A stretch of 64,000 nucleotides of DNA, from contig JBNKTL010000002.1 in assembly GCA_050298055.1 (NCBI GenBank), positions 1 through 64,000 of the forward strand, read 5' to 3'. Positions 1-64,000 of this stretch are shown here, in pieces. The notes under the pieces were generated by a model. The model saw only the letters and a program-made list of their open reading frames with translations. It ran no database searches and had not been told where the DNA came from. Made by a program: the position numbers and the translations under genes. Source of the stretch: Spirochaetota bacterium. Its GTDB lineage: Bacteria > Spirochaetota > UBA4802 > UBA5550. How positions within the stretch are numbered: the first letter of the stretch is position 1; every line of letters starts with the position of its first letter.

Positions 1-218
1 ATAAGATGCGGTCAACGCATGGTCAATATATTTACAACAAGAGAATAGGTAAAGAACACAATTTTCATACATTAAAACACAATGGAGCCATGGGAAGGTT
101 GTATCGAAGAGGGAAGCAAAAATGTAATATTGAGGTTTTAATATCAGCTATAGCGCATAATTTAAAGAAAATGCATAAATACCTGATAATCAACAATTTG
201 AAATTTGAAACTTTATAA
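1..218 (+). mobile_element. C-terminal fragment of an IS1182/IS5-like DDE transposase (cut by window start)
   Basis: Frame reads Y..R...EHNF..LK......RL.RRG..K...E.....IAHNLKK, the typical C-terminus of IS1182-type transposases. A plausible right end (AAAAATCGACAGAC) lies near 282-295. Confidence 0.75.
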
Positions 219-333
219 ATAGTACCCCCCAATCTTGATAATCGAGGTAGATTTATACAATAACTGTTTATTTCAATTTGTAAAAATCGACAGACAAGGG
301 GGATGGGGGGATAATATAATACAGGATAATAGT

Positions 334-2211
334 ATGGATAACCATCTGCGTGTTCTTATTGTAGATGCTGCAAACGGTTTTTATAAAATTCGAAGATACG
401 GGATAGGTGATTATTTCGGTCCCGTTGATCTGGGGATGCACCTTTCGGCAAAATACAGCAGTCTCAATATAGGGACAGGTCTTCTTGCCGGTTCCATATT
501 TCCCGGTTCCAACAGGCTTGTTTTCACCGGATACTCTCCCTGCTGGAACGGTTTCTACATATCATCCATGGGCGGGGCGGGACTTGTTTTTGACAACCTC
601 GGCATAAACATCCTCTCAATTACCGGGAAAGCCCCCACACCCTCAATCCTTGTTATGAACAGAAATCACGGTGAAGAGATTGAGATTGATATTGTTCCCG
701 TAAATGTTGACACTCTCTGGAAGGAAGGGCGCGGGGGGATATATTCCCTGATGGATTACGCATATGAGAGGTTTGGTGACAGGTATCAGGATGATCCCCG
801 GATCCTTGCCACGGGCCCCGCGTCAAAAGCAACTGATATGGGAGGGATCTGCTCGGTCCCGGTTAAAAAAGGGAAACTCAGCTTTGTTGACACCTGGGCG
901 GGAAGGGGCGGTTTCGGATCTAAACTCTACAGGGACCATGGAATCGTTTCCGTTATTTACGGCGGGACCCATATTGATGAAGACTTCAGGGACAGGAAGG
1001 TGGCTGATGAGTGGTTCAAAGACAGGTATGATAAAAAGATGGCAGCCAAGGACATTGAGGCAACCACAAAGTACAGGTACGACCCGAAGTTCAATACCGG
1101 CGGTACATTCGGGGTCAACTATGCGAAGATAGGAGGTGCTCTCCTTGCCTTTAACTACCGCTCCATGGAGTTTTCGGAAGAGGAGCGTTTACGGATACAC
1201 AGAGAGTTTATCCTGGAAAACTATCTGAAGCAGTTTAACCGGGAAACCATTGATAAGAAACAGCAGTCAACCTGCGGTGAGCCGTGCGGGGCCGTCTGTA
1301 AAAAAATGAATGATGAATTCAAAAAAGACTATGAGCCCTACCAGGCCATGGGGCCGCTCTGCGGGATATTCGACCAGAGAGCGGCTGAAGATCTGACACA
1401 TCACTGCGACATGCTCGGTTTTGACGCTATCTCTGCCGGGGGGGTCCTTTCCTGGCTTATGGAGACCCTGCATGAAGGGATTTTCGATACTGATGATCTG
1501 GGAGTATCGGGAAAACCTGTTTTCAAAACCGACAACTTCAGAATCGTTGAGGACTCCGGGAAAAACGCGAAACTGGGCAAGGAGCTTCTCGAATCGATCA
1601 TAAAATGTGACAGCATCCTCGACCTCAGCAGGGGGGTCCGTTATTTTATTAAAAATATTTTACCGGAAAATAAAAAAGAGGCCGCTGAATATTTTATCTA
1701 TACCGCATCGGGAAGAGACGGATGGATGGTCCCCAATCAGTACTGGACACCCGGGGTCCTCTCCCCAATGCCCCTAATGGGGAAATATTACATGCACTAT
1801 GGGTCCGATTTCCTTCCTCCCCGTGAACTGGGGAGAAAAAACGCGGAAAGACTGATACAGGAACTTATTCTGGATAATACGGGAATCTGCAGGTTTCACA
1901 GGCAGTGGGCGGAGGAGATGATCCCTGATATCATCGGTTCCCTGTATGAGAAAAAGGAGGAGTTTCTTGAATCAATAAGAAAAACCGCGTACAGGATTGC
2001 CAGCTCAAATAAATCGGTTTTCTGGGAAACAAGAAAAAATATCGATTTCATCCATGCTTTTCTCAAAAGAAAAAGAGATGTGGACGGAGATACCGGTCCT
2101 GAACTGGAGAGGTGGATAAATCTCTTCGAATGCAACAGGAGAGAAGCTGCCATTGATTTCTGGTACGAGATACATAAGGGAATTCTCGAAACTCTCATAG
2201 AAGGTAAATAG
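334..2211 (+). CDS. Aldehyde ferredoxin oxidoreductase family (W/Mo-pterin) protein
   Basis: Motifs SSMGGAG, WAGRGGFGS, TCGEPCGAVCKK, DYEPY, CDMLGFDAISAG and GICRFHR. ATG 334 is preferred because the upstream in-frame region overlaps the IS end. Confidence 0.85.
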   Translation: MDNHLRVLIVDAANGFYKIRRYGIGDYFGPVDLGMHLSAKYSSLNIGTGLLAGSIFPGSNRLVFTGYSPCWNGFYISSMGGAGLVFDNLGINILSITGKAPTPSILVMNRNHGEEIEIDIVPVNVDTLWKEGRGGIYSLMDYAYERFGDRYQDDPRILATGPASKATDMGGICSVPVKKGKLSFVDTWAGRGGFGSKLYRDHGIVSVIYGGTHIDEDFRDRKVADEWFKDRYDKKMAAKDIEATTKYRYDPKFNTGGTFGVNYAKIGGALLAFNYRSMEFSEEERLRIHREFILENYLKQFNRETIDKKQQSTCGEPCGAVCKKMNDEFKKDYEPYQAMGPLCGIFDQRAAEDLTHHCDMLGFDAISAGGVLSWLMETLHEGIFDTDDLGVSGKPVFKTDNFRIVEDSGKNAKLGKELLESIIKCDSILDLSRGVRYFIKNILPENKKEAAEYFIYTASGRDGWMVPNQYWTPGVLSPMPLMGKYYMHYGSDFLPPRELGRKNAERLIQELILDNTGICRFHRQWAEEMIPDIIGSLYEKKEEFLESIRKTAYRIASSNKSVFWETRKNIDFIHAFLKRKRDVDGDTGPELERWINLFECNRREAAIDFWYEIHKGILETLIEGK

Positions 2212-2571
2212 ATGAAAAGTAACCGGTTAAGTCTTTTTATTATTTCTTTCTTCCTTCCGATCATGCTGATCCTTTGCAGTACTGTTCAGGAGAAAGAGGG
2301 AGAAAGAACAAGAGAGCTGTATATGGAAAATCCCGCATCAGCAAAGTGTCTCAGGGACGGGGGGCGGCTGGAGCTGGTCCCGTCAAAAAAGGGTGAATAT
2401 GGCGTCTGTTTTTTCAGCGACGGAAGTGTCTGTGAGGAGTGGGAGTATTTTAAGGGCAGATGTTCCCGGGGGGATTGCATGAAAAAGTGTATGAAACCGG
2501 GGAGTGGAGCTGAGGGCTGGTATGACTGCTCCGGTGTCCTTATAAAAAAAGAAAAATGCAGTAAGAACTGA
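2212..2571 (+). CDS. DUF333-domain exported protein
   Basis: Signal peptide followed by NPASAKC...GG......GVC.FSDGSVCEEW.YF.G.C (DUF333 pattern). Abuts the AOR stop codon. Confidence 0.75.
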   Translation: MKSNRLSLFIISFFLPIMLILCSTVQEKEGERTRELYMENPASAKCLRDGGRLELVPSKKGEYGVCFFSDGSVCEEWEYFKGRCSRGDCMKKCMKPGSGAEGWYDCSGVLIKKEKCSKN

Positions 2572-2667
2572 AGATGCAAAGAGAATTTACTGTAAAATAT
2601 TGTTGACATAAGGAAAAACATCTCATTAAAATCACCTGTTTTTTATTGATACAAGAGGAGAATAAAC

Positions 2668-4590
2668 GTGATTTTGACCACAAAATTTCATAAAAATTTA
2701 ATGTATATACTACTTACTGTATATGTGGCAACACTTGCTTCATGCCAGTCCTCACAGGTTAAAGGTTCCGGACGCGGCAGTATGGATCCGTTTCCCGGGG
2801 AGATACTGAACCACAAGGTTTTCCGGGTGTTCAGAAATGAGAACAGGCTCGGGTATACCTTCAGGAACGAGAGAAAACAGCTCTTTGGAGACCAGTTCTG
2901 GGATGGACAGGAGGCCACCACCAGGGGTGAAGACAAAGTCATATCTTACAGTGTTGCCCAGTCGGCCGCATTAAGTACGCGTTTCCCGGCTATTGGTGCT
3001 GTTAATCTCAGTGGGGGGGTGGAAAATGTCAGCGGTTTCAGGGTAATATTGAAGGGACTAAAAATTCATGAATTAAAGCGTCCCTTTGTTGTACCTGAAT
3101 ATAAAAATGAACCGGAAGTTAAGACCACTGAATATATCATCTCCATGCTCTCAGCTGATAAGATCGTTATCCAGGTCTTTGATAAAAAGGGTACAACCAT
3201 AGGGGGCGGGGTTTCATTTATCTTTACCGGAGATGTCAAGTTCTCAAGTCAGCAGAGCGGTGCTGTTGCTGCTGAGAACGTTTTTCTCGGCTATATAATG
3301 ACTAAACCAACACGGAGGGATCTTGCCCGAAAGGCAGATGCAGGCATATTGCATAAAAAGGGAACGGATATTATCAAGCTTGCCGTATTTCACCCGGATG
3401 ACAGGACCAGGGATTTAAACCTGAGATGGCTTTCTGAAAGTCTCCAGAACAAGCTTGAAGAAGCTTTTCAGAGGCTCCCCCAGTTCTATGTTGTAACCTC
3501 AAGAAAAGAGGATGCCCGGTATAAGCTCAAGGGAGTCATCAGGAAGATCGGCCGAAACGCGGAAATTAAACTCTCACTCTACGATAGTCATAAGCACATT
3601 CAGCTCCAGGTACACTCTGAACTTGTAAGGGCCAACAATATTGACCAGTTGTATCGGTATCAGCTTACGGTTGTTAAAAAGTTCGTTGAACCCCTTGGCG
3701 TAAGCATAAACAAAAAGCAGACCGAGAATATAAAGAAAGCGGTTGATGCCGGTTCAAATATCGACCTGGTAAAACTTGTCAGGAAGGGCTGGAGAGCTTA
3801 TAACTCCCAGAGATACAGAGAAGCGGAGAGTATCGGCAGCCAGGTTTATGAGCAGGACAGGAACTATATTGACGGCCTTAACCTTCTGGCACGGACAAAG
3901 CAGAAACTGGGAAAGTATGATGAAGGCATCGATTATGCACGCCAGATGGGTGCTGTTGCCAGCAGGAAGAATGACCAGATATGGCTTGCTAAATCGTACA
4001 ACAGAATAGGAAACATCTACAGGTTTAAACGCCAGTATGCCAATGCAATAACAAACTTGAAAGAAGCGGTAAAAATCAGGAAGAAAGAACTTGGACCCGG
4101 CCATAAAAGCACTATCTATGCAAACCAGGGACTGGCCCTTGCTTACAGCGGCTCAAAGAAGTCCTGGGAGACCCGGGAAGCGATAAGGATATACCTTGAT
4201 AGCGTGAATAAGCTCAAGAAGATCCTGGGATCCGAACATAGATCCATCGGCACAACATACCTGAGTATCGGTGCAGTCTATTCACGGGCAAAAAACTATG
4301 AGTCTTCTCTCGACTACCTCTTCAGGGCACTTGCGATCCAGAAGAAAAAACTGAAAAAGAACCATCCCGATATTGCAAACTCATACAGATGGATCGGTAC
4401 ATCATACTACTATATGAAAAATTACAGGTCTGCAGAGAGGTATTACCTTGACGCAAAAAATATTTACGAAAGACTATTCGGAAACAGTCATCCCGACACC
4501 CAGGGAACATACGGCTGGCTTGTAAGCATCTACAAAAAGCTGGGCAATACTGAAAAGGAACAGTATTACAGAAGGATGAAAAACAGATAG
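2668..4590 (+). CDS. Lipoprotein: beta-rich N-domain, TolB-N/FlgO-like domain and kinesin-light-chain-type TPR repeats
   Basis: Lipobox TLASC (Cys26). About 42-aa TPR repeats (LGPGHKST, LGSEHRSI, KNHPDIA, FGNSHPDT). SD AGAGGAG before the GTG start. Confidence 0.75.
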   Translation: MILTTKFHKNLMYILLTVYVATLASCQSSQVKGSGRGSMDPFPGEILNHKVFRVFRNENRLGYTFRNERKQLFGDQFWDGQEATTRGEDKVISYSVAQSAALSTRFPAIGAVNLSGGVENVSGFRVILKGLKIHELKRPFVVPEYKNEPEVKTTEYIISMLSADKIVIQVFDKKGTTIGGGVSFIFTGDVKFSSQQSGAVAAENVFLGYIMTKPTRRDLARKADAGILHKKGTDIIKLAVFHPDDRTRDLNLRWLSESLQNKLEEAFQRLPQFYVVTSRKEDARYKLKGVIRKIGRNAEIKLSLYDSHKHIQLQVHSELVRANNIDQLYRYQLTVVKKFVEPLGVSINKKQTENIKKAVDAGSNIDLVKLVRKGWRAYNSQRYREAESIGSQVYEQDRNYIDGLNLLARTKQKLGKYDEGIDYARQMGAVASRKNDQIWLAKSYNRIGNIYRFKRQYANAITNLKEAVKIRKKELGPGHKSTIYANQGLALAYSGSKKSWETREAIRIYLDSVNKLKKILGSEHRSIGTTYLSIGAVYSRAKNYESSLDYLFRALAIQKKKLKKNHPDIANSYRWIGTSYYYMKNYRSAERYYLDAKNIYERLFGNSHPDTQGTYGWLVSIYKKLGNTEKEQYYRRMKNR

Positions 4591-4626
4591 GTTTTCTGTT
4601 TCTATTATATATTTTTGGAGGACAGG

Positions 4627-4839
4627 ATGAATATTAATAAAGCCGTAGATAAGGCTTACGAAGGAAAAAGTCTTAAAGAGATTGTTGACTCACCCGTAGA
4701 CGCGCTTCAGGGTCTCAGTGAAGGTGATGCAAAGCTTCTTCTTGAAGCATTTAACGTCAAAACAGTTGGTGATCTCGCCAATTTAAAATATGTAAAGTGG
4801 GCACAGGCGATTGTTAATCTCGCGGATACGGAAGAGTAG
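4627..4839 (+). CDS. Small conserved hypothetical protein (HhH-like)
   Basis: SD GGAGG; sequence DKAYEGKSL.EI..SPV.ALQGLS....L..AF.VKTV.DLA. Confidence 0.75.
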   Translation: MNINKAVDKAYEGKSLKEIVDSPVDALQGLSEGDAKLLLEAFNVKTVGDLANLKYVKWAQAIVNLADTEE

Positions 4840-4864
4840 CCTGACACTCGTTGGAATTTATCAG

Positions 4865-4903
4865 AGAAATATCCCCATTGCAAATAGCTGCGGGGATATT
4901 TCT
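4865..4903. terminator. Probable bidirectional terminator
   Basis: AGAAATATCCCC...GGGGATATTTCT 12-bp inverted repeat between convergent genes. Confidence 0.6.
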
Positions 4904-5483
4904 ATTTTGTAACCTTGTTCTCCTCTTTTTTTTCAGTTTTTTCTTTCTTTTCTTCAGGATTTAAGTAACCCACATAACGTCCATTTTCCCAGTATCCCTG
5001 CTTGTATAACTTTTTTTTATAATAGTGTTTTCCATAACCATGCTTTTTATCATCTTTCCAGTTCCCCTCAAACCTGTCCCCGCTGGCATAATAGTAAATC
5101 CCTTTTCCATTCTTTTTCCCGTTCACGAAAAAACCCTCATACCTGCTTCCATTTTCAAAGTAAAAGATACCCTTTCCATTCATTACTCCATTGCGGAATT
5201 CGCCGGTGTATCTGGATTTCCCGATAAAATAGTAAGTACCTTTACCGTTAATTTTCCCTCTCCTGAAGCTTCCTTTGTACTTTTCACCGTTTTTAAAAAA
5301 ATATGTTCCCTGTCCGTGAATTTTATCATTGAGAAATCTCCCCGCATACCTGTCGCCATTGGGATACCTGTATACCCCAAAACCATTTTCGCAGTTACCC
5401 TTAATGCATTTTCCGGATACATCATTTGCATAAGTCAAGAACAGGATCATGATTGTCGGAACTATTAAAGGCTTCATAATCAC
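4902..5483 (-). CDS. MORN-repeat exported protein
   Basis: Signal peptide, CIKGNCENGFG, then repeated YxGxFxNGxxxGxG units. Confidence 0.9.
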   Translation of the reverse strand: MIMKPLIVPTIMILFLTYANDVSGKCIKGNCENGFGVYRYPNGDRYAGRFLNDKIHGQGTYFFKNGEKYKGSFRRGKINGKGTYYFIGKSRYTGEFRNGVMNGKGIFYFENGSRYEGFFVNGKKNGKGIYYYASGDRFEGNWKDDKKHGYGKHYYKKKLYKQGYWENGRYVGYLNPEEKKEKTEKKEENKVTK

Positions 5484-5487
5484 CTCG

Positions 5488-6078
5488 TTATTGATTTTTT
5501 ATTTTATCAAGCAGGTCTTCTTTTGTCCTTTCAAAGTCCTTTTCGGTAATTGCACCGCTCTCTTTTAGTGCTTTTAGTTTTTCAATGGTGCTGAAAATAT
5601 CCTCGGTCTTCTGTTTCTTTTTCAGGTCTTTTGTTATTTTCTTTCCTTTCTCCATGAACCGGTTGTATTTTTTCTTCATTGTATCCATATCGAAATCAAT
5701 AAGTGATTTTTTCTCGGAAAAATGTGAATCAAAGACCTTTCCGAGAGCATAGGTCGATGCTCCTGCAAGGATTACCTGTGATGAAATCCCCAGCAGGGTC
5801 CCCACACCGGGTATGGATTTTGCCGCTGAAGCGCCGATTTTGGCAAGTGAAGTCCCTACAAGGGATGATGCAAGTGTTTTCCCCTTGTTCCTGTCATAAT
5901 CGGCACCATGAAAATCTGCGATCTGCTTTATCAAATCAATCTGAATTGCGGTAATAGCAACAAAGTCTACCAGTGGCACGGGAATTGCACCGGCAGTCAT
6001 GCTGAAAACAATATGTGAAGTAATGATATCATCAACGTCTTTCTTTTTTTCAGGATTTTCTGATTTTTTATCGGCCAT
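5488..6078 (-). CDS. YcjF/DUF697-family protein with C-terminal SHOCT domain
   Basis: AGAIPVP.VD..AI...Q..LI, then STYALG.VF; C-terminal IEKLKALKESGAITEKDFE..K..LL. Confidence 0.8.
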   Translation of the reverse strand: MADKKSENPEKKKDVDDIITSHIVFSMTAGAIPVPLVDFVAITAIQIDLIKQIADFHGADYDRNKGKTLASSLVGTSLAKIGASAAKSIPGVGTLLGISSQVILAGASTYALGKVFDSHFSEKKSLIDFDMDTMKKKYNRFMEKGKKITKDLKKKQKTEDIFSTIEKLKALKESGAITEKDFERTKEDLLDKIKNQ

Positions 6079-6159
6079 TGTTTCACTCTCCTCGTTTTTT
6101 ACTCAACCAATCCTCTTCTTTAAAAATAATACAATTATTCATCGAGTGTATAAATATTC

Positions 6160-6310
6160 GTAAATACTCAGCAAAATAACTATAATAAACCAGGTTAATA
6201 AAATATCAACAATATATCCCTGCCGCCGAAGACGGCGAAGATATATAAGAAGATATATAAGCTATCTTTTCATTGTTATATATGTTTTAACCATATAGCT
6301 GAGTAGTTAC
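6160..6310. mobile_element. IS66-like MITE copy
   Basis: Ends GTAAATACTCAGC / GCTGAGTAGTTAC with a degenerate central GCCG hairpin. Confidence 0.75.
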
Positions 6311-6553
6311 TAACTTTTTTTAAATCATATTTATCTGTTTAAACATGTAAAGTAAAAGATACAACTTTTTTCAAATAGATCGTATAAATTTGTTAAATAA
6401 TGTTAAATTATGAAAATTTTTATCTTAAATCTATTAAAAAATTTCAAAACTTATACACTTTTTATGAGATTTATTATATATTATTAAATATATATCAGCT
6501 ATACCACTGGTTGGTTAAAAAAAATCAAATAGATCATAAGATGTAATGTTAAT

Positions 6554-8089
6554 ATGAAAAGAAATAAAAATCTCTTTAATAAATACTTCCGGACAAAAAT
6601 ATTTTCTATCCCGACTCTCCTTATTTTGATTATCATCTTCACCGGATGCGAAAGGATGGATAATCCTTTCAGTAGCGGTGAAGCGACAGGTTATGTTGTT
6701 GTTACCGGCGGCCCCCTTTCAGTTGATGAATCGGGAACCAGTGATTCCTTTACGGTGGTACTGGAATCACAGCCCGATTCAACCGTAAAGATCTGCCTCA
6801 ACAGCAGCGATACCGGCGAAGCTGTCATTCCTGTTGCCGGTGATGTCCTGGGGGCCGATGCCGACTGTTCCAGTGCCAGGATTGAGTTTGACGCCACGGA
6901 CTGGAATATTCCCAAAACGGTTACTGTGGCCGGAGTGGACGATCTCAATTCTGACGGGGACAGCAGTTTTACTATCATACTGCAAAATACAATCAGTTCA
7001 GGTTCAAATTACGTTGGAGTCAAACCTTCTAATATAACGGGAACAACAACTGACAATGAGAGTGCCGCGGGTATCAACATGGTACCCGCCAGCGGACTTA
7101 TCGTTGAGGAAACCGGTATTTCCGCTAGTATCACGGTGAGCCTGAATTCACAGCCGGAAAACAGCGTGAAGATCTGCCTGGAGAGCGATACACCCACGGA
7201 AGCCGCTGTTGTTATCGGTGGAGACGTCCAGGGTCCCGATGGGGACTGTCCCGTGGCAAGTATCCGGTTCGGGATTGCCGACTGGAATACTCTAAAGTCT
7301 ATTATTGTACGGGGGGTTGGCGACGGTATTTCTGATATGAATGGGAACTTCAGCATTATTACCACAAATGTGTCCACTGATCCTGTTTATTCCCTCATTG
7401 ATCCCGTAGACCCCGCGGGGACAAATTATAACAGCAACCTTGCTTATACATGGGCACCCCCAACCGTGTCCGGTTTTACTTCTATTGGGGGCTTCGGTGG
7501 TATTAATGTATGGACAACAGATGAGTCAAACACAGACGCATATATAGCCATAGGATTTCCTTTTAATTATGAGGGGACAGCGTATAACTCGGTATTTGTA
7601 ACAACTGAAGGGACTGCCATTCTCAGTAATAATCTGCCATCAACTTCGCCGACGAACTCGCTCAGCTCCAATAATCAGGACCTCTATACGGCGGGGACCT
7701 ATCCCGATATTCTCCTTGCTCCCTGGTGGGATGATCAACAGCTGAATTACACGATGTCGCCTTATGGTGCGGTACAATATCTTATAACCGGGACGAGCCC
7801 AAACCGGGTCTTTACGATTGAGTGGAACAATGTGAACGTCAACGGTGATCCGTCAACATACTTTACATACCAGGTAAAACTCTATGAAGGGACAGATGTC
7901 ATAGAATTTATTTATGATATGGCAACATTCGGTACAATCAACTCTAGCGCGAGCATTGGGATCAAAGGGATCGCTTCCATGACTCCCCGTTATATTGACG
8001 GCCTCTCGGGCTCTTCAAGAACGCCGGGGAATTCAAACCTTACAATAGTTGATTTTCCGGCGGGAAGAATCATTCGATTTACACCGTAA
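6554..8089 (+). CDS. Surface lipoprotein with two Calx-beta/cadherin-like repeats and a NIDO-like C-terminal domain
   Basis: Lipobox FTGC. Two ~120-aa repeats (V.E.G.S....V.L.SQP...VKICL.S....EA...DWN....V.GV.D). C-terminal IGFPFNYEG..LAPWWDD..FTYQVKLYE. Confidence 0.7.
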   Translation: MKRNKNLFNKYFRTKIFSIPTLLILIIIFTGCERMDNPFSSGEATGYVVVTGGPLSVDESGTSDSFTVVLESQPDSTVKICLNSSDTGEAVIPVAGDVLGADADCSSARIEFDATDWNIPKTVTVAGVDDLNSDGDSSFTIILQNTISSGSNYVGVKPSNITGTTTDNESAAGINMVPASGLIVEETGISASITVSLNSQPENSVKICLESDTPTEAAVVIGGDVQGPDGDCPVASIRFGIADWNTLKSIIVRGVGDGISDMNGNFSIITTNVSTDPVYSLIDPVDPAGTNYNSNLAYTWAPPTVSGFTSIGGFGGINVWTTDESNTDAYIAIGFPFNYEGTAYNSVFVTTEGTAILSNNLPSTSPTNSLSSNNQDLYTAGTYPDILLAPWWDDQQLNYTMSPYGAVQYLITGTSPNRVFTIEWNNVNVNGDPSTYFTYQVKLYEGTDVIEFIYDMATFGTINSSASIGIKGIASMTPRYIDGLSGSSRTPGNSNLTIVDFPAGRIIRFTP

Positions 8090-8113
8090 TATCCGGCTCC
8101 CTCTTTATTATGA

Positions 8114-10177
8114 TTAATCGTTTTTGATCAATGCAAGAAATTCATTTTCACGAATGATCTCAACTCCCAGCTTCTCCGCCTTTTCAAGCTTGCTTCCGGG
8201 GCTTTCTCCCGTAAGGAGACGGGTGGTCTTCGATGTTACCGATGAAGTAACTTTACCGCCTCTTTGCTTTATCTCATCCGCGGCTTTTTCCCGGGGCTTG
8301 AAGTTAGTGAAGCTCCCGGTAACACACCATGTTTCACCTGAAAAGATCCCGGAATCCTTATTTTCCTCTCCGGGACCGGAAGATTCTGAAACAAAGTTGA
8401 GCCCCTGCTCCCCCAGTTTCTCTATTCTCTGAATGACATCCGGATTTAAAAGTTCACTGATAATGGTTTCCGCTGTCTTCTCCCCTATACCGTGGATGGA
8501 GAGGAGGGGAGTGGGATCTCCTTTTTCCGCCAGTTCAAAAAGAGAGTCTATGTCCCTGTAGCCCGCGTCAACAAGGAGTTCAATGACCTTCTGTCCGATC
8601 TCCGGTATCCCTATGGACTGGAGGACTGTTTCAAAGGGCTGGTTTTTGCTCTTTTCAATTCCTTCCTTTATCAGCTTGATCTTCCTTTCTCCAAAACCGG
8701 GAATTCCTTCAAGTTCACCTGTGTCGAAGCTGTAGATGTCCTGAATGTCATGAACCAGCTTTTTTTCTATGAGGAGGTTAAGTGTCTCGGGACCCAGGTT
8801 CTCGATGTCCATGTTGTTCCGGGAGGCGAAGAAGTGGATCCTGCCCCTCACCTGGTCGGGACAGCTGCTGTTTTTGCAGAAGTGGTGGGCTCCTTCCTTC
8901 TCAATGGGACTCCCGCATGACGGGCAGGTTCCGGGGAAGGTGAAGGTCCTGTTCCCCAGTTCGTTGGGTTCAATGACCCTTTCAACAGCGGGGATGATCT
9001 CACCCCTTTTTGAGACCGCCACAGTGTCCCCCTCGGCAACTTCCAGCATATCAATATACTCCTGGTTGTGAAGGGTGACATTTGATACCGTGGAACCGGC
9101 AATCTCAATAGGCTGCACCCGGGCCACCGGGGTTATGCGGCCGGTCCGTCCGACCTGGAGGTCGATCTTCCTGATCACCGTTATCCCTTCGGGGGAATCG
9201 AACTTGAAAGCCATGGCCCACCGGGGATGGTGGCCGGTATAGCCAAGATCGTCCCGTGCTCCAATCTCATTTACCTTGAGGACAAGCCCGTCGATCTCGT
9301 AATCGAGGTCTTTCCGGTTTGCCTCTTCGCTCCTGATGACCTTCTCAATATTTTCCGTAGCGCCCCTGTTCCACTCATGGTGCTTCCGGATAATCTCCCT
9401 GTGGAGGCTTTCGTCATCGGAGAAGTAGTGGATATTGGGGTTGAGCTTGAAGTTGAGCTCTTTAAGACGGTGCATTATCTCAATATGGGAGCCGCGCTCA
9501 TCCTGAAAAAATCCTTCGTAGACAAATATATCCAGGGGTACTTCGGCGACCTTTGAGCTCTTTACCCGTCTCAGGGTCCCCGAAGCCAGGTTCCGGGGAT
9601 TGGCGTAGGGGACCTCCATTCGTGAATTGATCTCACGAAAAAATCCTTTGGGAAGAAAGACCTCACTTCTCACGGCAACTGTCACCGGCTCCGAAAGTTT
9701 CAGGGGAACAGATTTAATGGTCTTAATGTTCCCGGTAATATCGTTTCCCACGTAGCCGTTTCCCCTGGTCACCGCCCGTTTCAGGAGGCCCTCCTGGTAG
9801 TAGAGGACCACCGATGCCCCGTCTATCTTCTCCTCGAGAACATAAGAGAGTTCTTTCCCGGCGGCGGCATTTGTCTTTTTTATCCAGGAATAGATATCTT
9901 CAACGGTATAGGACTTGTCGAGACTGAGGACCGGGATGCTGTGTTCCGCCTCGGGAAGGTCCTGGGAAAGGTCGGACCCCACTCTTTGTGTGGGTGAGTC
10001 GGGCAGTACCAGGCCGGGATGTTCTTCCTCCAGTCTCACAAGTTCATCATAGAGCCGGTCATACTCGCGGTCACTCTGTGAAGGGGCGGAGAGGACATAG
10101 TATTCGTACTGCAGTTTGTTGAGGATGTCGGTAAGTTCTTTTATCCGGTCTGTTGGATTTTTCTGATTTTCGGTCAT
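8114..10177 (-). CDS. ligA: NAD-dependent DNA ligase
   Basis: EKIDG adenylation motif, TRGNG, NPRN, QVGRTG, Zn finger CPSC..C...C, C-terminal BRCT domain. Confidence 0.97.
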   Translation of the reverse strand: MTENQKNPTDRIKELTDILNKLQYEYYVLSAPSQSDREYDRLYDELVRLEEEHPGLVLPDSPTQRVGSDLSQDLPEAEHSIPVLSLDKSYTVEDIYSWIKKTNAAAGKELSYVLEEKIDGASVVLYYQEGLLKRAVTRGNGYVGNDITGNIKTIKSVPLKLSEPVTVAVRSEVFLPKGFFREINSRMEVPYANPRNLASGTLRRVKSSKVAEVPLDIFVYEGFFQDERGSHIEIMHRLKELNFKLNPNIHYFSDDESLHREIIRKHHEWNRGATENIEKVIRSEEANRKDLDYEIDGLVLKVNEIGARDDLGYTGHHPRWAMAFKFDSPEGITVIRKIDLQVGRTGRITPVARVQPIEIAGSTVSNVTLHNQEYIDMLEVAEGDTVAVSKRGEIIPAVERVIEPNELGNRTFTFPGTCPSCGSPIEKEGAHHFCKNSSCPDQVRGRIHFFASRNNMDIENLGPETLNLLIEKKLVHDIQDIYSFDTGELEGIPGFGERKIKLIKEGIEKSKNQPFETVLQSIGIPEIGQKVIELLVDAGYRDIDSLFELAEKGDPTPLLSIHGIGEKTAETIISELLNPDVIQRIEKLGEQGLNFVSESSGPGEENKDSGIFSGETWCVTGSFTNFKPREKAADEIKQRGGKVTSSVTSKTTRLLTGESPGSKLEKAEKLGVEIIRENEFLALIKND

Positions 10178-10349
10178 TAATAAATTTTCCTTTCATTTTC
10201 ATTAGTATTAACATAAATATCTCTCTATGGAGATACTATAGATAAATACGGATAAACATAGATTAATATAGTTATCGGTTACAAGTAGTTATAATAAAAA
10301 ATTTCTTAAACACGAAACCCGGAACATGGAACTCGAAACATCTTCACCA

Positions 10350-11177
10350 TCACTCCATTGGCTTATAAATACCGATACCCAGGCTCCCGTCATCCAGCTC
10401 AATAATTCCAAACCGGTGTTTTGTCTTTTTCCCCAGCTTTTTCGCAATAACATTCAGATAGACCCAGGGCGGTTCCGATTTAAGATAGATATAAGTCAGC
10501 TTTGAGCGGATGAGATTTCTTCTGAGAACCATGACAAACCGGCCTGCTTTTTCTTCCATGGAAGTATCACCTTTAACAGGGCGCTGATATTTCCCGTCCT
10601 TATAGAAGACAAGGTACCGGTAAGGAGCGCTCTTTCCTTTTCCCAGGGATGCTACGAAGTTATTGAGAAGGTCCATATAGGCTTCGGCTTCTTCGGGGAC
10701 TTCTCTCTGTTTTGAAGCGGAGTGGACCAGGATGGCGCTCCTTATCTCACTGCAGAGCTTTCTTATTCTGTATCCTTTGTCTCCGGAGGTGATGTTTGCC
10801 TGCCGGGTAAAAAGCGATGTTCCGCTGTTAACATCAACAGCGGAGAGGGTAAGCTTCCCGGCTTCAAGACTCCCTGTGACAAGGTATTCGGCACTTTTCA
10901 GTTTTGATATATCGTGATACGCGGACCCCAGGGACTGGGCCTTCTCATGGACCTTGATGATTTCTTTGAGCATTTTATCCTCAACAATGGAAAGTCCCCC
11001 GGACCGGGTCAGGTAACTTTTTATCCGGTTATCGATGTTCTTTATATCACTGTCACTCCCTTTAAGGGGAAGAATGCCTACAGTCACTTCCGCAAGGAGA
11101 GGAGTGACGGAGAGAATCACAACATAAAAGGTAAAAACAAAGAGCAGTCTTTTCATTGTTTGGGCCCCCATTTTCAT
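10350..11177 (-). CDS. Exported hypothetical protein with CsgG/TolB-N-like domain
   Basis: Signal peptide, TVGILP...AEYLVTGSL pattern. The true start may be 11156. Confidence 0.6.
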   Translation of the reverse strand: MKMGAQTMKRLLFVFTFYVVILSVTPLLAEVTVGILPLKGSDSDIKNIDNRIKSYLTRSGGLSIVEDKMLKEIIKVHEKAQSLGSAYHDISKLKSAEYLVTGSLEAGKLTLSAVDVNSGTSLFTRQANITSGDKGYRIRKLCSEIRSAILVHSASKQREVPEEAEAYMDLLNNFVASLGKGKSAPYRYLVFYKDGKYQRPVKGDTSMEEKAGRFVMVLRRNLIRSKLTYIYLKSEPPWVYLNVIAKKLGKKTKHRFGIIELDDGSLGIGIYKPME

Positions 11178-11281
11178 TCTTACTGATGAGAAATTTTAGA
11201 TCTTTAAAAAGTTCAGTTGCTAATCAAGTTTAGTCATTATTAGTGATTTTATGATATCAAATAAATTTTAATCTTCAAGAA

Positions 11282-11650
11282 TTATTCATCTAAATTATTA
11301 AAAAATATATCCCAGCTGCTCCCGGAGGTTTTCTGCATTATAATTGTACCATTGCATCTTTTCCCCCTGAGTAAAAGGGAAAGGCTGGTCTTTTTGCGGT
11401 TAATAAGAGTGTATTCTCCGGTATCATAGATTTCCACTCTCCCTCTCCCTTGGGATACCGGACCTTCATATTCAAGGTAGTCTCTTCTGTGCGGATCAAT
11501 CAATTCGGCAGTAATTGGTTCTTCCGAAATGAGCCGGCCCATATCACCTTCCTTGATCTGCCATGTTTCAAGGAACTCTCCATTGTCTATCATGAAATCA
11601 AAATGCGAATCTGTGCTAATGTGGTGTTGAATAACATATTTCATTATCAA
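11282..11650 (-). CDS. Stand-alone LigD-type 3'-phosphoesterase (LigD N-terminal domain)
   Basis: YVIQHH...HFDFMI...L.TW...HRRDYLEYEG.VS.GRG.V.IYD.G.Y. Confidence 0.8.
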   Translation of the reverse strand: MIMKYVIQHHISTDSHFDFMIDNGEFLETWQIKEGDMGRLISEEPITAELIDPHRRDYLEYEGPVSQGRGRVEIYDTGEYTLINRKKTSLSLLLRGKRCNGTIIMQKTSGSSWDIFFNNLDE

Positions 11651-13782
11651 AAAGCCAGGTCAAAGTCTATTCTCAGCCTGCAGGTATCCACATCAACAAG
11701 CTTCACCTGTACACTGTCACCGATTGTGAATCGTTTACTGTATTTTTTGCTTGTTATCCTGAACATATCCTCCTCAAACAGGTAGTAGTCATCGGTAAGC
11801 ATTCTCAGGGGAATAAGCCCTTCAACAGGGTACCGGTCCAGGGAGATAAATATTCCAAACCTGGCCACACCGCTTATGACACCGCTGAATGTCTCCCCAA
11901 TGCAGCCTTCCATGAATCTGCATGATTTCACTTTTATCATGTCCCTCTCAGCTTCCTGTGCCACCCGTTCCATTTCCGAGTTTTTTTCACCTGTATCCAT
12001 GATCTCTTCAAAGGTATAGGGAGGTCCCGTGCCGTCGATTATGGAAGTCAGGCACCGGTGAACAACAAGGTCCGGGTATCTTCGTATGGGGGAGGTGAAG
12101 TGGGTGTAGTCTTTGAACCCCAGGCCAAAATGTCCCAGGGGGACACCGCTGTAAAAGGCCTGCATCATGGATTTAAGGACCACAAGGTTTATGACCTGTT
12201 CGTTGAACTTCCCCTTTACCTTTTGGAGAATCCTCTGTATCTCAACACCGAGATTTCCCGACCTGTCCAGGAACAGGTTGTGGAGTTTCAAAAACTCTCC
12301 AAGAGTAACTATCTTTTCGCTGCTGATCTTTTCATGGTTCCTGTGCAGTGAAGGTCTTCCCTCCCTGTTTATCCGCATGGCCACCGCAACATTCGCACTG
12401 AGCATGAACTCTTCGATTATTTCATGACTCCTGAGCCTCTCCCCGAAAGCCAGTTCCCTGAAATTTCCGTTGTCATAGATTAATTTGGTCTCCTTCAGGT
12501 TCAGGTCTATTCTGCCGGACTTAAGCCTTTTCTTCTTGAGAAGGGATGCAAGCCGGTACATATTCGATAGAAGATCATGAATCTCTCCCCCGGTTTCATG
12601 GGAGAGGATCTTCTCTGCGATTTTATATGTCAGTCTCCTGTTGCTTTTAATAAGCCCCCTCTGAAATTCCGAGGAGACCAGATTGCCCTTACTGTCATAG
12701 ACCATCTCCACGGAGACAGTCAACCTCTCCTTTCCCTCAACCAGGGAACAGAGGTTATTGGAGAGGAGTTCGGGAAGCATGGGGACCACTTTGTTCCCAA
12801 TATAAAAGCTTGTCCCGCGCTTCATTGCCTCCCTGTCAAGAGGGGTGTCCCGGGCCACGTAGTGGGAGACGTCCGCAATGTGAACAAAGAGCCTGTATTG
12901 ATCTCCCTCTATAACAAGAGAGACGGCATCATCAAAGTCCTTGGCATCCTCCCCGTCTATGGTGACCGTGAGGAGGCCCCTGTAGTCCTTTCTCCCGGAG
13001 ATATCTTTTTCAGATATTGACAGGTCAAGGCCCTGAAGTTCAGGGTAATCGGGATGAGGTCCAGGGAGGTTGTTTTTAACGGATATTCTCTGAAAGTCGG
13101 CCTCGTTGTCTTCCCTGTTGTAGCTGTTCACTATCCTGCACTTCTGGACATTGAGGATCTTCCCCCTTATCCCCTTGAGAAGATAGAGTTTTGATCCGGA
13201 TTCTTCTGCGATTACTGATGCTTCCCGGAGTGGAAGTTCCGCGCACATCCGGGCCTGCGCAGGGGTATCCAACAGGGTGAAAAAGACAAGTTCTCCGGTT
13301 ACTTTTTTTACGCTGCCCAGGAAGAACTCTCTCTGTTTCTGAATTATTCTGTTGACCCTTCCGTAGAGGAACCCCCTCTTAAAATCGATGATCTCAACTT
13401 CAACAAGGTCCCTGTTGTGAGCAGAGGCAGTATTTTCCCTGTTTATATGAACATCACCATCATCATCCCATTTTAGAAACCCGTTTCCCGAGCTGTTGAT
13501 ACGGATGGGCCCTTCGGTTTTAAAAGATGAATTTTTGATATACGATTTCTTTTTTTTCCGCAAAAACCCCGCAGATGTAAGGGCAGAGAGGATGGAAAGG
13601 ATCTTATCCGTATCCTTCTGCTTCTTACGGGTTTTATGTTTCTTCTTTCGGGATACCTTTGATTTACCCGCTGAAAATGCCGCGAGGTTTTCAGTGAGGT
13701 TTCCCAGTGTGAAGCTTTTATTTCTTGATTTAATATAGTCTATTACAGACCGGGAAGTTAGTTTGCCGGGTGAAGGGGGCAT
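11647..13782 (-). CDS. rnr: Ribonuclease R
   Basis: TIDGEDAKDFDDA, VHIADVSHYV, HFTSPIRRYPDL, C-terminal S1 domain. Confidence 0.93.
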   Translation of the reverse strand: MPPSPGKLTSRSVIDYIKSRNKSFTLGNLTENLAAFSAGKSKVSRKKKHKTRKKQKDTDKILSILSALTSAGFLRKKKKSYIKNSSFKTEGPIRINSSGNGFLKWDDDGDVHINRENTASAHNRDLVEVEIIDFKRGFLYGRVNRIIQKQREFFLGSVKKVTGELVFFTLLDTPAQARMCAELPLREASVIAEESGSKLYLLKGIRGKILNVQKCRIVNSYNREDNEADFQRISVKNNLPGPHPDYPELQGLDLSISEKDISGRKDYRGLLTVTIDGEDAKDFDDAVSLVIEGDQYRLFVHIADVSHYVARDTPLDREAMKRGTSFYIGNKVVPMLPELLSNNLCSLVEGKERLTVSVEMVYDSKGNLVSSEFQRGLIKSNRRLTYKIAEKILSHETGGEIHDLLSNMYRLASLLKKKRLKSGRIDLNLKETKLIYDNGNFRELAFGERLRSHEIIEEFMLSANVAVAMRINREGRPSLHRNHEKISSEKIVTLGEFLKLHNLFLDRSGNLGVEIQRILQKVKGKFNEQVINLVVLKSMMQAFYSGVPLGHFGLGFKDYTHFTSPIRRYPDLVVHRCLTSIIDGTGPPYTFEEIMDTGEKNSEMERVAQEAERDMIKVKSCRFMEGCIGETFSGVISGVARFGIFISLDRYPVEGLIPLRMLTDDYYLFEEDMFRITSKKYSKRFTIGDSVQVKLVDVDTCRLRIDFDLAF

Positions 13783-13793
13783 TTGATATGATT

Positions 13794-14129
13794 TTATTTA
13801 CCGTCATCTGTATCGGCTTTTTCTTTTGTGCTTTTGCTTTTTTTCTGTTTCTCGATGTCAGCTTTAATCGATTTAATTTTTTCACGGATACTGATAATCT
13901 CATTGTAAAGATTCCCAATCTCTCTGTCTTTTAGATCAGCTCCTTTTTCTCCCTTTTCAAGTTTATCAAAAATAAAGTCTCCGATCTTTATCTTTATTTT
14001 TTCCTCATCGCCTTCCAGTTTTTTAATATCAAAGGTATGCTTGGCAATCTTCGTGTATTCCTCGGTCTTGTTAACGATAATTTCTCCATACTTTAACAGT
14101 GATTCGCCTGCATCTTTAAAAATTCCCAT
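13794..14129 (-). CDS. Hypothetical coiled-coil protein
   Basis: SD AGGAG; co-oriented and closely spaced with rnr. Confidence 0.7.
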   Translation of the reverse strand: MGIFKDAGESLLKYGEIIVNKTEEYTKIAKHTFDIKKLEGDEEKIKIKIGDFIFDKLEKGEKGADLKDREIGNLYNEIISIREKIKSIKADIEKQKKSKSTKEKADTDDGK

Positions 14130-14164
14130 GAAACAACTCCTATAGTGGGATAATAAGTTTATTA

Positions 14165-14304
14165 CTAACTATTTGCTGTATGGCAAAAATATACATGTTT
14201 ATTAAAATAACAGAATTGTGGCCCCGCCGCCCACGGCGGCGGGGACACATCAGTTATCTTTTATTCATTAACATATCTATTTTTATACATAGCTGAGTCA
14301 TAAC
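14165..14304. mobile_element. IS66-like MITE copy
   Basis: CCCCGCCGCC-CAC-GGCGGCGGGG core; right end AGCTGAGTCATAAC; flanks GTTTATTA / GTTTACTA (7/8 direct repeat). Confidence 0.8.
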
Positions 14305-14471
14305 GTTTACTATTTTAATTTTCCTTCTTTTGTCAATCACAACTTAATTATGTTGCGCAATATTTTGGGATAAAAAATAGTGAAATCTGAGTATTTGATT
14401 TTTATAGAGGGAAAAAGAGGTATACCACAAAGCTCAAGAAGTTCACGAAGACAACGAAAAAAAGAGAAGAG

Positions 14472-14670
14472 GTTTCACACAGAGCACGCAGAGGGCACAG
14501 AGAAAGAGAAGAAATAATCGAAAAGAAAAAGTGGTGAATTTTTAAAGAATGGCATTACTGGAATTCTAAATTGAGTTATAGAATAATCACATAAGAAAAT
14601 ATGAAATAAGCCGAATAACCGGAACTCTATTTGCATTCTCTCCGTGAGCTTAGTGAGCTCTGTGTGAAAC
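14472..14670. repeat. Palindromic CACAGAG-type element enclosing a short decayed coding fragment
   Basis: Perfect 14-bp inverted repeat GTTTCACACAGAGC / GCTCTGTGTGAAAC with internal CACAGAG-like iterations. Confidence 0.75.
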
Positions 14671-14731
14671 TTTAAAAGTTATTTCATAACAGAGAGTATA
14701 ATAGACAGGATATGCCTTTGTGGTTAAAATT

Positions 14732-15484
14732 ATGAAAAAAATGAGTAAAGATAACATCCACAAGGAGAAAATTATCAATTCAATATATGAAACCCTGTTA
14801 AAAGCATACGGGAAACAGGGGTGGTGGCCGATTATAGATATTGTGACGGGAAAATCAGTATATTTCCAGGGGAGGGTGCTGAATGACCCTGAGAGGTTTG
14901 AAATTGCTCTGGGTGCTCTCCTGACACAGAATACGAGCTGGAAAAACGCGGAGAAGGCACTTCTCTCTCTCAAGAGAAATAAATTGATAGATCCCCGAAA
15001 GCTTATTGAGACGGATATGGACACACTTGCCGGCCTGATCAGGCCCTCAGGATATTACAACCAGAAGGCCAGGAAAGTACTCGATTTCCTCTCATGGTTC
15101 AAAAAATATGATTACAATTTTGAGGTCCTTTCCGGTGTGGGGATTGATAAACTCAGGAGTGAACTTCTCTCTGTGAGAGGAATTGGCAATGAGACTGCTG
15201 ATTCTCTCATCCTTTACTCACTGGGAAAAAAGATCTTTGTGGTGGATGCATACACCATGAGGATCTTCAAAAGGACCGGTATTCTCTCCGGCAGTGAACA
15301 GTATTATGAAGTCCAGGAAATTTTTCACAGATATTTTTCCGGAGACAGGGACGGGTATAACCAGTATCATGCTCTTATAGTAAAACATGCAAAAGAAACC
15401 TGTATCCCTGCCGGGAGAAACAGGGCAATGCCTTTATGCGGGAAATGCTGCATCAATTCTCTCTGTGAGAAATTAATTTCTTGA
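14732..15484 (+). CDS. HhH-GPD / endonuclease III-related DNA glycosylase
   Basis: GALLTQNTSW, LIRPSGYYNQKA, HhH LLSVRGIGNETADS, FVVDAYT.R, C-terminal Fe-S cysteines. Confidence 0.9.
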   Translation: MKKMSKDNIHKEKIINSIYETLLKAYGKQGWWPIIDIVTGKSVYFQGRVLNDPERFEIALGALLTQNTSWKNAEKALLSLKRNKLIDPRKLIETDMDTLAGLIRPSGYYNQKARKVLDFLSWFKKYDYNFEVLSGVGIDKLRSELLSVRGIGNETADSLILYSLGKKIFVVDAYTMRIFKRTGILSGSEQYYEVQEIFHRYFSGDRDGYNQYHALIVKHAKETCIPAGRNRAMPLCGKCCINSLCEKLIS

Positions 15485-15598
15485 CTTATTTGAAATTATA
15501 TGTATAAATAATAATTTATAATTAAATATTATTGTATATCTACAAAATGTGTAACAATTCATTTATATAATTGTAATAATATCTATGAAAACAAAATT

Positions 15599-15720
15599 GT
15601 TACAACTTAGTTATATATAAAAGGGACAAGTTAATAAATATAAGATAACTTATGTGTCTTCGCCGCATTCGGCGGCGGAGACATTATTAATATTTTAATT
15701 ATACAGATGAGTAGTGATAC
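15599..15720. mobile_element. IS66-like MITE copy (degenerate)
   Basis: TGTCTTCGCCGC-ATTC-GGCGGCGGAGACA core; right end GATGAGTAGTGATAC. Confidence 0.7.
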
Positions 15721-15819
15721 AAAAATTTTATATCTGATCTCTCTTATTCAGCTTAACCGTAACGAAAAAAAGTATACCTTGATCAATAAAATGAGAATTT
15801 CAGGAGGAGTTGAAACTCT

Positions 15820-16200
15820 TTGAAAATATTAGCAATTGCCTGCGGGGGGGCAATGGGTGCTCTGTTGAGATATTACAGTTCAGCCTTTATCTCAAATCGT
15901 ACCGGTGCCACTTTCCCCTATGGGACTCTCTTTGTCAACCTTGTGGGATCTCTTATTATCGGGGCCCTCTGGGGGATATCTGAGGAAAGGGTTATTGCAA
16001 TCAGGGCAAGGGAGTTTATCTTTGTTGGAGTGCTCGGTGCTTTTACGACTTTTTCCACCTACAGCCTTGAAACAGTAAATCTCCTGAGATTAAATGAAGT
16101 TAAACTGGCTTTAACAAATATTCTCGCAAGCAATGTATCGGGTATTCTCTTCGCTTTTGCCGGATACCTTGTTTCCAAACAGGTCCTGAAGGTAATATAA
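15820..16200 (+). CDS. crcB: Fluoride efflux channel Fluc
   Basis: [38 protein letters not shown] start with SD AGGAGG. Confidence 0.95.
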
Positions 16201-16304
16201 GAAGCATTGCTGTTAATAGATTTTTTTGGGACAGCAATGCGGGAATGGATGGTACTTCATTAAAAGACGTAAGCAGGATCAATTATGAACACACGGGTAA
16301 TACT

Positions 16305-17930
16305 ATGCAGTCAAACAGGCTGACAGAACTTAATGAATGGAAATCCCTGAACGATCATTTCAGTAAGGTAAAAGGTCTACACATGAGGGAGCTCTTCATT
16401 GAGGACCCTTCACGGGGAAGGGGTTTCAGAATCGATACCGGTGATATCTATTTTGATTATTCAAAGAACAGAATAACATCGGAGACACTCAAGCTCCTCA
16501 TCAACCTTGCAAAAGCATGCAATCTCAGGGAAGAGATTGAGAAGATGTTCACCGGTGAAAAGATAAACAGAACAGAGGACCGTGCAGTACTTCATACTGC
16601 CCTGAGGAATGTTAAGGGATCACCGGTCATGGTTGACGGTGAAGATGTTATGCCGGGGATCTTTTCGGTATTAAACAGGATGAAAGATCTGAGCACCCGG
16701 GTGAGAAACGGTTCCTGGAAAGGATTTACCGGAAAAGCGGTAAAAAATATTGTAAACATCGGGATAGGGGGATCTGACCTTGGCCCGGCAATGGTTACCG
16801 AAGCACTTAAGCACTATTCGGAGAGAGGGCTGAAATTTCACTTTGTATCCAATGTTGATGATACCCATATAGCAGAGGTCCTCAGGGAGTGTGAGCCGGA
16901 GGAGACACTCTTCATAATAGCATCCAAGACCTTCACAACCCAGGAGACAATGACCAATGCCGAAACTGCCAGGAAGTGGGTCCTGGATAAGTTCAATGAT
17001 AAGAGCGCAATTGCTTCCCATTTTATCGCTCTCTCTACAAACAGCGAAGCAGTCTCCTCCTTCGGCATCCATACGGAAAATATGTTTGAGTTCTGGGACT
17101 GGGTAGGGGGAAGGTACTCCCTTGCGTCGGCTATCGGAATACCCGTTATGATCTCAATAGGCTACGAACACTATATGGATATGCTCAGTGGATTCAACAC
17201 AATGGATATCCATTTCCGAGAGAGACCTTTTGAAGAGAACATTCCGGTGATTATGGGACTTCTCGGGATCTGGTACAATAACTTTTTCGGCGCAGAGACC
17301 CACGCCATCCTCCCTTATGAGCAGTACCTTCACAGGTTCCCGGCCTATTTCCAGCAGGGAGACATGGAATCCAACGGGAAATCGGTAGACAGGGACGGCA
17401 GAGAAACCGCGTACCAGACCGGCCCCGTTATCTGGGGGGAACCGGGGACAAACGGGCAGCATGCCTTCTATCAGCTTATCCACCAGGGGACAAGGCTCAT
17501 ACCCGCGGACTTTATCGGGTTTGGAAAATCACTGAACCCCACTGGGGACCACCACAGAAAACTGATTGCTAATTTCCTCGCGCAGACCGAGGCCCTGGCT
17601 TTTGGCAAAACAGAGGAGGAGGTCAGGGCCGAGGGAGTAAAGGATGAACTTGTTCCCTATAAGGTTTTCAACGGAAACCGTCCCACAAACTCGATCATGG
17701 CAGAGAAACTCACACCAAACATTCTCGGACAGCTGATCTCCCTGTACGAGCATAAGATCTTTGTCCAGGGTGTTATATGGAATATATACTCCTTCGACCA
17801 GTGGGGAGTTGAACTGGGGAAGGTCCTCGCGAAAAAAATTCTCCCTGAACTGGAACCGGACGGAGAACCGGGTGAATCCCATGATTCATCCACGAATGAA
17901 CTTATTGAATATTATAGAAGACACTGTTAA
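16305..17930 (+). CDS. pgi: Glucose-6-phosphate isomerase
   Basis: [48 protein letters not shown]. Confidence 0.97.
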
Positions 17931-18911
17931 ATGAACGATAAACCGGGTAATTTGATGTTTATAGATAAAGTAAACATATCAGGTGAGAATGGCTCCATTG
18001 AAGACAGGCTCAACCGTTACGAGATCCTGAAAGCCGAGGCAAATACCGTCAGGGAGAATGACAAGGTCCTTATCAGGAGCCTCTTCAGGAATTTCTACAA
18101 CAAGCAGCTCAGGGTCGGCATAGGGTTCCAGAGAGCTTACGGCTCAATCCTCTCCGGTGATTATTTTGACCTCATTAAGCTGCCGGATAACAATTACCTT
18201 TTTGTTTTTGCTGATATCAGCGGGCATGGCCTCCCTGCTTATACTACGCTCATCAGGCTCAGGTCGGCCATAACAATTGCCATAAAGAGGAGCAGGAGGA
18301 TATTTGAAAAAACCGGCTCTATGAACCAGAAGTTTCTCATCCAGGATATCTGTACTAAGTTTACGGATATCATGGACGAGTCCAATTCCGACGATTTTGC
18401 CTGTGTAAATTTTACATTTATAACAAACGATGACAACAGGTACAGGCTGAGATTCTTCAACAGGAGCATGCTCTTTCCCATAATCATCAGGAACAAAGGA
18501 GAGTCGGGTATCGAGGTCATTAACCTCAATGCGAAACATAATGAATGGGAGCCCCGGGTGGGGAGTATTCTCGGGAGTGACCTGAGAAAACTTTTAACCG
18601 ATTTTTACCTGGAAACCCCCATCTGTGAATTCACCATAACTGAATCTGATTCGTTATTTTTCTTCAGTGACGGAATAACCGAAGCATATAATCCATCCGG
18701 AGGATTGGATAACGGCAAATCTTCGGGTGAGGAGGCATTCGGTGAAAAGAGGGTTGAGGATATTCTCATGAGTTCGTACAGAAACCATCCCCAGGAAATT
18801 ATCAACGGCCTTTTCCAGAATGTTTACCAGTTCATCGGAAATCCCGAGATGCAGGAAGATGACATGACCGCGGTATTGATCGATTTTCCCCCTCCATCTG
18901 ACCGGTATTAA
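17931..18911 (+). CDS. PP2C/SpoIIE-family phosphatase
   Basis: LSGDYFD, ADISGHG, FSDGITEA, QEDDMT. Confidence 0.88.
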   Translation: MNDKPGNLMFIDKVNISGENGSIEDRLNRYEILKAEANTVRENDKVLIRSLFRNFYNKQLRVGIGFQRAYGSILSGDYFDLIKLPDNNYLFVFADISGHGLPAYTTLIRLRSAITIAIKRSRRIFEKTGSMNQKFLIQDICTKFTDIMDESNSDDFACVNFTFITNDDNRYRLRFFNRSMLFPIIIRNKGESGIEVINLNAKHNEWEPRVGSILGSDLRKLLTDFYLETPICEFTITESDSLFFFSDGITEAYNPSGGLDNGKSSGEEAFGEKRVEDILMSSYRNHPQEIINGLFQNVYQFIGNPEMQEDDMTAVLIDFPPPSDRY

Positions 18912-19087
18912 ATGTAAGCATAACAAATGGGCAGGTATAATACAAATAATATTTATTGACAATTTATACGTATATAATACCTTTTGAGTACTTCCTTAAT
19001 CTACGTAGTTTGAGACATTATTTCTTAACAATTAAAACACTTTATCAACGTAACCGGGAATATCAGGATTGAAGAGGAGTATCAACA

Positions 19088-20431
19088 ATGGAAGATATTG
19101 TAAAAAAGCTGGAAAGGCTGGGAAGAAGCCATGACAACCATCCCCTTGAAGTCATCAAGGAGAAGGACATTAAACTTGGACTGAGAAATGCTGACGGGAC
19201 AGGTGTGATTGCCGGGATTACTGCCAAGGGAAGAGTTGTGGGATATAAGAAGGTAAAGTCCGGCACCGGGACAATCGTTAAGCCGGTTGAAGGGAAACTC
19301 TACTATTGCGGATACGATATTGAAGATATTATCGAATACCATTCAAAAAATTCTACCTTTGGTTTTGAGGAAGTGGTTTATCTTCTTCTCACAGGTGAGT
19401 TGCCTTCCATAGCCGATTTAAAAAATGTGACACAGCTTCTCGCCAAGAGAAGGTTTCTCTCCAAGACCGAACGAAGTGTTATCATGGAAGAAGTACAGAA
19501 TGAGAACCAGATGTACGGACTCCATTCGGTGATATCCCACCTGGGAAGGTGTGATACCCATCCCGATTCCAGTGATTTTGCAAATGTTACAAGACAGATA
19601 TTCAATCTCATTGCAAAGTTTCCCACAATCGTTGCGTATAATTATAATGTCATGAAATACTGGAAAGGTGATGATCTGAGGTTTATCAGGCCGAAACCCG
19701 AACTGAGTACGTCTGAAAACTTTCTCTACATGCTTAAGGGAACAATCCCCGACAAATATGAGGCATTGATATTTGATATTGCTCTCATTCTCCACGCGGA
19801 ACATGGAGGGGGCAATAACTCCACCTTTGCCGTCAGGGCCGTTTCCTCCAGCGGTGCAAATACTTACATGGCAATTGCCGCCGGTATCGCATCGTTGAGC
19901 GGTCATCTCCACGGAGGGGCAAATGAATCGGTCAAGGGAATGATGAAGGACCTGATGAAAGAGGTGAAGGACTGGGAGAACATGAATGAAATCAAAAAAT
20001 ATCTGAAACAGGTCCTGGACAGGAAGAAGGGCGACAAATCGGGAAAAATCTACGGTCTGGGCCACGCGGTTTATACGATGTCTGATCCGCGGGCAAAAAT
20101 TTTAAAAAAGCATGCCAGTGAGCTTGCCAGGCAGAAAGGAAGTTATGAAAAATTCAGGCTCTATGAAAATGTCGCCGAGGCAGCATCAAAACTTCTCAGC
20201 GAAAGACAGGGAAAGCCCATATCGGAAAACGTTGACTTCTACTCCGGTTTTCTCTATGAACAGCTGAACATACCTGTCCAGCTTTATACTCCGATTTTTG
20301 CAATGGCGCGGGTTGCCGGCTGGGCGGCCCACAGGCTCGAGCAAATTGCCCAGGCAAAGATCCTGCGCCCGGCATATCTCGCGGCCAGCCAGAATAAGCA
20401 GAAATATATTGGAATTAATCAAAGAAAATAG
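19088..20431 (+). CDS. gltA: Citrate synthase
   Basis: GLRNADGTGV, HAEHGGGNNSTF, LHGGAN, YGLGHAVY..SDPRA, NVDFYSG. Confidence 0.93.
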   Translation: MEDIVKKLERLGRSHDNHPLEVIKEKDIKLGLRNADGTGVIAGITAKGRVVGYKKVKSGTGTIVKPVEGKLYYCGYDIEDIIEYHSKNSTFGFEEVVYLLLTGELPSIADLKNVTQLLAKRRFLSKTERSVIMEEVQNENQMYGLHSVISHLGRCDTHPDSSDFANVTRQIFNLIAKFPTIVAYNYNVMKYWKGDDLRFIRPKPELSTSENFLYMLKGTIPDKYEALIFDIALILHAEHGGGNNSTFAVRAVSSSGANTYMAIAAGIASLSGHLHGGANESVKGMMKDLMKEVKDWENMNEIKKYLKQVLDRKKGDKSGKIYGLGHAVYTMSDPRAKILKKHASELARQKGSYEKFRLYENVAEAASKLLSERQGKPISENVDFYSGFLYEQLNIPVQLYTPIFAMARVAGWAAHRLEQIAQAKILRPAYLAASQNKQKYIGINQRK

Positions 20432-20441
20432 GAGGTGAAAA

Positions 20442-20882
20442 ATGGGCGATAATGAATGTGAAATACCTGACAGGAACCCGGTGAGTGAAGAGATAAAGGA
20501 GATCCTTGAAAATGCCGGAACAATTGCCATTGTGGGACTGTCGGACAAACCGGATCGTGACAGCTACAAAGTCGCTTCCTATCTCAAAGAGAGGGGGTAT
20601 AAAATCATACCTGTTAATCCCGCAAAGGATGAAATTTTAGGAGAAAAGTCTTTCCCGGACCTTAAATCCATAGATGAGAAGGTTGATATTGTTGACGTAT
20701 TCAGGAAGATCGAGGCAGTACCGGAGATCGTGGATAAAGCCATTGATATAAAACCGGGGACCATCTGGCTGCAGCTGGGACTTGCGCACAGGGAATCCGC
20801 CGAGAAAGCCGAGAGAGCAGGGATCAGGTTTGTCCAGAGCAAGTGCCTGAAGATTGAACACAGCAAACTTATCGGCGGATAA
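20442..20882 (+). CDS. CoA-binding protein (YccU-like)
   Basis: IAIVGLSDKPDRDS..V..YL..GY.IIPVNP; VDIVDVFR; IWLQLG. Confidence 0.9.
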   Translation: MGDNECEIPDRNPVSEEIKEILENAGTIAIVGLSDKPDRDSYKVASYLKERGYKIIPVNPAKDEILGEKSFPDLKSIDEKVDIVDVFRKIEAVPEIVDKAIDIKPGTIWLQLGLAHRESAEKAERAGIRFVQSKCLKIEHSKLIGG

Positions 20883-20919
20883 GGAACTTTCCGAAGAAGA
20901 TGTTTAACACGAAGGAAAG

Positions 20920-20993
20920 ACCCCCTAACCCCCGGAAGGGGCATAAGAGAGTGTCTGATAAATATCTTACGCCCCCTCAGGGGGATGGGGGGT
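20920..20993. repeat. CCCCCTAA-type palindromic repeat
   Basis: ACCCCCTAACCCCCGGAAGGGGCATAAGA and its near-inverse TCTTACGCCCCCTCAGGGGGATGGGGGGT. Confidence 0.7.
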
Positions 20994-21027
20994 GAAGAGG
21001 TGAAGTTTAATAAAGGATATAGTGTGT

Positions 21028-21972
21028 ATGAAATTTAACGGACCGGTAAAATGGTTTTCTGCCCTGAGTATTTTTCTGATATTTTTACTGTTTACTTCCT
21101 TCTCCTGTGGGAATAAAAGTGATAATCCTTCCCCTGAAAGCAACAGGCTGAATATCATCGTCAGTATTCTCCCCCAGAAATATTTTGTGGAGAGGATAGG
21201 GGGAGAGAGGGTAAATGTTCATGTCATTGTCCTTCCGGGGCAAAGCCCCGCAACATATGAAGTCACTCCGCAGCAGATGGTCCGTATATCCCGGGCATCC
21301 CTCTATTTCCGGATCGGTGTCCCTTTTGAAAATATCTGGATCAGGAAAATTGCTGATTCCGGGAAAAACCTGAAGATTGTTGATACGCGAAAGGGAATAA
21401 AACTGAGAGAGATAGAGTCTTTCCGTCATGTTGAAAGTGTTATTATGGGGAAAAAGCACCATGAAGAAGAGAAGCACAGCCATACCGGGAAAGACCCCCA
21501 TATATGGCTGGATCCTCTCCTTGTAATAAAACAGGCAGGTACAATCGCCCGTGAGCTGATAAAGGCGGACCCCGGAGGGAAAGAGGTCTATATGAAAAAC
21601 CTTCGGGAATTCATATCCGATTTACGCGGACTTGACGATTACATAAAAAGACTTCTCGGCAAAAGAAAAAGCAAAAATATTGTTGTCTTTCATCCCTCCT
21701 GGGGGTATTTTACTGACAGGTATGGGATGAACCAGATACCTGTTGAAATACAGGGACGGGAACCGGGACAGAAGGAACTCTCCCTTATTATCGATTTTAT
21801 GAAGAGAGAAAAGTCCCGTACCATATTCGTTCAAAAACAGTTCAGCACAAAGAGTGCCGAAACAATAGCCGCAGCCGTTGAGGGGAATGTGGTAAAGATC
21901 GATCCCCTTGCGGAAAACTATTTGGAAAACATGAAGTCTCTGGGTAAAATTTTTATTGAGAAACAGATGTGA
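21028..21972 (+). CDS. znuA: Zn/Mn ABC transporter substrate-binding lipoprotein
   Basis: Lipobox SFSC, His-rich loop, DPHIWLDP, VFHPSWGYF. Confidence 0.88.
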   Translation: MKFNGPVKWFSALSIFLIFLLFTSFSCGNKSDNPSPESNRLNIIVSILPQKYFVERIGGERVNVHVIVLPGQSPATYEVTPQQMVRISRASLYFRIGVPFENIWIRKIADSGKNLKIVDTRKGIKLREIESFRHVESVIMGKKHHEEEKHSHTGKDPHIWLDPLLVIKQAGTIARELIKADPGGKEVYMKNLREFISDLRGLDDYIKRLLGKRKSKNIVVFHPSWGYFTDRYGMNQIPVEIQGREPGQKELSLIIDFMKREKSRTIFVQKQFSTKSAETIAAAVEGNVVKIDPLAENYLENMKSLGKIFIEKQM

Positions 21973-22703
21973 TGAAAACCGTAATTGACATAAAGGACCT
22001 GACATTCTCCTACGGGAAATTTCCAGCGCTCACCAATGTGACCATGGAGATAGATAAGCAGGACTTTACCGCAATTATTGGTCCCAACGGAGGGGGTAAA
22101 ACAACGCTGATCAAACTGATTCTCGGGTTCCTGAAACCGGACACCGGGAAAATAACTATCTTTGGAAAAGACCCGGAACAATCTCTGGCGAAATTCGGTT
22201 ATGTGCCCCAGTTTTTAGATATCGACAATAACTTCCCCATTTCTGTTATAGATGTGGTGACAGGCGGGCTTCTTCGCTCATTCTCCTTTTTCCCCTGGAA
22301 CAGGAAGGAGATGAAAGAGGCCGCGCGGGAGTCCCTTGCCAGGATGGATGTCCTTGACCTGGAAGATTCTGTCTTCGGGAAACTTTCAGGAGGGCAGAAA
22401 CAAAGGGTGCTTATTGCCCGGGCGGTTGTATCGGAACCTGAGATCCTTGTTCTGGATGAACCGACCACAAGTGTTGACAGCAGGATTGAGAAGGATATCT
22501 ACGAGCTCCTGAAAACCCTGAATAAAAAAATGACAATTATCCTCGTTACCCACGATCTCGGATTTATTTCGCGGTATATCAACAGGATCCTCTGCGTGAA
22601 CAAGAGTGTGGGAGTCCACAGCCCCGAAACCATTGATGACAAAGTGATACGGGAAACGTACAACAGCCCCATGAACGTTATTTTTCACCAGTGTAACCTT
22701 TAG
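21972..22703 (+). CDS. znuC: Zn/Mn ABC transporter ATPase
   Basis: GPNGGGKT, LSGGQ, LDEPT. Confidence 0.88.
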   Translation: MKTVIDIKDLTFSYGKFPALTNVTMEIDKQDFTAIIGPNGGGKTTLIKLILGFLKPDTGKITIFGKDPEQSLAKFGYVPQFLDIDNNFPISVIDVVTGGLLRSFSFFPWNRKEMKEAARESLARMDVLDLEDSVFGKLSGGQKQRVLIARAVVSEPEILVLDEPTTSVDSRIEKDIYELLKTLNKKMTIILVTHDLGFISRYINRILCVNKSVGVHSPETIDDKVIRETYNSPMNVIFHQCNL

Positions 22704-22716
22704 GAACCTCCCGGCA

Positions 22717-23541
22717 ATGGAATTTTTCAAAGCACTCTCCGAACATCTTTTTCTGCAATACGCGCTGACGGCAGGGATACTTGCAAGCATCTCCTGCGGG
22801 ATTACCGGGACCTTTGTTGTGGTCAAGAGGATCGGTTTTATCAGCGGAGGGATTGCCCATACGGCCCTGGGAGGTCTGGGTGTGGCATTCTATTTTGGTA
22901 TCAACCCCCTGATCGGCGCTCTTTTATCCGCCATACTGGCCGCGGTCATTATCGGTTTTGTAACAATAAAAGTTGATGAGCATGCGGATACAGTGATAGG
23001 GGCCCTCTGGGCAGTGGGGATGGCCATCGGACTTCTCTTCCTGTCGGCCACTCCGGGTTATAATGCGAACCTCATTACCTATCTCTTCGGGAATATCCTC
23101 ATGGTATCAAGGACCGATCTGAACATGCTTCTGGTTCTTAACATAGTGATCTTCATCATTGTCTTCCTCTTTTACAGGCAGTTTGTCCTGATATCTTTTG
23201 ATGAAGTCTACTCAAAGCTCAGGGGAATAAGGGTGAACCTTGTTTATATCCTCCTCCTCTGCATGATAGCATTAACTGTTGTTTTACTTATTCAGGTAGT
23301 GGGGCTTATCCTTGTCATTGCGTTGTTGACACTTCCCGCGGCAATTGCGCGGATATACTTTAACAAGATGAGTAAGATAATGGTTTCGGCAATACTCCTG
23401 GGTCTTTTCTTTACCATATCAGGGCTTGTGCTTTCCTATTACGGCAGAAACTTCCCTGCAGGCGCTACTATAATAACAGTAGCGGGTACGGTCTACCTGA
23501 TCTCTGTGAGTATAAAGAACTTTTCGAAGAAGATGCGCTAG
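22717..23541 (+). CDS. znuB: Zn/Mn ABC transporter permease
   Basis: GIAHTALGG, YLFGNIL, VVGLILVIALLTLPA. Confidence 0.88.
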   Translation: MEFFKALSEHLFLQYALTAGILASISCGITGTFVVVKRIGFISGGIAHTALGGLGVAFYFGINPLIGALLSAILAAVIIGFVTIKVDEHADTVIGALWAVGMAIGLLFLSATPGYNANLITYLFGNILMVSRTDLNMLLVLNIVIFIIVFLFYRQFVLISFDEVYSKLRGIRVNLVYILLLCMIALTVVLLIQVVGLILVIALLTLPAAIARIYFNKMSKIMVSAILLGLFFTISGLVLSYYGRNFPAGATIITVAGTVYLISVSIKNFSKKMR

Positions 23542-23600
23542 TACTTCGACTATTACAAGAACCTTATTGGTGGAAAATCACGCGGGCTCAGCGTAAGGAG

Positions 23601-24083
23601 TTACTTGTCTTTCAGCCTTTCCTTGAGGTCCCAGAGTTTCAGGGCGTGTTTTCTCTCTTCCTCAATTATATTATCAATAATACCGGTTGTCTCCCTGTCA
23701 TCTTCATAGTATCTTTTGATTTCATTGTAGAAGAGGATAGCTTCCTTTTCGTCCTGGAAGCCTTTGTTTATGGCATCAGTGGGTGTATGGATTTTCGACA
23801 TCACGGCATCAAGATCTTTATTTTCATCCGCGTATACCCTGTCACCTCCCAGGGCCTTCAGATAGAGGTAGTACTCCTCGTTGTAATTTCCCGGGACGTT
23901 TGCGATCTTACTGCCGAGAGCCTGGAATGTTTTTTTATGCTCGATCTCCTGTTTTGCAAGGTAAGTGAATATGTCCTTAATGTGCTGGTCGTCAAATTTT
24001 TCAGCAACACTTGTGTAAAATTCCCTGCCGGCATCTTCCATACCAATGGCAATATCTATAATCTCTTTGATTGTATATTCCAT
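23601..24083 (-). CDS. Ferritin/rubrerythrin-like diiron protein
   Basis: E..G.EFY...LA.QE.EH and EK.AI.FY...EE.KH motifs. Confidence 0.85.
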   Translation of the reverse strand: MEYTIKEIIDIAIGMEDAGREFYTSVAEKFDDQHIKDIFTYLAKQEIEHKKTFQALGSKIANVPGNYNEEYYLYLKALGGDRVYADENKDLDAVMSKIHTPTDAINKGFQDEKEAILFYNEIKRYYEDDRETTGIIDNIIEEERKHALKLWDLKERLKDK

Positions 24084-24122
24084 AATGTAAACCGGTCCTT
24101 TTAAAATATCTTTAAAATATAA

Positions 24123-24262
24123 GTAACTGCTTAACTATGCATAAAAATAATCATATTCATGAAAAAACACTACTGATATGTCTCCGCCGCCTTCGACATT
24201 GGGGGCATATTGTTGATATTCCAGTAAATAAGTTGATTTTGCCCCTATAGCTTACCAGTAAC
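24123..24262. mobile_element. IS66-like MITE copy (degenerate)
   Basis: Left end GTAACTGCTTAACT, CTGATATGTCTCCGCCGCC core, 6/8 flanking direct repeat. Confidence 0.65.
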
Positions 24263-24434
24263 TAAAATAATTACAATTATTATAACAGGTGTAAGAGAAA
24301 CATCATCAATATATACACTGAATAAGCCATATGAGCGTATGTCAAGTCATTATGAATATTTTTTTCATCTGATTAGTACTGTTATTTTCTTGAAAAAATG
24401 ATACACTTGTTTAAAATGTGAAACGGGTGGTACA

Positions 24435-25352
24435 ATGAACAAAGAGATGATGAATACCAGAGAGGTTGCCGAGTTTCTGGGTATCCATGAAAAACAGGTC
24501 TATGCGCTGATCAAGGCAAAAAAGATACCCTGTACACGGGTCACCGGCAAATGGATCTTTCCCCGCGAGTTAATTTCACAGTGGGTTATTGACAGTGCCC
24601 GGCTTGAAACAAAGAGCGCAGCCGGAGAAAGACGGGAAGGAGAGAGCTCGCTCATGGCAGCGGGGAGTAATGACCCCATACTGGATGTTCTTTTGAGCAG
24701 GCTCACATACCAGAACCCGGCATCACATATTTTTTCAAGCAGTACCGGCAGCGTGTCGGGATTGAGGCTTCTGAGTGAAGGCGTGACGGACATTGCATGG
24801 TGCCACCTGGGAGATCCCAAAACCGGTGATTATAACACGGAATATATATGTTCATTTTTTCCGGAATCGGCAATAAGCATTGTTCATCTCTTTCAGAGGA
24901 AACTGGGCCTTCTCCTGTCAGAGAGGTACAGTGGAAAAATAAAAAATATTGAAGACATTGCGGGAAGCGGTGTGAAAATTATCAACAGGCAGGAGGGATC
25001 GGGTACCCGAAAATACCTGGACCACCTGCTGGAAGAGAAAGGAATAGACAGTCTTTATATTGAAGGCTATGATAACGAGGTAAACACTCATTTTGAGGTA
25101 GGTCTCTCCATTCTTTCCGGGAGAGCAGATGCCGGAATTGCCAGCATAGCCGTTTCCCGCCTCCTGGGCCTCTCGTTTATCCCCCTCCATAGTGAGAGCT
25201 TTGACATGGTCCTCAGACACTCAACCTTCTTCATGGAAAACATCCAGAAACTCATGGGAATCCTGAAATCGGAGGATTTCAGGGAAAACGTAAAGGCCCT
25301 GGGAAACTATGATTTCAGCGAATCGGGAAAAATCATCTTTGCCAGCGCGTAA
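24435..25352 (+). CDS. Excisionase-type HTH plus periplasmic-binding-like (molybdate/tungstate-type) transcriptional regulator
   Basis: N-terminal TREVAEFL.IHEKQVY.LIK...GKW.FP; GSNDP, GS..GL, INRQEGSGTR. Confidence 0.85.
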   Translation: MNKEMMNTREVAEFLGIHEKQVYALIKAKKIPCTRVTGKWIFPRELISQWVIDSARLETKSAAGERREGESSLMAAGSNDPILDVLLSRLTYQNPASHIFSSSTGSVSGLRLLSEGVTDIAWCHLGDPKTGDYNTEYICSFFPESAISIVHLFQRKLGLLLSERYSGKIKNIEDIAGSGVKIINRQEGSGTRKYLDHLLEEKGIDSLYIEGYDNEVNTHFEVGLSILSGRADAGIASIAVSRLLGLSFIPLHSESFDMVLRHSTFFMENIQKLMGILKSEDFRENVKALGNYDFSESGKIIFASA

Positions 25353-25476
25353 TCTCTGAAGAAGATAATTGAACCGCAAAGTTACTATGTAAAAAAAGTT
25401 AAAAAAAGTCAACCCTCCTTCTGAAATCTATGATAAGATTTCAGAGCTTACAAAACAAAAACAGGAGGATTGACTT

Positions 25477-26550
25477 ATGACAATTATAGTAGGAATCGAT
25501 ATGCATGTAAAGAACTTAGTATGTGAAATAGGGTATGGGAAGAATTTTCCCCATAAGCAGACTTTTTCAAATGATCTTTCAGGTCATACTGCACTATTTT
25601 TCTATATTGAGAAACTTAAGAAAGAACATAACACCGAAGATGTCTTAATTGGCTATGAAGCCAGCGGTCTCGGTTATGTACTGTATGATCGAGCAATTGA
25701 GAGAGGTTACAGGTGCGCGGTATTAGCACCAACTGAACTTTTACGAAGTGCGACAGGATTCAAAAAGAAAACAGATAAAAAGGATGCCAGTTATATTTAT
25801 GAGACTTTACGGGGCTATGTACTTGCCGGAAACAGGCTTTGTAATATCTGGATACCGGATAAGGAATTCAGAGAAGACCGGGATCTGGTAAGGACCTGGT
25901 TTGATGTGAGCGAAAAGATAACCAGGGTAAAAATTCAGATACAGACATTGTTAAAGAAATATGGGTTAAAAAGGCCTGATGATATTGAAAGCTGGACAAA
26001 AGCCTTTATAAACTGGGTAATGGGTGAAAGGAATCAACTTGGAAAGGGTTTCCAGGTCAGCATGGACAGCCTTTTCAGGCAACTGGATTCTCTTAATGCC
26101 GAATGTGAACTGATTGGAAAAGAAGTGCATGAGCTTTCCCGGAAGAAAAGATATAAAGAAATGTGCGATGCTCTTCTTGAAATTAAGGGTGTTGGTCTTA
26201 AAACATCCATGACCTTTATAACTGAAATAGGAGATATGAGAAGATTCCAGAACAGGAGACAGGTTGGGGCCTATATAGGTTTGGTACCCTCGTCCTTTGA
26301 AAGTGGAGAAGCAAGTGATCGAAAAGGAAGAATAACCAGGAATGGTCCTTACAGGTTAAGAAGCATTTTAAACCAGGCATTGTGGGCTCATCTAAGGTAT
26401 AATGGTGAAGAGAAGGAATTTTATGATAAAATAGTTGCCAGAAATCCAAAAAGGAAGAAGAAAGCAATTGTAGCCTGTATGAGAAGAATGGCTATCAGAA
26501 TGTGGCATGTTGCACATGACACTGAAAGTAAATTTTTAAAGGTGGCTTAA
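25477..26550 (+). CDS. IS110-family DEDD recombinase/transposase
   Basis: GIDMH, YEASG and KTDKKDA (DEDD residues); GVG..T, GLVPSSFESG (Ser motif); SD AGGAGG. Confidence 0.95.
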   Translation: MTIIVGIDMHVKNLVCEIGYGKNFPHKQTFSNDLSGHTALFFYIEKLKKEHNTEDVLIGYEASGLGYVLYDRAIERGYRCAVLAPTELLRSATGFKKKTDKKDASYIYETLRGYVLAGNRLCNIWIPDKEFREDRDLVRTWFDVSEKITRVKIQIQTLLKKYGLKRPDDIESWTKAFINWVMGERNQLGKGFQVSMDSLFRQLDSLNAECELIGKEVHELSRKKRYKEMCDALLEIKGVGLKTSMTFITEIGDMRRFQNRRQVGAYIGLVPSSFESGEASDRKGRITRNGPYRLRSILNQALWAHLRYNGEEKEFYDKIVARNPKRKKKAIVACMRRMAIRMWHVAHDTESKFLKVA

Positions 26551-26553
26551 TGT

Positions 26554-26720
26554 CTTTGTAAAGGCGTAAGCAGGCGTAATGTACAGCTGGTTGAGAACGA
26601 TTTGCGAGTGGTTTCACAAACCGGCGCAAAGAGTGTTCCAGCCCTCGGGCAAGTAAAGTGATCTGTTGTTATTACAACACGATCGAATAGCAGAGTGACT
26701 GTACTTACGCCTTTATAAAG
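26554..26720 (+). ncRNA. Putative bridge/seekRNA of the IS110 element
   Basis: 17-bp closing stem CTTTGTAAAGGCGTAAG / CTTACGCCTTTATAAAG enclosing two loops whose segments match the target flank and the circle junction. Confidence 0.8.
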
Positions 26721-26942
26721 AATAATAACTAATATACGGGTTGACATATTTTATACATAGCAGGCGCAAAGGGCGCAAAGTTTAAGATAATGTTAAATTT
26801 TGAGTTATTTAATCAAAAACAATTTCTTCAATTTAACATTCATAATTTAATATTTAACATTAATAAAACTCTTTCTTTGCGGGCTTTGCGCCTTGGCGGT
26901 TCAAAAATCTTCTTCTTTCCCCTGCTTCCCATCCCCCTCATC

Positions 26943-28226
26943 CTATTTATACTTCCCCGGCCATAACCTCTTCAGCCTCTCCCTGATAGCGGCTTCACTC
27001 CCCTCTCCCGACGGTTCATAAAAGACCCTGTCCCTGATTTCATCGGGAAGATAATTCTCATCCACAAAGTGTCCCTCAAAATCGTGGGGATACCTGTAAT
27101 CCTTTCCGTACCCCATCTCTTTCATCAGCCCGGTGGGGGCGTTCCTGATATGAAGGGGAATTTCATAGCTTGTGTTCCCGGCGAGGTCCTTTGCGTCCCT
27201 GATGGCGCGATACGAGGCGTTGCTCTTCGGCGATGATGCGAGGAATGTGGCGCACTGTGAGAGGATGATCTCAGATTCCGGCATCCCGATATTCTGTACG
27301 GCAGTCAGTGTGGAAACCGCGATATTGATTGCCTGGGGTGACGCGTTCCCGATATCCTCGGAAGCAAAGATCACCATCCTCCTGGCGATAAAGAGAGGAT
27401 CTTCACCGGCGAGAACCATCTTTGCCAGGTAGTAGACCGCCCCGTTGGGGTCAGAGCCCCTGAGGGATTTTATAAACGCGGATATTGTATCGTAATGCCT
27501 GTCCCCGGCCCGGTCGTAGGAGAGCGTACTGTTCTTTAACGCTTCTCCCAGGACACTGTCTGTTATCCTTCCGTCACCGGACAGGTTAAACGCAACCTCA
27601 AGTATGTTAAGCATCCTTCGCGCGTCCCCACCTGAGAGGGAGGCAAGTTTCTCCTTCACGCCCTCTTCCAGAGAGATGTTTCCGCTCTTGAGGACCTCAT
27701 CCTTCTCTACCGCCCTTTCCATGATCTTTATAAGATCTTCTTCGGAAAACCTGTTTAACCGGATCACCCTGGTCCGTGAGAGGAGCGGTGAAATAACACT
27801 GAAAGAGGGATTCTCCGTTGTTGCACCGATGAGAATAATATCCCCCGATTCAACCGCGCCCAGGACAGCGTCCTGCTGGGCCTTGTTGAACCTGTGTATC
27901 TCATCAAGGAAGAGAAGCGTCTGCCTGTTGTAAAGCCTGTTCTCCTTTCCCTTCTCAATAATTTTCCGCACATCGGAAACACCTGCGGATATTGCACTGA
28001 GAAAGTATGAATCAAGGGCAAGTAAATCTGCTATCAGACGGGCAAGTGTCGTTTTACCGGTCCCGGGATCACCCCAGAGTATGAGAGAGAATATTTTGCC
28101 GGTCCTGATGGTGGAATCCAGTATTCGTCCGGGGGAGAGGAGGTGCTCCTGTCCTATGAAATCTTTTAAGGTTTCAGGTCTGCACCTCTCGGCAAGAGGT
28201 TCCAGTTTGCTGTTATTATCCTGCAT
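26943..28226 (-). CDS. rarA: Replication-associated recombination protein A (MgsA)
   Basis: PLAE..RP, GDPGTGKTT, DEIHRFNKAQQD, GATTENPSF, SAFIKSLRGSD. Confidence 0.95.
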   Translation of the reverse strand: MQDNNSKLEPLAERCRPETLKDFIGQEHLLSPGRILDSTIRTGKIFSLILWGDPGTGKTTLARLIADLLALDSYFLSAISAGVSDVRKIIEKGKENRLYNRQTLLFLDEIHRFNKAQQDAVLGAVESGDIILIGATTENPSFSVISPLLSRTRVIRLNRFSEEDLIKIMERAVEKDEVLKSGNISLEEGVKEKLASLSGGDARRMLNILEVAFNLSGDGRITDSVLGEALKNSTLSYDRAGDRHYDTISAFIKSLRGSDPNGAVYYLAKMVLAGEDPLFIARRMVIFASEDIGNASPQAINIAVSTLTAVQNIGMPESEIILSQCATFLASSPKSNASYRAIRDAKDLAGNTSYEIPLHIRNAPTGLMKEMGYGKDYRYPHDFEGHFVDENYLPDEIRDRVFYEPSGEGSEAAIRERLKRLWPGKYK

Positions 28227-28255
28227 AGTAAAATGTATAAAATATCACCACAAAT

Positions 28256-28282
28256 AAAAAAATCCGGGAACCCGGATTTTTT
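28256..28282 (-). terminator. Intrinsic terminator downstream of rpsU
   Basis: AAAAAATCCGGG-AA-CCCGGATTTTTT. Confidence 0.65.
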
Positions 28283-28341
28283 ACTCTGTAATATGCAGCT
28301 GCAATAAAATTCACCTAATATTGCGAAAGTCCTCTTTTCGA

Positions 28342-28587
28342 CTACTGGGCTGGCCTCTGCTGCTGCACCTTTGTGCTCCTTGGAGAGTGGGAACTCATTC
28401 TCCTGATTTTCTTAAGCCTTCTTCTTTCAGCTTCTTCCCTTTTTCTCTTTTTTTCAACGCTGGGTTTTTCGTAGTATCTTCGCCTTTTCAGTTCCTTGAA
28501 TATCCCTTCGAATGCCATCTTCTTTTTCAGATTCTTGAAGGCCTTTTCAATATCGCCGTTTACTACTACTTCGATTGGACTGGTCAT
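28342..28587 (-). CDS. rpsU: 30S ribosomal protein S21
   Basis: IEKAFK.LKKK...EGIFKELKRRRYYEKPS. Confidence 0.93.
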   Translation of the reverse strand: MTSPIEVVVNGDIEKAFKNLKKKMAFEGIFKELKRRRYYEKPSVEKKRKREEAERRRLKKIRRMSSHSPRSTKVQQQRPAQ

Positions 28588-28862
28588 TTTATTGCTTCCT
28601 CTTATTATTGCTTAATTACCTTTTTCTCAGTTAATATTATTTACTTTTTTTAAAGAGAATAATTCGGCAAGGTTATTTGAAGAGATATTTTTGTCAAATT
28701 AATTTTCCAACTACTCACCGGTATGGCAAAAAATATACATAACGAAATACCCGTTGCCGAGAAAAATTTTTAATTGACTGAAGCACTTTTTTAAACTATT
28801 CTGAGTTGAATATTAAAAACCCGATTACTATTTCATTATATATTGGAGAAAGGAAGATTAAA

Positions 28863-31178
28863 ATGGAAAAAAAACCATCTGATAAGGCCCCAAAAAAAGA
28901 GAAGAGGAAGCTTAAAGATAAGATAAATAAAAAAAAGGAAGATCTGAAGGTTTTTGTCCATAATGTTTATACCGGTGAACTTACCTATACAAAGTTAGCG
29001 GGGAGAATACTCAACGCCATCAAGGTTTTTATCGTAGCATCCAGAAAGTTTATGAAGGATGACTGCCTCACGAAAGCATCTTCAACCGCCTACACCATAA
29101 TTGTATCCCTGATTCCAACACTTGCGGTTGTTCTGACTTTTATGTCATGGGTCTATGGTGCTGAAGGAAAGAAGGAGGAGCTTTTTAAAGAAATCTCCCG
29201 GTTCATGGTTGAACACAATATGAAGATCAATATTGATCCGATTCTTGTGGCAATTTCTGGATTGGTGGACAATGCCGCGAGGATCGGCGGTGTGGGTGCC
29301 GTGGTGATGATTTTTTCCGCCACGGCAATGCTCAGGTCACTTGAAAAATCCCTTAATGATATTTTCAAGGTCAAGAGGACAAGGACCCTCATCATGAAAA
29401 TCATCTTTTACTGGGCCGCTCTGACTCTTGGGCCTATTTTACTTATTGCGGGGACCACAGTTGCCACCAAGGCAACACAGTTTTTCTCATCACCCGATTT
29501 CAGGTCGGCAGCATTTACAGACGGCAACAGCCTCTGGGTAACAGGGAGCAAGTCCAGCATCCTCTCCTCCGAAAAGGGAGACCTGAAATTCAACAGATTA
29601 ACTGTTGATAAAATTGATTTTGATAACCAGAAAGTCTACGAATATGACAGAAACTCCAAAACATTTATTCTTAAAGATTTCAGAGTAGAACCTATTGAAT
29701 TCAGATCGCTGAAATTCTCTGACATACAGTTTATGGGGTCCCGGGGCTGGATTACGGGAAACAATGGAATTATTCTCATGACCTCAAACAGGGGCGCGAC
29801 ATGGACCCTGAGAAAATTGGACAGCTTCAACTTCAATGACCTTCATATGCTGGACACAGCCAGGGGATTTATCGCCGCAAAAGACGGAAGACTCCTTCAG
29901 ACTGAAGATGGGGGCAAAAACTGGACGGTCCTGGAATGGGAGGATTTTACCTCCAACTTTAACTCCATTGCCTTCTCTAAAAACCGGGGATTTATTACCG
30001 GTGACAGGGGCACTCTCCTCACAACATCAGACGGAGGAAAAAACTGGACACTTACAAAGCTTGACGAATCCAGGAAGAAAGACCAGTACCTGAATATCAA
30101 TTACGCTTATATCATTAATTCCGAACAGGTCTGGCTTAACTGCGACGAGGGCCTCAACCTCTTCAGCAATAACGGGGGAAAGAGCTGGAAAACAAAAAAA
30201 TTCAAGTCATTCGATTACTACACTTCATACTTCTTTGATCACAAAAAGGGCTTTGTGGGAGGGAGCAAAGGAGCAGTCATCTACACTGAAGACGGGGGAG
30301 AAAACTGGAAAAGCTATAACCTTGAAGCGTACAAGATCAACAGGTTTATCTATCACAATAAAAAGCTCTGGGCATTTGGCGACACCGGGTTGATCCAGGT
30401 AACGGCAGACATGGGAAAGACATGGTCCGGGATTGAGGGCAGAAGCATCGCCGCGGTGCTGATAAACTTTTTCGCCCCCTTTGCTTTTATCTGGCTGCTC
30501 TTTACATTCATGTACATGTCTATGCCCAACGTAAAGGTAAAGTTCCGGCACGCTTCACTGGGAGGGGCCTTTACGGGAGCCGTCTGGGTCATCTTTATCC
30601 TCCTCTTTATTTTCTATATTAAATCATTCGCGAAAGGGACTTTCGCCGTGTACGGTTCCCTCGCGTCAATACCGCTGTTTCTCCTGATGATCTATTCATC
30701 AACGGTGATTATTCTTTACGGCGCGGAAATATCCTACACGATAATGCACCCCGAGACCTACAGGAACATCAGAAAGACCTTTAAGGAGCAGAAAGATATT
30801 TATGTCTATTACGGGATCTCTGTTCTTTACCACATATACAGGAAATTCGAATCGGGCAAGGGGGCTTCCTCCGAAAAGGAGATCATCCAGGTATGCGGCA
30901 ATGACAGTTCGGAAGCCGATTTTTTCATGGATTTCTTTACCCGGGAGAAACTGATTATACAGAGCGGGATCGCGAAGTATGTGCCGGCCAACAGTTCAAA
31001 AAACCTGCAGCTGGGAGACCTGATCGACCTGATACACCAGATCAGCCTTAACATACCGGGTACAACCAGAAGCGCAAGCCTGAGAAGCTATGTGAAGGAG
31101 ATATTCGATGAAATCAAGGCAAGCAAGAAAAGTGTCGTAAGGGACATTACCCTCAAGGAGATTATCGACAAAACTTAA
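28863..31178 (+). CDS. YihY/BrkB membrane protein with inserted YCF48-like (BNR/Asp-box) beta-propeller
   Basis: YihY N-half (AS..AY..IVSLIP, LEKSLNDIF, YWAALTLGP) and C-half (MPNVKV, VYGSLASIP..L..IY....L.GAEI) flank repeated T.DGG.NW motifs. Confidence 0.85.
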   Translation: MEKKPSDKAPKKEKRKLKDKINKKKEDLKVFVHNVYTGELTYTKLAGRILNAIKVFIVASRKFMKDDCLTKASSTAYTIIVSLIPTLAVVLTFMSWVYGAEGKKEELFKEISRFMVEHNMKINIDPILVAISGLVDNAARIGGVGAVVMIFSATAMLRSLEKSLNDIFKVKRTRTLIMKIIFYWAALTLGPILLIAGTTVATKATQFFSSPDFRSAAFTDGNSLWVTGSKSSILSSEKGDLKFNRLTVDKIDFDNQKVYEYDRNSKTFILKDFRVEPIEFRSLKFSDIQFMGSRGWITGNNGIILMTSNRGATWTLRKLDSFNFNDLHMLDTARGFIAAKDGRLLQTEDGGKNWTVLEWEDFTSNFNSIAFSKNRGFITGDRGTLLTTSDGGKNWTLTKLDESRKKDQYLNINYAYIINSEQVWLNCDEGLNLFSNNGGKSWKTKKFKSFDYYTSYFFDHKKGFVGGSKGAVIYTEDGGENWKSYNLEAYKINRFIYHNKKLWAFGDTGLIQVTADMGKTWSGIEGRSIAAVLINFFAPFAFIWLLFTFMYMSMPNVKVKFRHASLGGAFTGAVWVIFILLFIFYIKSFAKGTFAVYGSLASIPLFLLMIYSSTVIILYGAEISYTIMHPETYRNIRKTFKEQKDIYVYYGISVLYHIYRKFESGKGASSEKEIIQVCGNDSSEADFFMDFFTREKLIIQSGIAKYVPANSSKNLQLGDLIDLIHQISLNIPGTTRSASLRSYVKEIFDEIKASKKSVVRDITLKEIIDKT

Positions 31179-31194
31179 GATTAATGATCAATAT

Positions 31195-31306
31195 ACCTCG
31201 TATAAAAATAATCATTTTCATAAACAATAATAACCGATATTTCTCCGCCGCCTTTGGCGGCGGAGAAATACTGATAATCTTTTTCAACAAAAAGATGAGT
31301 CGTAAA
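31195..31306. mobile_element. IS66-like MITE copy
   Basis: Perfect 15-bp stem TATTTCTCCGCCGCC-TTT-GGCGGCGGAGAAATA; right end GATGAGTCGTAA. Confidence 0.7.
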
Positions 31307-31307
31307 A

Positions 31308-32219
31308 TCAATACGCATAGAAACCGAAGATAAAGGGGATAAGTATGGCTTCCCCCTTGATGTCATCGGGAACCCTGCCAAAGTTTTTTGACAGCCTGAT
31401 GGCGTCAGTACATGACCTGTTGAGCTGCCTGTTCCCCAGTGAGTCAACGATCTTTACATCAAGCACATCTCCGTTCCTGTTCATGACAAAGTAGAGCTTT
31501 ACCCGCTGACTGGGGATAGTCATATATCTCTCCCAGCCCCTGGCGGTACTGTAGTTTCCGGTAACGGGATTATATCCCCCGAAGGCCATATTCGCAATTC
31601 CCGGGAGGTTCCAGTTGGAGGCTATCTTGTCCTTCATTGCCTTAAAATATTTAAAATTTTTGAACTTCGCGGTATTGTAGGAGAACATTCCGTGGTTTGA
31701 ATAGAAAATCGCGTTCTTCATTGTGATGTCATTCTTGTCCGGTATGGTTATCCTCTCCCAGTTTCCCGCGCCTGCGTTGCTCCGGGGCAGGTATTTTTTT
31801 ATAAAAAGCGCTATCTCGGATTTATCATTAAGGATAACTTTCCTGTCAACCTTCACGGGTCTGCTTCGCGCACCGGCCCTCCCCGACCCTCCGGTACCTT
31901 TTCCCCTACGGAACTCAAGAGAATTGTTAAGCCACCTGTTCCCCCTCTCCCGGGTGACATACCCTTTTGCGGTAGAGTCCCTGTCAGAGAGGAGGGTCTT
32001 CCTGTCAATATTCCTGATATTGTCCTGGTTGATGTTGACGATAATGTCCCTTCCTGCCGACACGCTCTTCCCGAATTTCTTTTTGAGTTCAAATATGGAG
32101 TTGTAATCGGGAAGGATGGCGCCGGTAAAGAGAACCGCATGAATAAAGAGGGATATAAACAGAATAAGTGAAAACCTCTGTTCATAATTATAGCTGTTTC
32201 TGCTTCTCGTGCCATTCAT
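31308..32219 (-). CDS. TonB C-terminal-domain protein
   Basis: N-terminal TM with S...H motif; C-terminal YF..MK.KI..NW...F.M.RNG.V.DV.IV.S.GN..L...C..AI. Confidence 0.75.
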   Translation of the reverse strand: MNGTRSRNSYNYEQRFSLILFISLFIHAVLFTGAILPDYNSIFELKKKFGKSVSAGRDIIVNINQDNIRNIDRKTLLSDRDSTAKGYVTRERGNRWLNNSLEFRRGKGTGGSGRAGARSRPVKVDRKVILNDKSEIALFIKKYLPRSNAGAGNWERITIPDKNDITMKNAIFYSNHGMFSYNTAKFKNFKYFKAMKDKIASNWNLPGIANMAFGGYNPVTGNYSTARGWERYMTIPSQRVKLYFVMNRNGDVLDVKIVDSLGNRQLNRSCTDAIRLSKNFGRVPDDIKGEAILIPFIFGFYAY

Positions 32220-32241
32220 AGTGAAAAAACCGGGGAAAAAT

Positions 32242-32270
32242 CAGGGGGAAACATCTCCGGTTTCCCCCTG
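32242..32270 (-). terminator. Hairpin after the EF-G paralogue
   Basis: CAGGGGGAAAC...GTTTCCCCCTG followed by TTTT on the minus strand. Confidence 0.55.
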
Positions 32271-32319
32271 TATATGATGAAAGTGATTATTTTTAGTTAC
32301 AGATAATAATAAAGCGGCT

Positions 32320-34428
32320 TTATTTGGATTCCTCTTCCAGCTGTTTTTTTCTCATCTGGAGGACCTTTTCAGCTTCCTTACCGGTTATGGGGTCATAGTG
32401 GGAGAATTCCATTTCAAAGGAAGCCTTGCCGCTGGTCATGGCCCTGAGGTCTATGGTATATCTCAAAAGTTCCGCCAGGGGGACAGTTGCCTTTACGGCG
32501 GATATATTGCCGCCGGAATCCGACGCGTCATCCATTCCCAGGACCTTTCCCCTTCTCGATGTAACGTCACTGAGGATATCGCCCATATATTCCTTGTCAA
32601 CAAAAACCTTGAGGTTCATGACCGGCTCAAGAAGAATCGGTGTTGCCGCCTCCATGCCCTTTTTAAAACACTGCCGGGCGGCGATCTTGAACGACATCTC
32701 GGAAGAATCAACATCGTGATATGAGCCGTCATAGAGTTCTACGGATACATCGATGACCGGGTACTTGCCCAGGACACCTTCACCCATGGCTTCCTGTATC
32801 CCCTTTTCCACACCGGGAATATATCCCTTGGGAACAACCCCTCCCACAATGCTGTTGATAAAGGTGTATCCTTCACCCCGGGTGAGGGGTTTCATCCTGA
32901 AATAGACCTCCCCGTACTGCCCGTGACCGCCCGACTGTTTCTTATGCTTGTACTGCGCCTCGGCGGATTTTGTTATGGTCTCCCTGTACGCGACCCTGGG
33001 CTCCCTTGTAAGAACTTCCAGTTTGTTTCTTTCCAGCATGGACTTGATGATAATATCCAGCTGCATTTCTCCCATCCCGGAGAGAACAGACTCGCTTGTC
33101 TCAGAGTTATATTTATAGGTAATTGTGGGATTTTCATCGGTGATCCTGTTGAAGTACTGCCCTATCTTGTCAACATCGGGTTTATTTTTGGCTTCAACCG
33201 CATAGGAGAACACGGGCTGGGGCAGTTTTATATGGTCGATAACAACCGGGTTCTTCGGATCTGTCAGTGTATTAAGGGTGGTGGTCTTATCAAGCTTCAC
33301 AACAACACCGATGTCCCCGGTATTAATTTTGGGAAGGTCCACTGCTTTGCTCCCCACCATGGCGTGGAGCTTGCTCAGCCTCTCCTTCTCATTTTTGCCG
33401 CTGTTGAGCACTTCACTGTCGGGAAGCACCTCTCCCGATACCACCTTGATGTAGTTGAACCTCCCCGCGTACTGGTCAATATATGTCTTCCATACCATAG
33501 AGGCCATGGGGCCCCCTGTACTGCTTTTAATGCCTGTCTGTGCCCCGTCCTTTCCGCTCTCCCGGGCGCTGTACTCTTTCTCCATGACAGGGGCGGGGGC
33601 ATAGTTCTTTATGGTGTTGAGAAGGTTTTTGATCCCGATGACCTTTTCGGAAGACCCGCAGATAACCGGAAAGAGTTTCGCGTTGGCCACCTGTGCCTTC
33701 AGGCCCTCCTTGATCTCTTCATCGGTAAGGTTTTCCTCTTCAAGGAATTTCTCTATAAGCTCATCCTTCCCTTCCGCGGCCAGTTCCATGAGGTTCAGCC
33801 TTTCCATTTCCGCAAGTTCCTTCATCTCCGCGGGAATATCAGACAGGTTAACCCCTTTTCCGCCGTCTTTGGGAGTCATGAGTTTCATATCGATTATATC
33901 AACGATTCCGCTGAAGGATTCGCCTTCACCATTCGGCAGGCAGACCGATACAAAATTTCCGCTGAAACTGCTTTTAATGTTGCTTATCACGGAATCGAAG
34001 TTTGCCCTCTCCTTGTCCATTTTGTTGACAAAAATTATTCTGGGGATATTGTTCTCTTCCAGGAACCTCCAGGCGCTCTCGGTCTGTATCTGCACCCCGT
34101 CCACGGAATCTATGACAACAATGGCCGCTTCCGCAACCTGCATGGCCGCTCTCGCTTCGCCGATAAAACCGACCTTTCCGGGAGTATCCAGTATATTTAT
34201 CTTAACGCCGTCATGCTCAACGAAGCCCATTGCGCTTCTGATGGACATCTGCTTGTCTTTTTCGTCCTGGTCAAAGTCCGATGTGAGATTGCCTCCCTCT
34301 CTGCTGCCCATTTTATCAACCTGGCCGCCCGCAAAAAGCAGGGCCTCGAAAAGTGTGGATTTACCGGTGTCCCCGTGCCCCACAATGGCAACATTTCTGA
34401 TCTGGTCGGTTTTATATTCCTTCAACAT
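32320..34428 (-). CDS. fusA: Elongation factor G paralogue (EF-G2 type)
   Basis: GHGDTGKS, DTPG, NKMD, GMGEMQL, KKQSGGHGQYG, DGSYHDVDSSEMSFKIA; SD GGAGG before ATG 34428. Confidence 0.9.
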   Translation of the reverse strand: MLKEYKTDQIRNVAIVGHGDTGKSTLFEALLFAGGQVDKMGSREGGNLTSDFDQDEKDKQMSIRSAMGFVEHDGVKINILDTPGKVGFIGEARAAMQVAEAAIVVIDSVDGVQIQTESAWRFLEENNIPRIIFVNKMDKERANFDSVISNIKSSFSGNFVSVCLPNGEGESFSGIVDIIDMKLMTPKDGGKGVNLSDIPAEMKELAEMERLNLMELAAEGKDELIEKFLEEENLTDEEIKEGLKAQVANAKLFPVICGSSEKVIGIKNLLNTIKNYAPAPVMEKEYSARESGKDGAQTGIKSSTGGPMASMVWKTYIDQYAGRFNYIKVVSGEVLPDSEVLNSGKNEKERLSKLHAMVGSKAVDLPKINTGDIGVVVKLDKTTTLNTLTDPKNPVVIDHIKLPQPVFSYAVEAKNKPDVDKIGQYFNRITDENPTITYKYNSETSESVLSGMGEMQLDIIIKSMLERNKLEVLTREPRVAYRETITKSAEAQYKHKKQSGGHGQYGEVYFRMKPLTRGEGYTFINSIVGGVVPKGYIPGVEKGIQEAMGEGVLGKYPVIDVSVELYDGSYHDVDSSEMSFKIAARQCFKKGMEAATPILLEPVMNLKVFVDKEYMGDILSDVTSRRGKVLGMDDASDSGGNISAVKATVPLAELLRYTIDLRAMTSGKASFEMEFSHYDPITGKEAEKVLQMRKKQLEEESK

Positions 34429-34617
34429 TAACAAATACCTCCAATAATATGCCCGCACGAATAATTTAGTGAATCTATAAATAATGTGTGGATTTTGTAA
34501 AGAACTTTTATCGGGGAGCCCCCGGCTCAGGCAAACTTTTCCCTGTTAAAATACTCCAACGAGCCACCCCCTGAGGGGGGGGGTATCAAACAAGATAATT
34601 ATATTGAACTTATTAAG

Positions 34618-34976
34618 CCCCCTAAATCCCCCGGAGGGGGACTTTGAAACTTTTTTTATAATAATATACTTTATATTTCATCAATCACTGTTCTATTGCT
34701 ATACATTACTATTTTACATAGTGAAATGAAGTATTGTAATCTTTCTATTTTTCAAAAAGTCATCCTATGATTATTATAATCAGTTCTTTCTTTATGAGAC
34801 TTTCTATTTTACTTACAGGATTGGTTAATAACATATTGTTAAATTATCAATTGCAATCTTAAGTCCCCCTTTGGGGGATTTAGGGGGACTTTGTGGGTAG
34901 AAGTCCCCCTTTGGGGGTTTAGGGAGACTTTGTAAGTACACTTTAACCCTCCGGGAGAAGGGCCGGGGATGAGGGC
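34618..34976. repeat. Cluster of CCCCCTAAATCCCCC / AAGTCCCCCT palindromic repeats enclosing an AT-rich decayed insert
   Basis: Left arm 34618-34644, inverted arms 34861-34887 and 34901-34930, plus GGGAGAAGGGCCGGGGATGAGGG. Confidence 0.8.
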
Positions 34977-34979
34977 CTC

Positions 34980-35564
34980 TTAATAAATCTCCACCTGGAC
35001 AAACCCGCTGATCTCGTCGATATCTGTATGACTATTATAATTTCCCTCAGTATCATAAGCTAGAGGAGTACCCGAACTATAGGGTGGATTGTACCCGTTA
35101 TCGGTGGTCCTGTCCTCCAGGTCTTCATCCCATTCAATAATCCCCACCCGGTAGAAATAGGTCCCGGGACCGTTGGGAAATGAATTGCTGACGATACCGG
35201 AAACATCATGAACATAGGAACCCGGGGAATTAAAATTAAGTCCTTCATTACTTCCACCAGTAAGTCCACCCAACTCATCTCTCCACCGTGATTCTATGAG
35301 AACATACCCTGCGTATTCGTTGTCCTGCTCTTCTGTAATATAGATCTCGTATCCCGCGAAATTACCGCCCCCGGTCTCATCCCAGGTCACTGTGACCTCC
35401 TGTGCAGCGCTGTTGTAGCTGGCATTGATTGAAAATGACGAGCGGTTGGTTATTGCACCCTCAACGGCATCGGAGACATAGGAACAGCCGCTCCCTGCGA
35501 AAAGGACTACCACACTGAAAAGAAATGCGGATAATATATTTAAATTTTTCTTATGATTTTTCAT
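34980..35564 (-). CDS. Lipoprotein (FnIII-like hypothetical)
   Basis: SD GGAGG, lipobox GSGC, VTVTW...FAGYEIY...TYFYRVG. Confidence 0.7.
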   Translation of the reverse strand: MKNHKKNLNILSAFLFSVVVLFAGSGCSYVSDAVEGAITNRSSFSINASYNSAAQEVTVTWDETGGGNFAGYEIYITEEQDNEYAGYVLIESRWRDELGGLTGGSNEGLNFNSPGSYVHDVSGIVSNSFPNGPGTYFYRVGIIEWDEDLEDRTTDNGYNPPYSSGTPLAYDTEGNYNSHTDIDEISGFVQVEIY

Positions 35565-35580
35565 TTTAATACCTCCCTCA

Positions 35581-36936
35581 TTAGAACCGCGCGAAGAGAC
35601 TGGCTTCAACCATGAACTTGTCCGCCGTTTCAACAAGTTTTCGAAGCTCCTGCGAGTAGTTGTACGAGCATTTGAATTCGGCGCCGATAAAGGTCGTGTT
35701 CCAGCCCAGGGAGAAGAAACCGCCAATGAGGCTGTAACCGCTCCCCGATTCCCTGTGGACGGGGATGGCAACATCCCAGTACCTGCTGATACCCACTGTG
35801 GCCAGAAGCCTCTCAGTTGATGACGCCTTGAGGAAGTTATATCCCGCGGTGAGATGCGCCTCTCTCAGGTAATTATATGTCACCTCATCTCCCTGGGGAT
35901 CAGTGGAAGTCTGGGTCCTCTTATCAATGAGGGTCTCCGACGGTTTCTGAAACTCAAGAAAAGCGTTCAGGAATATCTTGTTGCCGAGGTTTTCCTCCAG
36001 GAGGACCGAGAGTGTGTGAAGGTCCGCCTCATCCTTCTGGCTGTCGGGGATGTCCCCCTCCTTGTCTTCTCCCGTGATGACCCATACCGGGTCGTACTGT
36101 TCGTCCTTATAGAGGGCGAGCTTTTTGTATGTTACGGTGATCCGCGGCATGATCCTGGGAGGGGTCATAAAGAACTTCAGGCTGTTGTTGATGATCAGCC
36201 CGATGGCCAGGGCCTCAAGTTCTCCGCTGGTTGTGGTGGCGTTGAGATTCAGGAACGAGAGGAGGTTTGACGCGATAAAGTATCGTGTTGTCCTGCCGGA
36301 TGAGTCGGAATAGTCCATTGTGCCGTCATCATCCGGCTCTATCTGGTTATTGATAAGCACACCGCAGTGTATATAGAAATAGGGCCTGTAGAGGAGGGAG
36401 AGGGCGAAGATATCGTCAAAGAACTGTGTGTACTTGTAATCAGTCACCGTCTCGGAACCGGCCCCTCCCCTGTCAATGGTTGATTCGCTGGTGAGCCCGT
36501 AGTGGAAACCGGTTGCCGTAAAACCCAGGATGAGGTTCTTCGGTTTCCAGAGGCCCCCCTCTTCCTCCTTTTTCTCCTTCCCTGCCACCCTCTCCGCGAG
36601 GTTGCTTCCTTCATATTTCCCGAGGACAGGGTAGTTTACGGTAATACTGCCGTAGGTCCTGATCAGGCGCATATCCACGGCTTCCTTTTCACCTGTCCCC
36701 TTGTTGATGGTATTAATCTTAAATCCATGAACCCAGTTGAGCTTACCGTAAAAATCAAAGTAAAGCTCCTGCTCCTGTATCAGGTCCCACCTTTTAAAAA
36801 AGAGGTCCTGAACGGTCTCACTTCTTGATACGGCATTGTGAAGAGTTGACGCTTCATAAACCGCCGCAGAGAGAGAACTGTTCCCCGCTGCCAGGAAAGA
36901 GAGAAACAGAAAACATATAATCACATATTTTTTCAT
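35581..36936 (-). CDS. Probable outer-membrane beta-barrel protein
   Basis: Signal peptide, alternating beta strands, C-terminal ...VEASLFARF. Confidence 0.65.
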   Translation of the reverse strand: MKKYVIICFLFLSFLAAGNSSLSAAVYEASTLHNAVSRSETVQDLFFKRWDLIQEQELYFDFYGKLNWVHGFKINTINKGTGEKEAVDMRLIRTYGSITVNYPVLGKYEGSNLAERVAGKEKKEEEGGLWKPKNLILGFTATGFHYGLTSESTIDRGGAGSETVTDYKYTQFFDDIFALSLLYRPYFYIHCGVLINNQIEPDDDGTMDYSDSSGRTTRYFIASNLLSFLNLNATTTSGELEALAIGLIINNSLKFFMTPPRIMPRITVTYKKLALYKDEQYDPVWVITGEDKEGDIPDSQKDEADLHTLSVLLEENLGNKIFLNAFLEFQKPSETLIDKRTQTSTDPQGDEVTYNYLREAHLTAGYNFLKASSTERLLATVGISRYWDVAIPVHRESGSGYSLIGGFFSLGWNTTFIGAEFKCSYNYSQELRKLVETADKFMVEASLFARF

Positions 36937-36986
36937 TTACATCCTCCGAAAATCTACATATACATAATTCAATACTCTCTGACATC

Positions 36987-37093
36987 GTAACTACTCAGCT
37001 ATACATAAGAATAATCATTTTATAAAAAAAGATAGCTGATACGTCCCCGCCGCCTACGGCGGCGGGGACGTATTGTTAATATTTTGTAGTTAC
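36987..37093. mobile_element. IS66-like MITE copy with perfect 8-bp target duplication
   Basis: CTGACATC|GTAACTACTCAGCT...GTAGTTAC|CTGACATC; 16-bp perfect stem 37039-37073. Confidence 0.88.
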
Positions 37094-37217
37094 CTGACAT
37101 CCATGTTAATAAATATTAGATCCCGCAAAAACCTTCGATTTCTGCTTTTATCCCCGGGATTTTAATACGAATTGAGGAATAAGTCAAGAATAAGCCAGGA
37201 GGATACCGGTAAAAACT

Positions 37218-38369
37218 TCAGCAGTGCCCCCTCTCTTTGAGATAGCTTTCCACCCTGTTCAGGCCTTCATCAATATTCTCCAGGGAATTGGCATAGGAGA
37301 AGCGGATAAATCCTTCACCCCCCGGACCGAAGTCAACACCGGGAGTAACTCCCACTTTTACGGTTTCAAGAATGTTAAACGCTTCCTTATAGGAATCTGT
37401 GCAGAATTCCCTGGCATCGGCGAAAACGTAGAATGCCCCAGTGGGTTCCACAATGATTTTGAACCCGATCTCCCGGAGGCGCTTCATCATGAAAAGCCTT
37501 CTTTCATTATATATGTCCCGCATCCTCTCAACATCTTCCCGGGATTCCTTCAGGGCCGCGATCCCGGCAATCTGGACAAAGCTGTTGGCGGAAATCATGA
37601 AATTCTGGTGCAGCCGCTGCATGGTTACGGAGAACTCCCCGGGGAAAATAAGGTAACCGAGCCTCCATCCTGTCATGGCGTAAAGTTTTGAGAATCCATT
37701 TATCACAAAGGCCTTATCGGTAAATTCCAGTATGGACCTCCCCCTCCCCTCATAAACAAGGCCGTGATAGATCTCATCTGAAAGGATATACTGACCGTCA
37801 AACAGGGCGATCTCCTCCATGTTTTTTTCAGTCATCACAATTCCCGTGGGATTAGAAGGGGAGTTTATCAGGATACCCCGGGTCCTCCCGGTCAGGGCCT
37901 TCTTTATCTCCCCGGGTCTGTACTGGAAACCGTCCTCCGGGTATGTCTGTACATAGGAGGCCCTTCCGCTTACGGATTCAATGAAGTTGGGGTAACACGC
38001 GTAATGTGGATTTGAGAGTATGATATCATCACCCGGCTCGAGAATTGACATCATCATCAGGAGCATTGCCGGGGAAGTCCCCGATGTAACAAGGACCCGG
38101 TCGGGAGTGATACTTACACCATACTGTTCATAATAATGTTCGCAGACAGCTTCACGCAGTTCAAGCATTCCCATGGCATGAGTATAATGCGTCTTTCCCG
38201 ATCTTATTGCCTCAATGGCGGCATTCCGGATAACTTCCGGAGTGTCAAAATCGGGCTCACCCACCTCCAGGTGAATGACATCCTCCCCGGACTTCTCGAG
38301 CTCTTCCGCCCGGGCCATAACATCCATCACCATAAACGGTTTAACTTCACTGGCTCTTTTTGATATCAT
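37218..38369 (-). CDS. PLP-dependent aminotransferase class I/II
   Basis: LEVGEPDF, NSPSNPTG, SDEIY, NGFSKLYAMTGWRLG; ATG 38369 preferred. Confidence 0.92.
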   Translation of the reverse strand: MISKRASEVKPFMVMDVMARAEELEKSGEDVIHLEVGEPDFDTPEVIRNAAIEAIRSGKTHYTHAMGMLELREAVCEHYYEQYGVSITPDRVLVTSGTSPAMLLMMMSILEPGDDIILSNPHYACYPNFIESVSGRASYVQTYPEDGFQYRPGEIKKALTGRTRGILINSPSNPTGIVMTEKNMEEIALFDGQYILSDEIYHGLVYEGRGRSILEFTDKAFVINGFSKLYAMTGWRLGYLIFPGEFSVTMQRLHQNFMISANSFVQIAGIAALKESREDVERMRDIYNERRLFMMKRLREIGFKIIVEPTGAFYVFADAREFCTDSYKEAFNILETVKVGVTPGVDFGPGGEGFIRFSYANSLENIDEGLNRVESYLKERGHC

Positions 38370-38447
38370 CGATACCGCCTGTTTTTCTGTATAAGATAAT
38401 ACAGGAAAATATTGGGCGGGATATTTTTCAAGAAGAAAGTGAATTCG

Positions 38448-38741
38448 TATTGTTTCATCCAAAGTAAGGAATGCCCTCACCCGGCCAGAGACACTTTTTT
38501 CAAAAGCGTCCCCGGCCACCCTCCCATCTTTTTTTTAAATTATGGATGGGAGAGGGTTTCTGAGAAATGAAAAAAATCATAAAAAACACAGTTTTTCTCT
38601 TATTCCCCCTTCTCCCTTCCTTTTTTAATCTCCGGGAGAAGGGGGTTAGGGGGATGAGGGAACTCCCACAAAAAGTGTGGGTAAAAGTCAGGACCTTAGG
38701 GAAGTGGTCCTCAGGATTTTGTCCTTAACTTAATGACATTG
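38448..38741. repeat. Palindrome-rich non-coding element (CCCTCACC / CCCCCTTCTCCC...GGGAGAAGGGGGTTAGGGGGATGAGGG)
   Basis: Two GC-rich hairpins; ends in TCCTTAACTTAATGACATTG with a degenerate inverse near 38448-38470. Confidence 0.55.
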
Positions 38742-38900
38742 GGATTCCCCACCGGGGATTTATGGAGTAATTAATGAATATGGTTATTCCTAATATCTAT
38801 CCGAGAAGAAACACAAAAAGACTTTACAAAAGATCCTTATATGTTATTCTCCTGTAAAATGTGAGTGATTCCTGGATTTACTTTTGATGGAGGGACGAAT

Positions 38901-39116
38901 ATGCCGGATAAAGTTATCATCTATGGTAAGCCATATTGACCCTATACCGATAATGCCAGGTCGGTATTCGGGAAAAAGGCGGAATTTATCGATGTAAAAT
39001 CTGATAAGAAACAGCTCAATGAGATGCTGAAGCTCTCCGGGGGAAAACGCAGGGTCCCGGTGATCGTTGAAGGGGAAAAGATAAGCATCGGTTACGGGGG
39101 ATCCTGAGGGGTCTGA
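38901..39116 (+). CDS. Glutaredoxin-like selenoprotein with two Sec (UPYT and C-terminal U-G-V-stop; 'Uxx-star' type)
   Basis: SD GGAGGG. Translation MPDKVIIYGKPY-U-PYTDNARSVFGKKAEFIDVKSDKKQLNEMLKLSGGKRRVPVIVEGEKISIGYGGS-U-GV*. A hairpin follows each UGA. Confidence 0.85.
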
Positions 39117-39148
39117 AATCCGCAGGGTGCGGGAAAAGAGGAAAAGAG

Positions 39149-39586
39149 ATGAATAAAATTGAAAAGGGACGCGATACCTTTATGGGAGGTTTTAACTGCT
39201 CCCAGTCAGTTCTTATGGCTTTCTCAGACAGGTTTGGCGTGGAGAGAAAAACCGCATTGATGATCTCCAGCGGATTTGGAGCGGGATTTGGCCGGGAACA
39301 GGAAACGTGCGGTGCTGTTTCCGGCGGTATTATGGTCATCGGTCTCAAGTATGGTCAATACGATCCCGGTGACACTGAATCCAAGGAGAAAATTTATTCC
39401 CTGGTAAGAAACTTTCTCAAAAGCTTCAGGGAGATAAACGGGACGACTCTTTGCTCTGAACTTACCGGCTGCGACCTCACATCAGAACCGGGAAGAAAAA
39501 AATATTACGAAGGAAACATAAAGGAGAATGTTTGTCTCAAGTGCATCGGGGACGCAATCAGGCTGGCGGAGAAGATCATCGAATAG
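39149..39586 (+). CDS. C_GCAxxG_C_C family putative redox protein
   Basis: FNCSQSV, TCGAVSGG, TLCSEL, VCLKC. Confidence 0.9.
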   Translation: MNKIEKGRDTFMGGFNCSQSVLMAFSDRFGVERKTALMISSGFGAGFGREQETCGAVSGGIMVIGLKYGQYDPGDTESKEKIYSLVRNFLKSFREINGTTLCSELTGCDLTSEPGRKKYYEGNIKENVCLKCIGDAIRLAEKIIE

Positions 39587-39660
39587 AGGGACGTCATCAT
39601 TCAGTACTTCGACTGCGTGATTTTTAACTGTTCATGATTGTTTAACTGCCGAGCTCAGCA

Positions 39661-41430
39661 CTAGTCCTGGAGCGGAAAGGTTATGGTAAAGGACGCACCC
39701 TCCTGCTTTTTGATATCAAGGCTGCCATTAATCTGTACAACCAGAGAGTCCACAAGCTGCATGCCAAGGGAGTTGATATTGCTTATATCAAAACTCTCAG
39801 GAAGTCCTTTCCCGTTGTCACTCACCTGCAGGACCGCATCTGAATTACCGGTTTTATGGAAGTTGATATTGATCTGACCATAATCAGTCCCCTTAAACCC
39901 GTGCTTAAAGGAATTTGAGACAAGTTCATTTATAATGATTCCGCAGGGTATTGCCCTGTCGATTCCCATGGTAATGTCCTCTACGTCCACGTTAACATCA
40001 CCCCTGAGACCGCCGCTTATATACTGCTGTGAAATATCAGAAGTCAGTGCCCTGATATAATCGCCGAAATTTATGGCGGAGATACTCTCCGACTGGTACA
40101 GTTTTTCATGGACCAGAGCCATGGACCGTATCCTGTATACCGTGTCTTTAAAAAAATCGAGGATAACAGAATCTTTGACATATCCTGCCTGGAGATTTAT
40201 GAGGCTGATAATGACCTGCATATTGTTCTTCACCCTGTGATGAACTTCCTTCAGAAGTATATCTTTTTCATTGAGTGATGCCTCAAGCCTTCTTTCAGCC
40301 TCCCGCTGATCGGTTATGTCCCTGAAGATACAATGGGTCTGCTTGGAACTCCCGTCCCTCCTGTAACTCAGTTTTCCGTTGACCGAGACAAGGATCCTTT
40401 CATTGTTCTTTTTCCTCATGAAGAACTCAACACCTCTCACCTCACCGGATTCCTTGAAACGGGAAAAGTTCACTTTTAATGTTTCCAGGGACTCCGGATC
40501 AAGAAATTCCTTGATGTTTCTTCCAAGGACTTCTTCCTTTTCATAACCAAGGACCTTTAACCATGAGTTATTTACTTCTACCACTCGTCCCTCCAGGTCA
40601 AGTGACTGGTAAGGGAGCGGACTGTTCTCGAAGAGCAGCCTGAACCTCTCCTCATTGTCAATAAGCTGGCGTTCCAATGTTTTTTTCTCGGTTATATCGC
40701 GCCATATTGACCTGCTCTTGATTATTTTTCCCGTTTCATCCCTGACTGCCGAAGCACTGAGATTTACAAAACCGGCCGTACCATTCTTTTTCAGGATCAT
40801 AAGGTCTTCACCTTTGACTTCACCAGTCTCCTGGAACTGCTTAAAAACAACAGCCGCCCGTTCACGGGAATCGGGATGGTATATGTCAAAAACTTTCCTT
40901 CCGATCAGTTCGTTTTTTTCATAACCGGTTGTTTTTACTACGGTATCATTACACTCAAGGATTTCCCCGGTTTCGGCATCGATAGAGATATACATGTCGG
41001 GAGCATTGTTGTAGAGATCGGAAAATTTCTCTTCGCTTCTTTTCAGCTCAGTTTCAATCCTGTGTTTGTAGACAGCCAGTTCGATGGCTGCGACGAGTTC
41101 CCGGGAATTTATCGGTTTAATAATATAACCGTAGGGATCGGTTTCCCGTGCTCTCTGAATTGTCTCGTCATCGGAATGGGCGGTCAAATAAAGAACGGGG
41201 ATATCGGCACTCTCATTGATCCTTTTTGCTGTTTCGATACCGTCAGAATTACCCGATATCTCAATGTCCATTATTACAACCTGGGGTTTCTCACGGGCGG
41301 CCATTTCAACGGCATCTTCACTGTTTTTGGCGGGCCCCACTGCGTCATAACCTTTGTGGCGAAGAATTCTCAGAATATTTTCGCCGATCACCGGCTCGTC
41401 TTCAACAATCAGGATTTTGCATTTTAACAT
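39661..41430 (-). CDS. Receiver-PAS-PAS-HisKA_2 hybrid histidine kinase
   Basis: ILIVEDE...MDI; two PAS/PAC domains; EVHHRVKNNMQ, NELVSNSFKHG, DNGKG, SLGMQLV. Confidence 0.92.
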   Translation of the reverse strand: MLKCKILIVEDEPVIGENILRILRHKGYDAVGPAKNSEDAVEMAAREKPQVVIMDIEISGNSDGIETAKRINESADIPVLYLTAHSDDETIQRARETDPYGYIIKPINSRELVAAIELAVYKHRIETELKRSEEKFSDLYNNAPDMYISIDAETGEILECNDTVVKTTGYEKNELIGRKVFDIYHPDSRERAAVVFKQFQETGEVKGEDLMILKKNGTAGFVNLSASAVRDETGKIIKSRSIWRDITEKKTLERQLIDNEERFRLLFENSPLPYQSLDLEGRVVEVNNSWLKVLGYEKEEVLGRNIKEFLDPESLETLKVNFSRFKESGEVRGVEFFMRKKNNERILVSVNGKLSYRRDGSSKQTHCIFRDITDQREAERRLEASLNEKDILLKEVHHRVKNNMQVIISLINLQAGYVKDSVILDFFKDTVYRIRSMALVHEKLYQSESISAINFGDYIRALTSDISQQYISGGLRGDVNVDVEDITMGIDRAIPCGIIINELVSNSFKHGFKGTDYGQININFHKTGNSDAVLQVSDNGKGLPESFDISNINSLGMQLVDSLVVQINGSLDIKKQEGASFTITFPLQD

Positions 41431-41436
41431 GACCGG

Positions 41437-42174
41437 TTATTCATTTTTCTTTGTGATGCCTTTTTTTTCATTGATGATATAAAGCAGGAGATTTTCAAGG
41501 GCTTCGATCTCTTTTTTATAGTCCTTTTTTTCACCGGTGGATAATTTTATGATCTCTTCCATGATCCCGATATGTTTCATAAGGTCCATCTTATCCATCC
41601 GGGAATACTCAAGGATATGTTCCAGGGCCTTTATCTCCTCTTTCTGGTTCAACATCTCTTTCCGGGAAAGATCAAGGGCGATATCAAGGGCCTTTATGGT
41701 TTCAGCCCCGGAAATCAGCTCCTGCCGTGAAAGCTCAAGCACATTATTCCGCATTTCCACTTCATCCTCAAATCCCTTAAAAAGGTCAAGTTTGTGGACT
41801 GTTTTATACAGCTCCATGAGCCTGCTGATGCGGAGGTGAAATTCAAAGCTCTTCGCAGGTTTAATGAGATAATCTGTTGTTACCGGGAAGATCTGATCAT
41901 ACTTCTTTATATTTTGTTTACCTGCAATAATCAGAACAGGAAATTTTGTCTTATTGACGAGATCTGTAAAGACCTTAAAAAGTGTTTTCTCAATCTTTTT
42001 ATCAGTATCAATAACCGATAAGACAAACTTGTTCTCACCGAAAATTTTCTTCAGCTCTTCCGGCTTACCCGGCATATAAATTTTTGCAAAACTCCCGGAG
42101 AGATAACCGAAGATAGCCCTGTCTTCGTAAATCCGGCTTATGTTTGTAAGAATAACAAGATCGGGATTACTCAC
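41437..42174 (-). CDS. Degenerate receiver domain plus coiled-coil repeats
   Basis: PVLII...DYLIKP receiver tail; ~21-aa repeats LELSRQE / LDLSRKE / LEYSRMD / IKLSTGE; SD GGAG with GTG start. Confidence 0.65.
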   Translation of the reverse strand: MSNPDLVILTNISRIYEDRAIFGYLSGSFAKIYMPGKPEELKKIFGENKFVLSVIDTDKKIEKTLFKVFTDLVNKTKFPVLIIAGKQNIKKYDQIFPVTTDYLIKPAKSFEFHLRISRLMELYKTVHKLDLFKGFEDEVEMRNNVLELSRQELISGAETIKALDIALDLSRKEMLNQKEEIKALEHILEYSRMDKMDLMKHIGIMEEIIKLSTGEKKDYKKEIEALENLLLYIINEKKGITKKNE

Positions 42175-42370
42175 TTTTTGCTCCCTCTACATATACATAG
42201 TGGATAATAAAATCCGTAACCGGTAATATTCATAGAAAGAGTGTTTTCTTTTTCTCTGAAAAAGGGAAATGCACTTATTTATAAATTATCTACCGGGAAC
42301 AGAATCAATCATAGTTTTATATCACTTGAGAGATTAATCAATAAGAAAACAGCTGTTTTTATGTTTTTTC

Positions 42371-42556
42371 GCAACGACTTAATCATTTATAAAAATAACG
42401 TAACTACAAGCCTGTCATCCCGGCGGAAGTGCAACGAAGAGCCGGGATCCACTTATTTCTAAAAGACTAGATTCCCGCTTCCGGGGGAATGACAATAATA
42501 ATATCAATTATGTTTTTTAATGAATAATATAATTCTTAAAAATTACTGAGTCGTTA
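42371..42556. repeat. Element with IS66-MITE-like ends around a GTCATCCCGGC/ATTCCCGC palindrome
   Basis: GCAACGACTTAAT...ATTACTGAGTCGTTA; core TGTCATCCCGGC..GCCGGGATCC..ATTCCCGCTTCCGGGGGAATGACA. Confidence 0.6.
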
Positions 42557-42612
42557 ATAAAAATTGAATTATTCTTGACTGAAATGTTCTCTCGCCAGTC
42601 ATATAAAGAATT

Positions 42613-42735
42613 ATGAACAATGAAAATATGGGAATAGTCATTGCCGCTTACCTTGTGAGAATTATACTTTTTTTCCTTCTTACATTTATAATACTCTTTG
42701 TGATTTCCCGGCTGGCCGGAAAAAAGGGCGATTGA
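42613..42735 (+). CDS. Possible 40-aa single-pass membrane peptide
   Basis: MNNENMGIVIAAYLVRIILFFLLTFIILFVISRLAGKKGD*; ends 3 bp from the convergent stop codon. Confidence 0.4.
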   Translation: MNNENMGIVIAAYLVRIILFFLLTFIILFVISRLAGKKGD

Positions 42736-42738
42736 TAC

Positions 42739-44280
42739 TCACTCCTGATCATGAGGGTGATGTTTCAGGGGGATATTTACCGGCTCCAGGGAACCGAGTA
42801 CCCAGCCGGTAACTTCATTGAGAGAGGGATGAATGACCATGGACTGGTAAAGAGGCATGACACTCCCTGCCCCCGGACACGAATAGTCCAGCCTTGTCCT
42901 GATGACATTTTTATTGTTTTTCCTCTCATCTTCATCGGCAGAGACCGGGCAGGAATACCCTGAATTCATCATATAGACAAAGGGCTGAACCAGGATATCC
43001 GCATGAGGCCCGACCACATGGGCGCCGAGAATTTTCATTGAACTGTCCAGAATCAGCTTCACAAAACCGTCATCATCATCTCCCGCTTCATAGCCCATGG
43101 CAAAACCCTTGGCAACATATGAATAGTTCATCTTTGCCCGGAAAATCCGGTGCCCCCGGTCCAGGGCTTCCTGCTCGGTCAATCCAACGTGCCCCACCTG
43201 CGGACCGGTATATATTGCCCAGGGAACAGCCGAGTAGTCCATGGCCTCCCTGCCTTTTTCGAATAGATTTTTAATACAGACTTCAGCCTCGGCATTGGCC
43301 TTGTGCCTGAACTGGTAGAGGCCGTTAACATCACCCATGGCCCAGACGCCCTTTACATTTGTCTCAAGGAACTCATTGGTCTTTATCCAGCCTCCCGGAC
43401 CGTAGGTCTCAATTCCGCATTTTTCTGTTTTCAGGATATCGCTGTTTGACCTTCTCCCCGCGGCCACAAATATCTCTTCGGCTTCAAGTTCGGTTGTAAT
43501 ACCCGTTTCGGTATCATCAATAGTAAGATATTTACTCCCTCCATCTCCATCCTTTCTGGCAGCCACGGCCCTGCAGCGGGTGAATACCTTCATCTCCTTT
43601 TTAAAATTCTTTTCCACAAAATAACTTATTTCAGGTTCTTCGGTGATAAGGATCCTGGGGGCCATCTCTACGATAGTGACCTTTGTTCCCAGCGCGGAAA
43701 ATATATGGGCAAACTCCGCGGCGATAATCCCCCCTCCCACAAGGATAAGGCTTTTCCACGGTTTTTCAGGAAAACTCTCTCCGAAAAAGGTCTCGGTTGT
43801 GATATATCCCGCCTCTTCAATTCCCTTGATTGGCGGCACAAAAGAACGCCCCCCGGAAGCAACAACTATCCGGCTGCCCGTAAACTCAGGGGATGCCGTG
43901 CCGTCAGGGTAGACAACCTTCAGCTTCTGTTTACCCGTAAACTCGGCCGCTCCCCTGTAGGTATCGAGTTTATCCAGAGAAGAGATCCCCTCTTCAATAT
44001 TCTTATTTTCATCTATCCGGCTCCACAGCCTTTTCGTAATCAGCTCCCAGTCAAGATTATCCAGTTTAAAGGAAACACCTATCTTCTTCCCCTGTTCCGC
44101 GTTTTTAATTGTGTCGGCTACGGTGGTGAGGACCTTGGAGGGAATGCATCCCCTGTTAAGACATGTTCCCCCCATCTTGCTCTTCTCCACCAGGGCACAC
44201 CTGTATCCTCTCTGCATCCCGGCATTGAGGACCGAAAGTCCCGCTCCGCTTCCAATGACTATGAGATCGTACGTTTTCAT
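42739..44280 (-). CDS. Pyridine nucleotide-disulfide oxidoreductase (dihydrolipoamide dehydrogenase / mycothione reductase-like)
   Basis: GSGAG, GGTCLNRGCIPSK, GGGIIAAE, AMGDVNG, HPSLNE. Confidence 0.9.
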   Translation of the reverse strand: MKTYDLIVIGSGAGLSVLNAGMQRGYRCALVEKSKMGGTCLNRGCIPSKVLTTVADTIKNAEQGKKIGVSFKLDNLDWELITKRLWSRIDENKNIEEGISSLDKLDTYRGAAEFTGKQKLKVVYPDGTASPEFTGSRIVVASGGRSFVPPIKGIEEAGYITTETFFGESFPEKPWKSLILVGGGIIAAEFAHIFSALGTKVTIVEMAPRILITEEPEISYFVEKNFKKEMKVFTRCRAVAARKDGDGGSKYLTIDDTETGITTELEAEEIFVAAGRRSNSDILKTEKCGIETYGPGGWIKTNEFLETNVKGVWAMGDVNGLYQFRHKANAEAEVCIKNLFEKGREAMDYSAVPWAIYTGPQVGHVGLTEQEALDRGHRIFRAKMNYSYVAKGFAMGYEAGDDDDGFVKLILDSSMKILGAHVVGPHADILVQPFVYMMNSGYSCPVSADEDERKNNKNVIRTRLDYSCPGAGSVMPLYQSMVIHPSLNEVTGWVLGSLEPVNIPLKHHPHDQE

Positions 44281-44427
44281 ATCTTCTTTAACTTCATGAA
44301 ATAGTGTGAATTGACCGGGTTCCGGCTCATCCCCTGCAGTCATCACAAGGCCGGATTATAACTGAATTTATATCTGTCCGGAGAAAAGTCAAATACTTTC
44401 AACCGGTTTTCATAATAAGTTCTTCGA

Positions 44428-46233
44428 TTAATTTCCGGCCCATGAGAGCCTGCCGTTAGTATCAATAATTTTCATATCCGGCGGGATCCGGAGCTTCCCG
44501 GCAACACTCCCGCTGAAAAACCCGTTAACGATATAGCCCTTTCCCGATTTCCTGATATTCGTTACGTGAAGTACCGGTGTACCCGGACCACTCAGCATCT
44601 CCCTGATCCGCCCCAGGATCTCTTCTTTCCCGGACCCGTTATAGGAGAACGTATGGGATATACAGCTCTTCCGGGAGCTTTCCTCACCACCAGCCAGTGA
44701 ACTTCCGCACTCACCGATAAACTCTGACATCCTGTTATCCGGTTCCGCATCAAAGTACTCATCCCTGTCCAGGATCCTGACCCGCCGGGGAGTGCCCAGC
44801 CATCTCCATCTTCCTTTGAGTTTGATCATGCTCACCACAGGGAAAAAACCGATAGACCCCTCCTGCATATTGTGGAAAGAGTACTTCAGGGTGCCCCGGA
44901 CATACGCCCTGTTTTTATCAATCCGCGCTTTATTGATTTCCACCGATTCCAGGTGGGCGGGCCCCCCGAAGAACCGCTTGTGCCAGATATCCTCTATATC
45001 ATCATATTCCCTCTGCCCGAACCTGTATCCCCTGGCATAGTTGTACCTTATTCGATAGATATCTTCACTGTATATGTCCTTTGCGAAGCTGATGAAGAAC
45101 CTCTTCAGTTCTTCCGGGACCTCGGTAGAGAAAATGAAGTTAGGCTCATAGAAGATATCCTCCTCCTCGTATGAAGCCTGCAGGTTCCCCTCTTTAATCC
45201 CTCCGGAGAGGGCATCGACCAGCATCTGAAACATCTTCAGATAACCGCTGTTTTTAAGGAGGGGAAATTCGCTCCTGGACGTTACGGCGATAACACTCTT
45301 CAGGGAGGGGATGATGACAACAAACTGTCCTCCTTCACCCTCGGCCATGAACGCCCTGTTGCCCTGAAATTCTCTTCTCTTCCACCTGTCAACGGAAACA
45401 GGATACGCCGGGCCTTTTTGAGAAGCTGTGAGTTTTTTCCCTCTAAAAGTACCATTATTCAGCACGAACCTCCCGTAATGCGCCAGGTCGATCCCCCTGA
45501 ACCGAAAACCGATAAACCGGGAAATTTGCCTTCCTTCACCTTCACCGCTTTTTATTCCTGCGGGTTTAAAGAGATTTTCTTCCGCATACGAAGTGTAGCC
45601 CGGCGGTGATATCTTCGCAATGATCTCAGAGAGGAGATAAATCGACGCGAACCTGGCAGCGGGCTGATTTCTCTCTCTCCGGAGAATTTTCAGGGACTCC
45701 GATATCCTGTCCCCGGCATAGAAGAGCTTCCAGTAGACGGGGTTCTTTTCTCCCCATAACAGCGGAGGATCAACATCCAGCAGGTCCTTTACGGTAAGAT
45801 TGCCTGTCTGCCTGCCCGGGAAAAAATCCGAGACCGGCTGGTTTCTGCTTTTCAGTTCCCCTTTACTAAGAGCATGATCGATAAGTGTACTGATAATGTC
45901 GAGGTTCAGGGAATGGACAAACGCCCTTTTATCAGGCCCCCCGTCCCCGTAGTAGTTCTCAAGAAGGGTCACCCCGTTCTTGATGACCAGGAGGCTTCTG
46001 GCGGCAAGGAGCCTTCTGGTGACATAGTCTTCAACAAGCCTGATCTTTATGGAATCCACGCCCAGGCTTTTGAACCGGGCGGGTGACAGTCCCTTTTCTT
46101 TGATATAGAGTGTTTTCTGGGTCTCTTTCGTCCAGTAGTGATGAATCACGGAAAAGGCCCCGGCAGTAACGGCCAGGTAGAGAACCATGCTCAGGATGGA
46201 GTATTTTTTCATCTTTACGGACATTTCCGTCAC
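44428..46233 (-). CDS. Beta-lactamase/serine-hydrolase-fold protein (degenerate) with C-terminal extension
   Basis: SLLVIKNG...ENYY, LTVKDLL, DLAHYG.FVLN.G.F.GK, AEGEGGQFVVIIPSL; SxxK motif absent. Confidence 0.6.
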   Translation of the reverse strand: MTEMSVKMKKYSILSMVLYLAVTAGAFSVIHHYWTKETQKTLYIKEKGLSPARFKSLGVDSIKIRLVEDYVTRRLLAARSLLVIKNGVTLLENYYGDGGPDKRAFVHSLNLDIISTLIDHALSKGELKSRNQPVSDFFPGRQTGNLTVKDLLDVDPPLLWGEKNPVYWKLFYAGDRISESLKILRRERNQPAARFASIYLLSEIIAKISPPGYTSYAEENLFKPAGIKSGEGEGRQISRFIGFRFRGIDLAHYGRFVLNNGTFRGKKLTASQKGPAYPVSVDRWKRREFQGNRAFMAEGEGGQFVVIIPSLKSVIAVTSRSEFPLLKNSGYLKMFQMLVDALSGGIKEGNLQASYEEEDIFYEPNFIFSTEVPEELKRFFISFAKDIYSEDIYRIRYNYARGYRFGQREYDDIEDIWHKRFFGGPAHLESVEINKARIDKNRAYVRGTLKYSFHNMQEGSIGFFPVVSMIKLKGRWRWLGTPRRVRILDRDEYFDAEPDNRMSEFIGECGSSLAGGEESSRKSCISHTFSYNGSGKEEILGRIREMLSGPGTPVLHVTNIRKSGKGYIVNGFFSGSVAGKLRIPPDMKIIDTNGRLSWAGN

Positions 46234-48635
46234 CTTCTCCTTTTCTCATAGACCAGTTTCAGGATTGCCGGTGAGAGGAGAACATCCGCCAGGAAAGCAA
46301 CAAGAAGGGAGAACCCGGTAACAAGACCGAAATCACTCACGACTTTTAACGGGTTGAAAAGGCGCAGCCAGAAACATGACACAAATATGAGTGTGGTTGT
46401 CATAAGGGCCCTTCCCGCCGACGCCAGGGTGTCGCTTACCGCGGAATCCACACTGCCCGATTTCCCGTAATAACCGGTAAAGTTGTGAAAAAAGTGTATG
46501 GTATCGTCTACGGCAATCCCGATAATAATGCTCCCGCCAATGAGGTTAAAGGTGTTTAAAGGTATCCCCATAAATCCCATGAGTCCCAGGCCCGCGGCAA
46601 GGGGGACCAGGTTTGGTATCATTGCTAAAAGCCCCAGCCTGACCTCACCGATAGAGAGTATCATAAGCATGGTCACCACAAGAAATGCCGTAAGGTAACT
46701 TACTGCCAGGCTCTTCATGAGCGACTCAATCACTCCCGAGTTAATAGAAACTGCCCCTGTAACAAGAAGATCATCCTTCCCGTCAAAGAGCTCTCCGGCC
46801 CTTTTTTTAATGGCCCGGACAAACTTCAGATCAGAGGCCGCATCCTGCCAGTACATGAGCGATGTAAACCGCGCGGTTTTAAATTTTTCGTCGGTATAGT
46901 ATTTGAGCTCGCCGAGCCTGCTCTCCCTGTACCTCCCCAGCAGATCCCTGAGGGGATAAGCATCCTTCTTTCTGAAATTCTTTAACTGCCCGATCTCCCT
47001 TATTGAGTGGAGCAGTGACTTCCCGCTCCCCACAACTCTCCTGCCTGTTTCATCCCTGAAGGATAAAGCGTAATCTTCCAGCTTCCGGAGCCTCTGAAGA
47101 AATTCCTCCGTTAAAACACCATTCTCTTTTTTCGTGTTGATAACAACCTCAAGCGCCCGGGTACCTCCGGTTTTCTTTTCTATTATACCGGTATCTACCA
47201 TAAAATCAGATTCGCCGGAAAAATAGTGAAGCATATTATGGGAATACCGCAGCTTAACAATACCAATGGATACCATGACGAGAATTATGAGGAAAAGAGC
47301 GGATACCTGTACCGGTCTTGTCACTCCCAGCCGGCCAAGCCCCATGAGATAGCGGTTATACCGGGATTTTTCGTAGAGTTTCTCCCTCTCCTTCCCCGGA
47401 TTTACCTTCACCACCGCAAGAAACGCGGGAAGAAAAAAAATTGTCATAAAAAGACTGAAAAACACTCCCGCGGCGGAAAAGAGTCCGAGGTCCGCAACCG
47501 GCGCAATCTCCGTTGTTGAAAACGAAAGGAGTCCCGCAACAGTTGTCACAGCCGTCATCATTATGGGGAGCCCCGAATGCTCCAGGGTTTCCAGGACTGC
47601 CGTAGTCCGGTCGGTTGATTTCTGGTATTTATAATAAACAACCATGAAATGGATAGGCGCGGGGATCGCGATTGTCAGTATCAGGGACGGAAGCATTGTC
47701 AATGATGATGTAAAGTCCACACCTGTAAGGGCCATAAGACCAAGGGACGCCGCCACCGATGCTCCAACGGCAAACTGGGGAAGAAAAATTCCGGAGACCC
47801 TTCGAAAGAGAAGTCCCATAAAGATGGACGTAAGAATAAGGACCATGATACTGGTCTTGATCATGTTGTCCATGAGTATCGGTTCAACAAGGAACTGGTA
47901 AACCGGCGTCCCGCTGGAGTAAATTTTAAAGTTATTATAATCGTACTCCCTGATAACAGTTTCCACCATGCCGAGAATAGCAATATTCTCACTCTGTGAT
48001 ATTGAGGGAGCGCCCCGGTTCAGATATTTCGTCTCTTCATGATCATCAAGGCCCCTCCCCCGGTTCTTAATCCTGAGCCCGTCCGGGGTCAGGGCGGATA
48101 CTGACTGTGTCTTGATGACCAGGGCCGCATACCTGTAGTCACCGGTAAAATAGATGTCCTTATATGCGGGATAGTTATCCGCCTTTATCCTCAGTTTCTC
48201 CGCTTCCGAAATCGACCGGGGAACAGATTGAAGAAAGGGAGATACTTTCAATTCCCTGTTATCCGTATAAATATAAGGGGCATTTACCAGGGAATTGACC
48301 TCTTTTAACAGGGGAAGTGTATTCTCCAGGTCCCTGTGGAAATTATTGAGCTTCTCAAGAAAGTACCTGTTAAAAACATCTTTTGTTTCAATAAGGAGAA
48401 AGATCTTCTCGTCGCGTCCAAAGCTCTTTCTGAACTTCTGGTAATCTTTAATTATCCTGTTTCGTTGGGAAAAGGAGCTTTCAATGGTGGTTATGACTCT
48501 CAGCCGGGGAACTGCCAGTGAAAAAAGAAGTAGAGCCGTTATGGTCAGACTGATAATAAGCCACCTGTATTTTACATTCAACCGGCCAATGTGCCTGAAG
48601 AGTTTTCTGCTTTTTTCCCTGTAGTTTTTTCTCAT
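46230..48635 (-). CDS. MMPL/RND-family transporter
   Basis: Two TM bundles; IIIGIAVDDTIHF, TTVAGLLSF, FG..TG. Confidence 0.88.
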   Translation of the reverse strand: MRKNYREKSRKLFRHIGRLNVKYRWLIISLTITALLLFSLAVPRLRVITTIESSFSQRNRIIKDYQKFRKSFGRDEKIFLLIETKDVFNRYFLEKLNNFHRDLENTLPLLKEVNSLVNAPYIYTDNRELKVSPFLQSVPRSISEAEKLRIKADNYPAYKDIYFTGDYRYAALVIKTQSVSALTPDGLRIKNRGRGLDDHEETKYLNRGAPSISQSENIAILGMVETVIREYDYNNFKIYSSGTPVYQFLVEPILMDNMIKTSIMVLILTSIFMGLLFRRVSGIFLPQFAVGASVAASLGLMALTGVDFTSSLTMLPSLILTIAIPAPIHFMVVYYKYQKSTDRTTAVLETLEHSGLPIMMTAVTTVAGLLSFSTTEIAPVADLGLFSAAGVFFSLFMTIFFLPAFLAVVKVNPGKEREKLYEKSRYNRYLMGLGRLGVTRPVQVSALFLIILVMVSIGIVKLRYSHNMLHYFSGESDFMVDTGIIEKKTGGTRALEVVINTKKENGVLTEEFLQRLRKLEDYALSFRDETGRRVVGSGKSLLHSIREIGQLKNFRKKDAYPLRDLLGRYRESRLGELKYYTDEKFKTARFTSLMYWQDAASDLKFVRAIKKRAGELFDGKDDLLVTGAVSINSGVIESLMKSLAVSYLTAFLVVTMLMILSIGEVRLGLLAMIPNLVPLAAGLGLMGFMGIPLNTFNLIGGSIIIGIAVDDTIHFFHNFTGYYGKSGSVDSAVSDTLASAGRALMTTTLIFVSCFWLRLFNPLKVVSDFGLVTGFSLLVAFLADVLLSPAILKLVYEKRRR

Positions 48636-48829
48636 GGTCCGGTTATTAATTATCTTTTTCTATTTGACTCTAAATGATTGAACAGTTTTTATAATCCTGA
48701 TCTCCTGAACTGGATCAGGAAATCCCGGTTTATTATACGGAATGATTAATAAAGATAAACTGCTTAAATTTATCAATAATTTTTAGCATAAAATGAAAAA
48801 ATTGGTAAGCCGGCAAGCGGAGTTTCTGA

Positions 48830-49834
48830 ATGAACAGACATGAAAAATCCCGGTTTCACTATATATTCCTGACCTTCGGACTGGCGCCAATACTCTTCAT
48901 CGGCATCTACTATGCCGTCTATGGTTCCGGGGAGATGGAGATCGGCAGAGACAAACCCTCAAGGACTGCCGAGGGCGTTGCCGCGCTGAGGGCCATGGCC
49001 TGTTATGAACCGGATAAAAAGTACAGGAACCCCGATTACCTCGCCGAGAAGTTTATCAGCCGGGACTTCCGGGATTCGGCAAGATGGTGGTATGATCCCG
49101 GACATGTTGAGGTAATACTTGAACGAATTCATGAAAGGGGTGCCGTTGGTTATTTTTATCTCAATGCGCGGACCAAGCATATTGATGCCACCCTGAAGAA
49201 GGAGGCTGCAAAAGGCATAAAACAGGTTGTTGTTCTGGGATCGGGATATGACAGCCGGGCATACAGGTTTGGGAAGAGTCTGCCGGGTGTTAAGTTCTTC
49301 GAAGTAGACCTCCCGGCAACCATTGAAGAAAAACAGGAGAGAGTGAAAAAGATCTTCGGAAAGCTGCCGGAAAACACATTTTATGCGCCTATCGATTTTA
49401 ATACAGACACAATTGAGAATGTCCTGTTAAAAGCAGGATATAATTCTTCCCTGATGACCTTCTTTATTTGGGAGGGGGTCTCCATGTATATCAGCGAGGA
49501 AGCTGTGAACAGTACACTTAAATTCATCGCAGAAAAATCAGGACCGGGAAGCTCGGTAATATTCGACTATCTCCACAGGGATGTCATCGACGGTGAATTC
49601 GAAAAACATCATGGGGCGGAGAGAATGGCCGAACGGGTGGAAGATGTGGGCGAACCCTTTACCTTCGGCATGGCACGGGATGAAGCCGAACTTACCGTAA
49701 AAAAGAACGGGCTGAAGGTCATATGGGACATCGGCAAAAAAGAGATGGAGAATATCTACCTTGTAACCAGCCGGGGAGAGGTGCGGGGGCCCGCACCGAC
49801 TTTTTTCAGGATTATGCACGCGGGGAAATTATAA
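48830..49834 (+). CDS. LCM-family SAM-dependent methyltransferase with N-terminal TM
   Basis: SRTAEGVAALRA, ARTKHID, QVVVLGSGYDSRAYR, FEVDLP, WEGVSMY. Confidence 0.88.
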   Translation: MNRHEKSRFHYIFLTFGLAPILFIGIYYAVYGSGEMEIGRDKPSRTAEGVAALRAMACYEPDKKYRNPDYLAEKFISRDFRDSARWWYDPGHVEVILERIHERGAVGYFYLNARTKHIDATLKKEAAKGIKQVVVLGSGYDSRAYRFGKSLPGVKFFEVDLPATIEEKQERVKKIFGKLPENTFYAPIDFNTDTIENVLLKAGYNSSLMTFFIWEGVSMYISEEAVNSTLKFIAEKSGPGSSVIFDYLHRDVIDGEFEKHHGAERMAERVEDVGEPFTFGMARDEAELTVKKNGLKVIWDIGKKEMENIYLVTSRGEVRGPAPTFFRIMHAGKL

Positions 49835-50547
49835 TGAAAAAACCGGGGCTGATCGGCGGGATAGGACCTGAATCAACAGTTGAATACTACAGGCTTATTC
49901 TCCGGAAATACAGGGAAAAACTGGGTACCCGAGAGTATCCTGAAATATTAATAAACAGCATTAATATGACAGCAATGCTGGAACTGGTCTTCACCGGCAG
50001 GCTTGATGAACTTGTGGATTTAATGACCGCGAGTGTATTGGACCTGGAAAAAGCGGGAGCCGATTTCGCCGCAATTACATCAAACACACCGCATATTGTT
50101 TTTGATGAGATAATGAAAAAAGTAAAGATCCCGGTAATCAGCATCGTTGAAGAAACATGTAAAAGCGCAGGCAACAGTAAAATAAAAAAAGCTGCGCTTT
50201 TCGGGACAAAATCAACCATGACAGCCGGTTTTTATAACCGGACTGCGAAAAAATATGGAATTGAAATCATTACACCGGATGATGATACAATAGATTATAT
50301 CCATGACCGATATATGAATGAACTTGTCTTTAACCGGATACTTCCGGAAACAAAATCAAAACTTGTACAGATTGCAGAAGAAATGAGACGCTCACAGGGA
50401 ATTCACGGGCTTATCCTCGGTGGAACAGAGCTTCCCCTGATCCTCAGGCAGGAGGACTTTGAGGAAATTAAGCTGTTTGATACAACCTCCATTCATGTTG
50501 AAAGCATTATTAATGAGATGATAACTATCCCCCGGCCCCCGGGCTAA
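49834..50547 (+). CDS. Aspartate/glutamate racemase-family protein lacking catalytic cysteines
   Basis: GLIGGIGPEST..YY, ITSNTPH, ILGGTELP; ATG overlaps the methyltransferase stop. Confidence 0.85.
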   Translation: MKKPGLIGGIGPESTVEYYRLILRKYREKLGTREYPEILINSINMTAMLELVFTGRLDELVDLMTASVLDLEKAGADFAAITSNTPHIVFDEIMKKVKIPVISIVEETCKSAGNSKIKKAALFGTKSTMTAGFYNRTAKKYGIEIITPDDDTIDYIHDRYMNELVFNRILPETKSKLVQIAEEMRRSQGIHGLILGGTELPLILRQEDFEEIKLFDTTSIHVESIINEMITIPRPPG

Positions 50548-50552
50548 AATGT

Positions 50553-50606
50553 CGTTTATTACACTCTACGTAGCGTTCATTACACTCTATGTAGCATTCA
50601 TTACAC
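50553..50606 (+). repeat. 21-bp tandem repeat, about 2.6 units
   Basis: CGTTTATTACACTCTACGTAG / CGTTCATTACACTCTATGTAG / CATTCATTACAC. Confidence 0.8.
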
Positions 50607-50743
50607 GTCACTTGACAAAGTTATGAAAATGTGTATTATTCACATCAGTAACATTACATCATCCTTATGACTGGATTACTGCTTATCTTACCTACAGGGC
50701 TGTAATCCAGTCATCTTTATTCTCTCTTATCATAACAAAAATC

Positions 50744-50886
50744 GTAATAACTCAAGATGAGCAATAAGAATAATCATATTCATGGAAAAACAGAACTGAT
50801 ATGTTCCCCGCTGCCTATTACGGTGGGGACTTATTTTTGGTATTTTATTAAATATGTCAATTTAAGCCATTCAACTGAGTCGTTAC
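50744..50886. mobile_element. IS66-like MITE copy
   Basis: GTAATAACTCAAG...CCCCGCTG...CGGTGGGGAC...CAACTGAGTCGTTAC. Confidence 0.75.
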
Positions 50887-50972
50887 AAAAAACAAATAAT
50901 TGACAGATAGCAGCAAAACCTTAATATGAAAAGCAGGGCCGGGATATTCTAAAACCGGAAAAAGAGAGAAAC

Positions 50973-52022
50973 ATGAAAACAGCTGCAATAGTGATTAATG
51001 TCCTGTTAATAATACTTTTTCCCCATTACGGTTTATCCGGCTCAGAGAAATCCCCCGGAGCAGATGAAAAAAAAACAGAAGTTGTTTTAACCGGAGAAGA
51101 ATGCAGGGAAAAACTGCAACTCATAAAAAAACTCTTATCATCAAAATTAAAAGCTGATTTAAACAATGCCATTGTTCATGCCGTCAAAATTCCCTTCGGA
51201 AAAAAATGCAATGAAGTCCATTACCATATAATTGACAGTTTGATTTCCTTGGGATATTACCCGGAAAAATATAACTCTTTCATTATAAAGACCATGGATG
51301 GGATTGAGGAGCCGTCCATGGATTACAGGACGACCTGGTGCCTCAGGTATATTGCGTCAGATGGTGAAATAAATAAAAGTGAATGGGACTCTGCTCTGAA
51401 CATGATAAAAAACGGGAAACTTATCTCATTGCCGGTATACTTCAGGTATCTTTTTACCGGGATAAAAAGTCTGTCCGGCGGAAAAGCAGAATCAAGACTG
51501 GATGATGTTCTGGGAAAAGCAAAAGAATTCAAATATGTTAAATCAGATGAACCTGCCGATCTCCTTTTTGCAGTTATCAACGGACTCAATCCGGACAACG
51601 TCAGGCATTACCGGATAATCGGTTATATTCTTAAGAAATATGCGAAGATCATACCTGACAATGAAAAAGAGAACAGGAACACTGCTCTTATCTATTGGAA
51701 AATGTATACAAAAATGATTGAAATAAACCGGAACAGGGATATGATTGAAAGTGTCCTCTCCGGAATGATATCTTTTCTGAAAAGAAGAAATCCCTCTGAG
51801 GGACCCGCAAGGGTCCTCATAAGTACTGCACTCTCAATTGAGAGAAAAATACGTCACACGAGAGACCCTTTCTATGAAAGTCAGCTTTACATGATAAACA
51901 GAGAGCTTCTCAACTGGATATGTTACTCAGTGGCATCAAGCAGCTATATGAACAGCATCGAAAAGAGAAAAAAATATATAAAAAGAAACAGAATCAAATG
52001 CAGAAAGGGAGGGGAAGACTAA
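50973..52022 (+). CDS. Exported hypothetical helical protein
   Basis: Signal peptide and long ORF; no motif recognised. Confidence 0.6.
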   Translation: MKTAAIVINVLLIILFPHYGLSGSEKSPGADEKKTEVVLTGEECREKLQLIKKLLSSKLKADLNNAIVHAVKIPFGKKCNEVHYHIIDSLISLGYYPEKYNSFIIKTMDGIEEPSMDYRTTWCLRYIASDGEINKSEWDSALNMIKNGKLISLPVYFRYLFTGIKSLSGGKAESRLDDVLGKAKEFKYVKSDEPADLLFAVINGLNPDNVRHYRIIGYILKKYAKIIPDNEKENRNTALIYWKMYTKMIEINRNRDMIESVLSGMISFLKRRNPSEGPARVLISTALSIERKIRHTRDPFYESQLYMINRELLNWICYSVASSSYMNSIEKRKKYIKRNRIKCRKGGED

Positions 52023-52393
52023 TGAGACAGAGCCTCCTGTTTTTTTTAATTATTTTCACTCCTGTAATGATTTTGTCATATGCAGATAAATACCTGTTTC
52101 AAAATGAGAAGACCTGCAGCCGGTGTCTCCAGGAAATAAAAAGCAAATCGAACGAGAAAAAAAACGAATACCGGTGCAGGCCGAAAAACAGCTCCCGGCC
52201 GGAGAGGGATTACTTTATTGAAAAGAGGTATTTCTCTTCAGAAAGCAGTGAGTTTCTGAAGATCATTGAAAAGGAGAATTACAGGGAGAAAAGCGGAAAA
52301 AAGAAGAGATCCATTCTCCGGGAACAGAAAGGATTGACTGAAAAGGAAGTCAGAGAACTCTGCCCCCGGACCTACACTCTCTTACAAAGGTAA
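52022..52393 (+). CDS. Hypothetical exported protein
   Basis: ATG overlaps the upstream stop (TAATG); signal-like N-terminus. Confidence 0.55.
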   Translation: MRQSLLFFLIIFTPVMILSYADKYLFQNEKTCSRCLQEIKSKSNEKKNEYRCRPKNSSRPERDYFIEKRYFSSESSEFLKIIEKENYREKSGKKKRSILREQKGLTEKEVRELCPRTYTLLQR

Positions 52394-52395
52394 AT

Positions 52396-52818
52396 TCACC
52401 GTCCCTGCTCCCTGGCCAGCCTGACAATTTTCTTTTTCATGCCCTTCTCTTTCAATTGATAAACAACAACACATTTTCCGGAAGCTTTATCGTATGTAGA
52501 TTTAACAATCATAGCCCCGCGAATTGTCCCTGAAAACTCTTTCTTTACAACATCTTTAAAAACTTCAGTCTTGACCTTACCCCTGACACTTTCAATACCT
52601 GTTTCTGCAAATTTTATTATCATCTTTGCCACAGCATCAAGCCTTGCAGCCTCACATGCACTGGCCCTGCCCTGGACACCGGTAAATTCTTTCTTCGCAT
52701 AACCTGTTCCCGAAACCCTGAAGGTACTTTCATCCACCCAGACTCCTCTTTCCATGCTGTTGGAACAGAGAAGAAGAGGAAGTGTAAAAAGAGATACCAA
52801 TCTGATAAGTTTTTTCAT
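52396..52818 (-). CDS. LipL21/LPP20-like lipoprotein
   Basis: Lipobox LLLC; ACEAARL.A........ES..G.......V....SG.IRG resembles leptospiral LipL21. Confidence 0.6.
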   Translation of the reverse strand: MKKLIRLVSLFTLPLLLCSNSMERGVWVDESTFRVSGTGYAKKEFTGVQGRASACEAARLDAVAKMIIKFAETGIESVRGKVKTEVFKDVVKKEFSGTIRGAMIVKSTYDKASGKCVVVYQLKEKGMKKKIVRLAREQGR

Positions 52819-52894
52819 ATCTTCACCTTCTCAAAAATTTTATTTATCACCCTGTCAATATCCTGACCGATTTGAAATAATAAACCACGCAATT

Positions 52895-52984
52895 TCAATC
52901 AACGACCTGACAGCATCTTACCGCCGCCGTGGGCGTCGAAAACATATATACAGGCTTATTTTAGCCAAACAGCTGAGTAGTTAT
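52895..52984. mobile_element. IS66-like MITE remnant
   Basis: CCGCCGCC core remnant; right end CAGCTGAGTAGTTAT. Confidence 0.6.
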
Positions 52985-53050
52985 AATAAAAATAATATAC
53001 ATAATTTTAAGCATATGAGGTAACGGAATCAAGAATTTTATTGAAAAATA

Positions 53051-53190
53051 TTACGATTCAACCAGAGTTTTCAAAATTAACAGGTTAATAAATATTACAA
53101 AACCGGTAAGTCCCACCGCCTTCGGTGGCAGAGACATACTCTTATTTTTGCCATTATTATATATTTTTAACCATACAACCGATTATTATT
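53051..53190. mobile_element. IS66-like MITE copy (degenerate)
   Basis: CAGGTTAATAAATATT...GTCCCACCGCCTTCGGTGGCAGAGAC...TTTTAACCATACAAC, collinear with copy 6160-6310. Confidence 0.6.
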
Positions 53191-53319
53191 ATAAAATTAC
53201 AGGAAAAGAGCTGATATACAGAGAGTTTATACTATAATTGTTAAAGAAAAAGAAAAATATATTGTCCTCCTGAAGCATTAAATGCTATATACAATTAACA
53301 ACCGATTAACATTAATGAT

Positions 53320-55218
53320 ATGAATAATTTTTCTCTTATACTTCCGATCTCTCTTTTAATCGCTGCCGGGTTCATGGGCTATATGATCACATACAGGAAG
53401 CGGCAGGAGAGAAAAAAGACCGATGAAAAACTAAACCAATACAAGGAAAACCTCGAAGATATTGTCGTTGAGCAGACAACCGATTTAATAAGGGCCAATA
53501 AGTCGTTAAAAAAAGAAATTGAAGAGAAGGAGAAATACGAAGAGCAGCTGCGCGAAAAGAACCAGGAGCTTTTTGCCGCCAATGAAGAGCTCAGAGCAGC
53601 CATGGAAGAGCTTGAAGCAAGTAACGAAGAGTTTGAGGCACAGAACGAAGAACTTATTCGATCGGCTTATGAACTTCAGAAAAATGAAGCATTCCAAAAA
53701 AGTATATTCAAGGTTGCTCCCACCGGTATCGGAGTTGTTACAAACAGGGAGTTCACAACTATCAATAAACAGATTACAGACATGACCGGTTACACGGCAG
53801 ATGAGCTCATCGGGAAAAACTCAAGAATCCTCTATCCAACAGATGAAGAGTATCAGTTTGTTGATAAAGAAATGATCAAACAGATAACAAAGTATGGGAC
53901 CGGTTCAGTGGAAACAGAGTGGCAGCGAAAGGATGGTGTAATAATCGACATTCTCCTGAACGCAACACCGATCACCGTGAAAGATCCATCCGCGGACATT
54001 ACCTTTACAGCTCTTAATATTACAGACAGAAAAATAACCGAAAAAAGGCTCAGGGAGAGCGAAGAGCATTTAAGAAAACTCCTGGAAAACTCACCGGTTG
54101 GGATAGGAATATCAGATGAAGAGGGAAAGTTTACATTTCTTAACCACAAGTTTACCCGGTTATTCGGTTATACAGTGGATGACATCCCTGACCTTGAGAC
54201 ATGGTGGTCGGCGGCCCACCCGGATGAACACTATAGAAAGGCTGTTAAAGAGACATGGGATGCTGTTGTAAAAGAATCCGGTAAAACAGGGAATTCAATA
54301 TATCCCCAGGAGTGGGAGGTTACCTGCAAAAACGGGAATGTTAAATATATTCAATTCTATATGACCCTAATCGGCGACCACTCATTTATTGTCATCAACG
54401 ACCTCACGGAGAAGAAACAGTCAGAGCAGCTCCTTATTCAGACAGAGAAGATGATGACTGTAGGGGGACTGGCTGCAGGGATGGCCCATGAGATCAATAA
54501 TCCCCTGGGTGTAATATTACAGGGAGTACAGTTAACACTGAACAGGCTCTCTTCGGAGAACAATGAGAATCGAAAAACCGCTGAAAAACGAGATACCGAC
54601 CTGGAGAAGATAAGGGATTACCTCGAAGACAGAAATATTTTTAAATACCTCCATGGCATCAGAGACGCCGGTATGCGCGCTTCAGCTATCATTACAAACA
54701 TGCTCAATTTCAGCAGAAGGACTAAAGCCAGAAAGAAACCGGCAGATTTACATGCAATTATCGAAAAGGCAATTGATATCGCTTCCCAGGATTATAACCT
54801 TGAAAAGAAATACGACTTCAGAAATATAACAATCAACAGGAAATACGATAACAATCTTGAAAAGGTGCCCTGTATTGAAACAGAAATCGAACAGGTAATC
54901 CTTAACCTGTTAACAAATTCATCCCAGGCAATGGCCGAGATCAATGAGTGGGGCTACAGGCCTGTGATCGATATTACAAGCTTCAATGAAGACAGTTATA
55001 CTGTTATTGAAATCACCGATAATGGGCCCGGAATGACAAAAGAAGTTCTCAATCATATCTTTGAACCTTTCTATACAACCAAAGATGTCGGAACAGGTAC
55101 CGGCCTCGGTTTATCCGTATCCTATTTTATCGTTACCAACAATCATAACGGGATTTTTACTGCTAAATCGGAACCGGGTAACGGTGCATGTTTTATAATA
55201 AAACTTCCCTTTGAATAA
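53320..55218 (+). CDS. PAS-PAS histidine kinase (NtrB-like)
   Basis: AGMAHEINNPL, QVILNLLTNS, DNGPGM, FEPFYTTK.VG.GTGLGL. Confidence 0.92.
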   Translation: MNNFSLILPISLLIAAGFMGYMITYRKRQERKKTDEKLNQYKENLEDIVVEQTTDLIRANKSLKKEIEEKEKYEEQLREKNQELFAANEELRAAMEELEASNEEFEAQNEELIRSAYELQKNEAFQKSIFKVAPTGIGVVTNREFTTINKQITDMTGYTADELIGKNSRILYPTDEEYQFVDKEMIKQITKYGTGSVETEWQRKDGVIIDILLNATPITVKDPSADITFTALNITDRKITEKRLRESEEHLRKLLENSPVGIGISDEEGKFTFLNHKFTRLFGYTVDDIPDLETWWSAAHPDEHYRKAVKETWDAVVKESGKTGNSIYPQEWEVTCKNGNVKYIQFYMTLIGDHSFIVINDLTEKKQSEQLLIQTEKMMTVGGLAAGMAHEINNPLGVILQGVQLTLNRLSSENNENRKTAEKRDTDLEKIRDYLEDRNIFKYLHGIRDAGMRASAIITNMLNFSRRTKARKKPADLHAIIEKAIDIASQDYNLEKKYDFRNITINRKYDNNLEKVPCIETEIEQVILNLLTNSSQAMAEINEWGYRPVIDITSFNEDSYTVIEITDNGPGMTKEVLNHIFEPFYTTKDVGTGTGLGLSVSYFIVTNNHNGIFTAKSEPGNGACFIIKLPFE

Positions 55219-55363
55219 GGGAACCTCTCTTGTTAAGAAACTGCTCTTTATTTACTATCATCCAAAAATATTTTTTTCAATGCATCCTGCTCCCATATTT
55301 CTTGACAGGAAGAATTTAATTTTATTATTATCCCGGAATCAGACAAAACAAATCAGGATCACT

Positions 55364-56479
55364 ATGGACAGCGATTTTAACGACATTAGACCGTACAGGG
55401 ATCATGAAGTGCCTGAAGTGATGAAACGGCTAACCGAAAGCAGTGATTTCGCACAGGGGATGAACTTCTTCATGGGAAGAAAGGCTGATAATCAGCTCAG
55501 CCCGAATGAAATAGAAACCATAAAGAAAACCATGCTGGAAATAAAAACCGTGGATGAATTTCAGATGAAAATTGTTATGCACCTGATGTTCGTGCCGGTT
55601 ATAGAAAACTCTGTTGATGCGATAACAGGTTCAGGGCTGGATAAACTGGCAGCATACGGAAACTGTCTGTTTATCAGCAATCACAGGGACATTGCACTGG
55701 ACCCGGCACTCCAGAACTACCTGCTGATGAAAAACAACCTGAACACTTTCGAAATCGCATTTGGCGACAACCTTCTTATCAGTGAGTTTATCTCTGATCT
55801 TATCAGGATCAATAAGTCCTTCATAGTGAAAAGGAACCTTCCCATATCGGAACTGCTTGAATCGTCAATTCACCTCTCAAAATATATTGAATATACTCAT
55901 TCCAGGGGAAATTCAGTATGGATCGCGCAGAGGGAAGGAAGGGCCAAGGACGGTAATGATTTCACAAATCCCGCAGTTATCAAGATGCTGACCCTGTCTC
56001 AAAGGGAGAAAGGTACCGGTCTCACGGAATTCATAAAGAGAATGAATGTTGTTCCTGTTGCCATTTCTTATGAATTTGATCCCTGTGATAAGATGAAAGG
56101 CCTTGAGCTTTATAAAAAGATGAAAACAGGCGAATCTAAAAAAAGCGCGCTGGAAGATATGGCGAGTATGAACCAGGGAATTTTGGGACACAAGGGAAGA
56201 ATCCATATTTCATTCTCAAAGCCCCTTGAAGGTGAATTTAATACCGAAAAGGATGTTGCTGAAGCAGTTGACCGGTCTATCCATTCAGGCTACCGGCTCT
56301 GGCCATCAAATTATATTGCATATGACACTACCAGGAAAGGTTCAAAGTATGCTGATAACTATACAGATGATGAGAAGAAAAAATTCCTGGATAACTATGC
56401 TCGAATGCCGGAAGAAGTAAGACAGATAGTCCTTGAAGAATATGCAAATCCGGTAGTTAACAGGGAAAAGCCGTTGTAA
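55364..56479 (+). CDS. Glycerol-phosphate/lysophospholipid acyltransferase
   Basis: FNDIRPY, ISNHRDIALD, AFGDNL, WIAQREGRAKDG. Confidence 0.88.
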   Translation: MDSDFNDIRPYRDHEVPEVMKRLTESSDFAQGMNFFMGRKADNQLSPNEIETIKKTMLEIKTVDEFQMKIVMHLMFVPVIENSVDAITGSGLDKLAAYGNCLFISNHRDIALDPALQNYLLMKNNLNTFEIAFGDNLLISEFISDLIRINKSFIVKRNLPISELLESSIHLSKYIEYTHSRGNSVWIAQREGRAKDGNDFTNPAVIKMLTLSQREKGTGLTEFIKRMNVVPVAISYEFDPCDKMKGLELYKKMKTGESKKSALEDMASMNQGILGHKGRIHISFSKPLEGEFNTEKDVAEAVDRSIHSGYRLWPSNYIAYDTTRKGSKYADNYTDDEKKKFLDNYARMPEEVRQIVLEEYANPVVNREKPL

Positions 56480-56505
56480 AAAACAGCCGGCAATCCTGCT
56501 TCCAA

Positions 56506-57480
56506 TCAGTTCTCCTTGTATTTTGTACTCCTTCTTGACATGTATGAAAACTCAAGCAGTTCCTTCGTGTTCTTTTTCTTCAGTTTCATCTTCATGTTTC
56601 TCAGATGCTTATCATAAGTAGCATCGGCAATATCCATCTCCCGTGCAATCTCCCTTCGTGAAAGTCCCAGGGAAAGGTGTCTGAGCAGTTCTCTCTCCTT
56701 TGAGGTAAGAAGCTCCAGCTTGACATTAAGAAGCTCATCTTCAAGTTGCACTTCTTTTGTAATATTTTGTGATATCATGACCGAATAAAGAGGCGAATCG
56801 TTACTATCCTTTACCAGGCGGATACCCGACCTGAACCAGAATGTGTTTCCATCCCGGTAATTTATTCTGTGAACCAGGGTGCTCTCCCCTGCACACCCTG
56901 ATAAAATTTGAGAAAAATAACTGCTGACCATTGGATAGTCATCATCATGAATGATATTTCGGTAATGGGTCCCTTCCAGCTTTTCCCTTGGAGTATCAAG
57001 ATAAGAGCAGTTGTAATCGTTAATAAAAAGGATTTCGCCACCCAGGTTGATAAATGAAATACCTGCAAGGGTATTCTCCAATAGCTGTTTAAAGGTATTT
57101 TCCCGGTCAAGAGAAACCAGTTCCCTTCCGGTTTTTTTCCTGAAAATAACCAGGACTTTTCTTATATCTGCGGCATCGGTGAAATTTATAAATGTCGTTT
57201 TATAAATTCCCGCTCTTTCCTCATTACCAATTATACTGATCTCTTCTTCAATCTGATTTAATTCTATAAGTTTGCTATTGAGGATCTCTCCTGCCCTGTG
57301 TTGCTGTCCGCTGTCTATCAGACTGAAAAAATCACTTCCGGATATTTCATGATAAGCGGAGTTAAAGCACCTGCAAAAATTTTCATTGCAATAACATACT
57401 AAATAGTCCGCGTCCAGGATACAGACAGGATGTTCTGAATTATTATAGAGAAGACCTGCTGCTTTCATTTCAGCATTCAC
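56506..57480 (-). CDS. PAS-PAS-LuxR transcriptional regulator
   Basis: IHDDD PAS/PAC; C-terminal LTSKERELL..L.LG.S..EIA.EM.I...T...H..N...KL. Confidence 0.85.
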   Translation of the reverse strand: MNAEMKAAGLLYNNSEHPVCILDADYLVCYCNENFCRCFNSAYHEISGSDFFSLIDSGQQHRAGEILNSKLIELNQIEEEISIIGNEERAGIYKTTFINFTDAADIRKVLVIFRKKTGRELVSLDRENTFKQLLENTLAGISFINLGGEILFINDYNCSYLDTPREKLEGTHYRNIIHDDDYPMVSSYFSQILSGCAGESTLVHRINYRDGNTFWFRSGIRLVKDSNDSPLYSVMISQNITKEVQLEDELLNVKLELLTSKERELLRHLSLGLSRREIAREMDIADATYDKHLRNMKMKLKKKNTKELLEFSYMSRRSTKYKEN

Positions 57481-57707
57481 CCTGATAAAAAAAAACGTGA
57501 CTGCATGTTAAAACAGCAGTTTTACGGCATGTCAGTTCAATAGCCATTATTTCATAAATAAATGATGCAGATCGGATAAACCGGACCTCTTATAAAGATG
57601 TAAATATTATAAAAAAGATTCAATGAGAATCTGTATATATACAGGGGAATTTACATTCTTAATACTTCCCTTCTCCCGTAACCACAACACCACTCTTCGC
57701 CGGGAAT

Positions 57708-57758
57708 AAAAAAAACTCAGCCAGTATAGATTCACCGGAGAACTTACTCTACTGGCTG
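57708..57758 (-). terminator. Intrinsic terminator (minus strand)
   Basis: CAGCCAGTA...TACTGGCTG stem followed by T8 on the minus strand. Confidence 0.6.
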
Positions 57759-57937
57759 TGAGAATTGACTTTCACTGAGATAATTATTATCAGCCAAATA
57801 ATAATTAATCTACTTTTTTTATATACTAAAAGTCAATGACGATCAATAAAAAAACACTGGTATATATACATACCTGTAGCACTCATTTACATTAATGTCA
57901 GGGATTTTCAGGAAATGATTATTTATGATTTTCCCAC

Positions 57938-58477
57938 TTATAACTCACCCCATTCTTTCAGGAGTGAAAGTGTTTCTGTAAAAGAGACAAGGGACGCTTC
58001 AAGTGAAACAAGGGCCTCATCTGTATATCCGTCAACAAGCTCTGACCAGGCCCTTGCCACAGACCGTTCCCCCGCGGAGAAACGGGTCACGATATCCGCC
58101 TCCGCCCTGAAACCGTAGAGTATACCTATTGATTCCCTGTTCTCCACAAAATGCATGGCTGCCGACTGAATATCCTCAATCCCTTTTTTCAGCTCGTCCC
58201 TGTCGATATCAGAATTCCTGTAGGAATAGAGAAGTTCGGATACATTGTTCTCAATTCCGGAAATGGTAATCGGGAAAAAGCTCTCCGGTTTTATATCGCC
58301 TCCCCGGGAAAGCCTGATTGCTTCCCGCCCCTTCATGCTTTTTCTTGAAAGAAGTGCCCCGGCTGCCGCAACCGAAGCAGAGAGTGCAAAAACGGGCCAG
58401 TTTATCCTTTCAGGGACTGCAGATAACGATGAGAGGATGACCCCAATAATGAAAAGAACCGTGCCTGTATATTTCAT
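57938..58477 (-). CDS. Hypothetical membrane protein coupled to the OPT gene
   Basis: Two N-terminal TMs; F..GER...RAWS..VDGY..EA. Confidence 0.7.
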   Translation of the reverse strand: MKYTGTVLFIIGVILSSLSAVPERINWPVFALSASVAAAGALLSRKSMKGREAIRLSRGGDIKPESFFPITISGIENNVSELLYSYRNSDIDRDELKKGIEDIQSAAMHFVENRESIGILYGFRAEADIVTRFSAGERSVARAWSELVDGYTDEALVSLEASLVSFTETLSLLKEWGEL

Positions 58478-60201
58478 CCCCGTACCATCCTGTAAAGGGA
58501 ATAGACCAGCTCAGTCAATGCCTCACCGATTATCAATCCCGCTGCAAGAGGCACAAGCTTCTCTTCAATAAATTTTCCCGGCCTGTACCTCTCAATGACC
58601 AGGGAGATAAGGCTTCCCGCTCCAAACCCCAGTGTAATTGAAAACGGGAGGTACATGGAGAGGCCTATGAGGACGGCAACCCCGCTTATGGGGAAAATTG
58701 AAATAATCCCGCCCAGGACGCCCCCGGCAATATACTTGTCAAGGGGCACATTTCCGGTGATGATCCCGTCAAGTATTCCCCTCAGCGCTCCTGCCTGTGG
58801 TGCGGAAAGACAGTCCGGGAGGCCCTTTATGCATGCTTCACTCTCCGGTCCGAAACCGGGGCCGCCGGAGGGGCTGTTCCAGAGGAGAGAGATAGTGGCT
58901 ATTGCCACTACAGGCCCTATCCATGCAACGGCAAACTGCACAAGCTGCTGCTTTGCCGGAGAGGCGCCAACCAGGTGTCCTGTTTTAAGGTCCTGCATCA
59001 TGTCAGCACACTGGCTTGTGGCCACACAGACCGCCACACTTATCATGACGGATACCACTACGTTGTTGCCCGTAATCGCCATCATGAGGGTTACGGCAAT
59101 AAGCGCAAGACCGGAGATGGGTGATATATCTGTCATTCCGGTACACTGGGCCACTATAAGACCGGCAATCCCTATCCATACAACACCTGTTATCCCTGCA
59201 AGCAGTGACTCCCAGATGCCCATATTTTCACCGGAAAGCGCCGTGATAAAGAGAGATGCCAGGGAGAGAACAAAAACTGCTCCCAGGAACCTGGTACTGA
59301 TTCTTTCGTTATTCGCCGCCCCCTTGCTCCCTGCGGATACTGCAGAGAAGAGAGAAGAGAACGCGCTTTTAATAGCGGGAAATGCCGCAGCCACACCTCC
59401 AAGGGCTCCGCCTATAAGGAGCCCTATGCCAACAGGCCTGAGCATTGAGAGATAGATATAGCTTTTCAGTTCATGGGCGCCGGTGCTTTCCGGTATCCAG
59501 TGAAGGTTTACTGCTGCCGGTGCGATAATCCAGTATGAAAGCATTCCTCCCAGTGCAAAAGGAAGACCTCCCCTTCCCGCCAGCATCCCCGCGCCAATAT
59601 TCATGAGACTCAATGAGATAAAACCCTGCATATATTCGGGAAGCCCTAACCACCTGCCATAGGGAATTGAATCAGGAATGAGACCGGTTTTGACCGCTAC
59701 CACAGCCACAAGTGAAATAATTGCCCCCGCAAGGAGAAGAACCGCCCTTCCGGTTCCTGCTCCCGGGGAAGTAAGAATGGCGGCAACGGCAGTTCCGGTA
59801 GGAAAGCGGAGTCTGTCTATCTCTATCATCTGTCTTCTCAGGGGGATGATAACAAATATTCCCAGAAAGGAACCTGCAGTTGCAGCCAGCACCATGTATC
59901 CGAAACTAAATTCCCTTCCCATGAGCATGAGTGCCGGCAGGGTAAAGATAATACCGGCACTGGCAATATTCACACCACTTGCAACTGTCTGGTTTATATT
60001 GTTCTCAAGGATTGTTCCCTTTCTCATTATCCCCCTGAGAAAAAGAAAACCGAGAATTGCGGCTATTGATGAACCGCCGATGGTGAACCCGAGCTTAAGG
60101 CCTGCATAGACAAAGGACATGGTCATGAGAATCCCGAGAATGGTTCCAAAAACCACTGAGGGAACGGTGATCTCTCTGTACTTTCCTTTCCTTTCCTGCA
60201 T
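58474..60201 (-). CDS. OPT/YSL-family oligopeptide transporter
   Basis: YAGLKLG, ILENNINQTVAS, FTLPA, LRFPTGTA, DMMQDLKTG, APQA, GLIIGEAL. Confidence 0.92.
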   Translation of the reverse strand: MQERKGKYREITVPSVVFGTILGILMTMSFVYAGLKLGFTIGGSSIAAILGFLFLRGIMRKGTILENNINQTVASGVNIASAGIIFTLPALMLMGREFSFGYMVLAATAGSFLGIFVIIPLRRQMIEIDRLRFPTGTAVAAILTSPGAGTGRAVLLLAGAIISLVAVVAVKTGLIPDSIPYGRWLGLPEYMQGFISLSLMNIGAGMLAGRGGLPFALGGMLSYWIIAPAAVNLHWIPESTGAHELKSYIYLSMLRPVGIGLLIGGALGGVAAAFPAIKSAFSSLFSAVSAGSKGAANNERISTRFLGAVFVLSLASLFITALSGENMGIWESLLAGITGVVWIGIAGLIVAQCTGMTDISPISGLALIAVTLMMAITGNNVVVSVMISVAVCVATSQCADMMQDLKTGHLVGASPAKQQLVQFAVAWIGPVVAIATISLLWNSPSGGPGFGPESEACIKGLPDCLSAPQAGALRGILDGIITGNVPLDKYIAGGVLGGIISIFPISGVAVLIGLSMYLPFSITLGFGAGSLISLVIERYRPGKFIEEKLVPLAAGLIIGEALTELVYSLYRMVRG

Positions 60202-60290
60202 ACTTTTCCCGAGGTAATTTTAGTGTATTGTCATCTGGATAATCGGAGGAGAATAAATGCAAGAAAGTTTTGGAAAGCCTATGAAACAAA

Positions 60291-60377
60291 AATCCCCGCC
60301 GCCCAGGGCGGTGGGGACATATCAGTTATTTTTTTGTAAAAATTATTATTCTTATTACATAGCTGAGTAGTAGTTAC
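60291..60377. mobile_element. IS66-like MITE half copy
   Basis: TCCCCGCCGCCC-A-GGGCGGTGGGGAC...CATAGCTGAGTAGTAGTTAC. Confidence 0.75.
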
Positions 60378-60385
60378 ATTACATT

Positions 60386-61267
60386 TTATTTCTTCTTATT
60401 CAGTTCCTTTTTAACCTTGTCCGCATAGACTATTGCCATTTTCTTCCCATGCTCTTTGAACATTTTTTCATGGAGTGTGGGAACAATAATATTGGCAACC
60501 ATAGGCGCATTTGCCGGTGTTGTCAGGAAATACTCCTTGAGATTAATAACGGGGTTGAGTTTCCTGTCAAAAAGTGTAGCGATGAAACTGGAACCTGAGG
60601 ACGCAACTCCTGACATTGGCCCCCCTATGGGCCCTGCGCATCCTTTACAGGTAAATGAAAAACCGGTGTCCTGTATGACAAGAATACCATCAACGCCGAG
60701 AGCTTTAATCGCATCTTCAAGGTATTTTTTTTCATCATCAGAACCCAGCAGTGCAGTGTTCATTCCCCATGCATCTTCGGATAATCCATACTGGTTGATC
60801 CCTTCCGGGGCAGATCCCTTCTTCGGCCCACTACCAATACCAAGCATCCCCATTGCACTTCCCATAACACTTTTTTTAACATCTGCTTTAGGCGGCTTAT
60901 ACAATGCTGCAAATGCTTTATTCCCTACTACTTCATTATAGCTCAAAATCCTGAAAGGCAGCCCCTGTTTATTTAACTCATCCACAAATGACTTGTAGGA
61001 TGTTGTTGCCGCCTTTATACCGTCTCCGTAAGAAGCTTGTTGTGCTACGGCAATAGCAACATCCTTTAAACTCCTGGGAGCTTTTTTCTTTGGGTCATCC
61101 CTGTACTTGATTTCAGGAGGCACTGTATACATAACCAGGGCGACCTTTTTAATTTTATTAATATTTTCCCTGTCAATCTTTACAGTCCAGGTTGAACAGC
61201 TTACTATCAGCACCATGCTGTAAACCAGAACCGTAACCAATACCCTTTTGAAGCCCGATCTTTTCAT
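60386..61267 (-). CDS. Lipoprotein, hypothetical
   Basis: SD GAGGAGG, lipobox IVSC. Confidence 0.7.
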   Translation of the reverse strand: MKRSGFKRVLVTVLVYSMVLIVSCSTWTVKIDRENINKIKKVALVMYTVPPEIKYRDDPKKKAPRSLKDVAIAVAQQASYGDGIKAATTSYKSFVDELNKQGLPFRILSYNEVVGNKAFAALYKPPKADVKKSVMGSAMGMLGIGSGPKKGSAPEGINQYGLSEDAWGMNTALLGSDDEKKYLEDAIKALGVDGILVIQDTGFSFTCKGCAGPIGGPMSGVASSGSSFIATLFDRKLNPVINLKEYFLTTPANAPMVANIIVPTLHEKMFKEHGKKMAIVYADKVKKELNKKK

Positions 61268-61440
61268 ATTAATCCTCCTCTGAAAATTTAATAAAAATTC
61301 TTTTCTGGAAAATCCGTTATCTGAAAACTCAGGAGATCTCATATTTTTTTACTATCTTATAGAAAAATATTCAAGCTGTCAAAGTATTTTATCAATATTA
61401 AAAAAAAGATCCGCACATTCGCTGTTTATTGCCTGGGTTC

Positions 61441-62412
61441 CTACCACCTGATACCGGCATAGATCTCTGTGATTACACTGTCCACCCGGATCTCTGTGGC
61501 AGTTTTATCCTGAACATCGGACTTGAAGAATGTCATATCATTGGTAAGCATCGCTCCCATGAAAAACAGATCACTGTTAAATCCTACTGAAAGGTTGAGG
61601 TTATTTTTCCCAAATGGCTCTATGCTCTTTACCTCACCACCATCGTTTTCCTGTACCTTCTGCATAACACCCATACCCAGAAAAACCGCACCGGATATAA
61701 AGAAATTCCCGAGCACGAGGGTATAGCCCGCACCGGGAGCAAGAGCAACACCCGTATGCCTTCCTCCTCTGTACCCCCTGTCATCAGCGAAATTATCTTC
61801 CCGGGCAGGGGGAATCAGGGACCTGTCGCTGTCTATGTCGACCCGGGAAAATGATGCCATTGCCAGAAATGACCCGCCTGACTTCAGCTGCTTCTCTGTT
61901 TGAGTGAAGGAACTGTTCAGAGAGAAACTGTCAGAAAAGATATAGAAAAGATTGAGACCTGTGTTCATTATTTTCAGGTCCTTTCTTTTGGCAGTAGAAT
62001 CACCGGCAATATTTCCGTAGTCCCCGGGATTCTCCAGGTAAAATCCGCTGTACTTCTGAAAGTATGCACGAACCCCCAGGTGTCTCTTGAAATAATTCAA
62101 CCGGTAATCCAGATATTCCGTTTTGCCGTATTCCGATTCATCTTTTTGTGATCCATCAAGCTCGGTACCGAAGGAAAACCCAAAACCCATATATGAAACC
62201 CCGACTTTCCCGTTAGCCAGAGTGTTGGGCAGGAAAATAATCTCTTCCGAATCCCTTTCCACTGCAAGGTTAAGCGTAGGTCTGATACCGGAAACACGAA
62301 CGGTTATTTTGTCATTATAGGAAGTGTATGATTCACTTGCAGATGTTTGAACAGCTGCCAGGAAAACAGTCAGTATTGTTATGAGTAAGAAAATATTCTT
62401 TGATTTTATCAC
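61441..62412 (-). CDS. DUF4421-like outer-membrane beta-barrel protein
   Basis: Signal peptide; F.PN....G.GVSY, Q.Y.GFY, Q.EKQ.KS.GS, C-terminal YAGIRW. Confidence 0.7.
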   Translation of the reverse strand: MIKSKNIFLLITILTVFLAAVQTSASESYTSYNDKITVRVSGIRPTLNLAVERDSEEIIFLPNTLANGKVGVSYMGFGFSFGTELDGSQKDESEYGKTEYLDYRLNYFKRHLGVRAYFQKYSGFYLENPGDYGNIAGDSTAKRKDLKIMNTGLNLFYIFSDSFSLNSSFTQTEKQLKSGGSFLAMASFSRVDIDSDRSLIPPAREDNFADDRGYRGGRHTGVALAPGAGYTLVLGNFFISGAVFLGMGVMQKVQENDGGEVKSIEPFGKNNLNLSVGFNSDLFFMGAMLTNDMTFFKSDVQDKTATEIRVDSVITEIYAGIRW

Positions 62413-62481
62413 AGGTCGTTATCCATATATTTTTTATAAGGATAACATAATTTTAATCAATGTCAAATAGTAAATAATTTC

Positions 62482-62622
62482 GCAGTCACTCAGCTCTGTA
62501 AAAAGAAAAATGAGATTTTATAAAAAAAAGGAAACTATTATGTCCCCGCCGCCAAGGCGGCGGGGACAATTGGTAATATTTTAGTCAATAGGTTAATTTC
62601 AGCCATATAGCTGAGTAATTGC
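62482..62622. mobile_element. IS66-like MITE copy with perfect 8-bp target duplication
   Basis: ATAATTTC|GCAGTCACTCAGCT...AGCTGAGTAATTGC|ATAATTTC; TGTCCCCGCCGCC-AA-GGCGGCGGGGACA core. Confidence 0.88.
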
Positions 62623-62639
62623 ATAATTTCTTTGTAAAA

Positions 62640-62675
62640 AAATGAGGGGTACTCCTTTCAGGGCACCCCTCATTT
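62640..62675 (-). terminator. Terminator of the etfBA operon
   Basis: AAATGAGGGGT...ACCCCTCATTT with a T-run on the minus strand. Confidence 0.7.
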
Positions 62676-62709
62676 AAATGAATTTAAATTTTGGAGAAGC
62701 TGTTATTTT

Positions 62710-63660
62710 CTATAATTTTTCCAGCATCGCCGGTAGCACTTCAAAGAGATCACCCACAATACCGTAGGTGGCAATATTGAAAATCGGCGCTTCGGGGTCT
62801 TTGTTTATGGCCACAATACACTGCGAGCCTTTCATTCCGGCAATATGCTGGATTGAACCTGATACACCTGCCGCAATATAAAGGTCCGGTGTTACGGTCT
62901 TCCCCGACTGTCCCACCTGCCGTGCCGCATCGGCCCAGCCCGAGTCCACAACAGGACGCGTAGCGGCATACTCACCGCCGAGCTTCTCGGCAAGAGGAAC
63001 GATGACTTCTTTATACTTATCGGCGTCCTTGACACCCCGGCCGCCGGTAACAATAATTTTCGCCTGGGAGATATCCACCGACCCCGCCATGGTCTCAATG
63101 GTCTCAAGAACCTTTGTTCTTACATCGCTAATTGAAGCAGATACTGGTTTTACTGTTCCTTCACTTCCCGCTTCGGCAGCAGGAAACGCGCCCTTCTCCA
63201 GGGTTAAGACAAATCGATCTGTCTTGACCTTCTTCTCTTCCTGTATCTTTCCGTTGTAGGTATTCCTGGTCAGTACAAGTTCCCCGCCCTCAACAACTGC
63301 CCTGTTGCAGTTTGAGACGATTCCCGCGCCCAGTGACATGGCAACCTTACCGGCAAAGTCAACACCATCATAGCTCTGGGCGATGAGAATACCCTTTATA
63401 TCTTCCGAATCAACCACTGCTTTTACAGCCTCGGTATATCCGTCTGACGTGTAATTTTCCAGTTTCGGGTCCGATACCGAAAGGACTTCGGGCATATACA
63501 TTGCAAGCTCCCCGGCAAGTGTATCATCTTTCCCAAAAACTGCTGCTGCAGGTTCGGCTCCCAGGCCGGCCGCTATATCCCTGGCCGCGGAACAGAGCTC
63601 CAGGGTTGCTTCCTTGAGTTCTCCGTTCCGGTGTTCTGCGATTACAAGTATCTTTGACAT
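62710..63660 (-). CDS. etfA: Electron transfer flavoprotein alpha subunit
   Basis: GGRG, ATRPVVD.GW, QVGQSGKTV.P.LYIA.GVSG.IQH.AGM, AINKD. Confidence 0.95.
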   Translation of the reverse strand: MSKILVIAEHRNGELKEATLELCSAARDIAAGLGAEPAAAVFGKDDTLAGELAMYMPEVLSVSDPKLENYTSDGYTEAVKAVVDSEDIKGILIAQSYDGVDFAGKVAMSLGAGIVSNCNRAVVEGGELVLTRNTYNGKIQEEKKVKTDRFVLTLEKGAFPAAEAGSEGTVKPVSASISDVRTKVLETIETMAGSVDISQAKIIVTGGRGVKDADKYKEVIVPLAEKLGGEYAATRPVVDSGWADAARQVGQSGKTVTPDLYIAAGVSGSIQHIAGMKGSQCIVAINKDPEAPIFNIATYGIVGDLFEVLPAMLEKL

Positions 63661-63672
63661 TTGACTGACCTC

Positions 63673-64000
63673 CTATATGACCTTGGCTTCATTTTTTAAT
63701 TTGTCCAGCAGTGTCCCCGCTGCAGTTGCAGGATCACCCTCAATGATCTCCGCCTTGTGGTCCGCGACAGGAAAAAACATCCTCACAAACTCGGTTTGAG
63801 GTTCTGTTTCCGCTCCAAGGTCAGATGCCGTTTTCGCGTCAAGAGGTTTCTTCTTTGCCTTCATGATCCCGGGAAGTGTGGGATACCTCGGCTCGTTTAT
63901 ACCTGATTGTATTGAGAGCACAGCCGGCGCGCTGAGTTCAATGACTTCGTTCAGGCCGCCTTCAAGTTCCCTGTTGACCTTGAGACCTTTTTTGTCATCC
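63673..64000 (-). CDS. etfB: Electron transfer flavoprotein beta subunit (3' part)
   Basis: RELEGG...PAVLSIQ.GINEPRYPTL.GIMKAKKK. Confidence 0.92.
   Translation of the reverse strand, partial: DDKKGLKVNRELEGGLNEVIELSAPAVLSIQSGINEPRYPTLPGIMKAKKKPLDAKTASDLGAETEPQTEFVRMFFPVADHKAEIIEGDPATAAGTLLDKLKNEAKVI

Follow-up and report, generated by a model that had tools for sequence, protein, structure and literature searches.

A 1382-bp insertion sequence splits one arm of a multi-copy palindromic repeat in the 64,000-nt stretch of DNA analysed here (the window, on contig C2). We put the probability at about 0.9 that it is an intact, recently active IS110-family element of the IS1111 group, guided into this repeat by an RNA. 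This reading draws on the anatomy of the element, on identical junctions at its copies, on empty sites together with an empty allele, and on guides that change along with the flanks from one related element to another.

Anatomy of the element and its predicted guide RNA

The element and its protein-coding and terminal features are as follows (positions are those of the window).

25382–26763, + strand: IS1111-type insertion sequence, 1382 bp, starting TTACTATG and ending ACATAGCAG at 26763
25385–25396, + strand: left subterminal inverted repeat CTATGTAAAAAA, pairing with 26749–26760 (12 nt, 92%); both lie 3 nt inside the respective end
25400–25415 with 26738–26753: second inverted-repeat pair of the element, from a repeat search
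25406–25476, + strand: leader hairpin (25406–25419 with 25463–25476; 14 nt, 93%)
25477–26550, + strand: transposase/recombinase gene, 357 aa, with DEDD_Tnp_IS110 and Transposase_20 domains and a GLVPSSFESG motif
26741–26746, + strand: TTGACA in the right end, a candidate −35 element
26762–26763, + strand: second copy of the AG core; the boundaries of the element could equally be drawn 1 or 2 bases leftward

The transposase matches Pfam families PF01548 (DEDD_Tnp_IS110; 46.8 bits, cut-off 29) and PF02371 (Transposase_20; 78.5 bits, cut-off 21.3), as well as the NCBIfam model NF033542, ‘IS110 family RNA-guided transposase’ (211.2 bits, cut-off 140). Residues D8, E61, D100 and D103, which we take to be the catalytic DEDD residues, are invariant among 44 homologues. 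The GLVPSSFESG in the translation fits the GL-P----S(t)G motif given for the C-terminal domain of the IS1111 group (PMC11187229). The arrangement of the non-coding regions, 213 nt (26551–26763) 3′ of the gene against 95 nt (25382–25476) 5′ of it, is the IS1111 layout, and the subterminal inverted repeats agree with those of the group (7–17 bp plus short terminal extensions).

Pairing within the leader hairpin would involve AGGAGG, the transposase gene’s ribosome-binding site. If the two ends of the element were joined, TTGACA from the right and TACTAT from the left would make a candidate promoter with an 18-nt spacer. A contig of the relative L014 carries a natural right end–AG–left end junction with the promoter-like TTGACG-17-TACCAT across the joint; for the element itself, the corresponding circle junction had 0 matches in this assembly.

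Downstream of the gene, the following RNA features are predicted.

26553–26721, + strand: predicted seekRNA/bridge RNA (fold z = −4.25)
26572–26712, + strand: conserved RNA core, consisting of closing stem, target loop, hairpin, donor loop and hairpin
26601–26606, + strand: target guide ‘T’, UUUGCG, the complement of CGCAAA (26765–26770) at +2 to +7 on the right flank’s top strand
26625–26631, + strand: target guide ‘B’, CGCAAAG, with the same sequence as the 7 nt that end the left flank (25375–25381), AG core included
26652–26656, + strand: donor guide AGUAA, complementary to the left end of the element, TTACT (25382–25386), at a position conserved in relatives
26687–26693, + strand: donor guide AUAGCAG, with the same sequence as the 7 nt that close the element’s right end (26757–26763), core included

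A consensus built from 11 relatives contains 44 base pairs, 12 of them with compensatory changes, and CGAATAG[C/G]AG is found in all 11 aligned relatives. A scan of 25000–27300 against Rfam (E ≤ 1) returned two chance-level matches and no bridge-RNA family, so the RNA is identified by its architecture and covariation only.

The first-pass annotation had proposed that an RNA guide spells the target, and this part of its reading is supported, in that the guide covaries with the flank in 25 related elements. Its extent has been revised: GGCGCAAAG lies at 26623–26631 in the 3′ non-coding region, but homology with the relatives marks its first two Gs as a conserved linker, leaving the 7-nt CGCAAAG, which matches the left flank. 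The second guide, UUUGCG, comes in addition to the one proposed and reads the right flank. It starts one base from the core, whereas the donor guide adjoins the core directly. The T and B guides are mutually complementary, as follows from a target that repeats one word in tandem.

The target repeat and its occupied and empty sites

The insertion site lies between two convergent genes.

24435–25352, + strand: upstream flanking gene with HTH_17 and PBP_like domains, its stop 17 nt ahead of the repeat arm
25358–25381, + strand: left part of the split repeat arm, a purine-rich outer part plus TTGAACCGCAAAG (25369–25381), whose final AG (25380–25381) is one copy of the core
26764–26780, + strand: remainder of the split arm, GCGCAAAGGGCGCAAAG, comprising words 2 and 3 (GCGCAAAG GGCGCAAAG)
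26781–26874, no strand: AT-rich repeat centre, common to other copies, with a nested palindrome (26788–26808 with 26842–26862; 21 nt, 86%)
26875–26915, − strand: uninterrupted partner arm, reverse complement TTGAACCGCCAAGGCGCAAAGCCCGCAAAG plus an outer purine-rich part
26943–28226, − strand: downstream flanking gene, a RarA/MgsA AAA+ ATPase

Among the nearest genomes compared, all from other genera, these two flanking genes lie on separate contigs.

The partner arm had been placed at 26874–26903. It is the near-perfect inverse that was described (3 of 30 positions differ from the reconstructed 30-mer), but its span is 26875–26904, one base further on. Split inverted repeats at 25358–25381/26892–26915 (24 nt, 88%) and 26762–26780/26875–26893 (19 nt, 89%) show that the palindrome reaches about 11 nt further outward than had been thought. 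The corresponding CCGCCAAG of the partner arm does not match the B guide.

Searching the genome with the 30-mer at up to 8 substitutions gave 76 matches, 5 of which were dropped as artefacts of the element’s right end or as register duplicates, leaving 71 arms; five shuffled 30-mers gave 0 genome matches at up to 7 substitutions, which puts the match far above the chance level. The arms, which include 22 complete inverted pairs, belong to short, imperfect, extragenic, multi-copy palindromes. The repeat unit is about 150 bp, each arm consists of three tandem 8–9-nt words after TTGAACC, and an AT-rich palindrome is nested inside. Open reading frames of at least 150 aa cover 82% of the genome, and 65 of the 71 arms fall outside them; the family is thus largely intergenic, as had been suggested, and may act as the safe harbour that the same suggestion made of it.

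REPs associate with a REP-associated tyrosine transposase (RAYT, Y1_Tnp) that is flanked by its own REPs. The genome contains seven PF01797 (Y1) genes, none within 14 kb of an arm, and four of the seven are on contigs devoid of arms. The target is a tandem-word hairpin, neither a REP with a RAYT gene nor attC, and so is indeed a different repeat from those known for IS621 and IS1111 elements. It shares inverted arms with MITEs; the flanks of the 22 complete copies continue as purine-rich words and have no evident duplication, and no parent autonomous element was found. Of 301 genomes from the phylum, 33 contain hairpins of this tandem-word (‘stutter’) class; the exact CGCAAAG-arm pattern had 0 matches in 60 other genomes of the family. 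We rejected the idea that the repeat is lineage-specific, which is true at the family level only: the wider search of the phylum turned up hairpins of this class outside the family, and CGCAAAG words there as well. Stuttered words also flank both PF05635 (23S-rRNA-IVS-protein) genes in this genome, but the words differ from those of the target, and there is no CGCAAAG arm within 1.6 kb of the genes.

In the 4.7-Mb assembly, all five left junctions and all five right junctions read ...TTGAACCGCAAAG|IS|GCGCAAAG..., which bears out the first-pass annotation on the precision of the insertion and on the lack of a target-site duplication, with AG alone present at both ends of the element. The test that the annotation proposed, whether each insertion uses the same AG of the same repeat, thus came out in its favour. 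The left-end 17-mer and the right-end 15-mer of the element each occur five times in the genome, only at its copies. Logan unitig depth was 58 for the element and 11–12 for the flanks, indicating about five copies; the unitig of the element in run X1 contains 0 variant letters, which together with the depth we take as a sign of recency. Only one copy is fully assembled. In a contig of runs X2 and X3, the window’s right flank follows a C76-type left flank with no element in between, so contig C2 may pair the wrong left and right flanks across it. Complementarity of the outer flanks (9/14 for C2-left with C2-right, 4/14 for C76-left with C2-right) is not decisive for the pairing. Since the site is identical at all copies, such mispairing would leave its identity untouched.

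In a sister sample, a contig of run X2 passes from 25379 straight to 26762 and into an uninterrupted arm, so that 1382 bases (25380–26761, with a 2-base AG ambiguity) are absent. This contig is the empty allele of the window’s left flank, and like the other empty copies it agrees with the site as reconstructed by removing the element. The exact reconstructed 30-mer also occurs uninterrupted at C48:20178–20207 and C64:2215–2244. Across the genome there are 17 empty and 5 occupied CGCAAAG-N-CGCAAA sites, which suit both guides and are all in repeat arms, where 0.12 would be expected by chance. Occupancy was restricted to the 1-nt spacing: 5 of 22 such sites are occupied vs. 0 of 41 with the 2-nt spacing found between words 2 and 3 (Fisher p = 0.0037). 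An apparent preference for G between the two words (5/15 occupied vs. 0/7) was not significant (p = 0.13).

Guide–flank covariation and alternative explanations

A search of genome contigs for related loci with the single protein found none; a search with a transposase alignment then gave 8 + 28 related loci. In 22 of 25 loci, over 13 different words, B guide and left flank are identical, and none of 20000 permutations did as well; the remaining three loci (L001, L003/L021 and L024) have 1–2 mismatches. Among the eight loci with a right flank, the T guide matches +2 to +7 at 6/6 positions in five and at 5/6 in one, and in L012 and L017 the fit is shifted from this register by one base, to one side or the other. 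RNAalifold pairs the two target guides with each other in 9–10 of 11 sequences, and part of the covariation could therefore stem from an RNA helix between them. L012, whose guides are not complementary to one another yet fit its flanks, argues against such a helix as the whole cause. Insertion is between two tandem words in 13 of 20 relatives, and at other kinds of site in at least 7 of 20.

The site lies within the 41-nt arm of a palindrome, and the recombinase might recognise the target hairpin, as a stem-loop or cruciform, instead of base pairing with the site or as an obligatory second key. For ISPpu10, a recent report describes a target-encoded stem-loop as an added specificity determinant (bioRxiv 10.64898/2026.03.19.712850), and the exclusive use of the word 1–word 2 junction would fit such a scheme. 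That junction, however, is already accounted for by the 1-nt spacing that two guides need. The guides covary with flanks over 13 words, the right flank of the C43 copy has no partner arm within 160 nt, and the seven or more relatives at sites other than tandem words also speak against hairpin recognition, which we consider unlikely. Less probable by a good margin is that the element landed once and then spread between the ~150-bp repeats by homologous recombination or gene conversion. The flanks are repeats with 75–85% identity over ~150 bp, and one contig suggests another pairing of flanks in the sister samples, but the common left flank runs for just 13 nt before divergence, which leaves too little homology there for efficient exchange. 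On the right, the flanks come from different repeat sub-types (C43 and C61 vs. the window), and the element has all the parts of an active RNA-guided insertion sequence, with guides that fit the site. Finally, the same sequence beside every copy could mean that the flanks belong to the mobile unit (element plus arm), or that the hairpins are deletion derivatives of the element (MITEs), a view made barely credible by the 71 arms vs. only 5 copies, the absence of the element’s end sequence from the arms, the existence of an empty allele, the repeat-rich genomes G340, G250 and G277 (81, 37 and 17 arms) with no match to this transposase at E ≤ 1e-10, and the genomes G104 and G269, whose matches to it are only 23–26% identical.

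Proposed mechanism and comparison with known systems

For RNA-guided insertion, our preferred reading, we propose that the DEDD recombinase is loaded with a ~140–170-nt RNA encoded directly downstream of its gene. One loop of this RNA would hold both target guides: CGCAAAG, in the sense of the left half and ending in AG, would pair with the bottom strand, and UUUGCG would do so with the top strand, across +2 to +7 of the right half. The second loop would guide the element’s own ends, AUAGCAG the right and AGUAA the left. A circular form (right end–AG–left end) could then recombine at the AG that it shares with the target, CCGCAA-AG-G-CGCAAA, giving insertion without duplication in a fixed orientation, the transposase reading toward the hairpin centre. 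The production of the RNA, its binding by the protein and the chemistry are carried over from IS621, ISEc11 and ISKpn4 and are presumed to be alike here. The 13 bases specified by the guides occur in the genome only at the word 1/word 2 junction of one arm type, and therefore every copy lands there.

RNA-guided insertion into an intergenic repeat is already known as a mechanism (IS621, ISPpu9/10, ISPa11) and is unchanged by our finding, which adds a new element and a new target repeat as examples. Here a single draft genome shows the guide RNA alongside the occupied sites, the 17 empty ones and an empty allele at population level, and the relatives form a natural retargeting series over 13 target words. 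Their clade can therefore readily supply natural guide/target pairs for the study of IS1111-type recombinases, for which the rules are less well established than for IS621. Tandem-word hairpin repeats, which have been little studied, gain a first interaction partner as landing pads for an RNA-guided insertion sequence. This role accounts for some of the assembly breaks in such genomes, and rearrangements between copies of the element may be driven by it.

More tentatively, and with the odds somewhat against it, the element may belong to a clade of IS1111-type elements (transposases 39–88% identical, from metagenomes of several phyla) specialised on the under-described class of stutter hairpins with a TT(G/A)AACC- or CTCACC-like lead and 7–9-nt words, inserting between words 1 and 2 with mutually complementary target guides, words and guides co-evolving. 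Because both target halves are the same word, the two guides are complementary and able to zip the target loop shut. If such a clade exists, this self-pairing could be a built-in brake, a single-base change of the word copied in both guides would move the element to a new repeat family, and element and repeat vocabulary would evolve together. The widespread A-versus-C/T asymmetry of the arms could likewise offer, or deny, just one landing site per hairpin.

Other IS1111-type elements insert in one inverted-repeat arm of another genetic element, in a fixed orientation; their targets are defined mobile elements, whereas the target repeat here has no known mobilising gene. So-called long simple sequence repeats are further tandem-word arrays that resemble the target. 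The literature and databases searched hold no name for this element, and literature searches brought up neither a link between such repeats and insertion by IS110-family elements nor anything relevant on the words themselves.

The closest likeness in anatomy is to IS1111-group elements with a right-end seekRNA or bridge RNA (ISEc11, ISKpn4 and ISPa11; Siddiquee et al., 2024, PMC11187229; Durrant et al., 2024, PMC11208160). Such elements share the DEDD and PF02371 domains and GL-P----SG, the long downstream non-coding region, subterminal inverted repeats, the lack of a target duplication, and natural retargeting among relatives through changes in the guide segments. The guide order is also the same, IS1111 seekRNAs being reported to carry the top-strand match 5′ of the bottom-strand match (PMC11187229). 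In contrast, the transposase here has 357 aa (the range given for the family is 330–350), the top-strand guide begins one base off the core, the target guides are mutually complementary and there is no Rfam match.

As for targets, the REP-targeting elements IS621 of E. coli, ISPpu9/ISPpu10 of P. putida and ISPa11 likewise use multi-copy intergenic palindromes, with one position and one orientation in the repeat for all copies (Tobes and Pareja, 2006, PMC1525189; PMC12288879; PMC11208160). The target here differs from a classical REP in its tandem-word arms and in having no RAYT-type gene within 14 kb. Considering the target only, it is most like tandem heptamer/octamer arrays such as the heptamer repeats of Xanthomonas and Nostoc (Rehm et al., 2015, PMC4692102), with which it shares arms of stuttered 7–9-nt words in inverted pairs, an intergenic position and words that differ by lineage.

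Insertion site and empty allele

The insertion sequence (IS; 25382-26763) splits one arm of a dispersed hairpin repeat, as the first-pass annotation had proposed. The left junction reads ...TTGAACCGCAAAG followed by TTACTATG..., the right junction ...ACATAGCAG followed by GCGCAAAGGGCGCAAAG..., and the partner arm (26875-26904) differs from the 30-mer reconstructed by removing the IS at 3 of 30 positions. The palindrome is longer than that annotation had it: in a repeat search, 25358-25381 pairs with 26892-26915 and 26762-26780 with 26875-26893. The empty allele, for which it had recommended a search, is present in run X2, a sister sample from the same study, in which 125 nt of unique left flank from the window run on, in a contig of 154 nt, into an uninterrupted arm. 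This contig leaves out 1382 bases, with 2 letters that fit either side, and thus sets the element's length at 1382 bp and its core as AG.

The suggested check of all copies in the genome gave the same site. The source assembly (G000; 4.7 Mb, 199 contigs) contains one full copy and, at contig ends, eight further IS ends, of which four are left and four right; tblastn found no second full transposase gene in it. TTGAACCGCAAAG stands directly before the IS at 5/5 left junctions, which diverge upstream of it, and GCGCAAAG directly after the IS at 5/5 right junctions. In Logan contigs of the probable source run (X1), the IS forms a separate unitig, free of variant letters, at a depth of 58 vs. 11-12 in the flanks, implying about five copies.

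Contigs from X2 and another run, X3, join a left flank of the type on contig C76 (G000:C76:8470-8575), through a variant arm (CCGCAAAG-AT-GCAAAG, in which AT replaces GC), to the right flank in the window up to 26988 without the IS (window 25364-25381, 26766-26988). Two readings fit: a false join across the IS in the window's contig, C2, or an IS-mediated rearrangement, between IS copies, that sets the strains apart. C2's pairing gains slight support from how well the outer flanks complement each other, and the conclusion about the site is independent of which flanks C2 pairs.

Transposase and predicted guide RNA

The element has the following features.

25477-26550, + strand: transposase ORF, 357 aa, Pfam PF01548 + PF02371
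25385-25396 / 26749-26760: subterminal inverted repeats, 12 nt, 92%, 3 nt in from each IS end
26601-26606: T guide UUUGCG, first loop; complementary to right flank +2..+7
26625-26631: B guide CGCAAAG, first loop, after a hairpin and conserved CCG(G/A); identical to the left flank's final 7 nt
26652-26656: donor guide AGUAA, second loop; complementary to nt 1-5 of the IS left end
26687-26693: donor guide AUAGCAG, second loop; identical to the final 7 nt at the IS right end

The two Pfam domains (46.8 and 78.5 bits, respectively) are the IS110-family transposase pair, and the protein scores 211 bits (cut-off 140) with NF033542, which NCBI curates under the name ‘IS110 family RNA-guided transposase’. 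By sequence, the sole solved relatives are the ISCro4 and IS621 transposases, which match the C-terminal half (E ~1e-12). Out to where the repeat resumes, 95 nt of non-coding sequence precede the gene and 213 nt follow it. Siddiquee et al. (PMC11187229) characterise the IS1111 group by subterminal repeats, extended non-coding sequence downstream of the gene and the motif GL-P----SG, and the window IS has all three (motif GLVPSSFESG). Another, distant IS110-family gene (24% identity to the window transposase) lies at G000:C32:46013-46924.

The fold of the 3' non-coding region beats 200/200 shuffles (z = −4.25), and aligning this region with that of 10 relatives gave a consensus of 44 pairs, 12 with compensatory changes. 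In this consensus, a closing stem is followed by a stem to a loop containing a hairpin, and then by a second hairpin between single strands. The 3'-side segments of both loops (CGCAAAG and AUAGCAG) end in AG, followed by AGUG. The target repeats a single word in tandem, which makes the T and B guides mutually complementary; they are paired in the MFE fold and by RNAalifold (9-10 of 11 sequences). The predicted RNA shares the two-loop logic of bridge RNAs (PMC11208160) and the strand order reported for IS1111 seekRNAs (PMC11187229).

Guides and flanks among relatives

Transposase homologues (270 at E ≤ 1e-10) lie mostly on ~1.4-kb contigs. From a 44-sequence alignment we fetched 36 loci, 25 of which have both left flank and homologous guide readable. 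The five variable bases of the B guide were identical to the left flank in 22 of these 25, across 13 words (CGCAAAG, CGCGGAG, CGCAGAG, CACGGAG, CACAGAG, CCACAAG, CGCCAAG, CACCAAG, CTGAAAG, CCGAAAG, CACGAAG, GGGAGAG and CACATAG); AG was required by the left-end regular expression, and constancy of the core across loci is not an independent count. Non-cognate pairs agreed at a mean of 2.6/5, and none of 20000 permutations reached 22 matches. The exceptions have one mismatch each (loci L001 and L024) or two (L003/L021). For the T guide, eight close relatives have a right flank: +2..+7 fits at 6/6 in five and 5/6 in one, while the register shifts to +1..+6 in L012 and +3..+8 in L017. Among relatives with both flanks, 13/20 are inserted between a word and its tandem copy, vs. 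0.5 expected from shuffled flanks, and many left flanks start TTAACC, TGAACC or CTCACC.

In contig L014, flank and IS are followed directly by right end, AG and left end, the order that a circular or tandem form would show; a promoter-like TTGACG-17-TACCAT spans the joint, and a promoter made when the ends meet is proposed as the transcription source by Siddiquee et al. (PMC11187229). In L011 (2674-2741), where the right end breaks off, another right end follows in inverted orientation, from a second copy that has a flank of its own (AACGCAGAGGACGCTGAG). This may be two copies tail to tail in both arms of one hairpin, or an assembly artefact. Run X6, in a sister sample, contains an IS variant (window 25387-26763; ~119 differences over ~1400 nt) whose right flank starts TTCACGAAGG; it is thus a diverged relative from the same habitat, inserted at another word.

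The target repeat and known systems

Searching G000 with the 30-mer (≤8 substitutions) gave 76 places, or 71 arms after dropping five IS right ends or register duplicates; five shuffled 30-mers had no matches there at ≤7 substitutions. The arms form 22 facing pairs (element length 87-313 bp, in most cases 140-170 bp) and 27 solo arms, including partners of IS-interrupted arms. Outside any ORF of at least 150 aa lie 65/71 arms, such ORFs covering 82% of the genome. An arm consists of TT(G/A)AACC and three words, CGC(A/C/T)AAG, N, CGCAAAG, NN, CGCAAAG; word 1 is often unlike between paired arms (one with A, its partner with C or T). A nested palindrome, AT-rich, forms the centre; more purine-rich words flank the arms, and no target duplication was evident. 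None of the seven Y1-transposase genes in G000 is near an arm, so the repeat is REP-like in behaviour rather than a REP with a RAYT.

The exact 30-mer is uninterrupted at two places in G000. The sequence needed by both guides, CGCAAAG-N-CGCAAA, occurs at 17 empty and 5 occupied sites (0.12 expected by chance), all at the junction of words 1 and 2. In contrast, none of 41 junctions of words 2 and 3, which have the same words at 2-nt spacing, is occupied (Fisher p = 0.0037).

An X1 contig joins 26783 to 26875, leaving out the 91-nt AT-rich centre, and is probably another copy with a short centre (cf. C14:15937-16023, centre 27 nt). The left flank of one IS copy (C53:78-160) has layers of GTTACAA x2, GTTTCAA x2 and GTTGAAGA x4 before the TTGAACCGCAAAG arm; thus the repeats form mosaics, somewhat like BIMEs. 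Both PF05635 (23S-rRNA-intervening-sequence-protein) genes of G000 are bracketed by inverted stuttered-word runs built like the IS target but from other words, GTTACAA/GTTTCAA at C35:49950-50650 and TTTTGAA at C64:100-700.

The pattern ACC-(CNCNNAG)-N-(CNCNNAG)-NN-(CNCNNAG) is present in 33/301 sampled genomes of the phylum (up to 81 per genome), vs. 2 matches in total for the reversed control. The exact CGCAAAG arm pattern is absent from 60 other genomes of the family. Neither these 60 (best, 30% identity) nor five repeat-rich genomes yielded a close IS relative, bearing in mind that multi-copy IS are often absent from draft genomes. It is clear that the repeats do occur in the absence of the IS.

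A partial literature search found no paper linking IS110-family elements with tandem-word repeats. Insertion of such elements into intergenic palindromic repeats has long been known (Tobes and Pareja, 2006, PMC1525189), and its RNA-guided basis, including natural retargeting among relatives, since 2024 (PMC11187229). The window IS is an unnamed further case with a well-documented target, and the guide/target pairs of its relatives make up a natural series that is useful. Like IS621, ISPpu9/10 and ISPa11, it targets an intergenic palindromic repeat, but one of a different class.

Follow-up and report, generated by a model that had tools for sequence, protein, structure and literature searches.

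The window analyzed here, a 64,000-nucleotide stretch of a Spirochaetota contig (JBNKTL010000002.1), contains an insertion sequence lodged in a REP-like element of ~140 bp that lies between two convergent genes. The left neighbor codes for an HTH_17/PBP_like protein and ends at 25352; the right neighbor, on the minus strand, codes for an MgsA-type AAA+ ATPase and ends at 26943. The target of the insertion is the left arm of the REP-like element, whose right arm (26875-26904) is an inverted copy of the left. The inserted sequence comprises a transposase gene followed by a non-coding region with the predicted features of a guide RNA:

25375-25381, plus strand: left target CGCAA (25375-79) and the left copy of the AG core (25380-81), identical to positions 26625-31 of the predicted RNA
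25382-26763, plus strand: whole insertion sequence, IS110 family, IS1111 type, 1382 bp with one copy of the AG core counted at the right end
25382-25386, plus strand: left end TTACT, which becomes the right donor half of the circle junction, complementary to AGTAA at 26652-56
25385-25415, plus strand: left subterminal inverted repeats (25385-96 and 25400-15)
25477-26550, plus strand: transposase gene, 357 aa, IS110-family DEDD recombinase (PF01548, PF02371, NF033542)
26553-26721, plus strand: predicted bridge RNA or long seekRNA, ~169 nt, bounded by a closing stem
26587-26642, plus strand: predicted target-binding arm, with an outer stem, an internal loop and an inner hairpin (26609-23)
26601-26606, plus strand: predicted antisense target guide TTTGCG, pairing with bases 2-7 of the right target
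26625-26631, plus strand: predicted sense target guide CGCAAAG, with the same sequence as the left target and its AG core, pairing with the bottom strand
26652-26656, plus strand: putative antisense donor guide AGTAA, able to pair with the left end TTACT
26659-26685, plus strand: inner hairpin of the predicted donor loop (helix 6: 12 pairs, nine of them changed on both sides among relatives, 93.2% paired)
26687-26693, plus strand: predicted sense donor guide ATAGCAG, with the same sequence as the right end ATAGC and its AG core (26757-63)
26738-26763, plus strand: right end, with the subterminal inverted repeats, a -35-like hexamer TTGACA (26741-46) and CATAGC plus AG
26764-26771, plus strand: right target GCGCAAAG, a unit of the repeated REP-like motif

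An earlier note on this DNA had proposed a bridge RNA, or seekRNA, with a target and a donor module 3' of an IS1111-type transposase; every sequence element that it listed was found in place, and both the conserved structure and the covariation of guides with flanking DNA described below agree with the proposal.

The 357-aa protein combines an N-terminal DEDD/RuvC-like domain (PF01548, 46.8 bits) with a C-terminal IS116/IS110/IS902 domain (PF02371, 78.5 bits), the combination by which the IS110 family is recognized, and it scores 211 bits against a cut-off of 140 with NF033542 ('IS110 family RNA-guided transposase'). It is slightly longer than the 330-350 aa given as typical of IS1111-group transposases in PMC11187229. 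Eight residues, namely D8, E61, D100, D103, G268, P271, S276, and G277, are invariant in 56 homologs, and, judged by the G(L)xPxxxxSG motif described in PMC11187229, the acidic residues and the serine among them are likely to be catalytic. A search of a large protein collection (E up to 1e-3) recovered 289 relatives, the best of them 88% identical and most of them on contigs of ~1.4 kb. An alignment of 56 of these 289 (A1) served as the query for the locus searches, from which the best 80 of 478 relatives in metagenomes (595 candidate stretches) and the best 80 of 141 relatives in genomes (275 candidate stretches) were taken; a scan of genome contigs with the single protein had returned no relatives, but the alignment search did find them. 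The transposases of the fetched relatives are 38% to 80% identical to the query, and the genome loci, by their record titles, belong mostly to metagenome-assembled genomes of Planctomycetota and Verrucomicrobiota, with one 'Deltaproteobacteria' genome at 57% identity. A protein search of 60 related genomes gave relatives of 28-31% identity only, and all 4307 plasmid records matching the family fall below 60% identity, with 25-32.3% among the matches listed. The recombinase chains of ISCro4 and IS621, whose structures are solved, align with residues 184-340 only (~51 bits).

The extent of the element can be read from its copies. The host genome assembly (199 contigs) holds one full copy together with eight fragments at contig ends, four of the left end and four of the right, i.e., at least five copies, and all five lie at CCGCAA[AG]GCGCAAAG, the insertion site that the earlier note had derived. 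All five left junctions pass from a flank reading ..CCGCAAAG (also written ..TTGAACCGCAAAG) to TTACTATG in the element, and all five right junctions pass from CATAGCAG to GCGCAAAG, with four of the five running on as GGCGCAAAG; beyond this shared target motif the flanks of the five copies diverge. The same genome has 10 exact empty sites (CCGCAAAGGCGCAAAG), in which the AG core is single, and in the occupied sites it is present at both junctions. Because the five left and right junctions and the ten empty sites agree, the boundaries are placed at 25382-26763 with a 2-nt AG core; the ends joined in the circle junction CATAGC[AG]TTACT, likewise predicted by the earlier note, are confirmed by the same junctions. 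Site-specific insertion that shares a short core and makes no long target duplication is a trait of the IS110 family. The subterminal repeats form two inverted pairs, viz., 25385-96 with 26749-60 (12 nt, 92% complementary, starting 3 nt inside each end) and 25400-15 with 26738-53 (16 nt, 88% complementary), and the non-coding ends measure 95 nt on the left (25382-25476) and 213 nt on the right (26551-26763). The IS1111 group is described as having subterminal inverted repeats of 7-17 bp inset from the termini (PMC11187229), and the IS1111 type is defined by such inset repeats together with a non-coding region that is longer 3' of the transposase gene than 5' of it (PMC11187229; PMC11208160); both traits are found here. 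Judged by its sequence organization, 25382-26763 is an intact IS110-family element of the IS1111 type, and it is active-looking.

The region downstream of the transposase gene folds into a single closed unit. The arms of its closing stem (26553-26570 and 26704-26721) are 18 nt each and 94% complementary, with one G.U pair, and GTACAG (26581-86) pairs with CTGTAC (26699-26704). Both of these outer stems had been noticed before and both are present, with the correction that C26704 is common to the two, one helix being a pair shorter than described. The closing stem leads through the GTACAG/CTGTAC stem to a three-way junction, one branch of which is the target arm; the donor loop, from which this arm branches, is made up of the strands flanking the second hairpin (26659-85). 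The hairpin of the first module, GGTTT-CAC-AAACC (26610-22), is followed by GGCGCAAAG (26623-31), and that of the second lies at 26660-83. Folding of 26551-26761 returned the structure that the earlier note had anticipated, with a minimum free energy of -66.5 kcal/mol and a z-score of -4.4; 200 dinucleotide shuffles yielded no fold as stable. The minimum-energy fold also pairs TTTGCG with CGCAAA inside the target loop; we attributed this helix to the tandem-repeat character of the target and omitted it from the structural model.

The conservation of this fold was assessed in two alignments of different origin. The first (A2), a MAFFT alignment of the region following the stop codon in the window and seven closer loci, was made independently of any structure, and has 57 consensus pairs of which 18 are compensatory. 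A covariance model built from it (R1), without the pairs that RNAalifold proposed between the two target guides and without a helix of three pairs that touches the core, matched 78 of 99 loci and 40 of 61 further family loci (118/160), in all cases on the plus strand and downstream of the gene. A second model (R2), built from the 79 hits, recovered the RNA in 20 more of 32 re-searched family loci with E-values up to 0.013 (12 of the 32 had given a partial R1 match or none beforehand); several of the family loci that it missed are cut by contig ends. In the host genome R1 finds only the copy in the window, the others being collapsed at the ends of contigs. Neither model matched six loci from related genomes whose transposases are 28-31% identical (L011-L016), and R2 did not match two enterobacterial plasmid IS110-family loci (L183 and L184), which PLSDB labels only 'IS110 family transposase'. 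A scan of 25300-26950 against Rfam (E up to 1) gave no match over 26553-26721, and two sub-threshold matches elsewhere.

In the larger alignment (A3; 75 distinct sequences), 91.9% of the cells pair (shuffles: 69.0%; slid controls: 32-41%), both sides change in 41 of 49 pairs, and none of 500 shuffles reaches any of these measures; this alignment was fitted to the model and its counts favor the structure accordingly, with the independent eight-sequence alignment agreeing in direction. Helices 3-5 of the target arm are 97.5-97.9% paired in the 75 sequences, with both sides changing in 10 of 14 pairs. Three helix-end pairs are G.U in 65-73 of the 75 sequences, and because these conserved pairs would be C.A on the other strand, the plus strand is taken to be the folded one. 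By these comparisons the predicted fold is conserved, with strong compensatory support, downstream of relatives that share 38-80% identity in the transposase.

For the guides, four 12-nt segments were extracted from each model match, anchored on the conserved helices, and the element ends were located by terminal motifs, those of single-copy loci being inferred from the conserved motifs. Distinct guide-flank pairs (~90 distinct elements) were compared with shuffled flank assignments; the related sequences are non-independent, and the z-scores given here therefore overstate significance. The sense target guide is identical to the left flank in 83-94% of cases at each of the five positions preceding the core (z 11.3-14.2, n=96), with all five positions matching in 73 of 99 loci and four of five in 19 more (5.3% and 15%, respectively, in shuffles). 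Identity falls to 11% at position -6, and the guide is thus delimited as 5+2 nt. The antisense target guide pairs with the right flank along a diagonal that runs from its last base with base 1 to its fourth-last base with base 4 (53-65% Watson-Crick, z 4.5-7.6, n=88). In register 0 or +1, runs of at least four consecutive pairs occur in 53 of 84 loci, counting only matches with all four anchors, versus 13.0 +/- 2.7 in shuffles (maximum 22 in 1000); the remaining 31 loci have no such run in either register. An earlier count over 88 loci placed 36 in register 0, 17 in +1, one in -1, and 34 in none.

The sense guides end in AG in 91 of 91 (target) and 90 of 91 (donor) distinct guide sets, in accord with a layout in which each module has one sense guide, which includes the AG core, and one antisense guide. 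This comparison of loci shows that the predicted target guides covary with both target flanks, the behavior of a bridge RNA or seekRNA, and we consider that 26553-26721 very probably encodes the bridge RNA, or long seekRNA, of an IS1111-type element.

The sense donor guide equals the right end in 94 of 94 loci, a figure that is partly circular as the pattern by which ends were found allows only four heptamer variants, and ATAGCAG itself stands in 87 of 91 distinct guide sets. Two loci depart from it, namely L026 with ATAGGAG and L126 with ATAACAG, and in each the variant occurs both in the guide and in the right end; in L026 the right end is directly followed by a left end. The comparison thereby shows covariation of the predicted sense donor guide with the right end, in the form of two compensatory variants. 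The left end reads TTACC in 44 of 72 family members, and the antisense donor guide pairs with it at four or five of five positions in 55 of 71 loci, within the shuffled level, and at all five in 18 of 71 as against 19.5% in shuffles; the pairing is no better than in shuffles because the left end is nearly invariant. In the donor matrix only two cells stand out, guide position 9 with left-end base 2 (z 5.0) and position 6 with base 5 (z 4.5). Within the clade of the window element, an A-T pair (window, L022-24) becomes G-C in L025 and L026, and L027 and L102 have a mismatch at one position. The pairing of AGTAA with TTACT is plausible on complementarity. Of the covariation that had been anticipated for all four guides, and of the matching claimed for both donor segments, the comparison bears out both target guides and ATAGCAG with the right end, but AGTAA with TTACT does not rise above shuffles.

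An alternative is a seekRNA that reads the target only, with the protein recognizing the element ends by their subterminal inverted repeats and the segments of the donor loop serving as conserved scaffold. The near-constancy of both ends would fit such an arrangement, with little room for covariation in the right-end heptamer and an antisense complementarity at the shuffled level; the 12-nt and 16-nt repeats could be read by a protein; and the IS1111-type seekRNAs are described with target matches only in the account of Siddiquee et al. (PMC11187229), as far as it treats them. Against it stand the two independent double changes in guide and right end (L026 and L126), the two positive cells of the donor matrix, and the common layout of the two loops, each with an antisense guide, a hairpin, and a sense guide ending in AG; furthermore, donor loops have been predicted in members of the IS1111 group by Durrant et al. 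(PMC11208160, in its treatment of that group). On balance we regard the target-only arrangement as improbable, and favor an RNA in which both a target and a donor loop are read.

The assignment of the two target guides to their flanks calls for separate consideration. The target is internally repetitive, as had been cautioned: it is a tandem repeat, and in the window element each target guide also matches the opposite flank. Because the repeat fits both flanks in the window, the assignment rests on relatives. In several of these the sense guide equals their own left flank plus AG, including CGCGGAG in L022, CGCAGAG in L023, CACGGAG in L025, GAAGGAG in L037, AGTATAG in L038, and GTATTAG in L032. 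For the antisense guide, the clade provides TTCGCG against A followed by CGCGAA (L024), TTCGTG against G followed by CACGAA (L102), and TCTGCG against G followed by CGCAGA (L027), all in register +1 as in the window, with L025 pairing at five of six positions. The left flank fits less well in these four loci, and because they discriminate between the options, the antisense guide of the window element is assigned to the right flank. The opposite reading, in which GGCGCAAAG would read the right-hand repeat (G plus GCGCAAAG, 9 nt) and TTTGCG the left CGCAAA, draws on the fact that the window element has both of these matches, the 9-nt one being the longer. It is very unlikely given that TTCGCG of L024 fits only the right flank CGCGAA, that TTCGTG of L102 is exact on the right flank, that the sense guides of the six loci just listed equal left flank plus AG, and that the matrix has a diagonal only for sense with left and antisense with right, the swapped comparisons giving scattered cells with z <=5.0 and no diagonal.

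In the assignment that we adopt, the matches to the target claimed by the earlier note stand for both segments of the first module, with a change in what each reads: the sense segment reads the left CGCAA plus AG (7 nt) and not the 9-nt right-hand repeat, and TTTGCG is a target guide that reads bases 2-7 of the right target and not the left CGCAAA. Its caveat that TTTGCG pairs one base out of register reflects a real feature, two registers occurring across the family. A still less credible reading, by which the fold would be a 3' UTR stabilizer or terminator of the mRNA or a single-stranded DNA transposon-end structure as in IS200/IS605, could appeal to the usefulness of a long stem 3' of the gene for mRNA stability and to the RNA being itself a prediction from sequence, but the terminator scan gave 0 terminator-like sites (consensus scans being weak evidence), the loop segments covary with DNA flanking the element, which is unexpected of a stabilizer, the protein falls in NF033542 and not among the DNA-guide HUH enzymes, and an RNA co-purifies with relatives of the IS1111 type, as described in PMC11187229.

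The sequence AGTG, which the earlier note had taken for a motif following each guide, does occur four times in the window (26607-10, 26632-35, 26657-60, and 26694-97), but this is specific to its clade, the family having NNTG: only the TG, which lies inside helices, is conserved, and AG precedes it in just 7 of 91 distinct sets at the antisense target guide, so that AGTG is not a general motif. Directly after the antisense target guide, 42 of these 91 sets have CT, 17 have CC, 8 have CA, and 7 have AG; the AG group is the clade of the window, and CT is the complement of the core. Because AG replaces the CT that is most common in relatives, the antisense target guide of the window cannot pair with the core, and it also skips base 1 of the right target. 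A search for handshake guides like those of IS621, in which the bases that follow each antisense guide were checked for pairing with the non-cognate left halves, gave no consistent pattern in the main register. It is conceivable, though we think it rather doubtful, that the clade (the window element, L022-L027, and L102) uses a variant pairing geometry, characterized by AG after all four guides, an antisense target guide on bases 2-7, and a target arm that branches from the donor loop. If true, core recognition and strand hand-over would be carried out by the sense guides and the protein alone, and the RNA would represent an unusually compact and differently wired scaffold among bridge recombinases.

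No promoter-like site on the plus strand was detected just upstream of the RNA in a consensus scan, which is weak evidence. The hexamer TTGACA lies 17 nt from the right end, and abutting the two ends of the element places TACTAT (25383-88) at an 18-nt spacer from it. Of 76 distinct elements across the family, 68 have TTGAC at a distance of 15-18 nt from the right end, and 52 have a TAnnnT hexamer (mostly TACCAT) at a 16-18 nt spacer once the ends are abutted. Drawing on the analogy with IS621, ISEc11, and ISPa11, we infer that the RNA is produced and associates with the protein, that the junction acts as a promoter, and that the chemistry is that of these systems. The element would first excise as a circle, whose abutted ends would form a promoter (TTGACA, 18-nt spacer, TACTAT) giving rise to the transposase mRNA, and the RNA would be processed from the 3' tail of this mRNA. 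The recombinase, with its DEDD and serine residues and bound to the RNA, could then align CATAGC-AG-TTACT with CCGCAA-AG-GCGCAAAG, and strand exchange at the AG core would result in insertion into the left arm of the REP-like repeat.

The predicted organization has several counterparts among characterized elements. As described by Siddiquee et al. (2024, PMC11187229), the seekRNAs of ISEc11, ISPa11, ISKpn4, and ISPst6 likewise derive from a downstream non-coding region of elements with subterminal inverted repeats. In the features of IS1111-type seekRNAs that the same source sets out, the segment that can pair with the top strand precedes, as here, the segment that can pair with the bottom strand, the overlap between these two target matches falls on the insertion point, and there is no evident internal promoter, implying one at the circle junction; it assigns the reverse guide order to IS110-type RNAs. 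Long seekRNAs of the IS1111 type are 148-172 nt in Table 1 of PMC13604230, comparable to the predicted ~169 nt here. A target in a repeated extragenic element is also described for ISPa11 (PMC11187229), and the ISPpu9 and ISPpu10 elements of Pseudomonas putida resemble the present one, by description only, in having multiple copies at a single position of a repeated extragenic sequence (PMC12288879; preprint 10.64898/2026.03.19.712850). In contrast to the IS1111-type seekRNAs just named, the predicted RNA here also has a readable donor-binding loop; the protein also differs from the transposases of the validated IS1111-type elements by low identity (25-32% to plasmid IS110-family transposases among the matches listed).

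The bridge RNA of IS621, in the accounts of Durrant et al. (2024, PMC11208160) and Hiraizumi et al. (2024, PMC11208158) as far as they bear on these features, shares with the predicted RNA the two loops with one sense and one antisense guide each, sense guides that include the 2-nt core, a core common to target and donor, and a DEDD plus serine recombinase. IS621, however, has its RNA upstream of the gene and a CT core, each of its loops begins with the sense guide, and the loops occupy successive stem-loops. In the present element the predicted RNA is downstream and the core AG, each loop begins with the antisense guide, and a single closing stem encloses a target arm that branches from the donor loop. 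Taken together, this is a known kind of system in an apparently undescribed branch, and it leaves the known picture of these elements unchanged; its most unusual features, i.e., the +1 register, antisense guides followed by AG instead of CT, and the nesting of the target arm in the donor loop, are those of a clade.

RNA-guided recombinases of the IS110/IS1111 kind are under development for programmable DNA insertion, and this natural system offers a design example for which the predicted map is complete and internally consistent, covering the element, its target and core, both loops, and a putative junction promoter. The map extends to a clade known from metagenome contigs and from genomes of uncultured Planctomycetota, Verrucomicrobiota, and 'Deltaproteobacteria', and the family data indicate both that a right-target guide can sit in two registers and that a donor loop can be read in an IS1111-type RNA.

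In the host genome the element marks the REP-like repeat as an insertion hotspot, with 17 further empty sites that match the pattern for both target guides, CGCAAAG-N-CGCAAA. A contig from one of the public sequencing runs (X1) joins 25379 to 26762, skipping exactly 1382 nt, next to the unique left flank (25255-25379), from which it differs by a single base, at 25376. Such public-run contigs suggest recent mobility of the element, which appears to be polymorphic in the sampled population.

The insertion target of the element, an IS110-family insertion sequence of IS1111 type with an AG core (window 25382-26763, forward strand), is the left arm of a palindromic REP/MITE-like element of about 140 bp, which occupies window 26764-26904 and has copies on other contigs:

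left arm of the REP/MITE-like element: TTGAACCGCAAAG GCGCAAAG GGCGCAAAG
26875-26904, right arm of the REP/MITE-like element: inverted copy of the left arm

The 8-mer GCGCAAAG occurs 132 times in the window's genome, and 17 unoccupied sites there match the antisense (26601-06) as well as the sense (26625-31) target guide of the predicted bridge RNA.

In several Planctomycetota metagenome-assembled genomes built from long reads, related elements reach 4 to 14 copies per genome (multi-copy loci L117, L118, L122, L123; L134-L138; L154-L167; L120, L121, L133 and L171-L180). Among these multi-copy elements, copies from the same genome share their guides but have left flanks that differ by one or two bases, as in L134-L138, where the guide GTTGCAG faces the left flanks CCGTTGCAG, CCGTCGCAG, and CTGTTGCAG. 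This variation against constant guides shows that the predicted guide-target pairing tolerates mismatches to some degree.

On the metagenome contig L026 (1567-1692), which carries a related element, a left end, TTACCATGTAAG..., immediately abuts the right end CATAGGAG, forming a right end-AG-left end junction that reflects either a circle or two copies in tandem; a genomic left flank is also present on this contig. In another related locus, L023 (2672-2741, 3' of the RNA), the right end is devoid of the usual terminal TACATAGCAG, and the next sequence is an inverted right-end-like one (CTGCTATGTA...GTCAACCC); this organization may represent two tail-to-tail elements or a damaged end.

An element-free join is found in the public sequencing run X3 (record 18), where a 260-nt contig links window 25364-25381 to 26766-26950. 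Its left part resembles the left flank of another element copy (seen in locus L008), its right part is the window's unique right flank, and the GC at 26764-65 is replaced by AT. This composition hints at a rearrangement between element copies or a different ancestral arrangement.

Within the 5' UTR of the transposase gene, window 25406-25476 contains two 93% complementary arms, AAGTCAACCCTCCT (25406-19) and AGGAGGATTGACTT (25463-76), the latter including the gene's ribosome-binding site, with a perfect 10-bp hairpin (25420-29 with 25436-45) between them. The arms and hairpin likely constitute a translational gate on the transposase. Arms resembling these are also seen in relatives of the element.
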